The notes beneath the pieces are model-generated. The model saw only the letters and a list, made by a program, of their open reading frames with translations. It searched no databases and was not told the DNA's origin. Positions 1 through 64,000 of a DNA stretch of 64,000 bases are shown piece by piece (position 1 is the stretch's first letter; every line of letters starts with the position of its first letter). The translations under genes and the position numbers were made by a program. The stretch lies in the IMG/VR virus record IMGVR_UViG_3300027801_001565; one strand, written 5' to 3'. This DNA comes from a virus.

Positions 1-212
1 GCACTAAGTCCTAGGAACTTTGTATCCTTAGATACTCTTTGTCTAGTAAATTCTTTAAGCTCTTCTACTGTCCATGATTGAACAAAGTCGAGAACTTCAA
101 CGTCCCACCCTTCTCTCCGTAGATGTGTTGCTATCTTATGTGCGCCGGGTGCTCGTTTGATTGAATCATAATAATAATCAACCACACCACCTAATATAAT
201 TCCGTGGTTCAT
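1..212 (-). CDS. B12-binding domain of a cobalamin-dependent radical SAM protein (5' part; runs off window)
   Basis: Hand translation, not in ORF track: MNHGIILGGVVDYYYDSIKRAPGAHKIATHLRREGWDVEVLDFVQSWTVEELKEFTRQRVSKDTKFLGLS. The G-x-x-x-IA-x-x-LR-x-x-G-x-x-V-x-x-x-D and following GLS pattern is typical of class-B radical SAM N-terminal B12-binding domains. Confidence 0.65.
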   Translation of the reverse strand, partial: MNHGIILGGVVDYYYDSIKRAPGAHKIATHLRREGWDVEVLDFVQSWTVEELKEFTRQRVSKDTKFLGLS

Positions 213-217
213 AATGT

Positions 218-225
218 TATTTATA
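218..225 (-). promoter_or_regulatory. T4-type late promoter (TATAAATA)
   Basis: Exact TATAAATA 5 nt upstream of the ATG at 212; gp55 is encoded in the window. Confidence 0.7.
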
Positions 226-227
226 TG

Positions 228-1124
228 TTATAAGGTAGGGTTTATCCTTTTAAGGCATTCTTCAGCCCACTCTAAGTGAGTGTTTACGCCTGGGTGATGC
301 CCGGTATTTCCATCATCATAGGCGTAATCACTCCATTCCCATCTTTTAAGTGTGAACTCTGGGTATGCTTGTGATACATGAAAATATACGTCTGAGTCCC
401 ACCCACCCATTATAAGATTAATATTCCTTTCATTACATATTTTAACAATAGCATCAATATAAAACATTAGAGCTTGTTTAAGATTTATAGGTTCCTTACC
501 TTGTCTAACGTCCTCTCTTAATTCCTTGTAGTCGTCGGTGGCTAAGTTTTCCAACAATGTTATCCACTCTATTGAGTTAGGTTTGATACCTGATAGTGCT
601 GATAGTGAACGAAACATGTTATCTCGGAAACATAGTAGTTGTAGGTGAGGGAATGTAAATATAACCGTGTCTAGATTAGTTACATGTAGAGTAGCAATAA
701 ACTTCTTGTACATATGAATAATATGATTTGATGGTGTCCCTAAATTAAACACACCCCAATCATCTCCCAATCTGTTTTGTAATATCTGAGAATAGGAGTT
801 CTCTACACCAACACCCATTGTTGCACTACAACCAAATACAGCAACGTTCTTCTTTCTACCTAGAGGAAACTGATCGCGGAAGTTATACTTATTTATTGTG
901 TAGTCCCAATCTGGGTGGGTCTCCCATTCAGGCCATATTGAGTTTATTTGGAACTCTTCTTTTAGGCCTAGTAATAAATCTAACTGTTCGGGAGTTAATA
1001 CACCGAGACTACGCATGTCCCAGAATGTTTTTGTGTATCGAGGATCGAATAATTCCAGAGTTTTCATAGAAGCTATCTGGATTCTTGCTACCTGGGGTAG
1101 CCCCCAATTGCCTTTGGGCCTCAT
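228..1124 (-). CDS. SGNH/GDSL hydrolase-like protein
   Basis: Block I-like VAVFGCSATMG, block II-like FNLGTPSN and block V-like DDGNTGHHPG. The start may be at 1067. Confidence 0.55.
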   Translation of the reverse strand: MRPKGNWGLPQVARIQIASMKTLELFDPRYTKTFWDMRSLGVLTPEQLDLLLGLKEEFQINSIWPEWETHPDWDYTINKYNFRDQFPLGRKKNVAVFGCSATMGVGVENSYSQILQNRLGDDWGVFNLGTPSNHIIHMYKKFIATLHVTNLDTVIFTFPHLQLLCFRDNMFRSLSALSGIKPNSIEWITLLENLATDDYKELREDVRQGKEPINLKQALMFYIDAIVKICNERNINLIMGGWDSDVYFHVSQAYPEFTLKRWEWSDYAYDDGNTGHHPGVNTHLEWAEECLKRINPTL

Positions 1125-1129
1125 AATAT

Positions 1130-2524
1130 TTAACCTACTGAATAACTAAATGCTTTATAAGCCTTGGAAGCCTTTTTAATTGTTGGACCACCAGATTTAA
1201 TTCGTGACTTGAATGCTTTTGCCTTAGGTGCTTTAAACTTGCCAGGCTTCTTAATTTTATATCTCTTAGCCTTCTGACTAGCTGCTCCACGTATTGCTTT
1301 AGCTGCTTTGTACTTCTTACTAGTAGTAGCCCCTGCCTTACCTCTACTTCCTAAACGTTTAATTTCGTTCTTTCTCATCTGAGGTAATAGTTTAATTGAT
1401 ATACGATTAACTAATGGTTGGAATCTAGTAATCATTTTCTCTACCCTTGCCTTCTCAGCAGGTGGTAAAGATCCTCTATCTCTTCCTCTGAGCAATCGTT
1501 TGTATACCATAAGTCTCGCACCACGAGTAGCTCTTCTTTTCAATCTGTCTGGAGTTGAACCACGTCTTAGAGCAATACGTCTTGCTACTTTTAATTTTTG
1601 TTTGTTACGTCTCGCATTAAAACGTCTTTTCATACGTCCTTGTACAGATAGTACTTCGTGTATAGCTACATCATTGTTTGGATCGCCATCGAAGTCTTCA
1701 TCTTCTAGTTCTTCTTCGTCATAAAGACCTAGATTAAGAGCATCTTTGAATGTGAAGTTGTCTGCTGCTTTATCTAACTCGTCGACATCTATTTGTTCTA
1801 TATACCACTCGCCGTCTTTACCTGTTAACCAATGGCCTTCATCACCTGTATCATGTGTCTCTTTCTCATTGTTAACAGGGTACTCGTGTTTACTGTGGTT
1901 TGCTTGATTAGGTTCAATGTGATCGTAACCTACAAAGTTTTCAGGATCTGCATATCGCATCAAGTCAAATGTTTCATTGTATCCTTTAACAACAGGGGCG
2001 TCCTGGTGAAGAGGATCCATGTCCCCCATATGAGGTGATATCAACTTCTTCTTTTTGTTTAACAGTTTTTCTGTTATCTTTGTACCAATCTCATCTTGAG
2101 GCCTTCTAGCCTTAATAGGCAATGTTTTTAGAGGTTTAGATACTTTCCCTTCGCCTGGTGTTAGAGATTTAAAATATGCTGTGCCTTGAGGTGTTCCCCA
2201 TTCCATACCGCCTGGAGTTGGATCGTAACGTTCGTCTTCTTTAATAGGCACCGGGGAGGGATTCTTTTTAACAGACTTCTTTGCTGAGTCTATCATTCGT
2301 TTTTCGTGTTTTGCTAACGTTTCTTTTTGTTTGGCATTGCGATCGTCCCAGTAGCCTTCTTTCTGAGTAGTTAACGAATCGTAGCTTATCTTTTTATTGA
2401 AGGAAGCTTTGTAATCCTTAATAGATTTGAATTTACTTCTGTCTACTTTTATCCCAGCTTTCAATCTATCTTGTGGTTTAGGAACGTTGCCTGCCGACAT
2501 TGCAGCTACATTTTCTTTCTGCAT
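1130..2524 (-). CDS. Basic internal-head-like protein, C-terminal segment (probably reached by -1 frameshift from 2608..3660)
   Basis: Very K/R-rich C-terminus and repeated x-x-E motifs. The frame stays open upstream of the ATG to ~2640, overlapping the end of the upstream ORF at an A9 run. Confidence 0.55.
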   Translation of the reverse strand: MQKENVAAMSAGNVPKPQDRLKAGIKVDRSKFKSIKDYKASFNKKISYDSLTTQKEGYWDDRNAKQKETLAKHEKRMIDSAKKSVKKNPSPVPIKEDERYDPTPGGMEWGTPQGTAYFKSLTPGEGKVSKPLKTLPIKARRPQDEIGTKITEKLLNKKKKLISPHMGDMDPLHQDAPVVKGYNETFDLMRYADPENFVGYDHIEPNQANHSKHEYPVNNEKETHDTGDEGHWLTGKDGEWYIEQIDVDELDKAADNFTFKDALNLGLYDEEELEDEDFDGDPNNDVAIHEVLSVQGRMKRRFNARRNKQKLKVARRIALRRGSTPDRLKRRATRGARLMVYKRLLRGRDRGSLPPAEKARVEKMITRFQPLVNRISIKLLPQMRKNEIKRLGSRGKAGATTSKKYKAAKAIRGAASQKAKRYKIKKPGKFKAPKAKAFKSRIKSGGPTIKKASKAYKAFSYSVG

Positions 2525-2578
2525 CGAAGCGTCTTGGTGTTTCCACCAATTATGATCGTCTTTTTTGGAGAGTGCTTT

Positions 2579-2622
2579 TAAGTCCTTATGAGCGGACTTA
2601 GGTATTACTACCTTTTTTTTTG
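2579..2622 (-). other. Putative -1 ribosomal frameshift / slippage signal
   Basis: Minus strand reads CAA AAA AAA AGG TAG (A9). It is followed by hairpins AGGTA-GTAA-TACCT and TAAGTCC-GCTCATAA-GGACTTA. The -1 frame joins the 464-aa ORF. Confidence 0.5.
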
Positions 2623-3660
2623 AGAGTCCACACGTTTTTTAATATTTTCGCCTGAGACTGGATTGTAAAGCTTCTTCTTACTAGGTGAAACTGGTTGTTT
2701 CTCGTTGGCTGAATCAACTGCTTTGACAACCTTATCAACTCCGCGCCTTACTAGATTGGCTAAACTTTCTTCCATATTATTTAAATCGAATACAATATGG
2801 TTTGCTTCATTTACCTTAGGTGATTCCTTCGGTAGGCCTGCTTTCTTAAGTTTCTCTTTAGTTCTTAAATCTGAAACAACTGGATCGTAATTATCATTAG
2901 AAGACTCTGTTTTTAAATTCTTCATTATTCCTACTTGTCTTGCACGGATGTCTTCGCCAATTCGTTTATCTTTTGGATCTTTGAACTGAGATGCAATTTT
3001 ATTTTGTAAATGCTTAGGTATAGGCTTATTACTAGGTTTATATTTAGGTTTTAAGTCCGCTGCCATATCTTTAATATTGTAGCCTTCACTCCAATCTTTT
3101 CTGACGGTTTCTTTTCCACCAGGGCCGATGTCTGTTACTTTTGTTTTAATAGGTGGACCGTTGTATTTAATCTTAACTGTTTTAAGACTGTCTGGCTTTG
3201 TGCTGTGTACTACAGCTTTCTTCCTACCTGCTAGTGCTTTTGCTCGCCTTTTTTCGTTATCATTAAAATCTTCATTTTGAGTGGCTCTTTTTGCTAATTT
3301 CTTAGTTGCTCTAATAACACCCTTTGCTCTCTGGACACTTTTCATGTCTTCTTTCTCGCCTGCGTCAAAATCATCTGAGTGTGCTAATTTGTGAGCTCCT
3401 TTAGAAGCCAAATTACCTACTGATTTTTTACTTAGAGGTGATACTGCTTTTCTTACATAATTGGATAGTGTCTTAGTTTCTAGCTCTGTGATGTTTTCTT
3501 CTTTCATCTTAAGGGATTTTAGTGGCTTTACTGAAAAGTTTTTTGAATTGTCGTTATGTGTGTCGCCCATTGGTTTCACCAAAGCTTTTTTAGCTGGCCT
3601 ACCAGAAGCTAAGTCCTCACTCATAAGTTTTATTGATTTTTCGATGTCTGTTACTGGCAC
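2608..3660 (-). CDS. Lys-rich internal-head-like protein, N-terminal segment
   Basis: Late promoter and GGGAGAG SD upstream. Contains the ITELETKTLSNYVRKA module and many x-x-E sites resembling gp21 cleavage sites. Confidence 0.55.
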   Translation of the reverse strand: MPVTDIEKSIKLMSEDLASGRPAKKALVKPMGDTHNDNSKNFSVKPLKSLKMKEENITELETKTLSNYVRKAVSPLSKKSVGNLASKGAHKLAHSDDFDAGEKEDMKSVQRAKGVIRATKKLAKRATQNEDFNDNEKRRAKALAGRKKAVVHSTKPDSLKTVKIKYNGPPIKTKVTDIGPGGKETVRKDWSEGYNIKDMAADLKPKYKPSNKPIPKHLQNKIASQFKDPKDKRIGEDIRARQVGIMKNLKTESSNDNYDPVVSDLRTKEKLKKAGLPKESPKVNEANHIVFDLNNMEESLANLVRRGVDKVVKAVDSANEKQPVSPSKKKLYNPVSGENIKKRVDSQKKR

Positions 3661-3681
3661 TTTTAATCTCTCCCTTACTCT

Positions 3682-3689
3682 TATTTATA
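3682..3689 (-). promoter_or_regulatory. T4-type late promoter
   Basis: Intergenic TATAAATA upstream of the ATG at 3660. Confidence 0.75.
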
Positions 3690-3694
3690 CACGG

Positions 3695-4093
3695 TTAATC
3701 TTTTACTTCCGGATCTACTGGTTCTTTAGGTTTATTAGCAATAGCATCTTCGTAATATACGATAACTGTCTTTTGCTGTTCTATATAACGGACTAACTCT
3801 GCCATGTTTAATGACAGGTTCTCATAGTCTGGGATGCTAAGTGCAAAGAATACCATGTCTGCGTGAGTAGTTGTAAATTTTTCTTTAAACTCTTCAAAGT
3901 TAGCTTCTGTTACCGCCCAGTATTTCGTAGGGTATAACGAAACTCCTCGTGGCCTAGGTTGTATAGGAATTGCTCTTTCTATAAATTTGGTTTGTACTTC
4001 AATCTGTGGTGGAGTTTGAAGTAAGCTACAACCACTACTGACTATCAGTAGAAGTAATAGACTCGAGCTCTGTAGTAAGCTTTTGTACGGCAT
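3695..4093 (-). CDS. Outer-membrane spanin (o-spanin) lipoprotein
   Basis: Hydrophobic signal ending in lipobox-like VSSG-C, Pro-rich segment, and overlap with the 3' end of the i-spanin-like gene. Confidence 0.7.
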   Translation of the reverse strand: MPYKSLLQSSSLLLLLIVSSGCSLLQTPPQIEVQTKFIERAIPIQPRPRGVSLYPTKYWAVTEANFEEFKEKFTTTHADMVFFALSIPDYENLSLNMAELVRYIEQQKTVIVYYEDAIANKPKEPVDPEVKD

Positions 4094-4406
4094 TGTTTAC
4101 CCTCGTTTCAATTAACCCTGGCTTTCTTAGGGTTAGTGCTGTTAAATTGTGTTCTCTTAGTTTTTTCGACAGTTCACTACCATAAGCCTCTGAAGCCTGT
4201 AATTTTACATTTAGCTCATTTGATAACGATTGAAAACGTTCTCTGTCGTCGGATAACGTATCTATCGTATCCTGATTAGTTTGTGCAACGATTGATAACG
4301 CTGCGTTGTTCTCGGTTAGTCGTGTTATCTTCTTTTCAGTAAAATAATAATAAGTGCCAAATGCTAACGTCATCATCAGGAACATTCCAAAGAATACTTT
4401 ACTCAT
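4035..4406 (-). CDS. Inner-membrane spanin (i-spanin)
   Basis: Single N-terminal TM helix followed by a coiled coil; overlaps the lipoprotein gene. Confidence 0.7.
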   Translation of the reverse strand: MSKVFFGMFLMMTLAFGTYYYFTEKKITRLTENNAALSIVAQTNQDTIDTLSDDRERFQSLSNELNVKLQASEAYGSELSKKLREHNLTALTLRKPGLIETRVNNAVQKLTTELESITSTDSQ

Positions 4407-4719
4407 TTTTATACCTTTTCTTTTCTAGTTTACTTATCCTCTCCGCCAACTCTGTAGCATTACCCTTCTCTATGGCAGGGTGTGCTTGTGCCTCTAACTT
4501 GTCTATTCTTGTGGCAAGTAATGGATAATCTTGTCTCCACTTTGCCTCTTTTTTGCCTATTTCTATGTCGTATTTTTCGCTTAGGTAAAACATAAAGTTA
4601 TCCAAATGTACCTGGAACCATACTCCTGCCTTTGTACTTAGGAACCACTTACTAAAAGCGTTTCCAAAAACTGCTGTTATACAAGCGATACTTAATTTTA
4701 TTAATATTAACATCTCCAC
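4399..4719 (-). CDS. Membrane-anchored hypothetical protein (possible lysis accessory)
   Basis: N-terminal hydrophobic helix; translationally coupled upstream of the spanins. Confidence 0.5.
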   Translation of the reverse strand: MEMLILIKLSIACITAVFGNAFSKWFLSTKAGVWFQVHLDNFMFYLSEKYDIEIGKKEAKWRQDYPLLATRIDKLEAQAHPAIEKGNATELAERISKLEKKRYKNE

Positions 4720-5483
4720 CTCTTTAATGATTGGGCCTTTCTAGTCGGCCGCCCTTTATCGTCTTCCTTAACACAATTATCTACAGTTCTCTTACCTTTC
4801 TTCTTAGAGCCTTGTAACTTGTATCCGTCCCAACATGCTTTACCGTCTAATCCTTTTGCCTTTTCCTCAGTAAGAAAATTTGAGAAGTCCATCATTCCTC
4901 TCTCCTCTTTCTGTAGATTCATTCCTTCACGAGTCGCCTTGAATAATTTCTGTCCATGTTCGTCTGAATGGTTAGGGTGTAGTCCAGATTTAAAAGATTT
5001 GTAATCGTTATTAGTGGCATGAGCTCTCATCTTTGTTCCACTTATACCCGACACACCTTCAGCATCAGGATCTCTATGTCCTGCTGAGAGAATATGTATT
5101 TTCTTATAGTCGTATTCTTTTCCGTTGTACTTATGAGCCAACGCTTTAAATTGTTTTACTCTGTCAGAACCCACAACCATTGTTGCGTGTGTATGTCCTT
5201 CCTGATTGAATTTTTTAAGTTGGTGTAAAAATGAAGGGTGTTCTTTAGTAGAGTTTGAGAAGTTTACATCAGGGTGCACATGTTTTAAATAATCTGTCTT
5301 ATGATTGTGATGTAAAGGATCTGTTTTAGGTTTTTGTGAATGACTAACAACCACTGAATGGTTAGCACCAATCTTATCTGCATGTGATTTAACCTTGTCA
5401 ACTACCTTAGAATGTCCAGCAGTTGGTGGGTTCATCCTACCATATGAAAATACTATGTGTTTATCTTTATTTTCTGTTGTCAT
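4707..5483 (-). CDS. Phage cytidylyltransferase-like HIGH-superfamily nucleotidyltransferase, His-rich, with C-terminal CWxGY module
   Basis: Motifs YGRMNPPTAGH (HIGH-like), MVVGSDRV and ISGTKMR. Confidence 0.75.
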   Translation of the reverse strand: MTTENKDKHIVFSYGRMNPPTAGHSKVVDKVKSHADKIGANHSVVVSHSQKPKTDPLHHNHKTDYLKHVHPDVNFSNSTKEHPSFLHQLKKFNQEGHTHATMVVGSDRVKQFKALAHKYNGKEYDYKKIHILSAGHRDPDAEGVSGISGTKMRAHATNNDYKSFKSGLHPNHSDEHGQKLFKATREGMNLQKEERGMMDFSNFLTEEKAKGLDGKACWDGYKLQGSKKKGKRTVDNCVKEDDKGRPTRKAQSLKRWRC

Positions 5484-6642
5484 TTTTGTTAAAGTTTAGT
5501 GCGCTAAACTCCTTCCTGTCTACGAATTTGGATGGTCTTCCACCTCTAATGGCTACAAAGCCTTCTGGTTTTACTTTCTGTCCATCTACCTCATGTCCCC
5601 ATTCTGATTTCTGGGACATTGTTTTTGTAATAACATCTTTAGCTGCTTGTAAATGTTTGTGCATACCCATTGGACCTTCAAAGTGTTTCTTATTCTTATT
5701 TATATGTCCCATAGTATTGTCCATGGTAGTTTGGTGCCTTGCTTTAGCTGCATCTGTCTTAACACCATCTATCTTCTTCTGATGGCTCTTACTGTGATGT
5801 GCTACAAACCCCTCATGCGAGTGTTCTTCACCTGTCCGTACTGTATGATTAATGTAAGTCTTCATTGCCACAGCGTGTTTCTGGACTGTCTCGTGGTGTT
5901 CTTTTGGGGTATTTTTGAAGTGAGCCACAGCCTGTTCCAAGTGATGGTCTACTTGCTTACGATCTTCCTGTGTGTAGTGATGACTGCTAACATCGTGGTT
6001 GGCACTCATAAGGTGCACATCTTTGTGCTTTGTGAACTCCTTAGCGTCAATAGCACCGTGTTTAGCCTTCATATCCGCTATAGTCTTACCCTCGTACTCC
6101 GTGTGTATCGCTAACCCTAGCTTAGCTCTCTTAGCTGCTTTACCGTGGTCTGAGTCTGCGGGTGCGTGATATGTTATTAACTGTGGTGTAAAGTCTACCC
6201 TGTTGTTCTTCTTATCGTGCTTCACATCGCCTGCGTGCATTATGTCCGCTTGGTATACACCGTTTGGCTTTATCTTGTGAGCGTGATCTAAGGCACCTTT
6301 GAGCTTACTTACTAACCCTGGTGCGTGTCCATGATTCTTTTCTATATCCTCATGGGTGTGATTAATCTTTGGTGTTTTGTTGAATGCTGATTTGGATGCT
6401 ACGAAAAACTTACCGTTCTCGGGGTGTTTACCAAATACAACAGCAGGGCTACCATCATATTTAATCGTTGTCGCTGTATCAGATTTCCCTTTGCCTTGTA
6501 AGTCGTTATGCACATCATTAATAGTATGGAATGCGTGTCCAAAACCTTTGTGTCCAGCATGGATGACGTGATCCTCAACATGTTCTAAATGCTTGAGTTT
6601 ATCTTCTTCTGCGTCTTCTTTTAAAAATTCTACAAATCTCAT
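5467..6642 (-). CDS. Conserved T4-like phage protein (DUF6267-like) with ligase/capping-type nucleotidyltransferase motifs, His-rich
   Basis: KYDG (motif I), YQAD (III-like), EGFV (IV) and K-FVDR (V-like). The N-terminus MRFVEFLKE resembles the T4 capsid-targeting sequence. Confidence 0.6.
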   Translation of the reverse strand: MRFVEFLKEDAEEDKLKHLEHVEDHVIHAGHKGFGHAFHTINDVHNDLQGKGKSDTATTIKYDGSPAVVFGKHPENGKFFVASKSAFNKTPKINHTHEDIEKNHGHAPGLVSKLKGALDHAHKIKPNGVYQADIMHAGDVKHDKKNNRVDFTPQLITYHAPADSDHGKAAKRAKLGLAIHTEYEGKTIADMKAKHGAIDAKEFTKHKDVHLMSANHDVSSHHYTQEDRKQVDHHLEQAVAHFKNTPKEHHETVQKHAVAMKTYINHTVRTGEEHSHEGFVAHHSKSHQKKIDGVKTDAAKARHQTTMDNTMGHINKNKKHFEGPMGMHKHLQAAKDVITKTMSQKSEWGHEVDGQKVKPEGFVAIRGGRPSKFVDRKEFSALNFNKNDNRK

Positions 6643-6647
6643 ATCAG

Positions 6648-6655
6648 TATTTATA
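6648..6655 (-). promoter_or_regulatory. T4-type late promoter
   Basis: TATAAATA 5 nt upstream of the ATG at 6642. Confidence 0.75.
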
Positions 6656-7439
6656 ACTCCTGAACATACGGAAAGTCCAGCCGAGCTGTTTTTGTTCCTC
6701 GTAATTTCTCTACTTCTGGTGGTGCTAGTGGTGCGTAAAAATGATCTTCACTAGTATATACTGTCTTATCTACTGCGTTGTTTACGCTACCATGCTTTCC
6801 AGCACGGACATGGTCTATAATAATAGGCGTGTCTCTGAAAGAAACATCTAATTTTGCTACTCTATTCATAAACTCTCTGTCCCCGTGGTGGTGTCCTGTG
6901 AAGGACTCGTCATACCCACCAGCTTCCCAGAATATTGTCTTAGACATCAAAAAACAATTCAAATGGCCTGAATATCTAGTGTCACTCGTTAGTCTAAATA
7001 GCTTTTGTTGCCACCTAGCATAACTCATATGATGATAAACACTATTAGGAGTAGGACGTATTTGTCTGAACCTAGCAACTTCCCCTGGGGGGATAATCAT
7101 ATCTATATCTGCAAATTGTATCCATTCTGTTGGGGCAACTGTAGCTATTAAATTTCTACAGCCATGACTATTAAACCCTAGGTTCTCTGTAACTCTCCAA
7201 ACTTGTAGCGTTGGACCCCACTCTGGAGGCCGCCAATCGCCAATAACTTCCATTGCAGAAGTTTGTTCGGAGCCATCGTCTACGAGGACTATATCACATC
7301 CTTGACTGTAATGTTCCCATTGCGCTATCTGTTCGCGCAGTCTGTCGGGCTCGTCAAAGTATGTGAAACCGAAAGTTAATCTACTCGGTTCCCTCGAAGT
7401 CTTTGACATCTGTTGCTGGGAAGTCAATAGTGTCTCCAT
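6651..7439 (-). CDS. GT-A fold glycosyltransferase (GT2/GT7-like)
   Basis: LVDDGS, CRN, DID (DxD) and GGYDESFTGHHHGDREF motifs. The start may be at 7409. Confidence 0.8.
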   Translation of the reverse strand: METLLTSQQQMSKTSREPSRLTFGFTYFDEPDRLREQIAQWEHYSQGCDIVLVDDGSEQTSAMEVIGDWRPPEWGPTLQVWRVTENLGFNSHGCRNLIATVAPTEWIQFADIDMIIPPGEVARFRQIRPTPNSVYHHMSYARWQQKLFRLTSDTRYSGHLNCFLMSKTIFWEAGGYDESFTGHHHGDREFMNRVAKLDVSFRDTPIIIDHVRAGKHGSVNNAVDKTVYTSEDHFYAPLAPPEVEKLRGTKTARLDFPYVQEL

Positions 7440-7707
7440 GTTGTAGTTGAAAGTGTTCGTTGTGTGTCAAGGATTCAGTTAGATATAATTCATAGCCTGA
7501 ATATACCTCTGCAAAAGAGTCTGACATTTTTCCTTCCAACATATGCTGGAACTCCTGAACCATTCTACCTATTTCAGATATAGTTGGCTCACCATCAAAA
7601 TTACCTAGAATGTATTCGTTGCTACCAGTTGGTGCCCACATGGGGAAGTCTTTCTCTCCCTTTGCTGTCCATAGCCTAGTGGATGCTACTAGTTTCAACT
7701 TCTGCAT
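7381..7707 (-). CDS. Hypothetical protein
   Basis: Tightly packed co-directional ORF with a GGAG SD. Confidence 0.6.
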   Translation of the reverse strand: MQKLKLVASTRLWTAKGEKDFPMWAPTGSNEYILGNFDGEPTISEIGRMVQEFQHMLEGKMSDSFAEVYSGYELYLTESLTHNEHFQLQHGDTIDFPATDVKDFEGTE

Positions 7708-7873
7708 TATACAACTCCAAATTTTTAGTTATTTCTTTTAAATCGATACTGTTTTTTGTAGCTAATTTCTTAGCTGTGTCTTTCCAATAAGCTCTAAAGC
7801 TAGGGTCTAGTGTTCTACGGCTTGCGTTCAAGCAGTTAACTACTCTGCGCGTGTTCTGATCTAGTTTTTTCAT
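7676..7873 (-). CDS. Hypothetical protein
   Basis: ATGA-coupled ORF with a GAGG SD. Confidence 0.55.
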   Translation of the reverse strand: MKKLDQNTRRVVNCLNASRRTLDPSFRAYWKDTAKKLATKNSIDLKEITKNLELYNAEVETSSIH

Positions 7874-8367
7874 AATCTTTCCTCTGTGTAAGGCAGTTCG
7901 CCTTGTATTAATAATTCGGCTGACAATTTAGGGCCTGCCTCCACGATTCTATTTCTTAGAGATGTACTACTAAAAGTATGATCTCGTTTGTTATAGAATA
8001 ATTCAATGTTGCGATCTAAACAAATCTGCTTGGCGGTGAATTCTTTATTTCTATATTCCTCACCTAGTATTCTCATGTTCAATGGGAGTGTTAGAAATAA
8101 ATCTTCCAATTCGTCTTCAGTAGAGTACATAACGATCTCATCAACATACTTTACAGCAGCTAATTGTATTTGTCGTTCTACTATACTTTGTATGGGTCTG
8201 TTCTTAACATCACCACGATCAATAGTAGGATCAACCTGTAGCGCTGCTATGAGATAATCACAATGACGTTTAGCTTCTTCTAACATTACAACATGTCCTG
8301 CATGTAACAAGTCAAATGTGCTACAGGTAATTCCTATAGAGCCACAATCTTTATAATCTAATCTCAT
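7870..8367 (-). CDS. Glycerol-3-phosphate cytidylyltransferase-like (TagD family)
   Basis: TFDLLHAGH HIGH motif, RPIQSIVER, VKYVDEI and FSSTSLR. Confidence 0.85.
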   Translation of the reverse strand: MRLDYKDCGSIGITCSTFDLLHAGHVVMLEEAKRHCDYLIAALQVDPTIDRGDVKNRPIQSIVERQIQLAAVKYVDEIVMYSTEDELEDLFLTLPLNMRILGEEYRNKEFTAKQICLDRNIELFYNKRDHTFSSTSLRNRIVEAGPKLSAELLIQGELPYTEERL

Positions 8368-8537
8368 TGTATCCATCCTATAATTATATTTAGCATTATT
8401 AAATACACACAAGCAAGGTTAGACATTACTATAAAGGTTCGGATATATGAAATTCGGTTTTCATTATTAACATCATATCCATCCTCTTCGTCAAAAGATC
8501 CTAGTGCGTGTTTCCATATTGTCCACAACTTATTCAT
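8364..8537 (-). CDS. Small membrane protein (paralog of 25118..25306)
   Basis: LW-x-x-W-x-x-x-LG ... IRT plus one TM helix. Confidence 0.6.
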   Translation of the reverse strand: MNKLWTIWKHALGSFDEEDGYDVNNENRISYIRTFIVMSNLACVYLIMLNIIIGWIQ

Positions 8538-9174
8538 CCTGTGGCCACACCGAACCGAATGTCCTATCATATGTTCCATTAAACCCTGTGGCTGGTATGA
8601 TATCTGTTAAATCTCGTCTCCAGGCATTAACTGTGTCTGTTACATAGTCCTGGTATTCGCCTGGATCTACGCCATCAACATCTAGTTGTTCTCGGAACCA
8701 TCCACCAGACTCTTCTCTTTGGCATACAAGGTTATCTTCGTAATTGGGGGGTTGTTTATATCCCGCATATCCATATGTATCATCGCATCCTGGATTGTCT
8801 GTTACCCAAACACCAGCAAACATATAGAACTCGTCTTCGTATACCATACTTAGAACACAATACGGATCTACTTGAATCATATGTTCAACCAACTCCTCGA
8901 AGAATACATCAGGGGCAATCCATGCTGATGTTATTTCAACAGCAGTACCCATGAACTCTGTAATCCTAGCTTCCCTAGGACCTACAAACATATCCATAAA
9001 CGCCTGGCGCTCTTCTCCCTCGTCTGGGGTGTATGGTCCAAAAGTATATATATCCGAATACTCTAATCCACGCTCATCTTTATTCTCAATCTCTGAAAAT
9101 ACTCTTAAGAACTCGTGTTCCGATTCAATACTACCAGATTCAAATCTGATTGTTGAGTATACGTTATTTGCCAT
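8530..9174 (-). CDS. Hypothetical acidic protein
   Basis: 214-aa ORF with a GGGAG SD; no motif recognised. Confidence 0.65.
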   Translation of the reverse strand: MANNVYSTIRFESGSIESEHEFLRVFSEIENKDERGLEYSDIYTFGPYTPDEGEERQAFMDMFVGPREARITEFMGTAVEITSAWIAPDVFFEELVEHMIQVDPYCVLSMVYEDEFYMFAGVWVTDNPGCDDTYGYAGYKQPPNYEDNLVCQREESGGWFREQLDVDGVDPGEYQDYVTDTVNAWRRDLTDIIPATGFNGTYDRTFGSVWPQDE

Positions 9175-9355
9175 GCAGTTTCTCCCTTTGTTTAACGAAT
9201 GTTTGTGCTGTTTCTATTGCTAAAATTTCATCACCTAATATTTCTGTAAAAATCAAATTATCTTTACTAAAAAACTCTACTTGGAACAGTTCGCTGTCGC
9301 TCTTAACTGGCGCCACCACTGCTCTAAAAAATTCGTTTCCAAAGGAAGTATTCAT
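9164..9355 (-). CDS. Hypothetical protein
   Basis: GGAG SD directly downstream of the tRNA. Confidence 0.6.
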   Translation of the reverse strand: MNTSFGNEFFRAVVAPVKSDSELFQVEFFSKDNLIFTEILGDEILAIETAQTFVKQREKLHGK

Positions 9356-9373
9356 CTTATCTCCAATGATATA

Positions 9374-9449
9374 TGGAGCTTGAGATAGGAGTCGAACCTA
9401 CGACCTGAGGTTTACAAAACCCCTGCTCTACCAACTGAGCTACTCAAGC
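9374..9449 (-). tRNA. tRNA-Thr(UGU)
   Basis: GCTTGAG acceptor stem, D arm AGCTCAGTTGGTAGAGC, anticodon loop TT-TGT-AA, T arm GGTTCGACTCC and encoded CCA; 76 nt. Confidence 0.95.
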
Positions 9450-9466
9450 ATTTTACTAATGCTATT

Positions 9467-9474
9467 TATTTATA
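9467..9474 (-). promoter_or_regulatory. T4-type late promoter upstream of tRNA
   Basis: TATAAATA 17 nt upstream of the tRNA. Confidence 0.65.
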
Positions 9475-9529
9475 CATGGCTCTTAAACCCTATTAGGGTA
9501 GGTCAACCAATAACCTGGAATAAGTATGA

Positions 9530-9552
9530 GGGGCTGGGTATTACCCAACCCC
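9530..9552 (-). terminator. Strong GC hairpin after HTH gene (terminator or processing stem)
   Basis: GGGGTTGGGT-AAT-ACCCAGCCCC with only a weak U-tract. Confidence 0.45.
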
Positions 9553-9563
9553 CCAAGCACGGT

Positions 9564-9821
9564 TTAACTAAAAACCGATGCGCCTTCAGATGAAAACGCT
9601 GCTGCTACCATAGCCCTTGTAGGGGTTCCAAGTCTATAAGTAGGGTTACCTATAGAATTAGTGTTAGTATATACAGCATAGCCTTTAGATCTAAGATCAA
9701 AGATCCTAGCAGGTAGTCTATTTACCTTTAACTTGTGCGTTGCTACTGCATTGCTCAAGCTTTTGCCTTGCTGCAAAAAGTTTAACACTTTCTGAGCATC
9801 GCTCACTTTACGATTAGCCAT
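9564..9821 (-). CDS. Winged helix-turn-helix DNA-binding protein
   Basis: KVLNFLQQGKSLS...RLPARIFDLRSKGYAV wHTH pattern; GGAGG SD before ATG 9821. Confidence 0.75.
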   Translation of the reverse strand: MANRKVSDAQKVLNFLQQGKSLSNAVATHKLKVNRLPARIFDLRSKGYAVYTNTNSIGNPTYRLGTPTRAMVAAAFSSEGASVFS

Positions 9822-10164
9822 TGTTGGCCTCCATGTTGATGTTGGCAGAATTGCCTGCACCCTCGTTAACAATTACAGTTGAGCTTACGCTTACTGTTCT
9901 TGTAGTCTTAGGTACATTCCTATACATGACTCTTTGGAGTGCGTCTCTTGCGTCAAAGTTAGACTTAATGTCTTCCCTCTCCAACAAGTATTCTGACGCA
10001 GCCTTCTTAGTCATGGCTTCCGGCAGCTCAGCGAACCACGTATCGTTGTTCCCCTTTGCCGTAAGTTTCTTGATGCGAGACACCATATCATTTCCGAACC
10101 GTGCTTTACACACGCCTTTCTCTGACATTGAATATCCTGCATATTTAAATAATTGATTACTCAT
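9814..10164 (-). CDS. Hypothetical early protein
   Basis: AAGGA SD; lies downstream of a sigma70 promoter. Confidence 0.65.
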   Translation of the reverse strand: MSNQLFKYAGYSMSEKGVCKARFGNDMVSRIKKLTAKGNNDTWFAELPEAMTKKAASEYLLEREDIKSNFDARDALQRVMYRNVPKTTRTVSVSSTVIVNEGAGNSANINMEANNG

Positions 10165-10199
10165 AACAACTTTCCTTTTTTTCATTTAATGTTAACACT

Positions 10200-10228
10200 A
10201 TTATAAACTCTTACTAAGTAAAAGTCAA
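10200..10228 (-). promoter_or_regulatory. Sigma70-type early promoter with AGAG spacer motif
   Basis: TTGACT-N11-AGAG-TT-TATAAT (17-nt spacer). Confidence 0.85.
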
Positions 10229-10252
10229 CCTTTATTGTACCAAAAGCATCAA

Positions 10253-10759
10253 TTAAGCTGCCTTTAAGATACGCTTCACCAAACGCTCTTCTGAGTATTT
10301 TAAGCCCTTGTGGTAGCAGTAGTAACCTAAGTCACCTTCTACGTCCTCAGCAGCCATGTCCCATTTAAGAGCGGTTCTGATGTCCTTTGCACCCATATCA
10401 ACTAAGTTGCGTAAATGTGCCTTCCAGGCTGTCTTAGCCTCTTTTGCCATTTCATTTTCACGCTCCCAAGTCTCATCGGCTGCTTTCGAGTAGTACTCGA
10501 TATCTTTTTGTAATTCGTCAATGGAGCAAGCCTTCCAGTCGAAACGAGCTCTAAACCCGTTAGCTTCCTTCGAGATGTCGGATATAGTACCGTACATCTC
10601 CCACTTGATGGCGTCCTCAAGAGTGAAGACTCCAGCCTCATTGTAATACTCCACAGTATCAAACTCTGAGACCCTACCATATTCCGCCAAATTCTGAGCC
10701 TGCTTAGCCTCACAAAATGCTTCTAATGTAGTGTAGTCTGTTAGTTTGATGTATGTCAT
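10253..10759 (-). CDS. Hypothetical early protein
   Basis: 168-aa ORF with its own promoter and an AAGGGA SD. Confidence 0.7.
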   Translation of the reverse strand: MTYIKLTDYTTLEAFCEAKQAQNLAEYGRVSEFDTVEYYNEAGVFTLEDAIKWEMYGTISDISKEANGFRARFDWKACSIDELQKDIEYYSKAADETWERENEMAKEAKTAWKAHLRNLVDMGAKDIRTALKWDMAAEDVEGDLGYYCYHKGLKYSEERLVKRILKAA

Positions 10760-10773
10760 ATCTTTAATCCCTT

Positions 10774-11310
10774 TTACTTAATTATACCGTTATTATGCAC
10801 TCTATTGAACCACATGTCAACCTTTTTCTGTGCTTTTTTCAAAAGAGTTTTGTCAGCCTTAACAAGGAGTTGTACCAATTGGTCCTTTTCCTTCATGTAA
10901 ACCTTAGCAAAATCCTCATCATGTTCGGTGATTGACTTGGTGTTATCAAGCAAATCTGCAATTTTTATAGTCTGTCCCTGTGAAGATGCTTGGGCAGAAT
11001 GCTCTCTGTCCATAGTCTTTCTAAATGCTCTGTTACCATCTTCTGGCTTGGATATATCAGTCAATTCTTCAACCAAATCTGCTACACAATGTCCAAAATG
11101 GAAGGCAATCTGATCTAGTGTTACATCACAGTCCTCAACGGTGTCATGCAATACAGCTGCCATAAGCATTTCGTCCGTATGTTCTACAGTTTTAACTGTC
11201 TCCATAACTGCCAAAGGGTGTACTATGTAGGGCTCTCCCGTGTATTTACGGGTCTGTCCTTCGTGTGCCTTTGTGGCAAATGTTATGGCTTTTTCTATTT
11301 GTTTCTTCAT
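10774..11310 (-). CDS. RelA/SpoT-type HD-domain hydrolase (small alarmone hydrolase, Mesh1-like)
   Basis: AHEGQTRKYTGEPYIVHP, AAVLHDTVED, VEELTD and KIADLLDN motifs. Confidence 0.85.
   Translation of the reverse strand: MKKQIEKAITFATKAHEGQTRKYTGEPYIVHPLAVMETVKTVEHTDEMLMAAVLHDTVEDCDVTLDQIAFHFGHCVADLVEELTDISKPEDGNRAFRKTMDREHSAQASSQGQTIKIADLLDNTKSITEHDEDFAKVYMKEKDQLVQLLVKADKTLLKKAQKKVDMWFNRVHNNGIIK
10792..10820 (-). promoter_or_regulatory. Sigma70-type early promoter with AGAG motif
   Basis: TTGACA-N11-AGAG-TG-CATAAT, located inside the 3' end of the HD gene. Confidence 0.8.
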
Positions 11311-11319
11311 TATACCGTT

Positions 11320-11348
11320 ATTATAGCAAGCGGCGGACCATATGTCAA
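11320..11348 (-). promoter_or_regulatory. Sigma70 consensus early promoter
   Basis: TTGACA-17-TATAAT with a TGn extended -10. Confidence 0.85.
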
Positions 11349-11427
11349 GCATTATCTATGTTTTGGTGCAAATCTTTTTATCTATGGAAATCAATTACTT
11401 AGGTAATCCCTGTAGGGGGCTGTACAA

Positions 11428-11499
11428 AGGGGCTATTTTAGGGTAGCCTAGGGTACTACTTGGAGTAATAAATCCCTTACAGGGTGTCTGTTAGAGCCG
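11428..11499. repeat. 72-bp G/C-phased element, copy 1 (copy 2 at 29968..30040)
   Basis: aggggctattttagggtagcct...cccttacagggtgtctgttagagccg aligns end to end with copy 2. Confidence 0.7.
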
Positions 11500-11731
11500 A
11501 TATTAGCTCATATGTACGTTTCTTAGGGTCTAGCACGTCTGTAGTGTACTTTACTTCAATGCCACGCCTAGTGAACTCATTTATTATCTTAGTCCTTTGC
11601 TTGGGTCTCCCCTTGTTTAGGACATCAATTAATGTCTGAGGTGTTGCTTGTTTCACATAGTAATGATTAATTTTAATCTTACCTGTTTGTCTGTCTTTTA
11701 TCTTTTCACTTGATCTGTATTTAGCGGGCAT
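11477..11731 (-). CDS. Hypothetical basic protein
   Basis: AGGAG SD; 84 aa. Confidence 0.7.
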   Translation of the reverse strand: MPAKYRSSEKIKDRQTGKIKINHYYVKQATPQTLIDVLNKGRPKQRTKIINEFTRRGIEVKYTTDVLDPKKRTYELISALTDTL

Positions 11732-11751
11732 TATGTCTCCTGTATATTATA

Positions 11752-12099
11752 TTATTTTCCTTTGGTGTATGCTTGGGCGCCAAAGAAGGCCGCCACTATT
11801 CCTGCTACTGCAACAAAATATGTTGGTGCCATATCTCCTAGGGTTGCCTGTGCTTGATCTAATCCTGCTAATGATGCACACACCACAGCAAATGGGTATA
11901 ACAACAAGCCTGCTAATGCAAACCATGTCATTTTTCTCTGTGCATCTCGCATTGCATCAGCATCTTCTAGTTCTTTTCTTTTGAACTCTAAGAACATTTT
12001 CTCTTCAGCTTTGCTTACTTTACCGTCGCCGTTTGTATCGGCTGGGTGGGCTATTTTAGCTGCCTCTTCTTCAGTCCAATCGTTTTTTGAATCTACCAT
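11752..12099 (-). CDS. EF-hand-containing two-TM membrane protein (holin-like topology)
   Basis: DTNGDGKVSKAE EF-hand loop and two C-terminal TM helices. Confidence 0.65.
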   Translation of the reverse strand: MVDSKNDWTEEEAAKIAHPADTNGDGKVSKAEEKMFLEFKRKELEDADAMRDAQRKMTWFALAGLLLYPFAVVCASLAGLDQAQATLGDMAPTYFVAVAGIVAAFFGAQAYTKGK

Positions 12100-12101
12100 A
12101 T

Positions 12102-12860
12102 TTACTCCTGTGGAAATAATTCCGTGTAATTATTATTCTTTCCTTTACATTGTAAAAGTTTGTTGGAAAGTTCATTTATATTTATATTAGTTTTTAACTT
12201 AGCAAATGGGATATACCCCAACCTTAATGCTTCCATGTCATCAGGTAGATTTAATCTTGTTTTAAGATTGGCGTGCATTACTTTAGCCCTTGCTTTAAAT
12301 CCTTGTGATGTATGCGAATTGATCTCTGGTCCTAACCAACAATGGAAACTTGGACGGCAAAGGCTTTGTGGATGATATTGATCCTTTTTAATACCAATGT
12401 CCTCAGAGAATACGATCTCTGCAAAATGTTTACCAACATGAGCATAATTTACATACAAATGTCCAGGGACTCTCTCCACGGTGAAATGTTTGTAGTCTTC
12501 TTCCCGTACATTAATTTCTGCATTAGTGTTGTTTTCATTACCCCGTACACTATGTCCCCACCTAGGAGGAAACCCAGATGATTGTAATTCATGGTAATGG
12601 ATCAAGTCGTTAAGTCTGCTAGCGTCTGGATGATCTGGATGATCTGCAAACATCTCATGCAATTTATTCATGTCTGAGTCTGCTGGCCAACCAGCCATAT
12701 AAGCTATCTTTTCAATCTCAGATTTAATCTCTCTTAAAGTCTCTCCCATGAAAAAGAATTCGTTTGTTTCGTGTACGTTTGCTACTAGGAACTTAGCAAA
12801 TCTTTCAGCAATAGGAGTATCAAGTACTTCCCATTCTACGTCGTTAAAATTTAAAATCAT
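12102..12860 (-). CDS. Hypothetical protein
   Basis: AAGGA SD before ATG 12860; overlaps the gp41 stop. Confidence 0.65.
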   Translation of the reverse strand: MILNFNDVEWEVLDTPIAERFAKFLVANVHETNEFFFMGETLREIKSEIEKIAYMAGWPADSDMNKLHEMFADHPDHPDASRLNDLIHYHELQSSGFPPRWGHSVRGNENNTNAEINVREEDYKHFTVERVPGHLYVNYAHVGKHFAEIVFSEDIGIKKDQYHPQSLCRPSFHCWLGPEINSHTSQGFKARAKVMHANLKTRLNLPDDMEALRLGYIPFAKLKTNININELSNKLLQCKGKNNNYTELFPQE

Positions 12861-14220
12861 TGTAATTTCCTTCTGTTTTCCCACGATCGAATACTGGCAT
12901 TTCAATATTCGCATCAGTTAACTGCTGTTGTGCAGATTCGTCTAAGTCAAACAATTTCATCCTAGGCCTATCTACCCCTATCATAAATCTTTTGTTAGTT
13001 GTAGGATCTGCATATCTATTCTTCAACTGTTTAATCATTAGCTGTCCCATATTCTCTAACTCCTCATTACTTATAATAGCAAACATTAAGTCTGCTGTAG
13101 CAGGGAGTCCAAAACTCTCAGAAGTATCTGTTAGTGAGACATCGCTGTTATCGTAACCACCCCTTGTTGTCTGTGTAGCACTTACAATAGGAACGTCTTG
13201 CTCTACTGCCAAACCTCTAAGCTCTTCCGCGATGCTCTTAATAATAGTATAAGAGTTAGCGCTACTGCCAGGTTTAAATCGGCTACTAGAACAAATATTC
13301 AAGTAGTCAATAAAAATAATATCTGCAGAGAAGTTTCTCTTTAGTTTTAATTCATTTATTAATGCCTTAAAGTGTCCACTATGTGCTGATGCTGTAGGAT
13401 ATTCCTTAACAATAAGTCTACCTTGTATCTTATCATTAATTTTTTTAATCCTATCATCAAACATCTGCTTAGATAAATCCTTCAAATCACCAATAGGTAT
13501 ATTCATCATGTTAGCGTCTATACGTTCTGCGATCCTTTCCTCTGACATCTCTAGTGTAATATAGAGTACATTCTTACCCTTTGAGATTGCCGCTGATGCC
13601 ATATGACACATAAACAGGGACTTACCTACTCCCGTGCCTGCTAGTGCTATGTTTAATGTTTTGTTAGACAATCCACCGTCTGTTATCCTATTAAACATAT
13701 CTAAGTCAAACTCTACCTTCTCTTCTAGCCTGTGATAATATTCATACCTACCTTCTGCATCTTCAATAAAGTCATGTCCGATGTTAGTATCAAATCCTAC
13801 AGACAATGCCTCTGATAAAATCTGAGGTAAAGCATCTGCTGTGTGAGTAGTACTCTTACCGTCTATGATCTGTATGCTTTCCATAATACTATTGTACAAT
13901 GCTTTATCCTTACAAAACTTCTCAGTCTCATCAATAAGCCATTCCAAGTTAACCACAGTACCATTCAAATCATTAACCACATCCATACAATGTTTGTAGC
14001 TTTCATCGTTAAGAGATTTATCCTCACCTAGGGCAAGTATAATAGCCTGCTTGCTAGGTGGGTTGTTATATTTTGTAACAAAATCTGAGATTATATTAAA
14101 TACTTTTCTATCCTCATGGGCTGAAAAATATTCTTCCTTAAGGAAAGGGATTACCTTTCTGATATAGGTGTCGTCTTTAACCAGATTTTCTAATATAACT
14201 TGTTCTATTCTATTCTTCAT
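12844..14220 (-). CDS. gp41: Replicative DNA helicase (T4 gp41-like)
   Basis: AGTGVGKS Walker A, YITLEMSEE, KEYPTASA, IDYLNIC, ESFGLPATAD and QLKNRY. Confidence 0.97.
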   Translation of the reverse strand: MKNRIEQVILENLVKDDTYIRKVIPFLKEEYFSAHEDRKVFNIISDFVTKYNNPPSKQAIILALGEDKSLNDESYKHCMDVVNDLNGTVVNLEWLIDETEKFCKDKALYNSIMESIQIIDGKSTTHTADALPQILSEALSVGFDTNIGHDFIEDAEGRYEYYHRLEEKVEFDLDMFNRITDGGLSNKTLNIALAGTGVGKSLFMCHMASAAISKGKNVLYITLEMSEERIAERIDANMMNIPIGDLKDLSKQMFDDRIKKINDKIQGRLIVKEYPTASAHSGHFKALINELKLKRNFSADIIFIDYLNICSSSRFKPGSSANSYTIIKSIAEELRGLAVEQDVPIVSATQTTRGGYDNSDVSLTDTSESFGLPATADLMFAIISNEELENMGQLMIKQLKNRYADPTTNKRFMIGVDRPRMKLFDLDESAQQQLTDANIEMPVFDRGKTEGNYNDFKF

Positions 14221-14389
14221 ACGGTGGCAAATCCTTAATATGCTGGTTATAAACTATAGCTACACACGGTCCACAAATATACATCTCTCCTTCAGGAGTA
14301 TGAAAGCAATATGCTTTGTCTGCCTTCAGATCTATTTTTGTCTCGCAACGATCACACTTCGGAATATGCTTTGTCAATGTCTTCCTCAT
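14210..14389 (-). CDS. Small C4 zinc-finger protein resembling the ClpX N-terminal zinc-binding domain
   Basis: Hand translation, absent from ORF track: MRKTLTKHIPKCDRCETKIDLKADKAYCFHTPEGEMYICGPCVAIVYNQHIKDLPPYEE. It fills the uvsX-gp41 gap; an alternative TTG start lies at 14377. Confidence 0.65.
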   Translation of the reverse strand: MRKTLTKHIPKCDRCETKIDLKADKAYCFHTPEGEMYICGPCVAIVYNQHIKDLPPYEE

Positions 14390-15422
14390 TTATTTCTTTA
14401 GCAATCATATCAACTGAACCAATAGTGTACCTAGCTTTAACCCATTCTGAAAACGAAGGGTCTTGTAATATAGGTAGCCAAAACTCTTTCTGCAAATCTT
14501 TAGCTCTTACTTTAGGTTCTACAACTTCGCCTGTATCCATATTAACTCTCTGATACCAACCATTGCTAGGTTTAATTACATGTCCAGATTCTATTCCCAT
14601 ATCCAATAGCCCAGACCATTTACTAATGCCTTTCTCCCAGGATACTTCTACAGGGATTTTAGATTTCTCTCTAACAAACCTAGACTTCTCAACATTAATT
14701 ACAAAGGAATATCCTGTAATTTCTGTGCCTGTTTTCTCTTGTCGTCTACCGATAATAAAAATGTTATCTGCTGAGTAGTAAACACCTGTGCCACCACTAA
14801 CAACATCTTTAGGAAACAAACCAATCTCTTTATATGTATGATTAATTACAATAGCTGGGATGTCTTTAATAGTTAAGTGAGGAGTAACCATTCTGAATAA
14901 GGACTTCATTTGTTTAGCCCTTGTCATGTCTGCTACACTCTTACCTTCTAAAGCATCTTCTACTTCTTTCTTACTTGCTAAGTTACCAATAGAGTCTACA
15001 ATAATCATAACGTGGTCTTCACGTTCGATACCTGCCAACTGTTGCATAATGTCATGCTTTAGTTGTTCAATATCTGCGATAGGTGTATGTACTACTCTAT
15101 CTGTATCAATCTCAAATGTCTCAAAATAAGACTTAGGTGCACCAAATTCTGAATCGTAGAATAAGATTACTCCGTCCTCATATTTGTTTAAAAAACTTTT
15201 AGCTAACAACATACCGAATGCTGTTTTAAAATGTTTACTAGGACCTGCGAATACTGTTAAGCCAGGTGTCAACCCGCCATCTAGTTTTCCACTTAATGCA
15301 ACGTTAACCGCCGGGACGGATGTTTGTATTAAGTCTTGATCGTTAAAGAACTTAGATCCTGTAAGGATATCAGTCTGTTTAATTGTTGAATTCTTCTGAA
15401 TTCGTTCTATGAGATTACTCAT
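14352..15422 (-). CDS. uvsX: RecA-like recombinase UvsX
   Basis: AGPSKHFKT, FYDSEFG, DSIGNLASKKE and VADMTRAK. Confidence 0.97.
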   Translation of the reverse strand: MSNLIERIQKNSTIKQTDILTGSKFFNDQDLIQTSVPAVNVALSGKLDGGLTPGLTVFAGPSKHFKTAFGMLLAKSFLNKYEDGVILFYDSEFGAPKSYFETFEIDTDRVVHTPIADIEQLKHDIMQQLAGIEREDHVMIIVDSIGNLASKKEVEDALEGKSVADMTRAKQMKSLFRMVTPHLTIKDIPAIVINHTYKEIGLFPKDVVSGGTGVYYSADNIFIIGRRQEKTGTEITGYSFVINVEKSRFVREKSKIPVEVSWEKGISKWSGLLDMGIESGHVIKPSNGWYQRVNMDTGEVVEPKVRAKDLQKEFWLPILQDPSFSEWVKARYTIGSVDMIAKEINEEDIDKAYSEV

Positions 15423-16182
15423 TATTTCTCCTGCTTGTGTTAGCTTCGATTGCTATTTTCATTATATTAAGTGTATTATAGCATAGTGTAGATGCATGAG
15501 TCAAGTCCTTAGGGAGACATGTACCACCAAAACCGATGAGTCCATCAGGACCGGGTACGTCCCAATGTGTACCACCTAAATTTTTATCTTCCTGCATAAA
15601 CTTTTTAATAACACTATAATCCATATTAAGGCTGTCGCAAATTTCATTGAAATCATTTGCCAAGCCCACCTTTACTGCTAACGCTGCGTTTCTAGCCATT
15701 TTAATCATCGACGCCTCTAGAGGAGAACAAACTACAACTTTCTTTTTATTACCATACCAGGCATGTTTAGTCCTAGTAATCCATTGTAAAATATTATCAC
15801 AATTATTACACCCTATAACAATAGGAATATCTGAGTCATCGACATCTTCTTTCCAATGTCTTTCTCTCAAAAACTCTGGCATTATTACATGTCCTTTGTT
15901 AGCATATTTTATACATTGATCAGGCCCAATAGTACTTCTAATTATGGCTTGTTCGATGGGTAAAGTTTCTAGTATATTATCTATAATAGAAGTGTCTAAC
16001 TTTCCATCAATAAGGTTAGTTGGAACACAAATAAAAGAATATTCAATATTATCCCAATCAGTTACATTGTAACCTTTAACAGGATCATGTATCTCTATTT
16101 CTAGTTTTTCAACCAACCAAGATTTCAGAAAGTATTCTGTTGCTTGTCCTACAAATCCATACCCAACGATAGCTACTTTCAT
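15415..16182 (-). CDS. UDP-glucose/GDP-mannose dehydrogenase family protein
   Basis: GYGFVG Rossmann motif, ICVPT, RST, PEFLRE and GFGGTCLPKD. Confidence 0.9.
   Translation of the reverse strand: MKVAIVGYGFVGQATEYFLKSWLVEKLEIEIHDPVKGYNVTDWDNIEYSFICVPTNLIDGKLDTSIIDNILETLPIEQAIIRSTIGPDQCIKYANKGHVIMPEFLRERHWKEDVDDSDIPIVIGCNNCDNILQWITRTKHAWYGNKKKVVVCSPLEASMIKMARNAALAVKVGLANDFNEICDSLNMDYSVIKKFMQEDKNLGGTHWDVPGPDGLIGFGGTCLPKDLTHASTLCYNTLNIMKIAIEANTSRRNNE
15475..15504 (-). promoter_or_regulatory. Sigma70-type promoter for uvsX (intragenic)
   Basis: TTGACT-18-TATAAT with TGC immediately before the -10. Confidence 0.6.
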
Positions 16183-16188
16183 TTACGG

Positions 16189-16563
16189 TTACCCTATCCC
16201 ACCTGGTGATGTGTAGTCTTCTTTTTGTAAATTCTTAATCCAAGCAGAAGTGTCTTCCTTTATAAAGACGCCGTCTATCATTGTGCCTTTTCGATCTTTA
16301 ATATCATTATACGCAACTGCCAAACAGTCTCGGAGTGATAGATCGTTTCTTTTAGCAATATTGATAAGAACAACAATAATGTCTCCAATATCATCTGCTA
16401 CGTCCTGTTTCTTACAGACATTATCTGATAACTCACCTACTTCTTGGATTAGTTTACATACTTGATCCTTGTCTGTAGCACCATCAATTAAATTCCTGTC
16501 CACATGCCACTTCTCAATATTATTGATTAATGATTGTAGACTGTCTCTCCATTGTTCACTCAT
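16189..16563 (-). CDS. mazG: MazG-like nucleotide pyrophosphohydrolase
   Basis: KLIQEVGEL, DDIGDIIVVL and AYNDIKDRKG...GVFIKE. Confidence 0.85.
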   Translation of the reverse strand: MSEQWRDSLQSLINNIEKWHVDRNLIDGATDKDQVCKLIQEVGELSDNVCKKQDVADDIGDIIVVLINIAKRNDLSLRDCLAVAYNDIKDRKGTMIDGVFIKEDTSAWIKNLQKEDYTSPGGIG

Positions 16564-16709
16564 ACCATCTCCTCAACGACACCTAGTGTCTCTGCTGCTA
16601 TTAATAATCCACCTGCCATAAAAGTGTCTCCTGCCATTAGGAAACCACAAGCGACTCCTCGTATTAAACTCTTAATCATACTTACTACAAAATGTCCATC
16701 TATAATCAT
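16560..16709 (-). CDS. Small membrane protein
   Basis: AGAGGA SD, ATGA-coupled to the gp43 stop, hydrophobic. Confidence 0.6.
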   Translation of the reverse strand: MIIDGHFVVSMIKSLIRGVACGFLMAGDTFMAGGLLIAAETLGVVEEMV

Positions 16710-19201
16710 GAAAATAAATCCTCTAATGTTGCCTGGGGTTCTGTGTTCCATCCAAGCGGTGATAAAATGTTAATTAACGGATCTAGGAATGCTTTCTGGA
16801 ATATTAAATCATAGTCCACATACCTGGAAACGTTAAACTCTTTAGGGAGAGTAGATATAAAGGCAATAGTGTTCTCATGTAGACTATTAGGTTCCTTTAG
16901 GTAAAGGAATTTAATCTTGTCACCTTCTTGTATCTTCTCATACCTCTTGCCTAACTTCTGCTCCTTAAGAAGGTTGTTGTACAACAACGCCCCTCGAACA
17001 TGTATAGGAGTTCCTTTAGCATATATGTCTGCTTGGCTCGTATACTTCGTTAGGTTATTACACCCTCTTGGAAATGCTATCTCCTCAGGGGTAAACTTTT
17101 TAAAATCCGTCTGTGTCTGTAAAATGTAATCTTGTAAAGTATCCTCATCACTAGTAAGAATAAGACGAACCGCCTCCTTTAAACTATCTCTAATAGGAGC
17201 AGGTGTCGAGGACCTTACAATCTCCAACCCCATAACCTTTAGCTTGGGTTCTTTAAGTCTCAGGCCTTCGTCATCTAGAACATTAAGTGCATAACGTTTC
17301 TTAGCAACAAATATGCCTTTGTCTGCTATAACCTCACGCTTAAAGTCTATCTTGTGTTCAAAGGCGTTAGTATAGTTGCCTAACTTTCTCATAGCATTAG
17401 CTATCGCAGGTTCTATCTTATCAGTACCTATCTGATCCAACAAGCCAACTACTTTTTCTGTAGATTTATCCGGAAAGAAATTATCAACAAGAGTCTTACA
17501 TGTAATATAACAAGAGTCAGTATCACTATAAAAGGAATACATTTCTTTCTCAGTACCACAAACCTTGTTCATGTATTCATCAAGAGCTTTAGCTGTGTCT
17601 CTGATAATCAACTGTCCTGACATTGTAATACCCTCTGCAATCCTATCATCATAGAATCTAAAGTACTGGTTAGCCATGGCGCCATATAAACTGTTTAACT
17701 GAATCTTACGAGCCATCTGGAAGTTGTTGTATTTAGCTATCTCATTCTGATAAACTTTAGCGCCTGTTTCCTGGAACTTCTTCTGTGCCTCCTGCATCAA
17801 CCTTTTATATTTCAAACGATCATTAAAGAAGGTTTGTACTAGCTCAGGCATAAAACCTTTCTTGTCTCGGGTGTAACAGGAACCGTTGCCTGCCATTGCC
17901 AAGTTCTTTTCCTTAAGTTTGTCTAACTTATACCTGTCCAACTGATCGTCCACTGTAACATCATAGCTAAACTCATGGGATATAGTCTCAGGACTCATAT
18001 TGTACTGCATAATAATTGAAGGATATAGACTTGTAGCATCAAAGCTAGCCACCCATTCATAACTCCCAGGCTTAGGCTCCTGTACATAAGCTCCCTCTAT
18101 CTGGGACTCCTTCCTACCACCACCCTGTCCAATTACAACTTTCTGTTTCCACAAATAATTATATATCAACGAGTCCCACAACCTAACAGGTGAAAATACA
18201 TCTCCAAAGTTACACTTGGCATCGTATGCCATAGTAAGAGCTAACTGAATAAGTCTCATCTTATCTTCTAACTCATCAACAAGGACTGTATCAATAATAT
18301 TGTATTCTACAAACCTATTCCAATCACCATCATAAAACTCTTTAAACGTGTCAAAGCCAGACTCTAGTTTTTTGTGTCCTAGTTCTGTTTGTGCAATAAA
18401 GTCTAGTTTGTAGGATTCACGGGTAACATAAGTAAACTTCTTATATAAGTCCAGATAATCTAACTGTGCAACACCTGTAATTTCATATGCTGTCATCTCA
18501 CGATTAGCAAATTTAATAGGACGTCTATTAACTAGTCCAAAAGGAGAATAACGTTTATGTTCGTTCTCACCTAATACACGTTCTGTCCTTGCAATAATAT
18601 AGGGTAAGTCAAACAAATTAGAGTTCCAACCTGTAATAACATCGGGACAATTATTCTCCCACCAAATAAGGAACTCTTGTATGAGATTCTTTTCGTCCTG
18701 GCAATTAATGTAGGTTACATCGAGATGTTTTGTAGCATCGCCTGGGACAAAATCCCCACAACCAAACGTTGTTATTTTCTTCGTGTTGTTATCTTGTAAT
18801 GTAATAAGTAACAAACGTTCGTCGGGCATATCTACGTTAGGGAATCCACCTTCTGATGATGTCTCAATATCAATCGAATAGATCAACATATCTTTAGCAT
18901 CCCACTCAATAGTGGCGGGGAACTTCTCCGTAATATATTGGTATGCGTAATAGTTTTGTCCAAATATAGGGAAGTTAGAAACTTCCTTGTATCTGTTAAA
19001 AAACTCTGTAGCTTCTTTGTTAGTCTCGAATTTAACAGGTGATACTAACTCACCATATATAGATTTATATTCTGAAGGTTTGTCAGATTTAACAAAAAGG
19101 GTAGGCCTAAAATCATGGCGTTCTGTGTAACGTTCACCGTTACGGATTCCTCGAGTTAGGACCTTATCCCCATAATGTCTGGCATATGTGTAAAAATTCA
19201 T
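16706..19201 (-). CDS. gp43: Family B DNA polymerase (T4 gp43-like)
   Basis: DIET exonuclease motif, SFDATSLYPS, KIQLNSLYG, SDTDS and KKRYAL. Confidence 0.98.
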   Translation of the reverse strand: MNFYTYARHYGDKVLTRGIRNGERYTERHDFRPTLFVKSDKPSEYKSIYGELVSPVKFETNKEATEFFNRYKEVSNFPIFGQNYYAYQYITEKFPATIEWDAKDMLIYSIDIETSSEGGFPNVDMPDERLLLITLQDNNTKKITTFGCGDFVPGDATKHLDVTYINCQDEKNLIQEFLIWWENNCPDVITGWNSNLFDLPYIIARTERVLGENEHKRYSPFGLVNRRPIKFANREMTAYEITGVAQLDYLDLYKKFTYVTRESYKLDFIAQTELGHKKLESGFDTFKEFYDGDWNRFVEYNIIDTVLVDELEDKMRLIQLALTMAYDAKCNFGDVFSPVRLWDSLIYNYLWKQKVVIGQGGGRKESQIEGAYVQEPKPGSYEWVASFDATSLYPSIIMQYNMSPETISHEFSYDVTVDDQLDRYKLDKLKEKNLAMAGNGSCYTRDKKGFMPELVQTFFNDRLKYKRLMQEAQKKFQETGAKVYQNEIAKYNNFQMARKIQLNSLYGAMANQYFRFYDDRIAEGITMSGQLIIRDTAKALDEYMNKVCGTEKEMYSFYSDTDSCYITCKTLVDNFFPDKSTEKVVGLLDQIGTDKIEPAIANAMRKLGNYTNAFEHKIDFKREVIADKGIFVAKKRYALNVLDDEGLRLKEPKLKVMGLEIVRSSTPAPIRDSLKEAVRLILTSDEDTLQDYILQTQTDFKKFTPEEIAFPRGCNNLTKYTSQADIYAKGTPIHVRGALLYNNLLKEQKLGKRYEKIQEGDKIKFLYLKEPNSLHENTIAFISTLPKEFNVSRYVDYDLIFQKAFLDPLINILSPLGWNTEPQATLEDLFS

Positions 19202-19233
19202 AATAAAAGTCTCATCTCAAATAATATAAAGTA

Positions 19234-19262
19234 AGTATAAGCTCTTACGAAGCTAAAGTCTA
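19234..19262 (-). promoter_or_regulatory. Sigma70-type promoter with AGAG motif (gp43)
   Basis: TAGACT-N11-AGAG-CT-TATACT. Confidence 0.7.
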
Positions 19263-19284
19263 CCTAAAGTAGACTTGTTTGGTA

Positions 19285-19767
19285 CTATGCCATTTTAGCA
19301 ACAGCAGCATCATAGTCTTCTTGACTTACGACACCTTCTGCCAACAACCTTGCTCTATTTACTTCATGTGCTGCTTGAGTCTCTTCTTTTGAACCACCAA
19401 AGTAAGGAACACAATGTCCTTCTTCTGTAAGAATCTCAGTTACTTTTTTCATTTCGCCGTTGTACTCTACTTTAAAGTCTCCTAAGATCCTTCCAAACTT
19501 GCCTTTCATATCTTCGCCATGTTTGTCTTCAGTAGTAATAAGTCTGCCACCATTCTTCATTAGCTCTTTTAAACGTGCTTTGGCTGCTTCGCCAAATACG
19601 TCTTCTACTCTATCACTTGTGCGTGACTCTGGAGTATCAATACCCATGATGCGAACACGTTCATCGTTTAAACTGACGCCAAAGCCTAAATCAATATCAA
19701 CGTCAACGGTATCACCATCAACTACTTTAATTACTACTACGTCATATTCGTTATTTTTCATACTCAT
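19285..19767 (-). CDS. Thermonuclease (SNase) family nuclease
   Basis: KVVDGDTV, RIMGIDTPE and GKFGRILG. Confidence 0.9.
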   Translation of the reverse strand: MSMKNNEYDVVVIKVVDGDTVDVDIDLGFGVSLNDERVRIMGIDTPESRTSDRVEDVFGEAAKARLKELMKNGGRLITTEDKHGEDMKGKFGRILGDFKVEYNGEMKKVTEILTEEGHCVPYFGGSKEETQAAHEVNRARLLAEGVVSQEDYDAAVAKMA

Positions 19768-20102
19768 ATTTTTGTCGAGGCCTCGTTTAGAATTTTTTTG
19801 TTAATAAATTCGGGTTGGATTATTTTACTGAATTGCTGGTTGTATGACTTAAGCATTTCACTGCCTGGATCGTAAATTGATACGACATGATTTGGGAATA
19901 CAGGAACTTTATGATCCTTTGCAAACGGTGCGTAAGGAGCGAGCCCTACACCAAAGTCTGTTTCGCTACCTGGCTTAGGCATCATCATAATAATAGCGGG
20001 TTTGTTTATAATCAAAAACGCTCTTCCTTCTACTTCAAGTTCCTCGACATCGCCAATGATGTCTTCGCCTGTGGTTAGTTTAACAATTTGTATATTTGGC
20101 AT
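19764..20102 (-). CDS. Conserved T4-like hypothetical protein (Sm-like fold)
   Basis: IVKLTTGEDIIG N-terminus, typical of the protein between hsp20 and gp43. Confidence 0.65.
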   Translation of the reverse strand: MPNIQIVKLTTGEDIIGDVEELEVEGRAFLIINKPAIIMMMPKPGSETDFGVGLAPYAPFAKDHKVPVFPNHVVSIYDPGSEMLKSYNQQFSKIIQPEFINKKILNEASTKI

Positions 20103-20120
20103 AGGGTTCTCCTTATTTAA

Positions 20121-20567
20121 TTATGTAATTTTGATCTCTTGAGGTTTCTTTTCCTCAGGGATCTCTCTTTTTAGTGCAATTAGCAACATGCCATCTGTGA
20201 ACTCACCGCCAAGTACTTTGACTTCTTCAGCCAATGCAAATGTACGAGTGAAGTTTCTAGCTCCGATGCCTTTGTGATAATACTCTGGTTCATCTTCTTC
20301 TCGGTTTTGTACACCTTGAACTACCAGTTTGTTACCTTCAGGAACAAGATGAATATTGAACTCGTCTTTTCTGAAACCAGCTGCTGCTATTTCAATAGAA
20401 AAATGATCTTTGTCTTGTTTGATAATATTATAGGGAGGATAATTATGAGCGATATCTGAAACTGTGTTTAGATTTGCTAGTACCTTATCGAACCCTATTG
20501 CGAATGGACTAATTCTGTTAAAAATATCGTCCACATGTGATGTGTTGAATTTATGTTCTGCTACCAT
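20121..20567 (-). CDS. hsp20: Small heat shock protein Hsp20 (IbpA-like)
   Basis: NYPPYNI, IAAAGF, HKGIGARNFTRTFAL, GML and IPEEKKPQEIKI. Confidence 0.95.
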   Translation of the reverse strand: MVAEHKFNTSHVDDIFNRISPFAIGFDKVLANLNTVSDIAHNYPPYNIIKQDKDHFSIEIAAAGFRKDEFNIHLVPEGNKLVVQGVQNREEDEPEYYHKGIGARNFTRTFALAEEVKVLGGEFTDGMLLIALKREIPEEKKPQEIKIT

Positions 20568-20622
20568 GTTGTTTCTCCTTTAATAAGCAAGTTAATAAAT
20601 TATATACCCTTACGGCGTATAC
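20568..20622 (-). promoter_or_regulatory. ROSE-like RNA thermometer in hsp20 5'UTR
   Basis: 5' hairpin TATACGCC-GTAA-GGGTATA, then CTTGCTT-ATT-AAAGGAG, where UUGCU pairs with the SD leaving a bulged G. Confidence 0.6.
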
Positions 20623-20627
20623 AGTTT

Positions 20628-20635
20628 TATTTATA
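20628..20635 (-). promoter_or_regulatory. T4-type late promoter (hsp20)
   Basis: Intergenic TATAAATA. Confidence 0.7.
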
Positions 20636-20675
20636 CAACATAACCGCCTTACATATAGTCTTTGGGTGAATTATT

Positions 20676-20780
20676 TTAATTAAAAGCTTCGTGTCCTTCA
20701 AAATACATCTGTATTATTACATATACGGCTGTATTAGCAAAGATAAGAATTCCGTACATTATGTACCCTTGCATAATCAT
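20676..20780 (-). CDS. 34-aa single-TM peptide
   Basis: MIMQGYIMYGILIFANTAVYVIIQMYFEGHEAFN; ATGA-coupled to the monooxygenase stop. Confidence 0.5.
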   Translation of the reverse strand: MIMQGYIMYGILIFANTAVYVIIQMYFEGHEAFN

Positions 20781-20781
20781 C
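20742..20781. repeat. 40-bp direct repeat, copy A
   Basis: 38/40 identical to 22180..22219. Confidence 0.9.
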
Positions 20782-22030
20782 GTTGAGCTTGAAGATTATT
20801 ATAACCTTCATCATCTAAATGTGTAATAGCAAGCCAGGCATGAGTCATTTCATCTCCTGTCCTACTACCGCCCATTACCCACATATCTGGATCTGGATTG
20901 TTTGGATTGTTTTCTGTGTTGTCGTACCACTGCTTCAATACAATAACTGCTCCAGCCGGTATAAGTGGTGCTACGTCTGGATCGTACAAATGACTGTGGT
21001 GCCATGTTGCACTCCAATTACTTACTTGGCTAATCTGTTCTGTTTGTCCTGTCTCAGGATAGAATATTTCCAAACTTGCTGCGTTCATACGCAAGTGTCC
21101 GTGTGGTTGAAAACTATCTAGTCTAACTGGATGATCAAAACTGTGGAAGCCTTGTGTCATGTAATAGCCGTTGGGTGGAATAGTAATATCGTCCTGGTCT
21201 CCTAGGCGATATAAACTCAAGTCTTGTTTGTATTTCAGTTCTTGGCTTTCCTCTTCGGTGTATAACCAAAGACCAATCTCCACTACGTTGTCTCGAATAA
21301 CTGATCCTGGTGCCATTGCTCCAAGTCCACCGGGGAACATATGAATGTCCCATGCTACTTCTGCGTTTGCTGGTATAGTACGACATACTCCTTGTGGTAC
21401 TATTTCTCCCCACTTTCCCATAGCATACTCAGTTAGCATTCCTTGTCTGCCTCCCTCAGTAATAATACTTGAGTTAGCATGATGTACTACTGATTTTGCA
21501 TCGCCACGTGGTTTAACTTGTACTGCTTTAATGCAACGGTCTTCACTTAGTCCTGTTGGAACATTGTGCTTGTGCCACAAGTCGTTACCGCTTGCTGGAA
21601 TGTCAATTGCAACACTGGCAATAATTGCGTCCGGTGCTCCAAAGTCTTCTTCAAAACTCCATGCTTCTGGATCACGCAAATTTACTGGCTGTACTACCTT
21701 GTCTGGATCTCCATAACTTGCTCCGTTATCCACCCACTCAACCACTGTGTCTATGTCTTTTTGTGATAAGCGCCAATCACCTTGTAGGTCTTGAATTCCA
21801 ATACCGTGGTCATACGCATATGGCGGCATTTCTCTTTTCATTACTTTAAGTGATATTAATGGTGCCCAAGGGCGTACTTGCTCGTATGTTTCAAAGCTCA
21901 TTGGCCCGATGCCGCCGGTGCGATGACACACTACACAGTTATCGTTGATGATAGCTGCTACTTCGTTAGTATATGTTTGTGCTGATAGTGTTATAGGTAA
22001 TAATGATAATATTAAGAATAGTTTGTTCAT
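20777..22030 (-). CDS. Secreted cytochrome c - copper type II (PHM/DBH-like) monooxygenase fusion
   Basis: Signal peptide, CVVCH heme motif, VVHHAN (CuH), and PHGHLR plus DEM (CuM) ligands. Confidence 0.8.
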   Translation of the reverse strand: MNKLFLILSLLPITLSAQTYTNEVAAIINDNCVVCHRTGGIGPMSFETYEQVRPWAPLISLKVMKREMPPYAYDHGIGIQDLQGDWRLSQKDIDTVVEWVDNGASYGDPDKVVQPVNLRDPEAWSFEEDFGAPDAIIASVAIDIPASGNDLWHKHNVPTGLSEDRCIKAVQVKPRGDAKSVVHHANSSIITEGGRQGMLTEYAMGKWGEIVPQGVCRTIPANAEVAWDIHMFPGGLGAMAPGSVIRDNVVEIGLWLYTEEESQELKYKQDLSLYRLGDQDDITIPPNGYYMTQGFHSFDHPVRLDSFQPHGHLRMNAASLEIFYPETGQTEQISQVSNWSATWHHSHLYDPDVAPLIPAGAVIVLKQWYDNTENNPNNPDPDMWVMGGSRTGDEMTHAWLAITHLDDEGYNNLQAQR

Positions 22031-22060
22031 ATTAGAACCCTCTTGTTTAACTATTATAAA

Positions 22061-22068
22061 TATTTATA
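22061..22068 (-). promoter_or_regulatory. T4-type late promoter (monooxygenase), within palindrome TATAAATATTTATA
   Basis: TATAAATA 30 nt upstream of the ATG at 22030. Confidence 0.65.
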
Positions 22069-22128
22069 GTACTGAGTGGCACAAATTGAGGGGTTTAGAG
22101 CTAATGTTACAATTAATTACATTTGAAC

Positions 22129-22218
22129 TTAGGTAGTAGTTTCTGTGAATTCAACTACTAGTGTTGAGCTGTGTCCTTTGATAAGAATTCCATACATTAT
22201 GTAACCTTGCATAATCAT
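22129..22218 (-). pseudogene. Truncated/deleted copy of the 34-aa TM peptide
   Basis: MIMQGYIMYGILI-KGH...: first 13 aa are identical, and the TM core FANTAVYVIIQMYF is missing. Confidence 0.5.
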
Positions 22219-22219
22219 C
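22180..22219. repeat. 40-bp direct repeat, copy B
   Basis: 38/40 identical to 20742..20781. Confidence 0.9.
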
Positions 22220-22952
22220 TCTCAGATATCTCCTGCTTTGGTAAATATTTTTGCCATTGTAGTGGGACATTGCCTGTATTATACCATGCACCAAGATGCT
22301 GCTTGAACATATCAAGATCATATGGGCCGGCTCTAAACCAAATATTGGCTGCTATTTTTTCGCCTGATGTTACTACGTCTGCTGAATGTAACGAGTGAGG
22401 ATTTGGAAATGCCTGACTAGGATTGGTGTTTTCAAAGAATATTGCTGTTCCTTGCTTTGGTTTTATAGACTTTCCTACATGTTTAAATGTTGTATTTCCT
22501 CCTTCGAAGTCATCATTCAAATATAACAATCCTGTAAGTATTCTATTACCTGCCTGTTTAAAGAATGGATCATTACTCTCAGGATTAAACGCATCCATGT
22601 GGCCGTCGTAGAACTCTCCCTCGTTGTATTTAACTAATTGTAAACCTTCTGCTTGGAATTTTTCCATTCTTGTAACTGCACAAGCTCTAGCCCTGAATGT
22701 ATCGGCCCATCCATGATATCCATATCCTGATATATGGTTTGTTCTTCCAGGGTGTGCCTCCTCGGAGCCTTTCTCAAGTACAGCACCTTTTCGCCAAGCT
22801 GCGTTATCTTCTATCTCTATAAGTGCCCGTTCACATTCCTCTGGACTAAACAAGTTTGACACCATGAATATGGTAGGATTAAAATAGTTTATAGTGCTAA
22901 ATTCATAAGTATTGCCGTTAGAAACGGTCTTCATCATTAAGTCTTCATTCAT
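22215..22952 (-). CDS. 2OG-Fe(II) oxygenase, prolyl 4-hydroxylase-like
   Basis: EGLQLVKY, HMD, RILTGLLYLNDDFEGGNT, and LH...GEKIAANIWFR. Confidence 0.9.
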   Translation of the reverse strand: MNEDLMMKTVSNGNTYEFSTINYFNPTIFMVSNLFSPEECERALIEIEDNAAWRKGAVLEKGSEEAHPGRTNHISGYGYHGWADTFRARACAVTRMEKFQAEGLQLVKYNEGEFYDGHMDAFNPESNDPFFKQAGNRILTGLLYLNDDFEGGNTTFKHVGKSIKPKQGTAIFFENTNPSQAFPNPHSLHSADVVTSGEKIAANIWFRAGPYDLDMFKQHLGAWYNTGNVPLQWQKYLPKQEISER

Positions 22953-24214
22953 AATATATTTCCAAATGTTTCAAAGAAGTTTGTTCCTCTTCGCCTATCG
23001 TGTTCTGTAGTAAATGTCCAAAAGTCTTTTCTGTGTTTAACTAGTTCTTCACCTTTGAATCTGTTAGATGTTATCCATCCAACTGTTTTCTCAAATTTTT
23101 CAATCTCCGATGTATTAAATACATCATGATCCTTCATCTGCGTTATACAATTCTCCATAATACTTATATGAGCATCGTCTGCAATTTGTGCTGAAAGGTG
23201 AGATGGTTCTACCATAAATGGCATGTCTACGGTAATTAGATCACCATAATTATTTTTAAGCTCTGCCATTTTGTCAATAAAAAGATGCGTCTTGGGTATT
23301 GATAGGAAGTTGTATGTATTCATTATCCCTACAGATACTCCTGAGTCCAATACAGCGTGTAAGTTATCCTCAAAGTGTTTAATATCCAATCCGTTTCTAA
23401 TATACTCTGCCTGCTTACCCCACGAATCTATACTGACATATAATTTTGCATCAGGGATGTCTTTGACTAAATCTATATATCTTAGTACTCTCTTTTTAGA
23501 CACCATAAGATTAGAGTTACAATGAAATGTTAATCCTTCTTTAGGGTGTTCTTTCACATACTGGAGTAACCTATATGTGTTCTTATCTAATAAAGGCTCA
23601 CCTCCTGTAACTCTAAGAACAAATAAATGCTCATATGCCTTTGGAAACCACTCCCAGAACTTTTTGACATAGGGAGAGTTTTCTATTTGAGGTGTATGAA
23701 TCAAATTGTAATCTGATGCTAGTAGCTTATATGGACCATGCTCTTGTATTTCCTTTTCCCATGTAGTGCTAAATACAGGACCACAGTAACTACATGCCAT
23801 TTGACATTTATTAGTGAATGATATTTCTAAATATTTAGGGTAAACATAAGACGTTCCAGCAGCTACAGCTTTTAGGTCTATGAGGTTATCGTGTGTAAAA
23901 AACTGTCCTGCTAAAGTCATCCTATCTGATCTTAGGCCTAGATCCTCTACGTCCCAACAATAAGAGCAGTTTTTAGGGCGTTCACCTGCAAGCATTTGTC
24001 TCCTCTCTTCTATCTTTTGAGGAGTGTTGTGTAAGTCGGAATCTAAAGGTATCAGATGCGTTGGGTTATGGTAACAGGAGTGTGCCCTGCCATTGCCTAA
24101 GTGCATTTCTTGATGATACCACTTTAAGACGCAAAAGCCTTTTCCGACGGTATCTAGTTTCGATTGTATTAAGTCGAGGACTTCTATCTGGTTTTTATTT
24201 AACTTTTTTTCCAA
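22949..24214 (-). CDS. Radical SAM protein with N-terminal twitch/SPASM-like Cys cluster
   Basis: CQMACSYC, TGGEPLL, and N-terminal FC...SCYH...CSYCW. Confidence 0.9.
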   Translation of the reverse strand: MEKKLNKNQIEVLDLIQSKLDTVGKGFCVLKWYHQEMHLGNGRAHSCYHNPTHLIPLDSDLHNTPQKIEERRQMLAGERPKNCSYCWDVEDLGLRSDRMTLAGQFFTHDNLIDLKAVAAGTSYVYPKYLEISFTNKCQMACSYCGPVFSTTWEKEIQEHGPYKLLASDYNLIHTPQIENSPYVKKFWEWFPKAYEHLFVLRVTGGEPLLDKNTYRLLQYVKEHPKEGLTFHCNSNLMVSKKRVLRYIDLVKDIPDAKLYVSIDSWGKQAEYIRNGLDIKHFEDNLHAVLDSGVSVGIMNTYNFLSIPKTHLFIDKMAELKNNYGDLITVDMPFMVEPSHLSAQIADDAHISIMENCITQMKDHDVFNTSEIEKFEKTVGWITSNRFKGEELVKHRKDFWTFTTEHDRRRGTNFFETFGNIL

Positions 24215-24614
24215 TATTGTACTTTGGAACTAAGTTCCATTCCCCTTTTTCTTTAAACGCTATTATTTTAATCTGAGATAGTGGAGCGTAGTCCTCTACC
24301 TGTGTGATTAAATTAACGAGCCCCCAATCGCCAAGCAATTTGGCAATGGTGTTTCGTCTGTGAATATCGTTCTCTTGGAAATCAGCTGCCTTACCATCCA
24401 ATGCAAAAAGTTCTTTAAAGTGTGTTATAAAGTATCTTCCTTTCTTGTGTAGTATATGACACGACTGATATAGCACCTGTTCTTTTTTCGATGCTACTCC
24501 AATACGAGATAAAGTTTCCCTAACCTTCAGAAAATCTTCTGGGTCTTTTAAGGAAACTTCTAAAGGTTCGTACCCTGGAAAGTCAATGTTAAAGTAATTC
24601 TCTTGATCACTCAT
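24195..24614 (-). CDS. regA: Translational repressor RegA
   Basis: FLKVRETLSRIGVAS, LYQSCHILHKKGRYFITHFKELFALDG and LVPKYNIG. Confidence 0.97.
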   Translation of the reverse strand: MSDQENYFNIDFPGYEPLEVSLKDPEDFLKVRETLSRIGVASKKEQVLYQSCHILHKKGRYFITHFKELFALDGKAADFQENDIHRRNTIAKLLGDWGLVNLITQVEDYAPLSQIKIIAFKEKGEWNLVPKYNIGKKVK

Positions 24615-24662
24615 TCAATTCGCCTATATGTTTAATTATATAATTTACTTATATAGACTTAT

Positions 24663-25124
24663 TTATATCTTTCCGCCTTTTGATGTATTCACATATAATC
24701 TAATCTGTTCTAAATCAGTTTCTGATAAAAGTCTTAGCGCTTCCTTAGCTTTCATAAAACTATACCCAAAAAACTTCTGTACTACTTCTATATTCTCTTC
24801 TTCAGTTTTTAACCATTTACTGTATCGTTTAGACTTTCGTATAACTGAGGATAAGAAGTCAAACTGTAATTTATTGTCCAGGTGAGGCCTAGCGTTCATC
24901 TCGTTACCAGCTATAACCGTATCTTTACCAAACCCCATAGAGCGATTAACAATAAAGGGATTATATTCCTTCTCTGTAGTTTCGTCTACTATGAGGTTTT
25001 CTTTAGTGTAGTTAATTGCATTAGCAAAGTCGAATGGAGAGATCTTTTTACGTTTTGTAACGAAGTCTTCTTCATTAACGTCTACGACAGGATCTCCAAA
25101 ACCTTCTAAAATTGAATCTACCAT
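24663..25124 (-). CDS. gp62: Clamp loader small subunit
   Basis: YNPFIVNRSM, QFDFL...RKSKRYSKW and GYSFMKAKEAL; sits between gp44 and regA. Confidence 0.9.
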   Translation of the reverse strand: MVDSILEGFGDPVVDVNEEDFVTKRKKISPFDFANAINYTKENLIVDETTEKEYNPFIVNRSMGFGKDTVIAGNEMNARPHLDNKLQFDFLSSVIRKSKRYSKWLKTEEENIEVVQKFFGYSFMKAKEALRLLSETDLEQIRLYVNTSKGGKI

Positions 25125-25306
25125 TGGTGTAATACTCCTGCACATATAAAGAAGCATGTAATAAAGTTAACCATAACGACTATTGTTCTCATTACAGCTA
25201 CTGCATCTGCGTCTTTAGTATTATCTGATGCTTTGTCGCCTAACGACTTCGCCCACAATTTCCATAGTCTAGTTAAAGCCAAAATCATTATCCTTCGAGT
25301 CCTCAT
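25118..25306 (-). CDS. Small membrane protein
   Basis: LWKLWAKSLGDKA...DAVAVMRT plus a TM helix. The start may be at 25288. Confidence 0.6.
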   Translation of the reverse strand: MRTRRIMILALTRLWKLWAKSLGDKASDNTKDADAVAVMRTIVVMVNFITCFFICAGVLHQW

Positions 25307-25442
25307 AACACTTCATAAGCATCTGCGAAAGTGTTAAATTTAATCCTTTAGCTCTTTCCTGCATTTCTTTCTTTTTTGTAGGAGTTGCCCTTACATGTAT
25401 CTGTAATGTCTTTGCTTCGGAGGGTGTTTTCTGTTTTGTCAT
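25269..25442 (-). CDS. Small ribbon-helix-helix-like DNA-binding protein
   Basis: LQIHVRAT...ERAKGLNLTLSQML pattern; GGAG SD. Confidence 0.55.
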   Translation of the reverse strand: MTKQKTPSEAKTLQIHVRATPTKKKEMQERAKGLNLTLSQMLMKCYEDSKDNDFGFN

Positions 25443-26380
25443 TTCGTGAACTCCACGTTTGCCATAATTTCTGTTAAACAAGCAGTAAGGTTAATTTCCT
25501 GATCTGCTACAAATGCTGCCTTGTACTGATAATCTGCAATTAAAAGAACCAACTGAGGTATTGACTTAACCTGAGGAAGTAGGATGTCGTATATCTGACG
25601 AAATATTCCTTGAGGGTCTGTGTCCACATTGTTCACTACCCATTGTCTCATCTTCTTCCAGTCTTTAGCCTTGAGGCTCTCAGCAAGTGCCTTAGCATTT
25701 ACTTCCTGGAAGTTACTAAGTATACCCTCATCTATAGAACCGCCACTAGAGTATCGTTGTAGCTCATTTAGCACCCTTCTATAGTCCGGAAAGTACTTCA
25801 TTAGGAGCTCAGCAACCACTTTCTCATTGTACTCGATCCCTTCACTATCTAGTATATACTTCATCCTAACCATAAACTTAGATGCTAGTTCAGGGCGATC
25901 TGAGGGATTAATCTTAAAGTCTACAACCGTTGTTCTGCTATGTAAGGGAGCAATTAGTTTGTTAGCATAGTTACATGTAAAGATAAACCTACAGTTCTCA
26001 GAGAACGTCTCTATAAACGCCCTGAGAGCAGGTTGTACACTTTCCCTGTTCATGTAGTCTGCCTCATCGAGGATTACTACCTTAGTCTTACCTTCAAAGG
26101 AAACTGCTGATGCGAATTGTTTAATTTTTGTTCTTAGTGTATCAATCTGCCTGCCTTCATCACTACCATTAATGATAATGTAATCGCAACCCAGATCCTC
26201 ACATAACGCACGAGCAAGAGTTGTTTTCCCTGTACCTGCTGTGCCACTTAATAATAAGTTAGGAATCTCACCTTTTTTAATAAACGTTCTAAACGTGTCT
26301 TTAACACTATCAGGAAGGATACAATCCTCTATAGTGCGTGGACGATATTTTTCTACCCACAAAAATTGTCCTACTTCCAT
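25439..26380 (-). CDS. gp44: Clamp loader large subunit
   Basis: LWVEKYRP, GTAGTGKTT, LDEAD and PLHSR. Confidence 0.97.
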   Translation of the reverse strand: MEVGQFLWVEKYRPRTIEDCILPDSVKDTFRTFIKKGEIPNLLLSGTAGTGKTTLARALCEDLGCDYIIINGSDEGRQIDTLRTKIKQFASAVSFEGKTKVVILDEADYMNRESVQPALRAFIETFSENCRFIFTCNYANKLIAPLHSRTTVVDFKINPSDRPELASKFMVRMKYILDSEGIEYNEKVVAELLMKYFPDYRRVLNELQRYSSGGSIDEGILSNFQEVNAKALAESLKAKDWKKMRQWVVNNVDTDPQGIFRQIYDILLPQVKSIPQLVLLIADYQYKAAFVADQEINLTACLTEIMANVEFTK

Positions 26381-26455
26381 CTCAACTCCTAATCATAATT
26401 ATAAAAACTTTTTTTGGCCTAAAATCGTGGCCACATTTTCCGAGGGTAAAAAGGT

Positions 26456-27040
26456 CTACTGAAAAGTCTCCTTAACATCAGTCGTATCTGAAAATGCTAA
26501 GTCTATGTGCTTACCTACGGGAGGTTGCTTTACATATGCTAATACATTCTCTGGTGTAGATGCCTCGTAAGGATCTCCATCTAAATTATCACTGAAGCCT
26601 TCTTCTACAAATGCTTTCTCTAATACACCATTGTCATAAACTGCTGCGTATCTCCAAGATCTAATTCCGAAACCGATGTTATCTTTTCTAACATCCATGC
26701 CCATTTTAATTGTAAACTCTGCAGAGCCATCAGGAATAACTTTAACATTAATAAGGCCTAGATCTTCTGCCCACTTTGTACATACAAAGGTGTCATTAAC
26801 AGTAAAGCAATAGATGTCATCTATGCCCCACTCTCTGAACTCCAAGTACAACTCCTCAAACCCAGGCAACTGTTGCTCCGAACATGTAGGAGTAAACGCT
26901 CCTGGTAGTCCAAAGATTACAACTTTCTTGTCTGTAAACAGAGTGTCGTTAACAATGTCAACGAACTTAGATGTACCTGAGGTTGTTGTAACCTTTTTAG
27001 TTAGCTTAAAGGGAGGGATCTCATTTGGAAGACTACTCAT
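26456..27040 (-). CDS. Peroxiredoxin (Prx5/Redoxin family)
   Basis: LPGAFTPTCS, VNDTFV, PDGSAEFT and RSWRYA. Confidence 0.92.
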   Translation of the reverse strand: MSSLPNEIPPFKLTKKVTTTSGTSKFVDIVNDTLFTDKKVVIFGLPGAFTPTCSEQQLPGFEELYLEFREWGIDDIYCFTVNDTFVCTKWAEDLGLINVKVIPDGSAEFTIKMGMDVRKDNIGFGIRSWRYAAVYDNGVLEKAFVEEGFSDNLDGDPYEASTPENVLAYVKQPPVGKHIDLAFSDTTDVKETFQ

Positions 27041-27215
27041 CTACATCTCCATCATCAAAAGGATTCAATTCACCCTTCATCACTTTTCTAACTAAGTTAA
27101 TGGCAGGGTTTGGTCTTGTAAAGATATACTCAACCGTCTCACCATCTCTATTAAGTTCTACGATCCAGCCATTTGAGGCTTCTCTAATAGTAACTTCTAA
27201 TTTTCCTTCGTCCAT
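27033..27215 (-). CDS. Hypothetical protein
   Basis: AGGAG SD; coupled to neighbouring genes. Confidence 0.6.
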   Translation of the reverse strand: MDEGKLEVTIREASNGWIVELNRDGETVEYIFTRPNPAINLVRKVMKGELNPFDDGDVDE

Positions 27216-27224
27216 AATCTACTC

Positions 27225-27881
27225 CTAGATATCTGATGAGCGTTCAAGCGCCAACCAGTATTTAACATCACCTTTGCTACTCTCTAAGAACATGAACTTC
27301 TTTTGTGAGAGAATAACACTATACCCACCTGGAACTACCTTAAAGTTTTCAACTGCTAGACGAGCGTCAAACGTTTTGTCTGTTTGTGCAATAACCTGTT
27401 TAAAGGAATTAGACTTAGGTGTACTAGGGTCGCCAACTGTAATTGTAACTTCTCCATCTTTACCAATGATGCTTAACATAGGTGCTGCTGTAATAGCTGC
27501 TGCCTTCATTATCATATCAATATCGTCTTTTGTTAAGTCGAATTGGAAGAAGTTATCTACTTCGATATTCTTATCAGGGGCACTAACAATAATGTTAGGG
27601 TCTGCATAATAGTATTCAAAGACTGACGTACCTTTACTAACTTTAAGACTCTCGTCTCCAAAGTCAACATCGGTGTCGTCCATAACGGTTAGTAGTGATA
27701 GCAAACTATTTAAATCATAGATTGCAAATTCTTTAGGGAAGCTTTCTGATATCTCAGCTCTGGCAAAAATGTTTTTACCTGTGCTAATTGTCGAAAGTGT
27801 ATTCCCTTCACGAACTAGAATGTTCGTGTTAATTGTGGCAAAGTTCTTGAGTATGTCAAGAGTCTGTTTGCTTAGTTTCAT
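27225..27881 (-). CDS. gp45: Sliding clamp
   Basis: MKLSKQTLDILKNFATIN, FAIYDLN and YWLALE. Confidence 0.96.
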   Translation of the reverse strand: MKLSKQTLDILKNFATINTNILVREGNTLSTISTGKNIFARAEISESFPKEFAIYDLNSLLSLLTVMDDTDVDFGDESLKVSKGTSVFEYYYADPNIIVSAPDKNIEVDNFFQFDLTKDDIDMIMKAAAITAAPMLSIIGKDGEVTITVGDPSTPKSNSFKQVIAQTDKTFDARLAVENFKVVPGGYSVILSQKKFMFLESSKGDVKYWLALERSSDI

Positions 27882-27915
27882 AATATATCTCCAATATTTA
27901 ATTATCTATAAGTGT

Positions 27916-27944
27916 ATTATAGACTCTTACATAGTATAAGTCAA
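27916..27944 (-). promoter_or_regulatory. Sigma70-type promoter with AGAG motif (gp45)
   Basis: TTGACT-N11-AGAG-TC-TATAAT. Confidence 0.85.
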
Positions 27945-27958
27945 GGCCCCGAAGGACC
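27945..27958 (-). terminator. UUCG-tetraloop hairpin
   Basis: GGTCC-TTCG-GGGCC immediately upstream of the -35 box; weak U-tract. Confidence 0.45.
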
Positions 27959-27969
27959 AGTTTTACAAA

Positions 27970-28320
27970 TTAGCTAAAGTCAGTTGTAGCTAATAGGGTT
28001 GAACTAACACCAGCCTCGTTGACTGCTATTACTTCCATTGTTACTGCACGTTCAGCACACGCTGCTTGAACTTGTGATCTAGGCTCATTACCTTCTGTAT
28101 CTCTTGCTGCTTTAAAAGCATTCCATACAGCCTCAGTTCCAAACTCGATTTCTGTTACAAGAGTCAACTCATCTTCTGATTGTGCAAACGTAATACCAAT
28201 ACTATTATCAGTAAAATATTCTCGTCTCCATGTGTCATGTTCTGAATTATAGTCAGAGAATTTAGGGATTGCAACACCTGTACTAGGTCTTACGAACGTT
28301 GTTGTTAAAGTATAAGCCAT
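27970..28320 (-). CDS. Hypothetical late protein
   Basis: AAGGA SD and late promoter TATAAATA at 28358..28365. Confidence 0.65.
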   Translation of the reverse strand: MAYTLTTTFVRPSTGVAIPKFSDYNSEHDTWRREYFTDNSIGITFAQSEDELTLVTEIEFGTEAVWNAFKAARDTEGNEPRSQVQAACAERAVTMEVIAVNEAGVSSTLLATTDFS

Positions 28321-28370
28321 TTGTTTTGTCCTTAGTTTCTTGTAGTTCTAATGTTATTATTTATAAGAGT

Positions 28371-28691
28371 TTAGTCTGCTAAATAATGTTTTGTGGTATT
28401 ATTATCATGCTCTGAGAGCGCTATAATAGCATAGTGTAAAACTTTCATTAAGTCTTTTCTATGATCGTCGGTAGAACCTTTTTTACCATATCGCTGTGCA
28501 TACTTTAGAATATTTCCTATAGTAAACCCAACACCGTGTCCACAATCACTAATGAATTCCGTGGACTGGAATTTATTCCTACTGTAATGTCCAGAGTAGG
28601 TGCCATCAATATAAGTTTGGAGCTCTTCTATTAGAGCTCCCTCGTTAAACTTATAATCAATGTCATATTGTTTCATTAATTTATTCGCCAT
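28371..28691 (-). CDS. DUF3310-like protein
   Basis: TYSGHYS, GFTIGNILKYAQRYGKK and DLMKVLHY. Confidence 0.75.
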   Translation of the reverse strand: MANKLMKQYDIDYKFNEGALIEELQTYIDGTYSGHYSRNKFQSTEFISDCGHGVGFTIGNILKYAQRYGKKGSTDDHRKDLMKVLHYAIIALSEHDNNTTKHYLAD

Positions 28692-29859
28692 CTGTATGGA
28701 TCTCCTGTTCAGTTGTTTCATCAACTCCTTCAGCTAATTCTACTGAAGGATCTACCTTGGCGTATAAATCTATAAACGCCTCTTTGGTGTCATCGTCAAA
28801 CCTGTTAACACAAAGTTGGACTGCTTTAGTCTTGTCTTTGAAAACTGCGTATGCGTTAACAATATGCTCGAGTCTACGTGTTGAAATCAACTCGTCTATG
28901 GCACCTTCGTAATATGTCTTACGAATAACATCACTCCAAGTTACAAGATGAGTAGCAAAGTCTTCGTCTAGGTTGTTCACCCTTTCCATTTTCTTCATTA
29001 CAATCTTTTTCTCGGTAGCCATTGTAGGGTACTCCTGCTCCACGGTAATAGCAAACCTTTCTAGGAATGCCTCATCGAGGATGTTGGCGGAAATAAATTT
29101 GCCGTCATCTGAACCTCGACCCTTAGTATTGGCCGTAGCCACTAAGTTAAACCCTGGAGCAGGAGTTATAGTATCGCCTGTCTTCTTGTTGAAATAAGGC
29201 TTCCCCTCAAGGATGGCTTGTAAGCACATCAACTTGTTTGAACCCCTATCTACTTCATCAAGAATGAGAACAGCGCCCCGCTTCATAGCGGTGAGGACGG
29301 GCCCTTCTCTATACACGACGTTACCATCAACTAGAGTATTTCCACCTATCAAATCGTCCTCATCGGTTTCAATACTTATATTAACTCGTATGGCTTCACG
29401 TTTAAGATTAGCACATACTTGTTCAACCATTGTCGTCTTACCATTACCTGATAATCCGCTAATGAAAATTGGGTAGAACATACTTGTAGAAAGAACTGTC
29501 TTTAAGTCCTTGTAGAAACCAAACGGGACGAATGTCTCATCTTTATTTGGGATCAAGTTATCTACAGTTACATTCAAAATTGCCTGAGTCAAAATCGCTG
29601 GAGCCGGAGCTACCGTTGCTTGATTTGTTTGGACTACTGCCAAGGGCACAGCCTGTGCAACTTGTCCACCAAACATTGTAGTAAGATTATAAATCCCACG
29701 CTCAACCTTGACTTCAGGTTTGCCGTTTATCAACCACGCTGGGAAGCCAAGTCCAATGGACGCTGCTGCCTCGATGATTGCCTTACGGGTAAATACACCA
29801 GTACCGTTGTCTTGTGACTGCAGTGTCTGGATTAAGTTTTCTCTGTCTATCATTTTCAT
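28681..29859 (-). CDS. cobS: CobS-like / MoxR-clade AAA+ ATPase
   Basis: GLSGNGKT, LILDEVD, ATANTKGRGSDDG, LDEAFLERF and STRRL. Confidence 0.9.
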   Translation of the reverse strand: MKMIDRENLIQTLQSQDNGTGVFTRKAIIEAAASIGLGFPAWLINGKPEVKVERGIYNLTTMFGGQVAQAVPLAVVQTNQATVAPAPAILTQAILNVTVDNLIPNKDETFVPFGFYKDLKTVLSTSMFYPIFISGLSGNGKTTMVEQVCANLKREAIRVNISIETDEDDLIGGNTLVDGNVVYREGPVLTAMKRGAVLILDEVDRGSNKLMCLQAILEGKPYFNKKTGDTITPAPGFNLVATANTKGRGSDDGKFISANILDEAFLERFAITVEQEYPTMATEKKIVMKKMERVNNLDEDFATHLVTWSDVIRKTYYEGAIDELISTRRLEHIVNAYAVFKDKTKAVQLCVNRFDDDTKEAFIDLYAKVDPSVELAEGVDETTEQEIHTDGE

Positions 29860-29905
29860 ATTGTAGTCCTCACTAATTTATGTTGTTTCTTCATTTTATA
29901 CATGT

Positions 29906-29934
29906 ATTATGCACTCTTTAGAAGCTTTTGTCAA
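29906..29934 (-). promoter_or_regulatory. Sigma70-type promoter with AGAG motif
   Basis: TTGACA-AAAGCTTCTAA-AGAG-TG-CATAAT. Confidence 0.85.
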
Positions 29935-29967
29935 GCATTCTTTTGAATTCTTTTTAGGGTCTATGAG

Positions 29968-30040
29968 AGGGGCTATTATAGGGTATGCCTTAGTATACCC
30001 TTGGGTACTAAAACCCCTTAGAGGGGTGCTAGTAGAGCCG
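29968..30040. repeat. 73-bp G/C-phased element, copy 2
   Basis: aggggctattatagggtatgcct...ccccttagaggggtgctagtagagccg; similar to 11428..11499. Confidence 0.7.
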
Positions 30041-30060
30041 TTTTTGGTGCTTTTTATCAT

Positions 30061-32616
30061 CTAAGCTACTAACTCTATGATCTTATTGAGGAAAGTCCTT
30101 GAACTCTTCTTGGTCTTATTGAAGTTTCTAAAGCCCCTCAGTAAGTCTCCCTTCTTGGCTGACTTCACTATAAGTTCCTCATTCCCTACGTCTAAATCCT
30201 TGTTACCTTTAATAAGGAACCGAGCATTGTAACCGAAAGTAGGTGTTACTAAGGTAAACTTGTCTTTAAGAATCTCTTTCCAAGTTGTCTGCTCCCAGTC
30301 TCTTGTTACCCATCTAGGAGAGTTCTCACCATCCATCCATGCTGCTGAAAAACATTCTCTGTGGAATGCGTCTTTCTTGCCGTCTACAATGTGGAAGTTT
30401 ATTACTGTTGAACCTGTAATTCTTTTGTAATGTTCTAGCATCGTATGGATTGAGACACCATCGTATCTGCTGAATGATTCTTTGGATGGGAGCTTAGTTA
30501 CAACCGGTCCGTCTTTAATTGCTATTTGATCGTTGTATACATAACTGCTACCGTTTTTACCTGTCTCTTCTGAATCTCTGGAGTGATCTCTGTAAACTAT
30601 TTGGTCTGTAGCGCCGCCGTCTGTTAGGAATATTGTAGTAAGAACTTCAACATTATATTTCTTTTGGAATCTTTCTGCCATTGAGAATGATGACAACACA
30701 CAATTAGTAAGTGGAGTACCGCCTAGACTTAAATATCTATTTCTGATCTGTCCAAAATAAGTACTCTGATCTTTGCCACCCCATTGTCTGGAATAGTTAT
30801 TGTAGCCTACTTTCATTAGTAGTAGGTAGCTAACTGCATTTATAAACTCTGACTTCTTACAAGTAGAGCTAAGTAAATGTACTAGCCTAAAACCATCGTT
30901 TGTTAAAATCATCTCACCATTAGGTGTGTCTGCTAGAATCTTTTTCTCAACTTCTTTGTTCTGAGAGAATGGACCTGAAGTATCTTCTACCCACTCACCT
31001 GAGTCATTGTAAAATCCATCTGAATGTCTATCTGAAAATCCATACACATCAAATGGTATGTTTATTTTTCTGCAGAACAATGCCATGTTAAGCATCTGTT
31101 CTATTGTTCCTGCCATTGATCGTTGCATACTACCTGAAAGGTCTACATACATTATTATACCGTGGTTCTTACCATTAGGAACCATTGTAGTTGAGTGGAA
31201 TAAATCCTCTGTCAACTTGTATGCCCAGAGCTTGTCCTCATTCAACTTACCTGTTTTAGAAGTTTGATTCTTCTTAGAAGATGCTGCTGCCTTCTTCATC
31301 TCAAATTGCTGAGCCATTGAAGCTATAATTGGATTGGAGTTTCTTATGAACTCTTGGTACATGCCATTAGCAATAGCCTTGTACTCTGATTTTGGAACGT
31401 CTTGTGTGTCCCAGTAGTCTGTACCAGTAACCTTCTGTAGGTCTATGGACTTGTCCCAGTCATATAGGTTGTCCATTGAGATGACTAGTTCATCACCTTT
31501 AAATCTTTTTGGGAGGGTCAAGTAAACTATTGGCTGAGCATCAAGTTGAACCAATGTTTCTTCATTAAGTCTAAACTCATCATCTGTAATTGACTTCTGT
31601 CCACCTTGGCTTAGGAAGTCATGCATCTTTTTAGTTTCTTTTATTTCTTCTTCTATCTTTGCCTGCTTCTTCTCAGCCTCTTCTCTCGCTTCGAGGTATT
31701 CGTTGTTAGCTTTTTGCTCAGCTTCTTGCTTTGCTCTTTGCTTTTCGTATTCTGCTTGACGTTTAGCTCTTTCTTCTTTATACTCCTCATTTTTACGATC
31801 CCAATACTCATCGTCTGTCTCGTCTTCGCCTTGCTCACCGCCTGGTGTGCCTGGTTTTGGGTTTCCGTCTTCATCTGTATCTTCAGATGAGCTGTTACCT
31901 TCACCTGCTTCGTCGGACTCTTCTTCTTCACCTTCTTCGTCTGAAGATTGATCGCCAAAGTCACTACGCTGAGGTTCACCTTGTTGTTCCTCGCTTAATT
32001 CATCTAGGAGATCTTGAAGTTCTTGTTGAAGTGGCTCCAACTCGTCTTGTCTTTCTTCTGATTCTGCTTTAGACATGTCAGCCAGTTCGAGAGATAATAC
32101 TTTAACATCTTCCCAAGTTTCTGTCTTTGCAACTCTGTCTAGAAAATTCTGTTCGTCAGCTGTAAATTTAAGACCTAGTAAGTGGCCTATTTTAAAGTGA
32201 AGGTTAACTCTGTCTACGAATGGGAGTTTAGATAAGTCTCTTCCTTTAACACCAAAAAAGTCTTTGTCGAATAATTCTTGGTACCCTTTATGAAATGACT
32301 TTGTTAGTCCAGGGTATTGGGCTTTAATTTTTCTTTCAATCCTTGCGTCTTCTATAATGTTGTAGAAGGCTTTAAGATTAGGAGTATCACAAACCGCATC
32401 ATGCCATCCTTCCTCAGGAGTGTTACGAGCATGGCCAACTTCATGTCCAATAAACAAATCATATAGATCGTTTGACATCTCTTTCCAAACTGGAAGATAT
32501 AATGTACGAGCCTTGACATCAAATGCCGCTGTACTCATCTTAGGATCATGTACAATACTGATGTCTTCAGTAGCTAATAGCTTGGCTAGTATTGTCTTTG
32601 TTTCGATTTGATTCAT
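30061..32616 (-). CDS. HExxH peptidase-like + VWA domain protein (CobT-like partner of the AAA+ ATPase)
   Basis: HEVGH, NIIEDARIE, an acidic linker, YVDLSGSM MIDAS, GGTPL and LTDG. Confidence 0.85.
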   Translation of the reverse strand: MNQIETKTILAKLLATEDISIVHDPKMSTAAFDVKARTLYLPVWKEMSNDLYDLFIGHEVGHARNTPEEGWHDAVCDTPNLKAFYNIIEDARIERKIKAQYPGLTKSFHKGYQELFDKDFFGVKGRDLSKLPFVDRVNLHFKIGHLLGLKFTADEQNFLDRVAKTETWEDVKVLSLELADMSKAESEERQDELEPLQQELQDLLDELSEEQQGEPQRSDFGDQSSDEEGEEEESDEAGEGNSSSEDTDEDGNPKPGTPGGEQGEDETDDEYWDRKNEEYKEERAKRQAEYEKQRAKQEAEQKANNEYLEAREEAEKKQAKIEEEIKETKKMHDFLSQGGQKSITDDEFRLNEETLVQLDAQPIVYLTLPKRFKGDELVISMDNLYDWDKSIDLQKVTGTDYWDTQDVPKSEYKAIANGMYQEFIRNSNPIIASMAQQFEMKKAAASSKKNQTSKTGKLNEDKLWAYKLTEDLFHSTTMVPNGKNHGIIMYVDLSGSMQRSMAGTIEQMLNMALFCRKINIPFDVYGFSDRHSDGFYNDSGEWVEDTSGPFSQNKEVEKKILADTPNGEMILTNDGFRLVHLLSSTCKKSEFINAVSYLLLMKVGYNNYSRQWGGKDQSTYFGQIRNRYLSLGGTPLTNCVLSSFSMAERFQKKYNVEVLTTIFLTDGGATDQIVYRDHSRDSEETGKNGSSYVYNDQIAIKDGPVVTKLPSKESFSRYDGVSIHTMLEHYKRITGSTVINFHIVDGKKDAFHRECFSAAWMDGENSPRWVTRDWEQTTWKEILKDKFTLVTPTFGYNARFLIKGNKDLDVGNEELIVKSAKKGDLLRGFRNFNKTKKSSRTFLNKIIELVA

Positions 32617-32656
32617 AAAGTCCTCACTTTGTTTGTTTTCTTCATTTTATAGTACT

Positions 32657-32685
32657 ATTATGCACTCTTTAGAAGCTTAAGTCAA
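32657..32685 (-). promoter_or_regulatory. Sigma70-type promoter with AGAG motif
   Basis: TTGACT-TAAGCTTCTAA-AGAG-TG-CATAAT; near-identical to 29906..29934. Confidence 0.85.
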
Positions 32686-32715
32686 GCACTTTATGAAATC
32701 TTTTCTCCTGTTATA

Positions 32716-34269
32716 TCAGTAACTTACGTCAAAAGTTATAGATATTTGCCTTCCACCTGCTCCATATCCAGGGATTATCTCGAATTCATTGTCGAAAAGG
32801 TCCTGAATCTGTATGCCAAGGCGTGTTGTTGGGTTAATCCAATTACCGTAGTTGATTGAGAATACTGATACATCATCAATTGGCCTGCCAATATAGTCCA
32901 GTCCCTTATCAAATTCGCCTGCGTACTCAAATGACACATCACCATATGGTGCCTTTGTAACTGTCCAAGCAAACATTGTTCTATACTTAGCCTGAGAGGA
33001 TACATCTGTATCAATCAATCCAACATAAGCAAAGAACTCACCAACGTCTGTCATGTATGTTTTTCTAATGTTCATACCTCTAGAAATGTAGTTGCCTGTA
33101 TTAACATACTGCTGATTAGCGCTGTCATAATCTATACCTTCAGAGAAGTCATAATAGAATACTGATACAAGATCCCAACCAACTGTTAGTCCAATTGCTT
33201 CCTCACTTGATAAATCGGGGCTTGCTACAACATAGTCATCACCGTATCGTTCGTAAAGACTAGGACGCCTAACACTATTACCTAATGATATATTAAACTT
33301 ACCTAGCTTAGTACCAACTCTAATTGTGTGATCTCCTTCCTCAGTTCTAATACCTAACCCTACATTATTATAATCGTAATTCAAGTAACCAGCTACTGTG
33401 TCTCGCCAGTAGCCTAGCGTTGCTGTATCGTATGACTCTCTTTGTGCTGTTATACCTACAAGTAGTCCTGGCATTATCTCTTTGTTTACATCACTATATA
33501 TTCTATCTGATTTAGATTCCCAGCCCGTATTATGTTTGGAATCATCTAAGGTATATCCGAATGTAAAGATATCATTTCTTAATGAGGTATCTACTTTGTA
33601 TCCTTCTTGACTACAATCGTTTGAGGGAGTCCACCCTACCCAACAATTATCATAATCATATTTGTATTCTTGGTAACTAGAAACTAGTGTCCAGTCTTTG
33701 TACTCTCGTTTTGTTTTAAACGATATTGTTTCAAAGAAGTCTTCTTCTTCATTGTCTGTTCTTACTGAACCATTAGATCCTTTGTATGCTGATAGTTGAA
33801 AGTTCTCATGTCCTACTACTAGGTTAACTAAACCATCACCGCCTTTATAAAAAACAGATCTATCGAAGTTGTCCTCAATAAGAACTACACCTCCCATAGA
33901 TGAGCTACCATATAATGCTGTTGGTCCTTGGTATATTTTATACGATTGGAATAAAGGAATATCTAATCCTATATTATACCAACCGGAACCTGGATCGTTT
34001 ACAGGGATCCCGTTTCTATATACTGCTGTATGTTTTGCGTCTGTGCCATTTAGTTTTGGTGCCATGAAGCCACCAACACCACCGGGGGTGTATAACATCG
34101 TAGGGTGTAGTGCTTCTATTGCAGATGAATCCGTTTCCGGATCTGAGTCTGTAACAGATATCGTTGCGCCTACAACTATTACTTCTTCTATGTCTGAGGC
34201 GTATACTGTTGTCGTAAAAAATCCTACAAGCAATAATGCAAGTAGGAGTTTAGTGTTATTAACGTTCAT
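32716..34269 (-). CDS. TonB-dependent outer-membrane receptor (BtuB-like, compact)
   Basis: Signal peptide, TonB-box-like IEEVIVVG, plug motifs GTDAKHT...GIPVNDP and GP-ALYGSSSMGGVV, and C-terminal DLFDNEF...GR...VSY. Confidence 0.85.
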   Translation of the reverse strand: MNVNNTKLLLALLLVGFFTTTVYASDIEEVIVVGATISVTDSDPETDSSAIEALHPTMLYTPGGVGGFMAPKLNGTDAKHTAVYRNGIPVNDPGSGWYNIGLDIPLFQSYKIYQGPTALYGSSSMGGVVLIEDNFDRSVFYKGGDGLVNLVVGHENFQLSAYKGSNGSVRTDNEEEDFFETISFKTKREYKDWTLVSSYQEYKYDYDNCWVGWTPSNDCSQEGYKVDTSLRNDIFTFGYTLDDSKHNTGWESKSDRIYSDVNKEIMPGLLVGITAQRESYDTATLGYWRDTVAGYLNYDYNNVGLGIRTEEGDHTIRVGTKLGKFNISLGNSVRRPSLYERYGDDYVVASPDLSSEEAIGLTVGWDLVSVFYYDFSEGIDYDSANQQYVNTGNYISRGMNIRKTYMTDVGEFFAYVGLIDTDVSSQAKYRTMFAWTVTKAPYGDVSFEYAGEFDKGLDYIGRPIDDVSVFSINYGNWINPTTRLGIQIQDLFDNEFEIIPGYGAGGRQISITFDVSY

Positions 34270-34292
34270 TTTTCTCCTAATTTATTTTATTA

Positions 34293-34742
34293 TTATTTAG
34301 ATAGAGATTCTATCCATTTTTTACATCCTTTGATTCCGTAACCAAAAGAAGCACCTGCTTCACCGCAGGGATAATGCTTAAGATAAGCTTCCCTGTCTGT
34401 AAGTCCTCGATTTCTCTTTTTCCTAGGGAGGTCCATCCATTGACAATACTGTCCTGTTCCATCCACATAAAAACATGTGTTGTATGTAGGCCAGGATGTC
34501 TTTCTCGATGGTTTGTTTATTGGGCTGATGGGAGGTATAATTACTGTCCCGTCAGGCAAAATAATTGTTGCATGGTTTGGGACTCTTTTATCCTGTTTAA
34601 ATTCATTAACAAGAACACCCCCAATAATAGATCCTATGATGAGGTTATTAAATTCTGCATCTGCTTGTGCTGGTTGCGAAAATACACCTACTAGTAGTCC
34701 TAGTAATGCGCCTGCAATAAAAGTTCCGTATCGTAGTCTCAT
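34293..34742 (-). CDS. Secreted/membrane hypothetical protein
   Basis: Signal peptide (AQA) and a glycine-zipper-like segment. Confidence 0.6.
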   Translation of the reverse strand: MRLRYGTFIAGALLGLLVGVFSQPAQADAEFNNLIIGSIIGGVLVNEFKQDKRVPNHATIILPDGTVIIPPISPINKPSRKTSWPTYNTCFYVDGTGQYCQWMDLPRKKRNRGLTDREAYLKHYPCGEAGASFGYGIKGCKKWIESLSK

Positions 34743-34879
34743 TATTTATCCGCCTTATCTTTTAGGAGTTTTTCAATTCTCCTTTGCTGTTCCTTTATCT
34801 TTTCTGCTTGGTGCATTATTGTGAGGAACTCTTTATCTACTTCGCTCCTTTGTGGAAACTCTATTACTTTATCAGCCAT
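34742..34879 (-). CDS. 45-aa hypothetical protein
   Basis: Hand translation MADKVIEFPQRSEVDKEFLTIMHQAEKIKEQQRRIEKLLKDKADK; AAGGAG SD; TAATG coupling to the next gene. Confidence 0.65.
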   Translation of the reverse strand: MADKVIEFPQRSEVDKEFLTIMHQAEKIKEQQRRIEKLLKDKADK

Positions 34880-34919
34880 ATATTCTCTCCTTTATTTACT
34901 ATAAGACTAAGTATACTAT

Positions 34920-35522
34920 CTATTTAACCTTTTGTAAAGTACTCTTCGTTGTTTTTGGTCCTTTACTTTTCTTGTTAGCAGCTTTGTTTCTAAGTTCTAA
35001 ACGCTTCGTAACTTGGTCTGGTGTCATCCAATAATCCTTACCTCTTATCATCTCTTCAATTTCTTTGTCTGTAAGGAAGTCCTTGTACACTTGTTTAAAG
35101 AGTTGAGTAGCCCATTTGTTATCTGCCATTACACTCTCTAGTTGTTCATGTCCTTTACCCCAATTACCTGAGCTGTAAGTATGGAACATGAAGTGAGAAT
35201 GATCTGATATCTCACATACATCTGCACATAAGAATATTAGAGTGGCTGCTGACATACACATGCCTTCTACCGAGGCAACTACTGTTGCTGGGCATTGGGA
35301 TATAGATCTCATTAACTGAATAGCTGTAAATATTTCACCACCAGATGAATTGATGTGAATAATAACCGCATCGTTCTCACCGGCTTGTCTCATTAACTGG
35401 TTCCAATCCTGATACTCTTTAGCATCTGTAATTGTACCTGTTAGATAAAAGTCGTATACTCGTGCCAGTGGACGTTCATATGCGTTTTGTAATTGTAGGG
35501 CTTTATTGTTAGACTCGTTCAT
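34920..35522 (-). CDS. clpP: ClpP-family protease subunit
   Basis: IHINSSGG, GMCMSAAT (catalytic Ser), FMFH (His) and DYWMT. Confidence 0.85.
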   Translation of the reverse strand: MNESNNKALQLQNAYERPLARVYDFYLTGTITDAKEYQDWNQLMRQAGENDAVIIHINSSGGEIFTAIQLMRSISQCPATVVASVEGMCMSAATLIFLCADVCEISDHSHFMFHTYSSGNWGKGHEQLESVMADNKWATQLFKQVYKDFLTDKEIEEMIRGKDYWMTPDQVTKRLELRNKAANKKSKGPKTTKSTLQKVK

Positions 35523-35862
35523 AATATCTCGTTACCGCCTTAATCTTTTCAATCTGTGTATCAATGATAGCCACTCTGTTAGGCCAATGTATATATTCCT
35601 TTTCAGGATTCTTTTGCAAATTGTAAAGTAGAGGAAGAACAAGATCTTCTACGTCACGAAGTTTAGTTGCCACGTCGGACTCAATTAACGCTCTGTGTTC
35701 GTTAACCATTCCAGAGTTATCAGCTTGTAGAATTTTTGCTTCTAACTGCGTGAGTTTATCTAGTAATTTATCTGTTTCAATAGAAGGAGCAATAGCCTGT
35801 TGAGGGTTTAAATTCTCTGGTTCGTCTACTGCTGTAAAGCCAAAATCGAAAGCGTCTGCCAT
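35509..35862 (-). CDS. Conserved T4-like hypothetical protein
   Basis: FDFGFTAVDE...LPLLYNLQKNPEKEYIHWPNR; late promoter at 35883..35890. Confidence 0.7.
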   Translation of the reverse strand: MADAFDFGFTAVDEPENLNPQQAIAPSIETDKLLDKLTQLEAKILQADNSGMVNEHRALIESDVATKLRDVEDLVLPLLYNLQKNPEKEYIHWPNRVAIIDTQIEKIKAVTRYYERV

Positions 35863-35891
35863 GATGTCTCCTTATTATATATTATTTATAA

Positions 35892-36461
35892 CTACTTCTT
35901 AGGAGAAGATAGCCTTTGGTATTTCTTAATCTTTTTATCTATAGACTTAAGAGCTCTTTTAATTTTCTCTTTAGACGCTCTCATAGTAAAGTTCTGTCCG
36001 AGCATGTGATCGTATTCATGTTGTATTACTCTTGATGTAATACCTTCATACGTCTCCATCTTTTCTTCACCTAACTCGTCCCAATACTTAATCATACATA
36101 CTGTAGGTCTTGAAATCATTAACCACAGTCCCGGGAACGATAAGCATCCTTCTTTCATTGCTTCTGTCTCTTTACCTACACCCATGATCTCTGGGTTAAA
36201 GAATGCCTTTTGCATTCCATCAGGTTGTCCGTCGCCAATTACAAACACCTTGGCGTCTATGCCAACTTGGTTAGCAGACAATCCTACTCCACCTAGTTCA
36301 GCCATTCTCTCTAACAAACGAGCCTTTAGTGCAGGTGCATCGTTGCCTTCAAATACATAAGGAGTAGGAGGTGTTCTAAGTTGAGGGTCTGCAAAGTTTA
36401 TAAGCTCTAGTGGATCTACTTCCGTTGCTTCTTGTACTTCTGTCAATTCCATTTCTTCCAT
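35892..36461 (-). CDS. def: Peptide deformylase
   Basis: GVGLSANQ, EGCLS and QHEYDH. Confidence 0.95.
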   Translation of the reverse strand: MEEMELTEVQEATEVDPLELINFADPQLRTPPTPYVFEGNDAPALKARLLERMAELGGVGLSANQVGIDAKVFVIGDGQPDGMQKAFFNPEIMGVGKETEAMKEGCLSFPGLWLMISRPTVCMIKYWDELGEEKMETYEGITSRVIQHEYDHMLGQNFTMRASKEKIKRALKSIDKKIKKYQRLSSPKK

Positions 36462-36463
36462 AA

Positions 36464-36823
36464 TTAATTTCCTATTGTTGGTCGTTTATCGTCTTCAATT
36501 ATTCCGTCGTAACCTTTGAATCTATAGTATACTGTTATCTCTTCGCCTGACTTAATAGGCATAGTAGCATACAATGTTCTGTCACCTGCATCAGTAGTAA
36601 TAAAACAGTTTGGATTCTCACTATGATTTATAAAACCTCCGAGGGGCGTTCTAATCCATTCATGTCTGTCTCTGCTGTGTACTAACACATGGGTCTCACC
36701 AAAGACCGTACCGGCATCAAAAGATTGCTCTGCATGTAATCCTAAACCTTCGATCTTACTCTTCTTAATTGTAAGCCCTATAGGAAGTGGTCTGTATGTT
36801 GCGTTGGTATTAATTTTCATCAT
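36464..36823 (-). CDS. SET-domain protein (lysine methyltransferase-like)
   Basis: SKIEGLGL, FINHSENPN and IKSGEEITVYY. Confidence 0.88.
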   Translation of the reverse strand: MMKINTNATYRPLPIGLTIKKSKIEGLGLHAEQSFDAGTVFGETHVLVHSRDRHEWIRTPLGGFINHSENPNCFITTDAGDRTLYATMPIKSGEEITVYYRFKGYDGIIEDDKRPTIGN

Positions 36824-37040
36824 CCAACTTAGCTATATATTGTTGGTAACCACCAATTGATTCTCCGTCTACTATTATCTGTGGGAAGGTTCGAGCAGTT
36901 GGAAACTTCTCAAAAAACTCTTCCTCAGTATAGTCTGCATCTAACATGAAGTATTCATGGTCTATGTTTCTTTGTTTGGAAATATTCTTAGCTGCATCAC
37001 AATATGTGCATCTAGACTTTCCATATATTTCTACCTTCAT
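36810..37040 (-). CDS. Glutaredoxin
   Basis: CTYC, RTFPQI and IGGY; AGGAG SD before ATG 37040. An in-frame upstream peptide extends to 37139. Confidence 0.9.
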   Translation of the reverse strand: MKVEIYGKSRCTYCDAAKNISKQRNIDHEYFMLDADYTEEEFFEKFPTARTFPQIIVDGESIGGYQQYIAKLDDEN

Positions 37041-37135
37041 TTTTATCTCCTTCTTAAAAATCTTATCCCAATTATCTGAGTACGCCTTATCGTTGGCGTT
37101 CCTTCTTTTGGAACCCTTACCACCGTGCCACTGGC

Positions 37136-38809
37136 TCACTTACTAATAACAGAATAGTTCTGTCTCTTCTCAAACCTAATAACAGATCTAAATTTATCAA
37201 ACAACTGATCACCCTTGTGTGAGATTACAAATACATTCGTATCATCACCTATAGTGTTCAACAGTTGCATCACATAGTCTGTTCCATTGTTATCTAAACT
37301 ACTATCAAACACTTCATCTAATAGTAGTATGTTTGTACTAGCGCTGTTCTTCATCTTAGCAATCGTTCGCCATGTAAACACTAGGGCTAAATCTATTCTT
37401 TGTTTCTCACCTTCACTAAAAGATGCGTAACTAAATTTGTCTCTGTGTCTAGACTTAATAGTCTCTTTAAATGTGCCGTCTAAATCAAACTGCACAAAGA
37501 AGTCCATCGCTGCTAAATATTTGTTTACAAGTTTATTTATTATAGGTAGATAGGCTTTTATGATTTTTGTTTTAATACCGGTATCCTTCAGCATAGACTG
37601 TGCGACGCTGTAGTACTGGCCTGTTTCACTTAGCTCTGTTCTGTTTACTGTTTTAGTTATAGCTTCTTTAGCTAATGTTTTTAATTTCTTTCTTTCGTCT
37701 GTAATGTTACCTACTTTAGTTTCAGTATCATTTAATTCTAGTTGTAGTCGCTGTTGTATTCTTTGTTGTGTAATGATCTCATTATTAGACTCCATAATCT
37801 TACTGTCCAACTCTGAAACCTTTGCTACAAGAACTTCAACCTCATCATACTTTATATTCAATTCTGTAAGAGCACTATCAAGAGCTGAGATCTTTGACTT
37901 ATCTCTTGTAGTTATAGTCTCCTTGTGTTCGTGTTCTATGCCTTGCTGACATGTAGGACACTCTTCATTTGAATCAAAGAATTCTATTTGCTTTCTGTGT
38001 GAACTGATTTGTCCTTCAAATTTTGTTCTATATCCTTCAAGTTGTCTTTTCTTTTCTGAAACAGTACCAATCGCCTGCTTTGCCTCTGTTGTCTGTCGAA
38101 CCTCATCTTGAGCCGTCTTGATCGCATTATCAGTTTCCTTTATTGTTTCTACGATTGCTTTAACCTTAGAGGACTTATCGTCTTCTAGTGTCTTGATATA
38201 CTGTTCTTGTATTGTAGCTTTTTGTTTGGCTACAGTCAAGTCTCCTTCAACTATTCTTTTCTTATTTTCCAAGTCTGCTAGTTTAGTTTTTAAAACATCG
38301 TTCATAGATGAGAATATACTAATGTCTAATATGTCCTCAATTATCTCACGTCGAGCACCCAGGTGTAACTGCATGAAGGGAGTGAATGATGCACTACCTA
38401 ACATAACAATCTGAGTAAACGATTTATAGTTAAGTTTTAAAATAGACTCTTCCAAATACTTCTGGAAGTCTCTTATGTTAGCGTTCTTATCTAACTGATC
38501 GCCGTTAATCTCGATGTCGAAAATCTTTGGGATCTCGCCACGCCTAATGAGATAATTCTTACTGCCTATACTAAATTCTATTTCTACTAACAGCTTCTTC
38601 TTATTTATAGAATTAATTAATTGGGGCTTGGATACAGATCTAAATGGCTTGTTAAACAATGCGAACGTTAATGCATCTAACATTGTACTCTTACCACTGC
38701 CGTTCTCTCCTAGTATTAATGTGCTAGGTGAATGATCAAACTTTATTTCTGTCCATGCGTTGCCAGTAGATAGAAAGTTTTTCCATCTTAAATTTTTAAA
38801 TATTATCAT
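37136..38809 (-). CDS. gp46: Recombination endonuclease SMC-like subunit
   Basis: WKNFLSTGN, GENGSGKST, CPTC hook, FSEGEKQRID and LLDEVFDSSLD. Confidence 0.97.
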   Translation of the reverse strand: MIIFKNLRWKNFLSTGNAWTEIKFDHSPSTLILGENGSGKSTMLDALTFALFNKPFRSVSKPQLINSINKKKLLVEIEFSIGSKNYLIRRGEIPKIFDIEINGDQLDKNANIRDFQKYLEESILKLNYKSFTQIVMLGSASFTPFMQLHLGARREIIEDILDISIFSSMNDVLKTKLADLENKKRIVEGDLTVAKQKATIQEQYIKTLEDDKSSKVKAIVETIKETDNAIKTAQDEVRQTTEAKQAIGTVSEKKRQLEGYRTKFEGQISSHRKQIEFFDSNEECPTCQQGIEHEHKETITTRDKSKISALDSALTELNIKYDEVEVLVAKVSELDSKIMESNNEIITQQRIQQRLQLELNDTETKVGNITDERKKLKTLAKEAITKTVNRTELSETGQYYSVAQSMLKDTGIKTKIIKAYLPIINKLVNKYLAAMDFFVQFDLDGTFKETIKSRHRDKFSYASFSEGEKQRIDLALVFTWRTIAKMKNSASTNILLLDEVFDSSLDNNGTDYVMQLLNTIGDDTNVFVISHKGDQLFDKFRSVIRFEKRQNYSVISK

Positions 38810-39867
38810 AGAGTGTCCTGTGCCTCAATGTATAACGACTGTAATAGATTCTTAACTCTATGTTTATCTAAGTCTGTCTCTACTTGGTCTACATAATCTT
38901 TTAATAGTGTCATTGTATCCTCCAAGTCTATGTCCTCACCTAATGCCTCGTCCTCAAACTCTGAAAAGTCTTCAATAATTTTTAAGTCTATTAGGTTACA
39001 TGCGTATAGCTTGTCTACGAAATGATCAAACCTTGTGAAGTCTGTCTTCTTACTTACAATTAGTTTAACACAACCGCCGACAATAGAGTTAAAATCAAAA
39101 TTGCTAATATCATTGACACCTTCGAAATCGTTATCGTTGTAATAAATTTTGTGGAAGAGTCTAAACGGGTTGTCGCTGTAAGTAAGATCTCTTTTAACCG
39201 TGTCGAAAACGGCAAATCCCCTGGGATCGTTATAGTCAGACCAAGTAATTTCATAAGGGTTTCCCATATATGTAATGTTGCCTCGACTATGACGGTGATG
39301 GAAGTGGCCACTAACGACAAGATCAAACATGTTAACAGAACTAGGATCCATCCCATGAAGATTAGGCATTCCAGGAAGCATGTCATAACCCGCGAACTCA
39401 AAATGTCCGAAGCAAGTCTTTGCATCGGTTCCTTGTATTGCTTTAATTGTTTCATCATAATTTTCACCACATATCCATGGGAGAAATAATACCTTCTCCC
39501 GATCTAACATTATCTCAGTTGCTTCCTGATACAATGTAACGTTATCGTATCCCCCTAACAATAAGTTAGGAGAGTTTACATCATTTGTATTTTTAAAATA
39601 TGTATCATGATTGCCTGGAATCATATGTACATCAATGCCTAGCGATGATGCCTTATCAAAGAAGTATCTCTTACAAGACTGTAATGTATTAAAGTTTATA
39701 TACTTACGTCTATCAAACACATCTCCAAGATGGCAAATTGTTTTTATATCTTGCTCAACTAATTGAGGAAAGAAAAATTCATCATAAAATTTGGCAAAGT
39801 AAGCATCGAAAGCTAGGCTATCTGAGCGTGCACCAAAGTGTGTGTCTGTTACAAGAGCAACCTTCAT
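38806..39867 (-). CDS. gp47: Recombination endonuclease Mre11-like subunit
   Basis: DTHFG, GDVFDRRK, GNHD and SGHFH. Confidence 0.97.
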   Translation of the reverse strand: MKVALVTDTHFGARSDSLAFDAYFAKFYDEFFFPQLVEQDIKTICHLGDVFDRRKYINFNTLQSCKRYFFDKASSLGIDVHMIPGNHDTYFKNTNDVNSPNLLLGGYDNVTLYQEATEIMLDREKVLFLPWICGENYDETIKAIQGTDAKTCFGHFEFAGYDMLPGMPNLHGMDPSSVNMFDLVVSGHFHHRHSRGNITYMGNPYEITWSDYNDPRGFAVFDTVKRDLTYSDNPFRLFHKIYYNDNDFEGVNDISNFDFNSIVGGCVKLIVSKKTDFTRFDHFVDKLYACNLIDLKIIEDFSEFEDEALGEDIDLEDTMTLLKDYVDQVETDLDKHRVKNLLQSLYIEAQDTL

Positions 39868-39870
39868 AGA

Positions 39871-40326
39871 TTACGCCTCGTATATCGCGCTGTTAGCTCC
39901 GTGTTCACGAACCTCACAAGACGTAGCGAAACATCTACCACCACTCTTTTCAGATACCAAGTTGTCTGCAAAATGAAATGCCTGCTCAGCAAACTTCTCA
40001 CAACCTACGCCATTCATAACTCTCACTTCTGAAAGTCCTCTAGCTTCTGTTTGTAAAAAGAATTCCATTTCAGGATCGTCTTTTGCTACTGCGTGCTTGT
40101 GATCAAAGTTATCTTTTAGCCATGCTTTAAGTTCTTTCAAGTCTCCAAAGTCGACTACCCAATTTTTGTCATCTAAAATATTACAACCAAATGTAAATTT
40201 AAAAGATAAAGCATAGCCGTGTAGTAAACTACAATGGCTGTGTAATGCTAGTGGTTGTCTAAACATACAGGATAATCCTTCTTCGTGTCCGTATGTCTTA
40301 GTTGATAAGTATTTAAATTCTTTCAT
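39871..40326 (-). CDS. queD: 6-carboxytetrahydropterin synthase
   Basis: HCSLLHGY, WVVDFGDLK, FDH, GCEKFA and EVREHGANSA. Confidence 0.85.
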   Translation of the reverse strand: MKEFKYLSTKTYGHEEGLSCMFRQPLALHSHCSLLHGYALSFKFTFGCNILDDKNWVVDFGDLKELKAWLKDNFDHKHAVAKDDPEMEFFLQTEARGLSEVRVMNGVGCEKFAEQAFHFADNLVSEKSGGRCFATSCEVREHGANSAIYEA

Positions 40327-41387
40327 TATGTAAGCTCCTTATATAGATTAGTAGCTGAAAAGTATTCTTTTTCCAGCTTATCTCTGTTTGTTTCAATGGC
40401 CGTTTGTACTGCCTGGTGTTCAAAGTTTGTCATCAAGTCTGTTATCTTCTGACATAACTCTTCCTTATGGTCCTGGTATGTCCTCCAATCTTCAGCCCAA
40501 TCTGATGGGTATTTAAATATGTCATCATACATTTCCATATAAGAAAGTCTATTAGGAACTAATGGAATCCCACCGCCTCTTAATATCTCATAACAGCTGA
40601 TGCCTAATGTCTCTTGATTGTTTGCTGAGAATACCATTTTAGATTCTTCGATAAGTCTGTTGTATTCTGGTTTTGTAAGATTGTAATCATTACAATTAAT
40701 AAATTGGTATTGAGGTAATTCCTCTGCCAGATCTAGAAATATATCTAGTTGTTTTTCTGGTGCGTTTCTGTGAGGGAATAGAATAATATCTTTCTTTTCT
40801 GTACCTGGATTTATATGTGTATTAAGATACTCCATAGGCCATCCTGTTCTTACAATTTTACTTCTTAAATATTCCTCATCTTGTTGTCCATCAAACATTA
40901 CAGTAGCAAACATACCAATGTGAAATTGAGATGCAAAATAGTTTCTATCGAAAGCATCAAACATAGCATACTCTGTATGTCTAACCCACTTCTTATTTCC
41001 TATACGTCTACCTAAGAAGTCATGTGCATCGTAACTACCTGCGTGCCATAAACCATGTGTAGTTATATCAACGTTCAATAACTCTGCCATGTATTTAAGT
41101 TGTAACACACCAGGGTGCCAAGCATCTGCAAAGACAAAGTGATCTCCATCTTCTACTTTTTCTTTCTGAAAAAGATCTGCTATAATTTTAACTTGTTCAG
41201 ACTTATAAATGTTCGTGCCTGCAAAGTCTAAGAAGGCACCGGGAGTGGTGCCATTTGCTATGTCTTCTGGTCCTTCTATAACAGTAACGTCCTGTCCTGT
41301 TCTATCAGATATTGACTGGGGGAACTCGTCTTTCCACTGAGCTGTATATCTAGTCTCTACATATTCTAAATCAACTAAATAAATCAT
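40326..41387 (-). CDS. GT-B fold glycosyltransferase within the deazaguanine cluster
   Basis: ILFPHRNAPEKQ and QETLGISCYE (E-x7-E) followed by GIPLVP, the signature of GT4-type nucleotide-sugar binding domains. Confidence 0.75.
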   Translation of the reverse strand: MIYLVDLEYVETRYTAQWKDEFPQSISDRTGQDVTVIEGPEDIANGTTPGAFLDFAGTNIYKSEQVKIIADLFQKEKVEDGDHFVFADAWHPGVLQLKYMAELLNVDITTHGLWHAGSYDAHDFLGRRIGNKKWVRHTEYAMFDAFDRNYFASQFHIGMFATVMFDGQQDEEYLRSKIVRTGWPMEYLNTHINPGTEKKDIILFPHRNAPEKQLDIFLDLAEELPQYQFINCNDYNLTKPEYNRLIEESKMVFSANNQETLGISCYEILRGGGIPLVPNRLSYMEMYDDIFKYPSDWAEDWRTYQDHKEELCQKITDLMTNFEHQAVQTAIETNRDKLEKEYFSATNLYKELT

Positions 41388-41772
41388 TTTCTATTATCCC
41401 TCCATTCTCATTATCCTCGTATACTTCAACTCTAACAGGTCTGTTAGGATACTGTTCTTCTATATAATTTATAAGAGCTTCACCTATCATTTCACAAGAC
41501 TGGTGGTCTAGTTCGAGGACTGCGGTAGAGCTGTCTACTTCGTCATAAAGTCTTTCTAGTTCACGTTTAAATTGTATGAACTCTACATCTCTGTCGTTAT
41601 GTTCTACACCGAGTGTTACATAGAAATGGAACATGTGTCTGTGAGGATATCCTAAAAAGCTAACATCGTCCCATTCACCTGTAGCATACTTAGGATTTGT
41701 ATCTGCTCCTGGGAAAAAATGTACTCCCTCTTTTTGGAAGCTTACTTTTATGAAGCGGTTCTTATAAGCCAT
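41371..41772 (-). CDS. dpdL: QueD-like T-fold protein, probable CDG decarboxylase (DpdL-like)
   Basis: LGYPHRHMF (LxxxHRHxF), SCEMIG and VEVYED T-fold features; lies in a que/fol cluster lacking queC. Confidence 0.65.
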   Translation of the reverse strand: MAYKNRFIKVSFQKEGVHFFPGADTNPKYATGEWDDVSFLGYPHRHMFHFYVTLGVEHNDRDVEFIQFKRELERLYDEVDSSTAVLELDHQSCEMIGEALINYIEEQYPNRPVRVEVYEDNENGGIIENDLFS

Positions 41773-42305
41773 GTTGGTTCCTCTCTGTTTGTATATTTAG
41801 CAAAGTCAATTTTGTATTTGTTGTAATACCTGCGATAAGAGTTGACTACACTCTCACCTTTTACATCGTCTGGCATTGCCAACGGTAATCCTTTTACATC
41901 TGCCTCACTAGCAAATGGAATATTTTTAGGTGCGTACTTCAAAAGATGTTCTAATTTTTCTTGTGTTAAGTGAGTACGCCCATACCTGTGAGTATATTCT
42001 TTAGATAGTTTATACCATAGATCATATAGATAATTATAATTGGCAGAGCTACTTCTAACCCAGATACCATCTGGGTGGTTAACATGGCTTGCCTTATATA
42101 ATGTAGATTCCATATTGTTATTACTATGTCTCCATCGCTTGATAGCTCTACCGTTTTTTGTTTTGTCTCCATATAAATCTCCGTCTAATACTCTATGTGC
42201 TGTAGACATTAGTTGTGCGTATTCAATTACCATTTTAACAACATGCTTATCACAATGTTGTTCTGCACATAGTAGTGGGTTTTCATTAAGTAAAAATATG
42301 TTCAT
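41748..42305 (-). CDS. Pyrimidine-dimer DNA glycosylase/endonuclease V-like family protein
   Basis: MNIF...HCDKHVVKM...EYAQLMSTAH, HVNHP, EYTHRYGRTH and AMPD...YRRYY. Confidence 0.8.
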   Translation of the reverse strand: MNIFLLNENPLLCAEQHCDKHVVKMVIEYAQLMSTAHRVLDGDLYGDKTKNGRAIKRWRHSNNNMESTLYKASHVNHPDGIWVRSSSANYNYLYDLWYKLSKEYTHRYGRTHLTQEKLEHLLKYAPKNIPFASEADVKGLPLAMPDDVKGESVVNSYRRYYNKYKIDFAKYTNREEPTWLIRTAS

Positions 42306-43576
42306 TCAAATAAATCCTCTAAACTACTAGGTGCCTCCGTACCAACAGCCATGCTCTTCATACTGCCACCTAAATACTGGTTGTTTTCCCAGGCATCGTA
42401 TTCTTCACGATTAGTTACATTGTACAAGTTTCTGAACTGTCCGTCAAGTTTTAACTTACCCGTAAACTTCAATAAGGTATCCTTGTCTAACATCATAGAT
42501 TCTAAGTGTGCCATAAAGTTTCTAATGGACATTAGGATAAATGCTGTCCTAACATAGATCCAAGTGTTTAAGTTGCCATATTTCTCTTTAGCTTTTAAGG
42601 AAGGTGTGTTCATAAGCTCGTGAAATTCGTCTAGATCTACGCCCAATTGGACTGTTTCCTGCACGTTATTGTACATTTCACGATACAAATTAGACATTTT
42701 CCTATTGAACTTAGTTGTGCCTTTACCCATGTAATATAAACCCGTCTCAACCGCCCTGCTGTGTGTAGTAGAGTCATATGATATTTCTACATTGTCATAC
42801 AAACCGTTCTGACAAAAGACTAAGTAAGGAAGCATACGTCTGATACTACCTACTCCCAAGACGTGTAAGTGCATGATCTCTTGTGGCCATATCTTAGCAA
42901 TCTCAGAGGCAATAAAGGCTCTTTTAACATCTTCTAATGGGCCGGTGCCTAGAGCCGCTGCTCCCATTGCAACACCACCAATTCTATCGTGCCATTCTGA
43001 TGGTACTTCTTCCATTAGAAGCTCATACCATCTAAGGTATGTATCAATACAGTTACCCTGTAGGATAATATAAGGTTTACATGTACTACCTGCTTTATCA
43101 AATATTTCTAATTGTCTTTTAACATTTCTACCTGTCTTACGAGCCAGTTCTTCATAGTTCTCAAAGTCAAAGAACCTAGCCTTTGTATCGTTTCTATCTG
43201 ACTTACCGCCTGTAAGGATAACAGGTATCTCATCAAAGCACATGCCAACGTCTGCCCACTTGGCTTGGTTCTCATATACTTTATCTTTTAATTCATCTGT
43301 AATTACCATACCTTGGGTAACAATCTGTAGTCCACCTGAGTCTGCGTGGATCTCATTTACATGAGGCTTATATACTGTGAACCTTTCACCAAAGCTTGAC
43401 TCTGTATGTGCGTTGTAAAGCATAGAAAACTTGTGGCTATGTACATCAGTTACTAACTTGTCTATAAGCATGTTTATTATCTGGGAGTTTGTCTCGTCTT
43501 TTGCTACACTAGGATTACTAAATCTCATATAGCTAGTACCCGAAACAACATAGTCTAGTTTTCTATTTTTAATCAT
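42302..43576 (-). CDS. dpdA: tRNA-guanine transglycosylase-fold 7-deazaguanine insertase (DpdA-like)
   Basis: ADSGGLQ, FDEIP, ILQG, HLHVLGVG and SYDSTTH match TGT catalytic motifs; clustered with folE/queD/queE. Confidence 0.75.
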   Translation of the reverse strand: MIKNRKLDYVVSGTSYMRFSNPSVAKDETNSQIINMLIDKLVTDVHSHKFSMLYNAHTESSFGERFTVYKPHVNEIHADSGGLQIVTQGMVITDELKDKVYENQAKWADVGMCFDEIPVILTGGKSDRNDTKARFFDFENYEELARKTGRNVKRQLEIFDKAGSTCKPYIILQGNCIDTYLRWYELLMEEVPSEWHDRIGGVAMGAAALGTGPLEDVKRAFIASEIAKIWPQEIMHLHVLGVGSIRRMLPYLVFCQNGLYDNVEISYDSTTHSRAVETGLYYMGKGTTKFNRKMSNLYREMYNNVQETVQLGVDLDEFHELMNTPSLKAKEKYGNLNTWIYVRTAFILMSIRNFMAHLESMMLDKDTLLKFTGKLKLDGQFRNLYNVTNREEYDAWENNQYLGGSMKSMAVGTEAPSSLEDLFE

Positions 43577-44082
43577 GATCTAAGAATCTCAATTAACACC
43601 TTAGCTTCTGCTGTTGCATCGTCTAAAGCATTGTGGTTATTTGCCTTGGGCAATCTTTTATTCAATACATTCATAAGAGTTCGTAAACAAGATATGTCCC
43701 AGAACTTCCAGGGTATGTCTACGTTCACTGCTTTCATTGCACTCTCTAATATAACAATATCAAAGTTGGCACCGTAACCCCATGCTGGGAATGATTGTGT
43801 GCCGTACCAAGACACAAATTTGTCTAGTGCTTCTTGTAGATCAACAGGATCTTTTTGCCAAGCCTCTCTAGCCTCGACAGTTTGTTCTTGCCACCACTTA
43901 ATTGTACCAGGATCTATGTGTAGTCCTGCCTCTTTACATGACTTAGCATCTACATTAATATAAAACGTATCTACAATTTCCATGTTGTCAATTAGTACTG
44001 CCCCAATAGATACAATACATGCGTTAGGTTCTGTACTTAGAGTTTCTAAGTCAATTACTACATGTTTTTTAGATGTGTCCAT
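43573..44082 (-). CDS. DEDDh 3'-5' exonuclease
   Basis: IDLETL, GANFD and HNALDDA. Confidence 0.88.
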   Translation of the reverse strand: MDTSKKHVVIDLETLSTEPNACIVSIGAVLIDNMEIVDTFYINVDAKSCKEAGLHIDPGTIKWWQEQTVEAREAWQKDPVDLQEALDKFVSWYGTQSFPAWGYGANFDIVILESAMKAVNVDIPWKFWDISCLRTLMNVLNKRLPKANNHNALDDATAEAKVLIEILRS

Positions 44083-44761
44083 TGCCTATTTCCTGTAATT
44101 TAATATTGTCCATAAATTCTTGTTTAAGATGTATGTTAGTTTTTAACTCACCTTTAACAACCGTTGTTTGTGTAGAACTATTACTTGCCATTATGCCTCT
44201 GTTCTCACAGCAACCATGTCTCGCTCTAATGTAAACTGCTACACCCTTACTTTGTGTAAGTTTCTCAATACGTTCTGCTATCATTTCTGTTAGCTCTTCT
44301 TGTAAGTGTCCGCGATTTGATAAGTGCTGAGCAACTCTTGTGTACTTGGACAAACCAATAACAAAGTCACCTGGCAAACACCCTATGTAACATACACCAC
44401 TCACTGGTTGGTGATGATGTGAACACATGGATTTAATATTCATTCGTACAACAATTAGTTGATCGTACTGGCCTTCGTTAGGGAAAGAAGCTATCCTAGG
44501 ATCTGGTAAATACCTACCACTCATTATCTCATTAATATACATCTTTGCCAAACGATTAGCTGTACCTTCTGAATTTGGATCATTGTCTGTGTCTATAATA
44601 AGACTACTTAATACTCCTTGAAACTTACTTGCCAACTCGTCTATAAGTTGTTGTCTCTCATAGTCATCTAATATATATTCTGAAATATTATCAGCGGCAA
44701 AGTAACGTTTACCGTCTGCCTTTAGTCTTGTCTTAATTATCTCGCTCATTAAATCTGTCAT
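44069..44761 (-). CDS. folE: GTP cyclohydrolase I
   Basis: TANRLAKMY, SMCSHHHQP, IGLSKYTR, LQEELT and HGCCENRG. Confidence 0.95.
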   Translation of the reverse strand: MTDLMSEIIKTRLKADGKRYFAADNISEYILDDYERQQLIDELASKFQGVLSSLIIDTDNDPNSEGTANRLAKMYINEIMSGRYLPDPRIASFPNEGQYDQLIVVRMNIKSMCSHHHQPVSGVCYIGCLPGDFVIGLSKYTRVAQHLSNRGHLQEELTEMIAERIEKLTQSKGVAVYIRARHGCCENRGIMASNSSTQTTVVKGELKTNIHLKQEFMDNIKLQEIGNGHI

Positions 44762-45183
44762 TATTTTTTCTCCCACGGAAATACTAACCATTGTGTGTTA
44801 TTATACAGAGTCTTACCTACAAAGTCAAGCTCCATTGTACCAATTTTATCATAAAGTACCGCCCATTGGCTAGTAGGCATGTACTCTTTTATCTGTTGTA
44901 TTGTTAACCCAGAGTCACATATATCATCTACAAATATCAGCTCGTCTACGTTCTCTTCTAAGTTAAGTAGAGTTGGTACATCTTTATCGCTACCATCTCT
45001 TGTCTGCCATTGTAGAGCTGTAAAAGGTATGTCTAACATCTGAGATATCATAACCCCTGGTATAAGTCCACCTCTACTAATGCCTATTACTCTTTTATAT
45101 TCTCTCTCACCTATTCGTAATGCCAACAACTGGACAATCTTTTCCATCTGACTCCAGTTGATATACATTTTAGGCTCACTCAT
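44761..45183 (-). CDS. Purine phosphoribosyltransferase (Gpt-like)
   Basis: GISRGGLIP, PRPP-binding FVDDICDSGLT, and WLVFPWE. Confidence 0.9.
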   Translation of the reverse strand: MSEPKMYINWSQMEKIVQLLALRIGEREYKRVIGISRGGLIPGVMISQMLDIPFTALQWQTRDGSDKDVPTLLNLEENVDELIFVDDICDSGLTIQQIKEYMPTSQWAVLYDKIGTMELDFVGKTLYNNTQWLVFPWEKK

Positions 45184-45392
45184 ATTTTTACCGCCAGTAC
45201 AACTAGGATACATAGCTGAATTATAATAACCAACAGTAACTCTAATGCTAAAATTGTGTGATACCATATCCATCTTGTTTTATATGCTGTATCTATTGAT
45301 ACGTCTGCTGGATCTGGATCTAGCCATTGTTCCTTCGGTATCGCTATCGGTGAGGTGCCTCCCCACATTACTTCTTTAAATCGTTTCCACAT
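45180..45392 (-). CDS. Small membrane protein
   Basis: AYKTRWIWYHTILALE followed by a C-terminal TM helix. Confidence 0.6.
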   Translation of the reverse strand: MWKRFKEVMWGGTSPIAIPKEQWLDPDPADVSIDTAYKTRWIWYHTILALELLLVIIIQLCILVVLAVKI

Positions 45393-45393
45393 T

Positions 45394-46281
45394 TTATGTC
45401 CCCCATGCGTTGCCGAAGAGATCTATATGTAATCGAGGACTAAATTTATATCCAGTCTTCATACATGCCTCTGCTACGTCTTTTGCTGTTAGTGCTTGTT
45501 GTTCCATTGTTGCGCCTTCTGGCATACAATATACCGAATGTATCTGTACCCCACTTTTCTGATACTGTAGAACAAAATAGTCTACCTCAGTAAAGTCTTC
45601 TATATCACGAACAACAAATTTGTTATATAGAAAGCTGTTATATACCTGATTCATTGTAACCAGTGCGTCTGGAATACATGCCTCGTCTTGCTTTTCACCA
45701 CTAAGGCTTAGCTTAGGAGATGTACTCCATGTTACATGTACTTTATCGTGGTTCGCATTAAAAAACTCTACTAGTGCTGGTGTAACCTTTTGTGTGCCAT
45801 TAGTTTCAAACGTTACATTCTTTAATCCTATGTTCATACACATTTGTATGAGCTCAGGCCATACTCTCTGCCAGCCTAACAAAGGTTCACCACCTGTAAT
45901 AACTAAATGTATGTCTTCCTTCTCATCAAACTTCCCATTAGGTAGTAGGCTGACGATATGTTCAAATACCTCATCAGAAGTCTTTGTCATTTGTAGATGC
46001 TTATATTTCATAGCCCATGAAGCAGAACTATCACATCCAACAGGTGTAACTGGAAGTTCTGATATGTCTTTGTAAGCGTCTGGATGATTTTTATCGCCCT
46101 TAGGATCTAACATGTAGGGCATCTGATCTGTAGCAAGGTAGTTGCCACGTTCCTGTCCAAAGCCTGCACACTCAAAGTTGCAACCGAAAGTTCTCAAGAA
46201 TACACTAGGGACTCCTACGAATCTGCCTTCGCCTTGGATGCTATAAAAAGCTTCGCTGTATCTAAGTTTTGATTGTTTCAT
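45394..46281 (-). CDS. queE: 7-carboxy-7-deazaguanine synthase (radical SAM)
   Basis: FYSIQGEG, VFLRTFGCN, TGGEPLL, ETNGT, SPKL and SPRLH. Confidence 0.92.
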   Translation of the reverse strand: MKQSKLRYSEAFYSIQGEGRFVGVPSVFLRTFGCNFECAGFGQERGNYLATDQMPYMLDPKGDKNHPDAYKDISELPVTPVGCDSSASWAMKYKHLQMTKTSDEVFEHIVSLLPNGKFDEKEDIHLVITGGEPLLGWQRVWPELIQMCMNIGLKNVTFETNGTQKVTPALVEFFNANHDKVHVTWSTSPKLSLSGEKQDEACIPDALVTMNQVYNSFLYNKFVVRDIEDFTEVDYFVLQYQKSGVQIHSVYCMPEGATMEQQALTAKDVAEACMKTGYKFSPRLHIDLFGNAWGT

Positions 46282-46289
46282 AATATGGT

Positions 46290-46318
46290 ATTATATATAA
46301 GTCCTAGGTAGAAGTCAA
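46290..46318 (-). promoter_or_regulatory. Sigma70-type promoter of the deazaguanine/gp47-46 operon
   Basis: TTGACT-17-TATAAT, 8 nt upstream of the queE ATG. Confidence 0.8.
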
Positions 46319-46980
46319 GACATAAATTCGTCGTTTGGTTGACCGTTTTCTTCAATTACTTTCTCGGTGGGGTTAAGTGCCTCTGCTTCTGCCTCTGCTG
46401 CTGCCAAAGCCTCTGCTGCTTTAATTTTTTCGTCTAAGTATTTAGGTCTACGTTTAGGCATCTTCTTGCCTTCGTTCTGTTTGTCTGCTTTAATATTATC
46501 TGCTTCAGCTTGTTCAATAATATTTCTCATATAACCTAAGTAGTCGTTAGTGTGTTCAGTACCGTCTGCACTATTCTCTAGAATCTGTTCAATGTCTAAC
46601 GATTTAATGTACTTGAACTTTGTTTCCATCTGACGCTTCTCTTTCTGAATACGTCTAATGAATGCGTAGTATGTTATTTGTGTGAAGTAAGCAAAGGGAT
46701 TAGATGATTTTGCTGGATCAAAGTTGTGCATATATGTAAGACAGTTTTCAATGCCGTCTAGGATCATTTCATCTCTGAATGTATAGTTTACAAAGTTTGC
46801 CTTGTAAGCTAAATGGTTTGCAATCTTAACAAAACATTCTCCGATGTAGTTTGTTACACGTGGTTTTTCTTCACCACTCTCTTCTGCTTCCAACCTGGAA
46901 GTACGGTACTCAGATATCCTTGCTAAGAATTCTTTGTTGTCAATGTAATGTGCCGAGTTTGGGTCACGTCTTTTAGCCAT
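46315..46980 (-). CDS. gp55: Late-transcription sigma factor
   Basis: HYIDNKEFL, NFVNYTFRDEMILDGIENC and NPFAYFTQI...AFIRRIQKEK. Confidence 0.96.
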   Translation of the reverse strand: MAKRRDPNSAHYIDNKEFLARISEYRTSRLEAEESGEEKPRVTNYIGECFVKIANHLAYKANFVNYTFRDEMILDGIENCLTYMHNFDPAKSSNPFAYFTQITYYAFIRRIQKEKRQMETKFKYIKSLDIEQILENSADGTEHTNDYLGYMRNIIEQAEADNIKADKQNEGKKMPKRRPKYLDEKIKAAEALAAAEAEAEALNPTEKVIEENGQPNDEFMS

Positions 46981-46992
46981 AATATATACTCC

Positions 46993-47400
46993 TTAATGTA
47001 TTTGTTTTTTATCTATTGCTTCTGCATAATCTAGTAATTCTTCTAGCTCCTCAAAACTATTTTCTTCTTGGGGAGCCTCTTCTTCTTCACCGATAAAACT
47101 ACCGGTCCAGTTTGTTGATTCAAGATAAATCTGATCAACCATTCTATGATAACCTTCATGGAAACTTAGTTGTAATTCTGCTGTTGTAATAACATGCTGA
47201 GAATCTATTGTAAATGTTTGTCCTTCGGCAATTGCTATCCAAGGCCTAAGATTAATCTGTTCACCTATTAGTCCAGGGATATTAGATACATGGCTTACTA
47301 ATTCTATTGGGTGTGTTATCTCTATAGAATCAGGGCCGAGCTCTACCTTACCTACTAGTGTGGTACCGTTTGCTAATTTAACTATGATAGGTTCAGACAT
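46993..47400 (-). CDS. Conserved T4-like hypothetical protein (Sm-like)
   Basis: IVKLANGTTLVG...LRPWI; usual position between uvsW and gp55. Confidence 0.65.
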   Translation of the reverse strand: MSEPIIVKLANGTTLVGKVELGPDSIEITHPIELVSHVSNIPGLIGEQINLRPWIAIAEGQTFTIDSQHVITTAELQLSFHEGYHRMVDQIYLESTNWTGSFIGEEEEAPQEENSFEELEELLDYAEAIDKKQIH

Positions 47401-48859
47401 CTAATTTTACCAGTTTATAATCGAAACCTTCTTCGTTATAAATCTTGATCCTCTCAATTAAGTGATACAAAGTATAATTCTTTTTGGACTTCCATGATAA
47501 ATCATCACCAATATCAAACAAATTACATCTAGTCTTCTGTCCACCTCGTCTGAGTCCTCTACCTATACTCTGTAAATTTCTTATCCTGCTCTTACTAGGT
47601 GAAGCGAAAACAATATTATGTAAGTTCCTTATATTTATACCTGTAGAAAACGTTCCGTATGATGCAACTATTATAGCATCTTTTTCCTTCTCTGTCAATG
47701 CCCGAATTCCTTCTCTGGTTTCCGTGTCAGTACCACCATAGACAAAGAACACTTTCCTATCACCTTTAGCAGATTGTTTAATCATATCGTATATAACCTT
47801 TCCATGTTTTTCTACATACTGGAATAACACTAGAGTATTACCGTCTTGTGCCAAAGTAAGGTTCTTAATTATATTGTTCCTTGCCTCACATTTAACGATC
47901 CAATCTATCTCTTCCTGGTATGTTGACTTAGAGAGTATTTTCTTATCCTCATCCTTATGGTTTATTGTACAACATATAATCTTTAGCTCTGCTAGTTGTT
48001 TGTCGTCCATTAACTTTTTAGTTGTTGTAACTTTATGTGTCTGTCCAAACACACCTTCTAATACTAGTTTATGAGTCTTTGTGCCATCTAGAGTACCCGT
48101 AGTTCCTATTCTATAAGGTGTATTAACACACTTGTTCATAAGAGTTGTTAGGGATTTAGCCTTAAATAAATGTGCCTCGTCTCCATACATAACATCAAAT
48201 TCTGCAAACCAACTCTTAGGATACTTGTAGATAGATTGCCATGTACTTATTGTAACAGGGAAGTCATTAGTCTTTTCTTTACCGCCATATATTTTATGGC
48301 AGTTGTCTTGTACCTTCCAGCCATTTGCTGTAGAATAGTCTGCAAAGTCACCGTACATTTGTTCTACCAGTGATGTAGTAGGTACAATAATTAATTGTTT
48401 CCTACCCTTTATCTGATGATAACGAATGAGGCTGTAAATGATAAGAGACTTACCACTAGCAGTAGGAGATAGTAGTAGAGTCCTTCCAGTTTTAATAGAG
48501 TGGGTGACTGCTTCTTTTTGATAGTCCCGAATCTCGATATCTTTTTCATCGCTTTGTAATTTAAGCTCCTTAGTAAATTTTTCTATGTCAAGTGTTTCGC
48601 CTATTTCAGGCATGTTAACTTCTATTGGGTACTCTAATGTTTGAGCAAACTCTTTCAAGTAAGGTAGTAATCCAATGTACAATTCTTTGGTGTACATACT
48701 ATATAATCTAGCCTTGCCGTCCCACATTCTGTTTCTATACATGGGCATAAACTTGGCACCCGGTACATCGAATGTAAAGAAGTCGTTTATCTCAGAGTCG
48801 GTACTTAAATCAGTATCAACATGTAGATAAACCTCATCTTTCTTGGTAACTGTTATCAT
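47393..48859 (-). CDS. uvsW: SF2 helicase UvsW
   Basis: RDYQ, SPTASGKS, DEAH, GTTGT and LQSIGRGLR. Confidence 0.97.
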   Translation of the reverse strand: MITVTKKDEVYLHVDTDLSTDSEINDFFTFDVPGAKFMPMYRNRMWDGKARLYSMYTKELYIGLLPYLKEFAQTLEYPIEVNMPEIGETLDIEKFTKELKLQSDEKDIEIRDYQKEAVTHSIKTGRTLLLSPTASGKSLIIYSLIRYHQIKGRKQLIIVPTTSLVEQMYGDFADYSTANGWKVQDNCHKIYGGKEKTNDFPVTISTWQSIYKYPKSWFAEFDVMYGDEAHLFKAKSLTTLMNKCVNTPYRIGTTGTLDGTKTHKLVLEGVFGQTHKVTTTKKLMDDKQLAELKIICCTINHKDEDKKILSKSTYQEEIDWIVKCEARNNIIKNLTLAQDGNTLVLFQYVEKHGKVIYDMIKQSAKGDRKVFFVYGGTDTETREGIRALTEKEKDAIIVASYGTFSTGINIRNLHNIVFASPSKSRIRNLQSIGRGLRRGGQKTRCNLFDIGDDLSWKSKKNYTLYHLIERIKIYNEEGFDYKLVKLDV

Positions 48860-49299
48860 ATAATTCCGTTAGTAAACTTGGTCCATTCAATGGCGTTTTT
48901 AATATCGAATGATCTACTATTAATAGACTTCATTATATAATCGCATTGTGTAAGACATGTATTAATGTACTCAACTTTATCTGTTAGTCTAATTACATCT
49001 GCATCTGTATCTAGGTACTCATTCATCTGATTATTCAAAGGAGCGTTTCCTAAGTACTGATCCCAGCCTAAATTGTTAAGTTCTTTTTGGTCCAACTCAC
49101 CGCGAAAGTACTTCCACTTCACACGCCTGAGACTTAATAGATCTGATTGAGACTTTCTAAGTTGTAATTTAAATGTTGTTAATTGGTTCAGGTATTTTGA
49201 GTGTAGTTCTGGTATTCGTGTAGATTCCTGTCCTAGGTTAAGTTCATTAACCTTACAGTCTATACTCCATTCATCTTGTATTTCGTTAAGCGTTTTCAC
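48856..49299 (-). CDS. uvsY: Recombination mediator UvsY
   Basis: PELHSKYL, WKYFRG and RSFDIKNAIEW. Confidence 0.93.
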   Translation of the reverse strand: MKTLNEIQDEWSIDCKVNELNLGQESTRIPELHSKYLNQLTTFKLQLRKSQSDLLSLRRVKWKYFRGELDQKELNNLGWDQYLGNAPLNNQMNEYLDTDADVIRLTDKVEYINTCLTQCDYIMKSINSRSFDIKNAIEWTKFTNGII

Positions 49300-49324
49300 A
49301 CATCACCTTCTTTATAATATATAC

Positions 49325-49353
49325 ATTATACGACTATTGACTGCTTATGTCAA
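49325..49353 (-). promoter_or_regulatory. Sigma70 consensus promoter (uvsY-uvsW-gp55)
   Basis: TTGACA-17-TATAAT. Confidence 0.85.
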
Positions 49354-49375
49354 CGTTTAATTGTACCGTTTGGTA

Positions 49376-49948
49376 CTAAGGAGTTTCAAGTGTGAAAGAG
49401 GTATATCTAAACATAGCCACTCCCACCATATACTCCGTGGAACCAGTTGATATCTCAAAATCTAGTCCCTGAATACTTACAGGAAACGCGTCCTTAAAGT
49501 TTATCTTTTGTATTGGGTTGTTGTTTGAATCTAAGATCATTAGTGTAGCATCACTATATGATGTAGAGCCTCCATCCGAGTCTGGGAATCTATATCCCTG
49601 TGATAGTCCGTAAGCTGCGTGTTGTTTAGAATCTTCTGGAAACCCCAACCCAACCATCCAATTGTATAGCTCTTTATAGTTAATCATGTCCTCTTGTATA
49701 AGGAATCTAATCATTAACTGTCCAAATTCTATCTTCTCGCCTGGGTGAGGTATGTCTACTAGTGGTGTTGATTGTACGGCAGGCATCATATTCATCTCTG
49801 GAATGTTAGCTGCTTGGCAAAAATATGAAACGTTTGGAATATTGTGGACTTGGAACTTAAAACCATTAGGTCGTAAGTAATCTAGCTCGTTAGGATTGTT
49901 TGAGGACCACGATGCTTCTGTTACATTTGTTATGTTGGTTGTTGTCAT
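49376..49948 (-). CDS. gp3: Tail completion / tube terminator
   Basis: YFCQAANIP, FLIQEDMINYKELYNW, SDATLMIL and FKDAFPVS. Confidence 0.88.
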   Translation of the reverse strand: MTTTNITNVTEASWSSNNPNELDYLRPNGFKFQVHNIPNVSYFCQAANIPEMNMMPAVQSTPLVDIPHPGEKIEFGQLMIRFLIQEDMINYKELYNWMVGLGFPEDSKQHAAYGLSQGYRFPDSDGGSTSYSDATLMILDSNNNPIQKINFKDAFPVSIQGLDFEISTGSTEYMVGVAMFRYTSFTLETP

Positions 49949-49957
49949 TTCTTATTC

Positions 49958-50332
49958 CTAGTTGAACCCTACACTAATACCACAACCACATGAGGATGAC
50001 TGTTGAGGATTCCTATATTCAAATCCCTCATTAAGTCCTTCAACCTTCCAAGCAATAGTAGTGCCTTCTAAATACATTTCTGACATAGGATCAAGCCAAA
50101 GAGTAAAATCACCAAAGTCTATTGGTATATCTGCATCTTCACCTTTTTCTGCATAATTAAATTCGTATGCAAAACCAGCACAACCTCCACCTGTTAAACC
50201 AAATCTAACTCCTGCAACTCCTTTGTCCTTAATCTTCTTTACGACTTCTACTAATGCGTCTTCTGTAAAGTCAACAATAGGACCACGTGAAGTGGCTATC
50301 ATCATTGGGTCAAACGTTTTCGGTTGTGTCAA
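49958..50332 (-). CDS. iscA: A-type Fe-S carrier (IscA/HesB)
   Basis: GGGCAGFAY and NPQQSSSCGCGIS. Confidence 0.92.
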   Translation of the reverse strand: MTQPKTFDPMMIATSRGPIVDFTEDALVEVVKKIKDKGVAGVRFGLTGGGCAGFAYEFNYAEKGEDADIPIDFGDFTLWLDPMSEMYLEGTTIAWKVEGLNEGFEYRNPQQSSSCGCGISVGFN

Positions 50333-50759
50333 GGTCCGGTCCTCCGTTGTGTAATCTATGGGCTTTCTTTTCGTCCCAATGTGTTAGTGCTTTTTTAATA
50401 CTATCTTCTGCTAATACAGAACAATGTAACTTAATAGGCGGTAACTCTAATGCGTCTGCTATATCTTTATCTTTAATTAATAGAGCCTCAGTCATTGTTA
50501 AGCCTTTAAGCATTTCAACAAACATTGTAGAACTAGCTATTGCTGAACCACAACCGTAAGTTTTAAATTTAACATCCTCTATGATGTCTGTATCAGGATT
50601 TACTTTTAAATCTAGTTTCATAACGTCACCGCATGCTGGTGCTCCAGCCATGCCTGTAGCTACATTTGGGTCTTTAGGATCGAACCTACCTACGCCATGT
50701 GCCGCTGGATTATCTAAAACATCTTGAAATCTCTGTACTACTTTATCTGAATATGCCAT
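50310..50759 (-). CDS. iscU: Fe-S scaffold protein IscU
   Basis: GAPACGDVM, FKTYGCGSAIASS and LPPIKLHCS. Confidence 0.95.
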   Translation of the reverse strand: MAYSDKVVQRFQDVLDNPAAHGVGRFDPKDPNVATGMAGAPACGDVMKLDLKVNPDTDIIEDVKFKTYGCGSAIASSTMFVEMLKGLTMTEALLIKDKDIADALELPPIKLHCSVLAEDSIKKALTHWDEKKAHRLHNGGPDLDTTENV

Positions 50760-50779
50760 TTTTACTTCCTCTTATACTG

Positions 50780-50812
50780 TATTTATAATACTTTATATGT
50801 AACCAGATGTCA
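50780..50812 (-). promoter_or_regulatory. Overlapping sigma70-like (TTGACA-17-TATTAT) and late (TATAAATA) promoters for iscU-iscA
   Basis: Both motifs are read directly from the sequence. Confidence 0.65.
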
Positions 50813-50832
50813 ATAGGGATAAATACCTTTTG

Positions 50833-50840
50833 TATAAATA
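50833..50840 (+). promoter_or_regulatory. T4-type late promoter (+ strand)
   Basis: TATAAATA upstream of the only plus-strand gene. Confidence 0.7.
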
Positions 50841-50888
50841 ATAACGTACCATTAAGGTACGTCATACACACACACACAGGAGAACAAT

Positions 50889-51110
50889 ATGACAAACACA
50901 ACCAATAAATCAGGCTTTGAGATCAGAGCAGAATTACTTAATCAAGCACATCGCATGTTAAGTGAGAACAATCAAAGAGAAGCTGATGAAATATATGCTC
51001 ACAACGACAGTTATCCAAATGATAAAAAAGGGCTTAAAGTTAGCCCAATTTTAGCTAGAGATATAGTAGTTGTTGCTAAAGAGCTTAACGAGTTTGTTAC
51101 CCAACAATAA
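50889..51110 (+). CDS. Small hypothetical protein (only credible plus-strand gene)
   Basis: AGGAG SD, late promoter and downstream terminator; FEIRAELLNQA...AKELNEFV pattern. Confidence 0.8.
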   Translation: MTNTTNKSGFEIRAELLNQAHRMLSENNQREADEIYAHNDSYPNDKKGLKVSPILARDIVVVAKELNEFVTQQ

Positions 51111-51122
51111 ACTCTGATAGTC

Positions 51123-51155
51123 AAAGAAAAGGGCTACTTTCGTAGCCCTTTTTTT
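51123..51155. terminator. Bidirectional intrinsic terminator
   Basis: AAAAGGGCTAC-TTTC-GTAGCCCTTTTTTT between convergent genes. Confidence 0.9.
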
Positions 51156-51157
51156 AT

Positions 51158-51433
51158 TCAGTCCTGTTTAGGATCTTGAAGTTCGTCGGTTTGTTCATCA
51201 ATCTCCGTGACTACTGTATCGACAACACCTTCAGCTGCGTCCGCTGCTGTAGATACAATGTCTGAAGCATCTCTAAGAACAGCACTACCAATGTTACCTG
51301 CTGTTTTGACAGATGTGTCTATAATGCTAGTAGTTACTTCCTTCCCACCTTCTATAACGGCTCCAATTGAAGCACATGATGGTAAGAATCCTACAAAACC
51401 GAGGACTGCAATAATAGTGAATAACTTATTCAT
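51158..51433 (-). CDS. Small lipoprotein
   Basis: Signal peptide with LPS-C lipobox-like site and an amphipathic body; late promoter at 51479..51486. Confidence 0.7.
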   Translation of the reverse strand: MNKLFTIIAVLGFVGFLPSCASIGAVIEGGKEVTTSIIDTSVKTAGNIGSAVLRDASDIVSTAADAAEGVVDTVVTEIDEQTDELQDPKQD

Positions 51434-51492
51434 ATATTATACCTCGTTAATGTCTAAACGTTGTTGTAAAGACGCTACTATTTATAAAAGTC

Positions 51493-51520
51493 AAAAAAAC
51501 GGGCTACTTAGTAGCCCGTT
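51493..51520 (-). terminator. Intrinsic terminator after gp23
   Basis: AACGGGCTAC-TAA-GTAGCCCGTT-TTTTT. Confidence 0.9.
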
Positions 51521-51545
51521 CTAATTCTATTCCTAGAAACCTAAA

Positions 51546-52811
51546 TTACATTAAGTTTGTAACTTTAACACTTCTGTAATACTGGTTACGGTCTGCGGTG
51601 AATGTATCACCATCAGTTGTTCCGTCAGCCTGCATTACGAATGGGTTAGCTATCATACCATATCGAGTTTTAAATCCGATTTTTGGTTGGAATGTAGCAG
51701 GATCGATTGCTCTTACCATCTGTAATGGAACGTAAGGGCAGTAGAAAAGACCTGCGTCATAAGGGCTTGTGCCTTTATAACCAGCTACATAGAACTGCGA
51801 TGCAGAACCACTGTTAGCTGAGTAAGGGTCAATATATACTTTATATCTACCGTTAAGTACACCAGCGAAAGTGTTGCCTGTGTCGTCAACATTTAGGTTA
51901 GTGTTCAAAGCTGGAGCGTAATCTAAAACACCGGCCATAGCCAAAGCACTAGCAACATCTGATGAACAGATGATGAAGTTACCTTTGCCACGTCTTGTGT
52001 CTTGAGCGATCACGTTAGCGTCACGTTCGATATTGAATAAAAGACCTTTAAATCTTTCTACAGACCATCTTCCGTTACTGTCGACATCTAAGTCGAATGT
52101 TCCGGCAGTTGCTGTGCTGGCAGAACCAGTTTTAGCTACTTTATAGATTGTTCTGATTACTTCTCTGTTGATTTCCGCTAGGATTTCTTGAGAGAGGATG
52201 TTTGAAAGTTCTGACTCTGCGTCTAGACCATGAACAGCTTTCAAATCTTGAGCTAGCTCTACGGTGTACTGAGCTTTTAACGCTCTGGACTTAGCCGTAA
52301 CTGTAGTCTTCTCGATTGAGAATGCCATTTCTTGTAGTGTAGTCGAATCGCCAAATCCTTCTGCTGTTGCCGTTGATACGCCATTTCCCGTGGTGTAAGT
52401 ACCGTCAACTGGATTAGATCCAGCGTGTGTACCTGCGCCTGAGAAGTCAGTGTCTGCTTCGTTGAATAAAGCTTCAGTTCCAGCTTGTGTGCTGTAATGA
52501 GACTTCATTGCAAAAATAAGTCCTGTAGGACCAGACATTGGTTGTACGCCGCATACGTCATATGCCATCAAATTAGGTAGTGCACGTCTTACGAGCGATA
52601 TTAATATCGGATCGTAGTTGTCGACGCCTGAACCAGTTTGGTTAGCGTGTGTAGCCTCGAAAAGAGCTGCTTTTTCCTCGCGGAGTGCTTTCTCTTGGTT
52701 TTCTAGGACTACTGTGGTTACAGCTCTCTTATAAGGATCTGAAATTTCTTGTAATTCCGGATGCTCGAGTACTGGTTGCCACTTCTTTTGTAGTTCTTCT
52801 GAAAGATACAT
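51546..52811 (-). CDS. gp23: Major capsid protein
   Basis: LISLVRRALPNL, GVQPMSGPTGLIFA, SRALKAQYTVELAQDLKAVHGLDAE and FQPKIGFKTRYG. Confidence 0.99.
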   Translation of the reverse strand: MYLSEELQKKWQPVLEHPELQEISDPYKRAVTTVVLENQEKALREEKAALFEATHANQTGSGVDNYDPILISLVRRALPNLMAYDVCGVQPMSGPTGLIFAMKSHYSTQAGTEALFNEADTDFSGAGTHAGSNPVDGTYTTGNGVSTATAEGFGDSTTLQEMAFSIEKTTVTAKSRALKAQYTVELAQDLKAVHGLDAESELSNILSQEILAEINREVIRTIYKVAKTGSASTATAGTFDLDVDSNGRWSVERFKGLLFNIERDANVIAQDTRRGKGNFIICSSDVASALAMAGVLDYAPALNTNLNVDDTGNTFAGVLNGRYKVYIDPYSANSGSASQFYVAGYKGTSPYDAGLFYCPYVPLQMVRAIDPATFQPKIGFKTRYGMIANPFVMQADGTTDGDTFTADRNQYYRSVKVTNLM

Positions 52812-52860
52812 CAGTTTCTCCTTGTTTATACGTTTGTATTATGTTTTATAATAACTCTAT

Positions 52861-52868
52861 TATTTATA
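52861..52868 (-). promoter_or_regulatory. T4-type late promoter (gp23)
   Basis: Intergenic TATAAATA. Confidence 0.8.
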
Positions 52869-52887
52869 AAATTGTTAATTTATAACC

Positions 52888-54141
52888 TTAACTTCCGAAC
52901 TTTTTGCTTTGAGTAATGCCTTGTACATATCTACTCATTACAGTGTTCTCAGTTAATGTTCCCTGATCAACGCTATCTTCTAGCTTTTCACTATCATCTG
53001 CTTTCGCTTTAGGAAAGTAATTTTCCTTGATAACATTTAGTTTCCTTGTATACATTTCCTTACTGTCAAACGTAATGTCTTCAATAAGTGATGCAAACTT
53101 TTCCACCTCTGTTTCAGCTAGATCGTCAACCACAGAACTAAAAATAGTTTGTTTAAGTAGTTGTTCTCTGTCTTCGCTGATTGCGACTGATTTATTAATC
53201 TCTTCATCTAATTTAGATTTTAACTCTTCAATCTCTTGCTGTTGATTAGTCAACACATCGAGTTTGTCTTCAGGTACATCAATATAATGTTCCGTGAATA
53301 CTTGCTGAAGGCCTTGTATAAAGCTCTCAGTAATTTCGTTGCGTAGTCCGTTCTCAATAGCTAGCTCGTTTTCAGCCATCCACTGCTCAGTTACATAACT
53401 GAGGTATTTGTCGATGTTTTCAACAAGTTTTTCTTTTGCCTCGTCGAAAGCTTTATTAGCTTCCTCTACCAACTCTGCTTCAATTCCTGAAACTTGTTGG
53501 TTTACTCTGGCCACAACTGTAGCTTCAAATAATGATGCTGCTTGTGTTTTAAATTCTTCTGAAAGATGTTCTTCGTCTGCAAATAAGTTAGCAATGTCTT
53601 CCTCGAACAAAGTATCTACTTCTAACTCTTCGTCTGATTCGTCTGTAATAACATCTTCTGCTACTACTTCTTCATCGGACTCTTCGTCTTCTGTAATTAC
53701 TTCGTCTTCACTCTCTTCACCGTCAACGATTTCTTCGCCATCTACATAAGTATCTTCTTCTAAAGCTTCATCTTCCGACTCTACTTCTTCTTGAGCTACA
53801 TTACCTTTAGACGATGCTTGTGCAACAACAGATTGTGTTGGTGTACTATCGTTATAGTTAGGTGCCTTACCGGCGCCTGAGTTTGAAGGACGAGGGGCAC
53901 TACCAGCTTTTGCTGATGCTTCTTTTCCTACCGCGCTAGTCAATCCGCCTTCAGGGTTCGCTGAACCGCTAAGGTCTTGCTGATCTGGATTTGGATTGGA
54001 GTTGCCTTGTAGGGGATTTGTAGCATCACCATTACTAGAATTATCTAGAGGACGATTTGCCGCTCCTTCTTCTAGTACTTCAACAGACTCGGATTTAACC
54101 TTGCCTTCTAGAAGTTCTCTGATTTTGGATTCTACTCCCAT
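52888..54141 (-). CDS. gp22: Prohead core scaffold protein
   Basis: Acidic; LSEEFK...LFEA, YLSYVTEQWMAEN, FTEHYIDVPE and IKENYF; between gp21 and gp23. Confidence 0.92.
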   Translation of the reverse strand: MGVESKIRELLEGKVKSESVEVLEEGAANRPLDNSSNGDATNPLQGNSNPNPDQQDLSGSANPEGGLTSAVGKEASAKAGSAPRPSNSGAGKAPNYNDSTPTQSVVAQASSKGNVAQEEVESEDEALEEDTYVDGEEIVDGEESEDEVITEDEESDEEVVAEDVITDESDEELEVDTLFEEDIANLFADEEHLSEEFKTQAASLFEATVVARVNQQVSGIEAELVEEANKAFDEAKEKLVENIDKYLSYVTEQWMAENELAIENGLRNEITESFIQGLQQVFTEHYIDVPEDKLDVLTNQQQEIEELKSKLDEEINKSVAISEDREQLLKQTIFSSVVDDLAETEVEKFASLIEDITFDSKEMYTRKLNVIKENYFPKAKADDSEKLEDSVDQGTLTENTVMSRYVQGITQSKKFGS

Positions 54142-54189
54142 TTTACTTCTCCTTTTAGGATTATGTTTAATTAATATAATCTAATAAAC

Positions 54190-54203
54190 TATTTATATTT
54201 ATA
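54190..54203 (-). promoter_or_regulatory. Tandem T4-type late promoters (gp22)
   Basis: TATAAATATAAATA. Confidence 0.75.
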
Positions 54204-54213
54204 CAGATTTCTA

Positions 54214-54873
54214 TTAGAATTTAGACAGTTTATCTAAAAAATTGCTAAATACTTGTAACTTAGCTTCCTCTAGATTAGCACTAGACGTTCTCTGAATCAA
54301 CCCTTTCGATTCTTCGATGTCTTGTTCTGTCCACTTATTATTAATGAAGATCCATTCCCTTCCTTCCATTATACCGGAAACAAAAGCGTCTGGAGCGCTA
54401 GGATCCGCAACAATATCTGCTGCTGTGGCAAGCATAAAGTCGTTCTGTACTTCATTAATGCCATTCCTCTCTTTCAAAGAGCCCAATCCTCTGGAGCTAA
54501 CTCCAAGCTGAGCGCCTTCGCTAATAAGTTCTTTTACAATACGACCCATAGGCGTGTCCATCACTTTTGCCTTACCGATCCAATTGTTGCCGTCTTCCCG
54601 AAGGGAGACAATCATGTGTGATACACGATCTAAATTAACTGTAGGTCCTTCTGGGTGTCCCAGTTCTCCATAAGCTCTTTTAGTATCTACGTTTTCTCTA
54701 ACGTAACGATTGACTTCAGTTCGCATAATATCCTTGGGATACATACGGCCGTTTTTGTTTGTTAAATCTGATTGTAAAAACACACCTTCTATAAAGACAT
54801 TAGGTTTCTTAGGATCCTTAGTCTCTTCTGTGAGGTAGTTAATACTTTCGTTAAATTCTTTGATTAGTCTCAT
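54214..54873 (-). CDS. gp21: Prohead protease
   Basis: NKNGRMYP, GELGHP, GVSSRGLGS and DIVADPSAPDA. Confidence 0.97.
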   Translation of the reverse strand: MRLIKEFNESINYLTEETKDPKKPNVFIEGVFLQSDLTNKNGRMYPKDIMRTEVNRYVRENVDTKRAYGELGHPEGPTVNLDRVSHMIVSLREDGNNWIGKAKVMDTPMGRIVKELISEGAQLGVSSRGLGSLKERNGINEVQNDFMLATAADIVADPSAPDAFVSGIMEGREWIFINNKWTEQDIEESKGLIQRTSSANLEEAKLQVFSNFLDKLSKF

Positions 54874-54885
54874 TGTGACTCTCCG

Positions 54886-55311
54886 TTAACCTAGACTTCC
54901 ACCGTTATAAACACTACCTGAATCGTTGGTGTCTAATGGTGCGTCTTGGTGTTGTTGTGAACCATATCCAGAAACTTTAGCACAATCAACTATAACAGTA
55001 CCGCCAGCTCCGCCGGCTATAACTACTTCTATATCTGATGTTGCTTCTGAGTTGTCTGAAAATCCGTACATATCTATGTTACCGGACTCCGTAAGTTCGT
55101 ATAGTACGACGGAGTTACGTTGCACCTTAGCGGATGCCCCGGATGATAGTGTCCATTTAAGGCCTTTAATGTTAACTGCAGGGGAGTTCTGTGACTCTGA
55201 TGATTTCTTTAGTGTTGTTGCTAAAGCAATGGTACCGGTAGCTGCAGTCCCCCTTACAGATACTACACCCTGTACTTGGGTTAGTTTTAAATTATTTACT
55301 GTGACTGCCAT
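54886..55311 (-). CDS. Conserved virion-associated protein upstream of gp21
   Basis: Beta-rich 141-aa ORF in the head block; AGGA SD. Confidence 0.6.
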   Translation of the reverse strand: MAVTVNNLKLTQVQGVVSVRGTAATGTIALATTLKKSSESQNSPAVNIKGLKWTLSSGASAKVQRNSVVLYELTESGNIDMYGFSDNSEATSDIEVVIAGGAGGTVIVDCAKVSGYGSQQHQDAPLDTNDSGSVYNGGSLG

Positions 55312-55333
55312 GATTGTTTCCTATGTTAGTTGT

Positions 55334-55624
55334 TTAATATTTTTTCTTGTGGTTCATGTGTGGGCCTTCTTCTAAGATCTCCACATTGGAATCATTCACA
55401 TCAACTGTTTCTATACCGTGTTCAAACATTACTGAATAACTCGATACTCTACCAAATTCATCTGGTGCAGAATGTTCACCATGTATTGGTGTACCTTCTT
55501 TCCATTCTTTGTGCATTATTTTTGAAGCACAAAGATGTTTGTCTCCTTCTAAAGAGCCTGCTGCTACTCCATCTACTGGAGTCTCTACAATAACTCTTTC
55601 TCTATATTCTTTAAGTGTTTTCAT
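55334..55624 (-). CDS. Prohead core / internal protein with capsid-targeting-like N-terminus
   Basis: MKTLKEYRE N-terminus; HLCASKIMH...FEHGIE; between gp20 and gp21. Confidence 0.55.
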   Translation of the reverse strand: MKTLKEYRERVIVETPVDGVAAGSLEGDKHLCASKIMHKEWKEGTPIHGEHSAPDEFGRVSSYSVMFEHGIETVDVNDSNVEILEEGPHMNHKKKY

Positions 55625-55892
55625 CTTCGACTGGTCTCCCTGTAGTTGTATCAATATCCACAAGCGCATCATCCAATGAGACTCCAGTAGGTTCCATATT
55701 AGGATCTACACTCTTGGAGAAAACAGCCTGTGCTTTCTCTTGTCTCAAAGTATCTAACGCATCAGTAGTTCTAGAGTGCATTAAATCAGCGAACTGACTC
55801 TGTGCATCTGCTGAATTACCTGAGATTATGTTGTTTAACATATCTGTTGTAGTTACCTCAACCTCTTGTTCTGTTGTTGTTTCTTCTGTCAT
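55611..55892 (-). CDS. Prohead core protein (gp67-like position)
   Basis: Small acidic ORF directly after the portal gene; GGAG SD. Confidence 0.6.
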   Translation of the reverse strand: MTEETTTEQEVEVTTTDMLNNIISGNSADAQSQFADLMHSRTTDALDTLRQEKAQAVFSKSVDPNMEPTGVSLDDALVDIDTTTGRPVEDENT

Positions 55893-55893
55893 T

Positions 55894-57492
55894 TTATTCT
55901 CCATTATCTGGGCCTGGTGGAGGAGTATCTCCGCCTGGTACATCATTACTTATATCACCTTCAGGTGCCGGTTGATCCGTCGGCACTTGTTGTAAGGGAC
56001 TCCATTGATACTGCCTACTGTACTGTGGCTCTGCCATAATCTCAGTTTCTATTGTATCAATCTCTTCATCTGTTAAGTTAAGCACATTCTTTTGAATGTA
56101 ACGCTTACTAAAAAATGTTCCTATATAAGCAGCTAGTCCGTTTAATACTTCTACTCTGCTTCTCAAAATCTCTTGTTCTTTAGACTCTGTGTAATAAGCA
56201 TCTGTGGCAAACTCAAATTCTATATCATCTTTGATGTCTGTCCAATCTTCTTCTGTAATAACACCTTTTAGTAAGAGCTGTGTATGCAAAAGATCGCTTA
56301 ACAATACTGAGAACTTTCTCCTTAACTTGATGATGAATTTTGTAAACTTCATCTCGTCTCGGTTTATCTCAGCAGCTCTACCAAAATTAAGTCCTGCTTG
56401 TTGTTCTAAACGTGATACAGGAATGTTTAATGACTGATACAATTTACGTTGAAAATATACTACGTCTTCAATCTGCCCTAGGTTTTGTCCTGCTGGCAAT
56501 GTATCAATACTTGTTCCTGTTCCACCTTCTCTTCTGGGTAACCAAAAGTCTTCAAGCATGGACATAAACTTCTTATCATCTCGGATCTCGCCTGTGTTAG
56601 CATCGTATACTAACTTGTTTCTATACCGATCCATGATGTCTTTCATGTACTGTTCAGCCTTCATCTTAGGAAGGTTACCAACATCTACATAAAATATTCT
56701 TCTTTCAGGAGCTCTTGTAATCCTATAAATTACAACTGCGTTCTCCATCATTCTTAACTGGTTTGCTGGCCTAATTGCCTTATGCAAATATGATAACGCT
56801 ATATTCTTATCGTGATCTACTAAACCACTTGGTGCGTATGCTATAGCGTCCTTCGTAATCTTCAGCCCTTGCTGATTTTCCGGTGCAACATATGCGCCTG
56901 GTTTTGAGGTAACCCCTTTATCATTATAGATAAAGAACTCCTCAATCTCTTTAATAAACAATATGCCTGAAGGATTCTTTTCCTTCTTAACTTCTCGTAC
57001 CTTTCTAATCTTTCTAGGGTCAATGTATCTTACATCTTTAATCCCTGCCTTGGGATTCTCTAGATCGATTACTTTATGAAAGAATAACTTACCGTCTATA
57101 TACCAACGTCTAAAATAATCTTGAGCTTTATCTTTAAAGTCCAACATCATTTTGATGTCATCAAATTCCTTCATAATAGACTTACGAACTGACGAAGACA
57201 ACTTGACGTTGTCTAGGTTAAGTTCCACTGGAGACTCGTTCTCCAACTGAGCAATGCTCTCATTAATAATATCTTCAATAGCTGTATCAACGTCTGCCAT
57301 CCCGGCTATGTCACGATACCTCTTAATTAATTCAGACTCGGTTTGGGCAACGCCCTCCAAATCCATGTAGGTACCGTAGTAACCGCCTGCGCGTATACTC
57401 TCAATAGCACCGTCTTCGGAAGGGGCAACAAACGATTTCTCGTTTGAAGCCTTATCCTCTTTCCGCTTAATCTCAAATCCAAATAAATCCAT
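55894..57492 (-). CDS. gp20: Portal protein
   Basis: WYIDG, YRITRAPERRIFYVDVGNLP and EDFWLPRREG. Confidence 0.98.
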   Translation of the reverse strand: MDLFGFEIKRKEDKASNEKSFVAPSEDGAIESIRAGGYYGTYMDLEGVAQTESELIKRYRDIAGMADVDTAIEDIINESIAQLENESPVELNLDNVKLSSSVRKSIMKEFDDIKMMLDFKDKAQDYFRRWYIDGKLFFHKVIDLENPKAGIKDVRYIDPRKIRKVREVKKEKNPSGILFIKEIEEFFIYNDKGVTSKPGAYVAPENQQGLKITKDAIAYAPSGLVDHDKNIALSYLHKAIRPANQLRMMENAVVIYRITRAPERRIFYVDVGNLPKMKAEQYMKDIMDRYRNKLVYDANTGEIRDDKKFMSMLEDFWLPRREGGTGTSIDTLPAGQNLGQIEDVVYFQRKLYQSLNIPVSRLEQQAGLNFGRAAEINRDEMKFTKFIIKLRRKFSVLLSDLLHTQLLLKGVITEEDWTDIKDDIEFEFATDAYYTESKEQEILRSRVEVLNGLAAYIGTFFSKRYIQKNVLNLTDEEIDTIETEIMAEPQYSRQYQWSPLQQVPTDQPAPEGDISNDVPGGDTPPPGPDNGE

Positions 57493-57527
57493 AATTTTAT
57501 ATCCTGTTTCCCATTACTGGGGCCAAC

Positions 57528-58049
57528 CTATGTGTTTGTATAATGCTGGTACTGGAAAGTAACAGTAAATTCTTCAATTACATCGTTTTGTGCATATTGT
57601 AATGCAATCTCAGACATGTTAATCGGAAATGCATCATGTAAAAGATACGTTCCTAATGGTAATGGTTTATCATTTCTGTCTAAATGTTCGACTGTTAAGT
57701 CCACTTGATATTCAGCTGGTGTCAATGCTTCAGCACCGTTGTCTACCTTGTCATTCATTATTTCCATCCATTTTTCAAAGGGCCCTCTCAAAGACTGATT
57801 AGTATCATTAATGATAGTAATTGTCCATGGATCAAAAATCCTTTCGCCTGCTAATTTAACTTCCCTACCTCGGTATTGTACAATAGCTGGGTTTACTGTA
57901 GAAGCTGGTATCGCTGCTCCAGAAACCAATACAGAGTAGTCGTTTTTAAGGCCCGCTGCTGCTAATGTAGGGAATACCAAAAGTACACGAAACTGATTGG
58001 GACGTGCGCCGCCCTGTCCTAGTTTCGATTTAAAATCTGCTATGTTCAT
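57528..58049 (-). CDS. gp19: Tail tube protein
   Basis: GGARPNQF, GREVKLAGERIFDPWTITI and IEEFTVTFQY; late promoter at 58068..58075. Confidence 0.96.
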   Translation of the reverse strand: MNIADFKSKLGQGGARPNQFRVLLVFPTLAAAGLKNDYSVLVSGAAIPASTVNPAIVQYRGREVKLAGERIFDPWTITIINDTNQSLRGPFEKWMEIMNDKVDNGAEALTPAEYQVDLTVEHLDRNDKPLPLGTYLLHDAFPINMSEIALQYAQNDVIEEFTVTFQYQHYTNT

Positions 58050-58077
58050 CTTTATCTCCTTTACTTATATTTATACG

Positions 58078-59991
58078 TTAGCCGCCGATCTCTTCGAAAG
58101 CTACGCCTGTTCTGGTTGCTATAAAATTCAAAGTGATAAAGTTAACTGACTTGGCAGGTTTGATGAAAATATCAGCTATAAAATTATTGCTGTCGATAAC
58201 TTCAGCAGTATTATTAGATGTATTACATATTACCTTAAAGTCGTATATTCCTCTACGTCCTTGAACGTCCCTTAAGAATGGTGTTATAATAGATGTAAAC
58301 TGTGCTCTTGTAAATGCATCATTGAATTCAAACAACTGATATTTAGCTGCTGTTGCAATGGCTTTTTCAAGTACAATAAACAATCTTCTGACATTAATTC
58401 TATCAAAAGCACTAGGTGCTCCTAATAGTGTTTTGTCGCCGAACAATACAATCCCGTTTCCAGGGCTGTTAATTATTGGGTTAACTCCAATCTTATACAA
58501 ATTGTCTCTATTAGTCTTGTTGGGGTTCCAGGCTAGCTTTACTGCATTCCTGATCTGTCCACGATTAAAACCTGCTGGTGAATACCATGGATCACGTTCT
58601 TGGTCTGTTGTTACACATAGTCCTGCAACGTCTCCGTTTAATGGTACCCATCTATACGCATCGTTGTAGCGATCATACATGTATTTCCAGTTACTATCCA
58701 TTACACTATAACTAGTGGATGCTAATGCACCTTTGTCACCTGTTATAGATGTCTCTTCATTATTACTGTTATTAACAACAGAAGCTTGTAGAGGTGAATG
58801 GAATGAGATACAGTCTTTTCTGACTTTAGAAATATTGTCTTGTACATACTTTTGGTCTACTAAAGAGTGGCCTGCTGTAAGTACTAAAGCAATATCTGTT
58901 TGTTCTTTATCATTAAATAAAGCGTATCCAGTTTGGATATCACCTGAAGATGCTGCTGCTGTAATACCACCAGTTAAACTTACTGTAGCTTCTGCTGCTG
59001 TAAATTTACTAGTGAATGTTGTTCCAGATGCTGTTGATCCGAATGTTGCGTCGCCTGCTGGATGATCTGTCCAATAAATAAAGTCTGACTGTCTATTAAC
59101 GACATCTTTATAGTAAATTGAACCACCGTCTAATGCTTTAGCATCTGATGCTTTTGAAACGCCTTCAAATCTTTCTAGAACAGTATTAACTGTGCCTGAA
59201 AACAAGCCGTCTTCGTCAATAACAACAATGTGGAATGCGTCATTTGAGCCGCCTTCTGTTGTTACTCTTTGGCTACTATAAGGTGCGCCGTCAAATTCAT
59301 TTGCATAAGTCCAGCCTGCTGATAAGACTGCTGTAGCTGTTGCTCCAGACCCACCGCCACCACTAAAGGATATTGTAGGTGCTGATGTGTAGCCGTTGCC
59401 GTTATTAGTAACAACAATAGCTGTTACCGCTCCACCTGAAACAGTTGCTGTACCAGTAGCTGTAACTCCACCAGCCGGAGCTGCTGAAAATGTTACTGTT
59501 GGTGAACTAGTATAAGCAGATCCGCCTGCTGTTACTGTGCCGGATGCTATTGAGTTGGTATCGAAATTACTAGAATCTGCGAATGCAACTTTTAAGCTGT
59601 TTCCTATAGCGCCTGGGTACTTAGCGGCAAACATTCCGTTTGTGCCAGATCCTGTGCTATGATTATTTGTGTAGTCGTCTGCATTAGCAATAAGGACCGC
59701 TGATCCTGATGCTACTGCGTTACGGGCTGCTGTTCCTACAGCTCTAACTACTTTAAGGTTGTTACCATATGCCAAGAACGATGCTGCAGTAAAAAAGTCT
59801 ACTGCTGTAGCGTTATCGGGACGGTAAAAACGTTGTACGAGATTATTCTCTGAACTAATTGTTGTGATCTCTTGAGTTGGACCCCACTGGAAGTTACCTA
59901 CCATAGCACCTGTTGTGGTTGCTACGGCTGGGACTACACTAGTAAGATCTGTTTCTTTAACAAGAACACCTGGTGATAGCTGAAATGCCAT
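58078..59991 (-). CDS. gp18: Tail sheath protein
   Basis: [32 protein letters not shown] and [10 protein letters not shown]; late promoter at 60057..60064. Confidence 0.98.
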
Positions 59992-60122
59992 GTTTTTTCT
60001 CCTCGGTTTATATTATCTTATGAATGATACACAAGTTTTTTTTAATATCATCCAACTATTTATAAGATTTTTGTTTTATACTTCTCGGTAAGTGTAGACA
60101 CATAATTAGCATTGTGTACACA

Positions 60123-61775
60123 CTACCTATTGATAAGATCCTTAAGTTTTTTCTGCAATGCTACTGGATTATATTCGTCTTCCAGTAACCATACATCGCC
60201 ACCTAATACCTCAAACTCTGGTTCTCCGCCATCATATCTTATGAAAGGAGTTAGATTAGATTCTATCTCTCCAATCTGTGTTCCATATAAACCTTCTCTT
60301 GTGTTGACATCTACCATGTCTTTAAAGAACGATTGTCCACTTAGCCACCCAAAAAGAACCATACACATAACTAAATCATCGTGATAACCTTCGTCTGCTT
60401 GATACGATTGACTCTTCTCAACAAAGGTTGATATCTCTGATATTATATGCTCATCAAAGATCAATAATTTTTGTTCCTCAAGTAAAGATTTGAATGTAAA
60501 ACACCCCTGTCTTTTAACTTGTTTAGATGTATTGACACCTAATTTAGTACTCTTTCCGAAACCTGGACTAACATACTGCCTTTGATTCTCGGTTACAGTA
60601 CTAAGTATGTTATCGTATTCTACTTCTCCATGTAGAATCTCTACTACCTGTTGGCCAATGTCATTAGTTTCAACTAAGACAAACGCATCGTTGTAGTCTC
60701 TACCCAACTTTCCTATTATATCTGGAAACAACATAGGGGCTATTTTATTATCTCTAAACTTAGCCACTACCTCATAAGGCATTGCTGTAATATCTACAAC
60801 AACACACGCTGAATAGTCTCCACCTATACCTCTAGCAGTATCTGCTACAATAGTATAGTAATGTTTTTCTTTTGGTTCTACATATATATCTAAACCATTC
60901 TTTTGATATATTGGTTCTTTTGAACTCAATCTACCAATTGTTGTAGCATTTATTAAAGTATTTGTAGACCCTAGAAACTCACATAAAACTTCTTGATTGA
61001 ATTTAACCTCACCCAAGAGGCCTTTCTGCTCTTCCAACCACTTCTCATCTCTTCCAGGAATCTCATAGTAAGGTATGAACATGTTTTTAAACCCGTTCGT
61101 ACCCTTCTCAGATTCGTTCCAAAATTTCCAAAAGTGATTATACCCTAGTGGTGTGGACGTTAATAGTATTTTTGTTGTCTCACCCGCTGAAATTGTAGGG
61201 TATACAGATGTAAAGAACTCATCCGCTATGTTGTTAGGTATGATTGCTGCCTCATCAATGTACAACCAGTTAACTGATTTACCTCGAATTGCTGATGCTG
61301 TTGTAGCTGCTGATAATACTTTACTATTATTCTCTAACTCAACGTCACCCTTGTTCCATACCCTAACACCTTGTTGCATCCAAAGTGGTAGATTTTCGTA
61401 CATTATCTGGTACCTGTTAAGTACCTCTCTAGCAGCTGATGCTTTGTTAGCCATGATGGCTACTGTTTTGTCTTCTTGAAATATTGTGTAATGTAATATA
61501 CACGCAGCTGCTGTTACAGTTTTCCCTTGCTGTCTCCCTTCCATTAAAATTACTTTTCTCTCATCCATAATGAGATCCACTTTGCCTTTTTGGCACGGGA
61601 ATAATTTAAATGGTTGTAATCCTTTGTCTAGTGTAACGATCTTTACATAGTTTTCTATAAAGTATTTTGTATCGTTCTGACATTTAATATATTCTTCGAT
61701 TTCATGTTGTGTGAAATCATGTTTGTAAGCTAATGGTTTAAGATTAGGATTGCCGTGATACGATGATGCTTCCAT
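60123..61775 (-). CDS. gp17: Terminase large subunit
   Basis: GRQQGKT, YIDEAA, LTSTPLG, ADTARG and HDDLVM. Confidence 0.98.
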   Translation of the reverse strand: MEASSYHGNPNLKPLAYKHDFTQHEIEEYIKCQNDTKYFIENYVKIVTLDKGLQPFKLFPCQKGKVDLIMDERKVILMEGRQQGKTVTAAACILHYTIFQEDKTVAIMANKASAAREVLNRYQIMYENLPLWMQQGVRVWNKGDVELENNSKVLSAATTASAIRGKSVNWLYIDEAAIIPNNIADEFFTSVYPTISAGETTKILLTSTPLGYNHFWKFWNESEKGTNGFKNMFIPYYEIPGRDEKWLEEQKGLLGEVKFNQEVLCEFLGSTNTLINATTIGRLSSKEPIYQKNGLDIYVEPKEKHYYTIVADTARGIGGDYSACVVVDITAMPYEVVAKFRDNKIAPMLFPDIIGKLGRDYNDAFVLVETNDIGQQVVEILHGEVEYDNILSTVTENQRQYVSPGFGKSTKLGVNTSKQVKRQGCFTFKSLLEEQKLLIFDEHIISEISTFVEKSQSYQADEGYHDDLVMCMVLFGWLSGQSFFKDMVDVNTREGLYGTQIGEIESNLTPFIRYDGGEPEFEVLGGDVWLLEDEYNPVALQKKLKDLINR

Positions 61776-62272
61776 TATTCAACTTCACCTTCTATTGTCT
61801 TAAGGTTTTCATCCTTAAGAGCTCTTAGTAACTCCTTAGTACTGCCTACGAATAAATTGTTTGTGGTGCCTGTAGCGCCTAATTGTTTGGCCCTAGGATC
61901 TGATGCTGAGATACGTTTACTTTTCTCTTGTATCTCTAACATGTCCTTAGCTGTGTCCTGTAAGTTTTTAATTAACCCACCTGCTACTTCAAATGCACGT
62001 GGTTGATCTGAGTTTCTGGCAATGTGTAGTATGCCTTCAATAGCCTCAGCGTTATATGCCTCTGCCTGTTTTAAAATAGACCTAGCATATTGCAAATCTT
62101 CTTCTTGTTGTTGTTGGTGTAACGCTGCCTTATCCTCTTCTGTCATTACAACAGCAGGAACAGGGCGTTCTGTTTGTATTTTTCTTAGGTTCTCTTCTAA
62201 AGCTTTGGTTACTTTCTTAGTGTCAAAAGTTTCATCCAAGTCTTTAAACGTATTAGGTTTCGAAGGTTTCAT
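61775..62272 (-). CDS. gp16: Terminase small subunit
   Basis: DLQYAR, SDQPRAFEVAG and NNLFVGSTKEL. Confidence 0.92.
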   Translation of the reverse strand: MKPSKPNTFKDLDETFDTKKVTKALEENLRKIQTERPVPAVVMTEEDKAALHQQQQEEDLQYARSILKQAEAYNAEAIEGILHIARNSDQPRAFEVAGGLIKNLQDTAKDMLEIQEKSKRISASDPRAKQLGATGTTNNLFVGSTKELLRALKDENLKTIEGEVE

Positions 62273-63041
62273 CAAAAGTCTCCATAAATGTATAGTCGTC
62301 CAAAGGCGTAGCAGTTAAAGGATTAACGGAAGTTGTAAGTGTTCCTTTATCGTTTAATGTAGTGCTAAATAGTCCTTGTGGATCATTATAAACACGGGCA
62401 ATGGCAGTTTTAATAACTTCATCACTACCAACGTGGCTGTAAAAATTCAATCTCATTGTAAAATTCAATGTCCATACTACACTTAGTCTGTTTTCAAAGG
62501 CTCCCTCATACTCGTCCTCATATCCAACATTGTCTAGTGTAATTTTAATATCTCGTTTGATTCCCATTTCAGGTAAATCGTTTATTGTAACGTTAAAGTC
62601 TGGGTTGAAGTATGGAAGTACTTGTTCCAATGCTTGTAACCCATCATCTTGGTTCTTCGCAAATATATATAAAGATAAATTCATGTTAAACGGAGTGGAA
62701 TTAAATGCTACTCTTACAGTATTAACATCGTCTCCTACACCAACTGATTTGTTCTTTTGTATTACTGCTGTCTTTCTTGCTGGATCGTATTGTAATCCTT
62801 GTATTTCAAACCCCATACGAGGTAATGTAATAGCCACTTCGCCTGCTGTACTTGTATCTGTTACCCTTGCTATCCTTGTCATAAACTTTTGTTTAGTAGA
62901 ATATGCTAATGGTATGCGTAATGTCTGAGCTACTTCGCCAGCTGCGTTCTTTCTTTCAATATTTATATTATTAAATATAGTACCAAAAGCAATGATAGCC
63001 TTTCTTATGTGACTATGGTAAAATTGTTGTCCCTTAAACAT
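62253..63041 (-). CDS. gp15: Tail sheath stabilizer/terminator
   Basis: FGTIFNNI, LPRMGFEI, YDPARK and EQVLPYFNP. Confidence 0.94.
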   Translation of the reverse strand: MFKGQQFYHSHIRKAIIAFGTIFNNINIERKNAAGEVAQTLRIPLAYSTKQKFMTRIARVTDTSTAGEVAITLPRMGFEIQGLQYDPARKTAVIQKNKSVGVGDDVNTVRVAFNSTPFNMNLSLYIFAKNQDDGLQALEQVLPYFNPDFNVTINDLPEMGIKRDIKITLDNVGYEDEYEGAFENRLSVVWTLNFTMRLNFYSHVGSDEVIKTAIARVYNDPQGLFSTTLNDKGTLTTSVNPLTATPLDDYTFMETFDETFET

Positions 63042-63115
63042 CTAAAAAGCTCCGTAGGTCTTATAAATTACTGTGTAATGGATATTAAGGCATACTGTAT
63101 TAGCACTATTACTCA

Positions 63116-63859
63116 TTAGTTAATCTCTCCAAACGGGTTCTTCTCACTAAAGTCTAATATACCTTCAAGTGTTAATAGCCTATCAAAGTCTGCGTTGTCT
63201 ATAGGTTCAGACGTTGATGCTGAGAATGCTTCATTAAGTAATGATCCACTATCTTCCAAAGTAAATAACCCACCATCTTCTAAAAATATCTGATACTCTA
63301 ACATGTCCTGAGAGTACTTCGTTTCTATAGCATCTATTGCTGCTATACCAGTATCTAAATCTTCTGAGCTGTACTCGAATAGTTCAACTGTTATTTTAAA
63401 TACATAAATGTTACCTGCCTGGTAAAAGGGATTTTGGAATTCAACATGCTTAATCTCAAAAAGGGATTTTGTTTTGTCAAAGTATATTAAATCGCCTTCA
63501 GAAGGTCTGGCTGTTTGTGTAAATGCGCCGCCAGTAACTTGGACCATGTCTTCCCATCGTCTCTTAGCTAGTATAAAGGTAGCTTGATCTCGGACTTCCA
63601 TTCCGAAACGTGTAAATATGTCGCCCTGTCCCTCGTACCCATTTACGTTGTCGAGATACATTTCCAAAGGATAGGCTGATGTGAATCTAGATAAGGTATC
63701 CTCATCAAAGATTGTGTTTTTGTTTACTATAGTTCTTGGTAGGTAGAATGTATCGTGGCCGTATATTTTAAGGCTCTCGATAATAAGATCTTCAATAAGA
63801 CGCTGTTCGCCTGTATTGCCTATCCCACCACCATTTTGAAAAAAGAAATTTGTAGGCAT
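63116..63859 (-). CDS. gp14: Neck protein
   Basis: YLPR, RPSEGDLIYF, FEIKHVE, PFYQ and DFSEKNPFG. Confidence 0.94.
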   Translation of the reverse strand: MPTNFFFQNGGGIGNTGEQRLIEDLIIESLKIYGHDTFYLPRTIVNKNTIFDEDTLSRFTSAYPLEMYLDNVNGYEGQGDIFTRFGMEVRDQATFILAKRRWEDMVQVTGGAFTQTARPSEGDLIYFDKTKSLFEIKHVEFQNPFYQAGNIYVFKITVELFEYSSEDLDTGIAAIDAIETKYSQDMLEYQIFLEDGGLFTLEDSGSLLNEAFSASTSEPIDNADFDRLLTLEGILDFSEKNPFGEIN

Positions 63860-63863
63860 GTTT

Positions 63864-64000
63864 TTACCCTATCATAAACGAAGGAGGTAGCTCGTACTTT
63901 TTCTGCATCTCTAACTCTATCTGCTCTATCTCTCTAATAGCTTCGTTATAAATTGTCTCACCGTTTAATGTAACTCCGCCAGGCATTTGTACGCCAGCGA
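63864..64000 (-). CDS. gp13: Neck protein gp13, C-terminal fragment
   Basis: Hand translation ...AGVQMPGGVTLNGETIYNEA...YELPPSFMIG*; immediately upstream of gp14. Confidence 0.9.
   Translation of the reverse strand, partial: AGVQMPGGVTLNGETIYNEAIREIEQIELEMQKKYELPPSFMIG

What the first reader, a model, noticed from the sequence alone, without database searches (positions are those of the whole stretch)
40326..41772. GT-B glycosyltransferase coupled between the DpdL-like gene and queD: candidate sugar-hypermodified deazaguanine
Seen: the 353-aa GT4-like ORF overlaps the DpdL-like gene and queD at its ends, so it is part of the operon rather than a neighbour. Established: T4 alpha- and beta-glucosyltransferases are GT-B enzymes that glycosylate modified DNA bases. 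Inference: the substrate may be a deazaguanine base or nucleotide (for example the CDG carboxylate or a DpdL product). The phage's UDP-sugar dehydrogenase (15415..16182) could supply the donor. I know of no characterised glycosylated 7-deazaguanine in DNA.
Basis: inference. Interest (0 to 1): 0.75.

Follow-up and report, generated by a model that had tools for sequence, protein, structure and literature searches.

The report
Sugar transferase inside phage deazaguanine operon
An uncultured marine T4-like phage carries the genes for swapping guanine in its DNA for a 7-deazaguanine, and a real sugar-transferring enzyme sits inside that gene set here and in many unrelated phages, which predicts a sugar-bearing purine in DNA that no paper I could search describes.

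Summary
ORF 40326-41387 (-) is a 353-aa GT-B fold glycosyltransferase of the retaining GT4 type. It overlaps a DpdL-like T-fold gene by 17 nt and queD by 1 nt.

It lies in a packed array between gp55 and gp47: queE, Gpt-like PRTase, folE, exonuclease, DpdA, a 185-aa basic protein, DpdL, GT, queD.

The link to deazaguanine genes is strong:
- A DpdL gene lies directly upstream of the GT in 76 of 80 related viral contigs. The other four contigs end within 400 nt of the GT.
- Seven cultured phage lineages carry both genes in one cluster.
- The pairing survives at 26% GT identity.
- DpdL occurs without the GT in six lineages, so the GT looks like an add-on to DpdL.

The transglycosylase here resembles DpdA2 (KVP40 type), not DpdA3.

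Not shown: the acceptor, the donor, and whether the sugar ends up in DNA. The GT is very acidic, and it is no closer in fold to T4 alpha-GT than to small-molecule GT4 enzymes. "No QueC" is not secure for the whole genome. The "UDP-sugar dehydrogenase" is a truncated form; in Campylobacter phage CP220, where I found no GT, it sits near queE.

I found no paper on a glycosylated 7-deazaguanine in DNA. This scan has reported the same module before on other DNA, in at least 158 genomes, with the same reading.

The parts
40326..41387 (-). 353-aa GT-B / GT4-like retaining glycosyltransferase (P0001), the finding itself
   Evidence: AF2 pLDDT 94.8. Foldseek and VIA matches to BshA, SPS, MshA and PglA. 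EX7E motif, R207 and K212 conserved. Weak PF00534 match.
41371..41772 (-). 133-aa DpdL-like T-fold (QueD paralog) protein (P0002); overlaps the GT start by 17 nt
   Evidence: Motif LGYPHRHMF = LxxxHRHxF of DpdL. 46-55% identical to the GT-adjacent genes of ACP17, PA5oct and Phosso, and 33% to the Cellulophaga phage phiST locus. phrog_17812.
39871..40326 (-). QueD-like 6-carboxytetrahydropterin synthase; its start shares one base with the GT stop
   Evidence: PF01242 at 1e-12 and phrog_2389 at 2e-37.
42302..43576 (-). 424-aa DpdA-type DNA-guanine transglycosylase, DpdA2-like
   Evidence: 32-37% identity (E 1e-45 to 1e-57) to KVP40, VH7D and Stenotrophomonas phage genes, some annotated queuine tRNA-ribosyltransferase. 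AF2 pLDDT 93.6. All top 50 Foldseek matches are tRNA-guanine transglycosylases.
41748..42305 (-). 185-aa basic protein (pI 9.15) between DpdA and DpdL; role unknown
   Evidence: phrog_624 'DNA binding protein' at 2e-51. No Pfam, NCBIfam or PDB sequence match. Found within 10 kb in 11 of the 15 T4-like loci; in one of them (L019) it lies about 8 kb upstream, not in the cluster.
43573..44082 (-). DEDDh-type 3'-5' exonuclease inside the operon
   Evidence: PF16473 at 3e-40.
44069..44791 (-). FolE, GTP cyclohydrolase I
   Evidence: PF01227 at 2e-39.
44761..45273 (-). Gpt-like purine phosphoribosyltransferase
   Evidence: PF00156. NF006613 xanthine PRTase at 1e-20, below its cut-off. Present in 38 of 80 GT loci; a PA5oct ORF in that phage's cluster (EST35_0321) matches it, and BUCT-ZZ01 has an annotated one in its cluster.
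45394..46281 (-). QueE-like radical SAM CDG synthase
   Evidence: 29% identity, E 5e-24, to PA5oct QueE. No Pfam hit at 1e-3.
44800..44828 (-). Promoter-like site TTGACT-17-TATAAT just upstream of folE; probable start of the transcript that includes the GT
   Evidence: 11 of 12 match. The total promoter-like count in the region is not above the shuffled expectation, so this is a consensus match only.
15415..16182 (-). 255-aa truncated UDP-glucose/GDP-mannose dehydrogenase-like protein (P0291); possible accessory, link unproven
   Evidence: PF00984 at 1e-14. GxGxxG and GGTCLPKD kept. Homologs in 22 of 80 GT loci, 8 of them overlapping the GT stop. Also one gene from queE in CP220.

Best explanation
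P0001 is an active retaining GT4-type glycosyltransferase. It has become a dedicated accessory of the DpdL-type 7-deazaguanine DNA-modification pathway.

Inferred pathway, from established family functions: FolE, QueD and QueE turn GTP into 7-carboxy-7-deazaguanine (CDG). The DpdL-like T-fold protein processes CDG. DpdL has been proposed, but never demonstrated, to be a decarboxylase giving 7-deazaguanine. The DpdA2-like transglycosylase exchanges guanine in phage DNA for the deazapurine.

Inferred role of the GT: it uses an NDP-sugar to attach a sugar to the DpdL-linked deazapurine, so virion DNA carries a sugar-bearing 7-deazaguanine that shields it from host nucleases.

I cannot decide whether the sugar is added to the free base before DpdA inserts it, or to the base already in DNA. 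I lean slightly towards the free base. The attachment atom is unknown: the carboxylate of CDG, or C7 or a ring nitrogen of 7-deazaguanine.

Shown here: the fold, the conserved catalytic motif, operon membership and the cross-lineage pairing with DpdL. Inferred: the activity, the donor, the acceptor and the presence of sugar in DNA.
For: - GT-B/GT4 fold at high confidence, with EX7E, Arg and Lys conserved across 24-90% identity.
- Translational coupling to DpdL and queD inside a packed one-strand array.
- DpdL lies directly upstream in 76 of 80 IMG/VR loci, which fall into two different genome architectures. The four exceptions have less than 400 nt of upstream sequence.
- A GT homolog of 26% identity still overlaps a DpdL gene.
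- Seven cultured lineages carry GT and DpdL in one deazaguanine cluster, with the two genes in either order.
- DpdL occurs without the GT in phiST-type phages, RHph_I1_18, Bakedbeans, Ahp1, D479 and MA9V-3. The family proper was not found without DpdL. The GT therefore depends on DpdL, not the reverse.
- A TGT-fold DpdA is present here. A distant DpdA-like gene is present in the second architecture (hhalign 94%).
- No dCMP hydroxymethylase or dCTPase homolog in the window or the 80 loci, so hmC is an unlikely acceptor.
- Cui et al. obtained no dDG from ACP17 dpdL plus dpdA in E. coli and suggested that other enzymes may be needed. ACP17 has this GT between the two genes.
- PA5oct, which carries the GT, has restriction-resistant DNA with a modified G of unknown identity.
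- Leaning to the free base: DpdL was modelled as acting on the base. The GT has net charge -24. Its nearest folds act on small molecules.
Against: - No biochemical or mass-spectrometric data exist for any GT-bearing phage.
- 7-Deazaguanine has no hydroxyl group. A retaining GT4 forming a C-glycoside, an N-glycoside or an acyl glycoside on it has no precedent that I know of.
- DpdL's own activity is unproven.
- All known phage DNA glycosylations act on DNA, whereas this GT shows no basic character by bulk charge.
- It is no closer to T4 AGT (Z 17.9) or the HY126 DNA arabinosyltransferase (Z 19.0) than to generic GT4 enzymes.
- The window protein scores below the Pfam PF00534 threshold.
The pathway may therefore not stop at CDG or 7-deazaguanine.
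Confidence: 0.5

Rival explanations
1. The GT acts within the deazaguanine pathway, but the sugar is not in the final DNA. One version: it makes a transient glycosyl ester of the CDG carboxylate, an activated acyl intermediate that stands in for ATP-dependent QueC chemistry. DpdL or another enzyme then removes the sugar. Another version: it tags a by-product.
For: - The strict GT-DpdL pairing is as well explained by consecutive steps on a small molecule.
- No canonical QueC was found among the window ORFs scanned.
- The GT is acidic and most like small-molecule GT4 enzymes.
- CDG offers only a carboxylate as an oxygen nucleophile (inference from chemistry).
Against: - The phiST-type phages have DpdL but gave no hit in the GT search. 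phiST is reported to carry dDG. DpdL chemistry therefore does not need the GT.
- Five other DpdL lineages also lack the GT.
- Spending an NDP-sugar only for activation is unprecedented in deazaguanine pathways.
Confidence: 0.15
2. The GT glycosylates something other than a deazapurine: another DNA base, a phage or host protein, or a cell-envelope or sugar metabolite. Its place in the operon would then reflect shared early expression, or a hyperplastic insertion slot (the T4 alpha-gt position between gp55 and gp47).
For: - The closest structural relatives act on malate, inositol phosphate, sugars and lipid-linked glycans.
- A sister clade in Xanthomonas phage PhiXhv-12 lies with GlmS and a BshB-like deacetylase and has no DpdL.
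- The window has other sugar genes: a GT2, cytidylyltransferase-like genes and the short dehydrogenase.
- The slot between gp55 and gp47 holds alpha-gt in T4.
Against: - Hitch-hiking does not explain pairing with DpdL in two unrelated genome architectures and seven cultured lineages, in both gene orders and down to 26% identity.
- No hydroxymethylase was found nearby.
Confidence: 0.15
3. The protein is a catalytically dead GT-B scaffold, or it uses a non-sugar donor. It would then serve as a structural partner of DpdL or DpdA.
For: Sub-threshold Pfam score. No experimental data.
Against: The donor-binding and catalytic residues (EX7E, R207, K212) are invariant or nearly invariant across a very large family. 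This is the pattern of an active enzyme.
Confidence: 0.05

Closest known systems
DpdL-type dDG system of Cellulophaga phage phiST (FolE, QueD, QueE, DpdL, DpdA3; Cui, Hutinet et al., NAR 2023, PMC10516641)
   Same: FolE, QueD and QueE plus a DpdL with the LxxxHRHxF motif and a TGT-fold DNA transglycosylase. No canonical QueC in the cluster.
   Different: - This cluster has a GT4 glycosyltransferase coupled to DpdL. phiST-type phages gave no hit in the GT search.
- The transglycosylase here matched KVP40/VH7D-type (DpdA2-like) genes. It did not match phiST or Campylobacter phages, the reported DpdA3 carriers.
- Extra genes here: a Gpt-like PRTase, an exonuclease and a basic 185-aa protein.
T4 alpha- and beta-glucosyltransferases; phage HY126/RB69-type arabinosyltransferases of 5-hydroxycytosine DNA (PMC13326640)
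   Same: - Phage-encoded GT-B enzymes that decorate an already modified base to evade host nucleases.
- The cluster occupies the T4 alpha-gt position between gp55 and gp47.
- Fold similarity: Z 17.9 to AGT and Z 19.0 to the HY126 GT.
   Different: - No sequence relation.
- Those enzymes use a hydroxyl on a pyrimidine in DNA. Here no hydroxymethylase was found, and the candidate acceptor is a purine analogue with no hydroxyl.
- This GT is far more acidic than T4 BGT (pI 9.05) or AGT (pI 6.1).
QTMAN (GTDC1) and QTGAL, the glycosyltransferases that make mannosyl- and galactosyl-queuosine in mammalian tRNA (PMC11755703)
   Same: The only known glycosylation of a 7-deazaguanine derivative within a nucleic acid. 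From my own knowledge, GTDC1 also has a GT4-type catalytic domain.
   Different: - The substrate there is tRNA, not DNA.
- The sugar goes onto the cyclopentenediol hydroxyl of queuosine, which this pathway cannot make.
- A Pfam scan at E <= 10 gave only PF00534 for P0001, so no GTDC1-specific N-terminal family was detected.
BshA, MshA and tetrahydrobiopterin glucosyltransferase (BGluT): small-molecule GT4 enzymes
   Same: Best structural matches: BshA Z 24.6, BGluT Z 20.3. BGluT glycosylates a pterin made through FolE and a QueD-family enzyme.
   Different: 9-15% identity only. Different N-terminal acceptor domain. None of them is linked to QueE, DpdL or DpdA.

Membership tests
GT-B fold, GT4-type retaining glycosyltransferases | Two Rossmann-like domains with an inter-domain cleft | tested here: met
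   AF2 pLDDT 94.8. Foldseek E about 4e-11 to BshA. VIA Z 25.5 and 24.6 over about 300-313 residues.
GT-B fold, GT4-type retaining glycosyltransferases | EX7E motif plus Arg/Lys that bind the NDP-sugar diphosphate in the C-terminal domain | tested here: met
   E267 is invariant; E259, R207 and K212 are at least 90% conserved in A1. The motif aligns to RESLGLMALE of the solved glucosyltransferase 8xsg.
GT-B fold, GT4-type retaining glycosyltransferases | Pfam PF00534 above the gathering score | tested here: inconclusive
   P0001 scores 15.5 bits against a 26.4-bit cut-off. Homolog P0092 scores 27.8; P0040 scores 25.3.
GT-B fold, GT4-type retaining glycosyltransferases | NDP-sugar-dependent transfer activity | not testable with these tools
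   Needs an enzyme assay.
T4-type DNA glucosyltransferases (AGT/BGT) | Sequence homology to AGT or BGT | tested here: not met
   The family profile scores -0.2 and -1.4 bits against T4 BGT and AGT.
T4-type DNA glucosyltransferases (AGT/BGT) | A partner enzyme that creates a hydroxyl-bearing base (dCMP hydroxymethylase gp42, dCTPase gp56) | tested here: not met
   No tblastn match in the window or in the 80 related loci. The rest of the roughly 169-kb genome was not available.
T4-type DNA glucosyltransferases (AGT/BGT) | Binds DNA and flips the target base | not testable with these tools
   Only bulk charge could be computed: pI 4.77, net charge -24.5; family median pI 5.5.
DpdL-type 7-deazaguanine DNA modification system | FolE, QueD and QueE present | tested here: met
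DpdL-type 7-deazaguanine DNA modification system | DpdL with LxxxHRHxF in place of QueD's CxxxHGH | tested here: met
   LGYPHRHMF. H44, R45, H46 and F48 are invariant in 25 sequences.
DpdL-type 7-deazaguanine DNA modification system | TGT-fold DpdA transglycosylase | tested here: met
   Homology to KVP40/VH7D-type genes. TGT fold. Subfamily DpdA2-like, not DpdA3.
DpdL-type 7-deazaguanine DNA modification system | No QueC, so the pathway stops at CDG | tested here: inconclusive
No QueC among the window ORFs scanned. The window covers 64 kb of a roughly 169-kb genome. A relative has a 229-aa QueC-like protein next to nrdB.
DpdL-type 7-deazaguanine DNA modification system | dDG (or another deazaguanine) detected in virion DNA | not testable with these tools
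   Uncultured phage.
QTMAN/GTDC1-type queuosine glycosyltransferases | GTDC1-specific N-terminal domain family | tested here: not met
   A Pfam scan at E <= 10 returned PF00534 only. HMMER filters may hide very weak matches.

The most novel reading that the evidence does not exclude
These phages carry a glycosylated purine analogue in their DNA: a hexose, or after oxidation by the short dehydrogenase a hexuronate, attached to 7-deazaguanine or 7-carboxy-7-deazaguanine. The linkage would be a new type (C-glycoside, N-glycoside or acyl glycoside). The module is widespread in abundant marine T4-like phages and freshwater jumbo-like phages.
Probability: 0.45. Interest if true: 0.85.

Novelty: new variant of a known kind. 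Interest (0 to 1): 0.7.

Why it matters
- Every DNA base glycosylation I came across, from my own knowledge and in the papers read here, is on a pyrimidine (hmC, hmU derivatives, 5-hydroxycytosine). A sugar-bearing deazapurine would be a new class of DNA hypermodification, made by new glycosyltransferase chemistry.
- It could explain why ACP17 dpdL plus dpdA gave no dDG in E. coli.
- It could explain what the unidentified modified G of the therapeutic jumbo phage PA5oct is.
- The family is very large: more than 7,300 metagenomic homologs at E <= 0.001.
- It is directly testable in phages already in culture. One of them is a T4-like cyanophage of Synechococcus elongatus PCC 7942 that carries the same module order as this window.

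Tried and rejected
- Complex prediction of GT (A1) with DpdL (A2): no verdict, score 0.00. This is neither for nor against binding.
- Search for DpdL-GT fusions: the longer DpdL forms (about 270 aa) carry an unrelated N-terminal extension of about 150 aa, not a GT.
- Megablast of the locus against the phage collection: no match.
- Window's own assembly not held. The nearest record, G001, is a 17-kb fragment, so QueC could not be checked genome-wide.
- The 185-aa protein compared with Phosso's annotated 'glycosylase': no similarity. No PDB sequence match for it or for DpdA.
- PADLOC and NCBIfam gave nothing for the GT.
- Short contigs of two GT homologs (P0162, P0141) show no DpdL immediately beside the GT. 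Adjacency is therefore common but not universal; in BUDD, DpdA lies between the two genes.
- Supplementary data of Cui et al. are not held. The MMBR review was not available.
- Idea rejected: that the GT is specifically AGT-like. AGT ranks 36th by Z.
- Idea rejected: that the short dehydrogenase is specific to GT phages. It also occurs in CP220-type phages, and in phage C48C1 beside a sugar epimerase.
Full report
**What is there**

The window is part of an uncultured marine T4-like myovirus.
- Its gp46 is 47% identical to those of Melnitz and cyanophages.
- Identical proteins lie on contigs of up to 169.5 kb, some from Tara samples.
- All genes around the finding are on the minus strand.
- Reading in the direction of transcription: gp55 (46315-46980), QueE (45394-46281), a Gpt-like phosphoribosyltransferase (44761-45273), FolE (44069-44791), a DEDDh exonuclease (43573-44082), a 424-aa protein (42302-43576), a basic 185-aa protein (41748-42305), a 133-aa T-fold protein (41371-41772), the 353-aa ORF of the finding (40326-41387), QueD (39871-40326), then gp47 and gp46.
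- From the PRTase to gp46 the genes overlap by 1 to 31 nt or are 3 nt apart.
- The GT start lies 17 nt inside the T-fold ORF behind a GGAGGG. Its stop shares a base with the queD start.
- Two 11-of-12 sigma-70-like sites (TTGACT-17-TATAAT) precede queE and folE. None of that quality lies between folE and the GT.

**Is it a glycosyltransferase?** Yes, as far as sequence and fold can say.
- Pfam, PHROGs, NCBIfam and PADLOC give nothing at normal thresholds.
- At E <= 10 only PF00534 appears, at 15.5 bits. One of three homologs tested (P0092, 27.8 bits) exceeds its cut-off.
- An alignment of 41 homologs of 24-90% identity shows E259-x7-E267. R207 and K212 are nearly invariant.
- The motif aligns to the same motif of a solved glucosyltransferase.
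- The AF2 model (pLDDT 94.8, pTM 0.91) is a GT-B fold. Foldseek puts BshA, MshA, PglA and glycogen synthase first.
- An all-against-all VIA search gives Z 25.5 (sucrose-phosphate synthase), 24.6 (BshA) and 20.3 (tetrahydrobiopterin glucosyltransferase). It gives 19.0 for the phage HY126 glycosyltransferase and 17.9 for T4 alpha-GT.
- There is no sequence relation to T4 AGT or BGT.

**Neighbours**
- The 133-aa protein has LGYPHRHMF. This is the LxxxHRHxF signature by which Cui et al. separate DpdL from QueD.
- The 424-aa protein is 32-37% identical to the transglycosylase-like genes of KVP40, VH7D and Stenotrophomonas phages. DpdA2 was defined on the related Vibrio phage nt-1.
- Its model (pLDDT 93.6) matches only tRNA-guanine transglycosylases in the top 50.
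- It did not hit phiST or Campylobacter phages, the reported DpdA3 carriers. I call it DpdA2-like.

- tblastn finds the GT in 23 phage records and DpdL in 28.
- Both are present, in one deazaguanine cluster, in the PA5oct group, Phosso, ACP17, BUDD, X1, BCSR5 and BUCT-ZZ01.
- DpdL lies before or after the GT, depending on the phage.
- BUCT-ZZ01 is a T4-like cyanophage of Synechococcus elongatus PCC 7942. Its order is QueE, PRTase, QueD, FolE, DpdA, DpdL, GT, close to the order in this window.
- In 80 IMG/VR loci with GT homologs of 52-79% identity, a DpdL gene lies directly upstream in 76. The other four contigs end within 400 nt of the GT.
- These loci fall into two architectures. One is the T4-like order of this window (15 loci). 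The other has a 510-540-aa protein two genes upstream of DpdL. That protein is a distant DpdA relative (hhalign 94%, E 8e-8).
- A GT homolog of only 26% identity still overlaps a DpdL gene.
- DpdL occurs without the GT in phiST-type phages, RHph_I1_18, Bakedbeans, Ahp1, D479 and MA9V-3.
- The only GT-like gene without DpdL is a distant sister in PhiXhv-type Xanthomonas phages. It lies with GlmS and a BshB-like deacetylase.
- The pattern is asymmetric: the GT needs DpdL, but DpdL does not need the GT.

**What it most likely does**
- Established family functions give GTP to CDG through FolE, QueD and QueE, and base exchange into DNA through DpdA.
- DpdL is a proposed, undemonstrated CDG decarboxylase.
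- The GT, with its donor site intact and its fate tied to DpdL, most likely puts a sugar on the DpdL-linked deazapurine.
- ACP17 dpdL plus dpdA gave no dDG in E. coli. The authors suspected missing enzymes. The GT sits between those two genes in ACP17.
- PA5oct DNA has a modified G of unknown identity.
- No gp42 or gp56 homolog is nearby, so hmC is unlikely as acceptor.

**What remains open**
- *Acceptor atom.* 7-Deazaguanine has no hydroxyl, and CDG offers only a carboxylate.
- *Timing.* The GT is very acidic (pI 4.77, charge -24.5; family median pI 5.5). T4 BGT has pI 9.05 and AGT 6.1. The DpdA of this operon is also acidic (pI 5.75). The nearest folds act on small molecules, and DpdL was modelled as acting on the base. 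This leans slightly towards glycosylation of the free base before insertion. Every known phage DNA glycosylation is post-replicative, so I keep this near even.
- *QueC.* None was found among the window ORFs I scanned. A relative has a 229-aa protein with a PP-loop and a QueC-type zinc motif next to nrdB. One jumbo-like locus has a weaker QueC-like gene two genes after the GT. The end product upstream of the GT is therefore less certain than 'dDG'.
- *Donor.* It is unknown.

**The proposed donor supplier**
- ORF 15415-16182 is a 255-aa protein with a Rossmann motif and the catalytic-cysteine motif of UDP-glucose dehydrogenases. It ends soon after the central domain and has no room for the C-terminal domain.
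- Homologs of about 260 aa occur in 22 of the 80 GT loci. In 8 of these they overlap the GT stop codon. This is a real link.
- In cultured phages most of its matches (14 of 26 records) are in the CP220-type Campylobacter phages. There it lies one gene from queE, and no such phage appeared in the GT search.
- In phage C48C1 a longer form lies beside a sugar epimerase in the same pol-uvsX slot as here.
- It may oxidise the attached sugar, or it may act on a deazaguanine intermediate. Its role as a plain donor supplier is doubtful.

**Literature and earlier notes**
- Searches for glycosyltransferases with 7-deazaguanine, for PA5oct, and for 2025-2026 work on deazaguanine DNA modification found no glycosylated deazaguanine in DNA.
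- Glycosylated queuosine exists in mammalian tRNA.
- This scan has flagged the same module many times: 270 notes in at least 158 genomes. Several follow-ups reached the same reading. I treat these as leads, not as evidence.

**Verdict**
This is a new variant of known kinds (deazaguanine DNA modification and phage DNA glycosylation), and it is testable in cultured phages.

Noticed in passing
window 15415-16182 (-); L091 8992-9762 (CP220); L025, L026, L030, L048, L075, L080, L082 directly after the GT: A truncated (about 255-270 aa) UDP-glucose dehydrogenase-like protein with the catalytic Cys but no C-terminal domain. It travels with deazaguanine clusters in two contexts: overlapping the GT stop in 8 uncultured loci, and one gene from queE in the dADG phage CP220, where no GT was found. 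Its substrate may not be an NDP-sugar.
   Followed up: partly
window 44761-45273 (-): A Gpt-like purine phosphoribosyltransferase lies between queE and folE. It is conserved in 38 of 80 GT loci; a PA5oct ORF in that phage's cluster matches it, and BUCT-ZZ01 has an annotated one. From my own knowledge, tubercidin biosynthesis uses a PRTase on CDG, so a nucleotide-level route for the deazapurine is conceivable.
   Followed up: partly
L096 1009-1698 (relative G002, next to nrdB); L097 1297-2217 (G006, two genes after the GT, behind a fatty-acid-hydroxylase-like ORF): QueC-like PP-loop proteins occur in relatives. The G002 protein has an SGGFDS motif and a C-terminal Cys cluster, and scores 29 bits on PF06508. 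'QueC-less' should not be assumed for this phage group.
   Followed up: partly
window 41748-42305 (-): A basic 185-aa protein (phrog_624 'DNA binding protein', pI 9.15) lies between DpdA and DpdL. It is seen only in the T4-like architecture. It has no Pfam or PDB sequence match.
   Followed up: partly
window 43573-44082 (-): An Rv2179c-like 3'-5' exonuclease is embedded between folE and DpdA. It is conserved in the T4-like loci. Its role in base exchange or repair is unknown.
   Followed up: no
L088 7408-8232 (Rhizobium phage RHph_I1_18): A macrodomain (Appr-1-p processing) protein follows DpdL in a phage that has a close DpdL (52% identity) but no GT. It may be an alternative tailoring enzyme.
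   Followed up: no
P0273-P0289; L089 6212-7363 (Vibrio phage Bakedbeans gp176): DpdL occurs fused to an N-terminal extension of unknown function: about 150 aa in many jumbo-like contigs, and about 260 aa in Bakedbeans.
   Followed up: partly
L094 6755-7858 (Xanthomonas phage PhiXhv-12): A sister clade of the GT (104 bits to the family profile) sits with GlmS and a BshB-like deacetylase and has no deazaguanine genes. This may be a different glycosylation system in jumbo phages.
   Followed up: partly
L023-L087, about 3 kb upstream of the GT (e.g. L049 6688-8259): A 510-540-aa protein conserved in 58 loci is a distant DpdA relative (hhalign 94%, E 8e-8 over the catalytic core). It has no Pfam hit. 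It is possibly a further DpdA subfamily.
   Followed up: partly
window 4707-5483, 6651-7439, 7870-8412, 22215-24214 (-): Other tailoring-type genes in the window: two cytidylyltransferase-like ORFs (one 68% identical to an ORF near the GT in L097), a GT2 glycosyltransferase, and a 2OG-Fe(II) oxygenase overlapping a 421-aa radical SAM protein.
   Followed up: no
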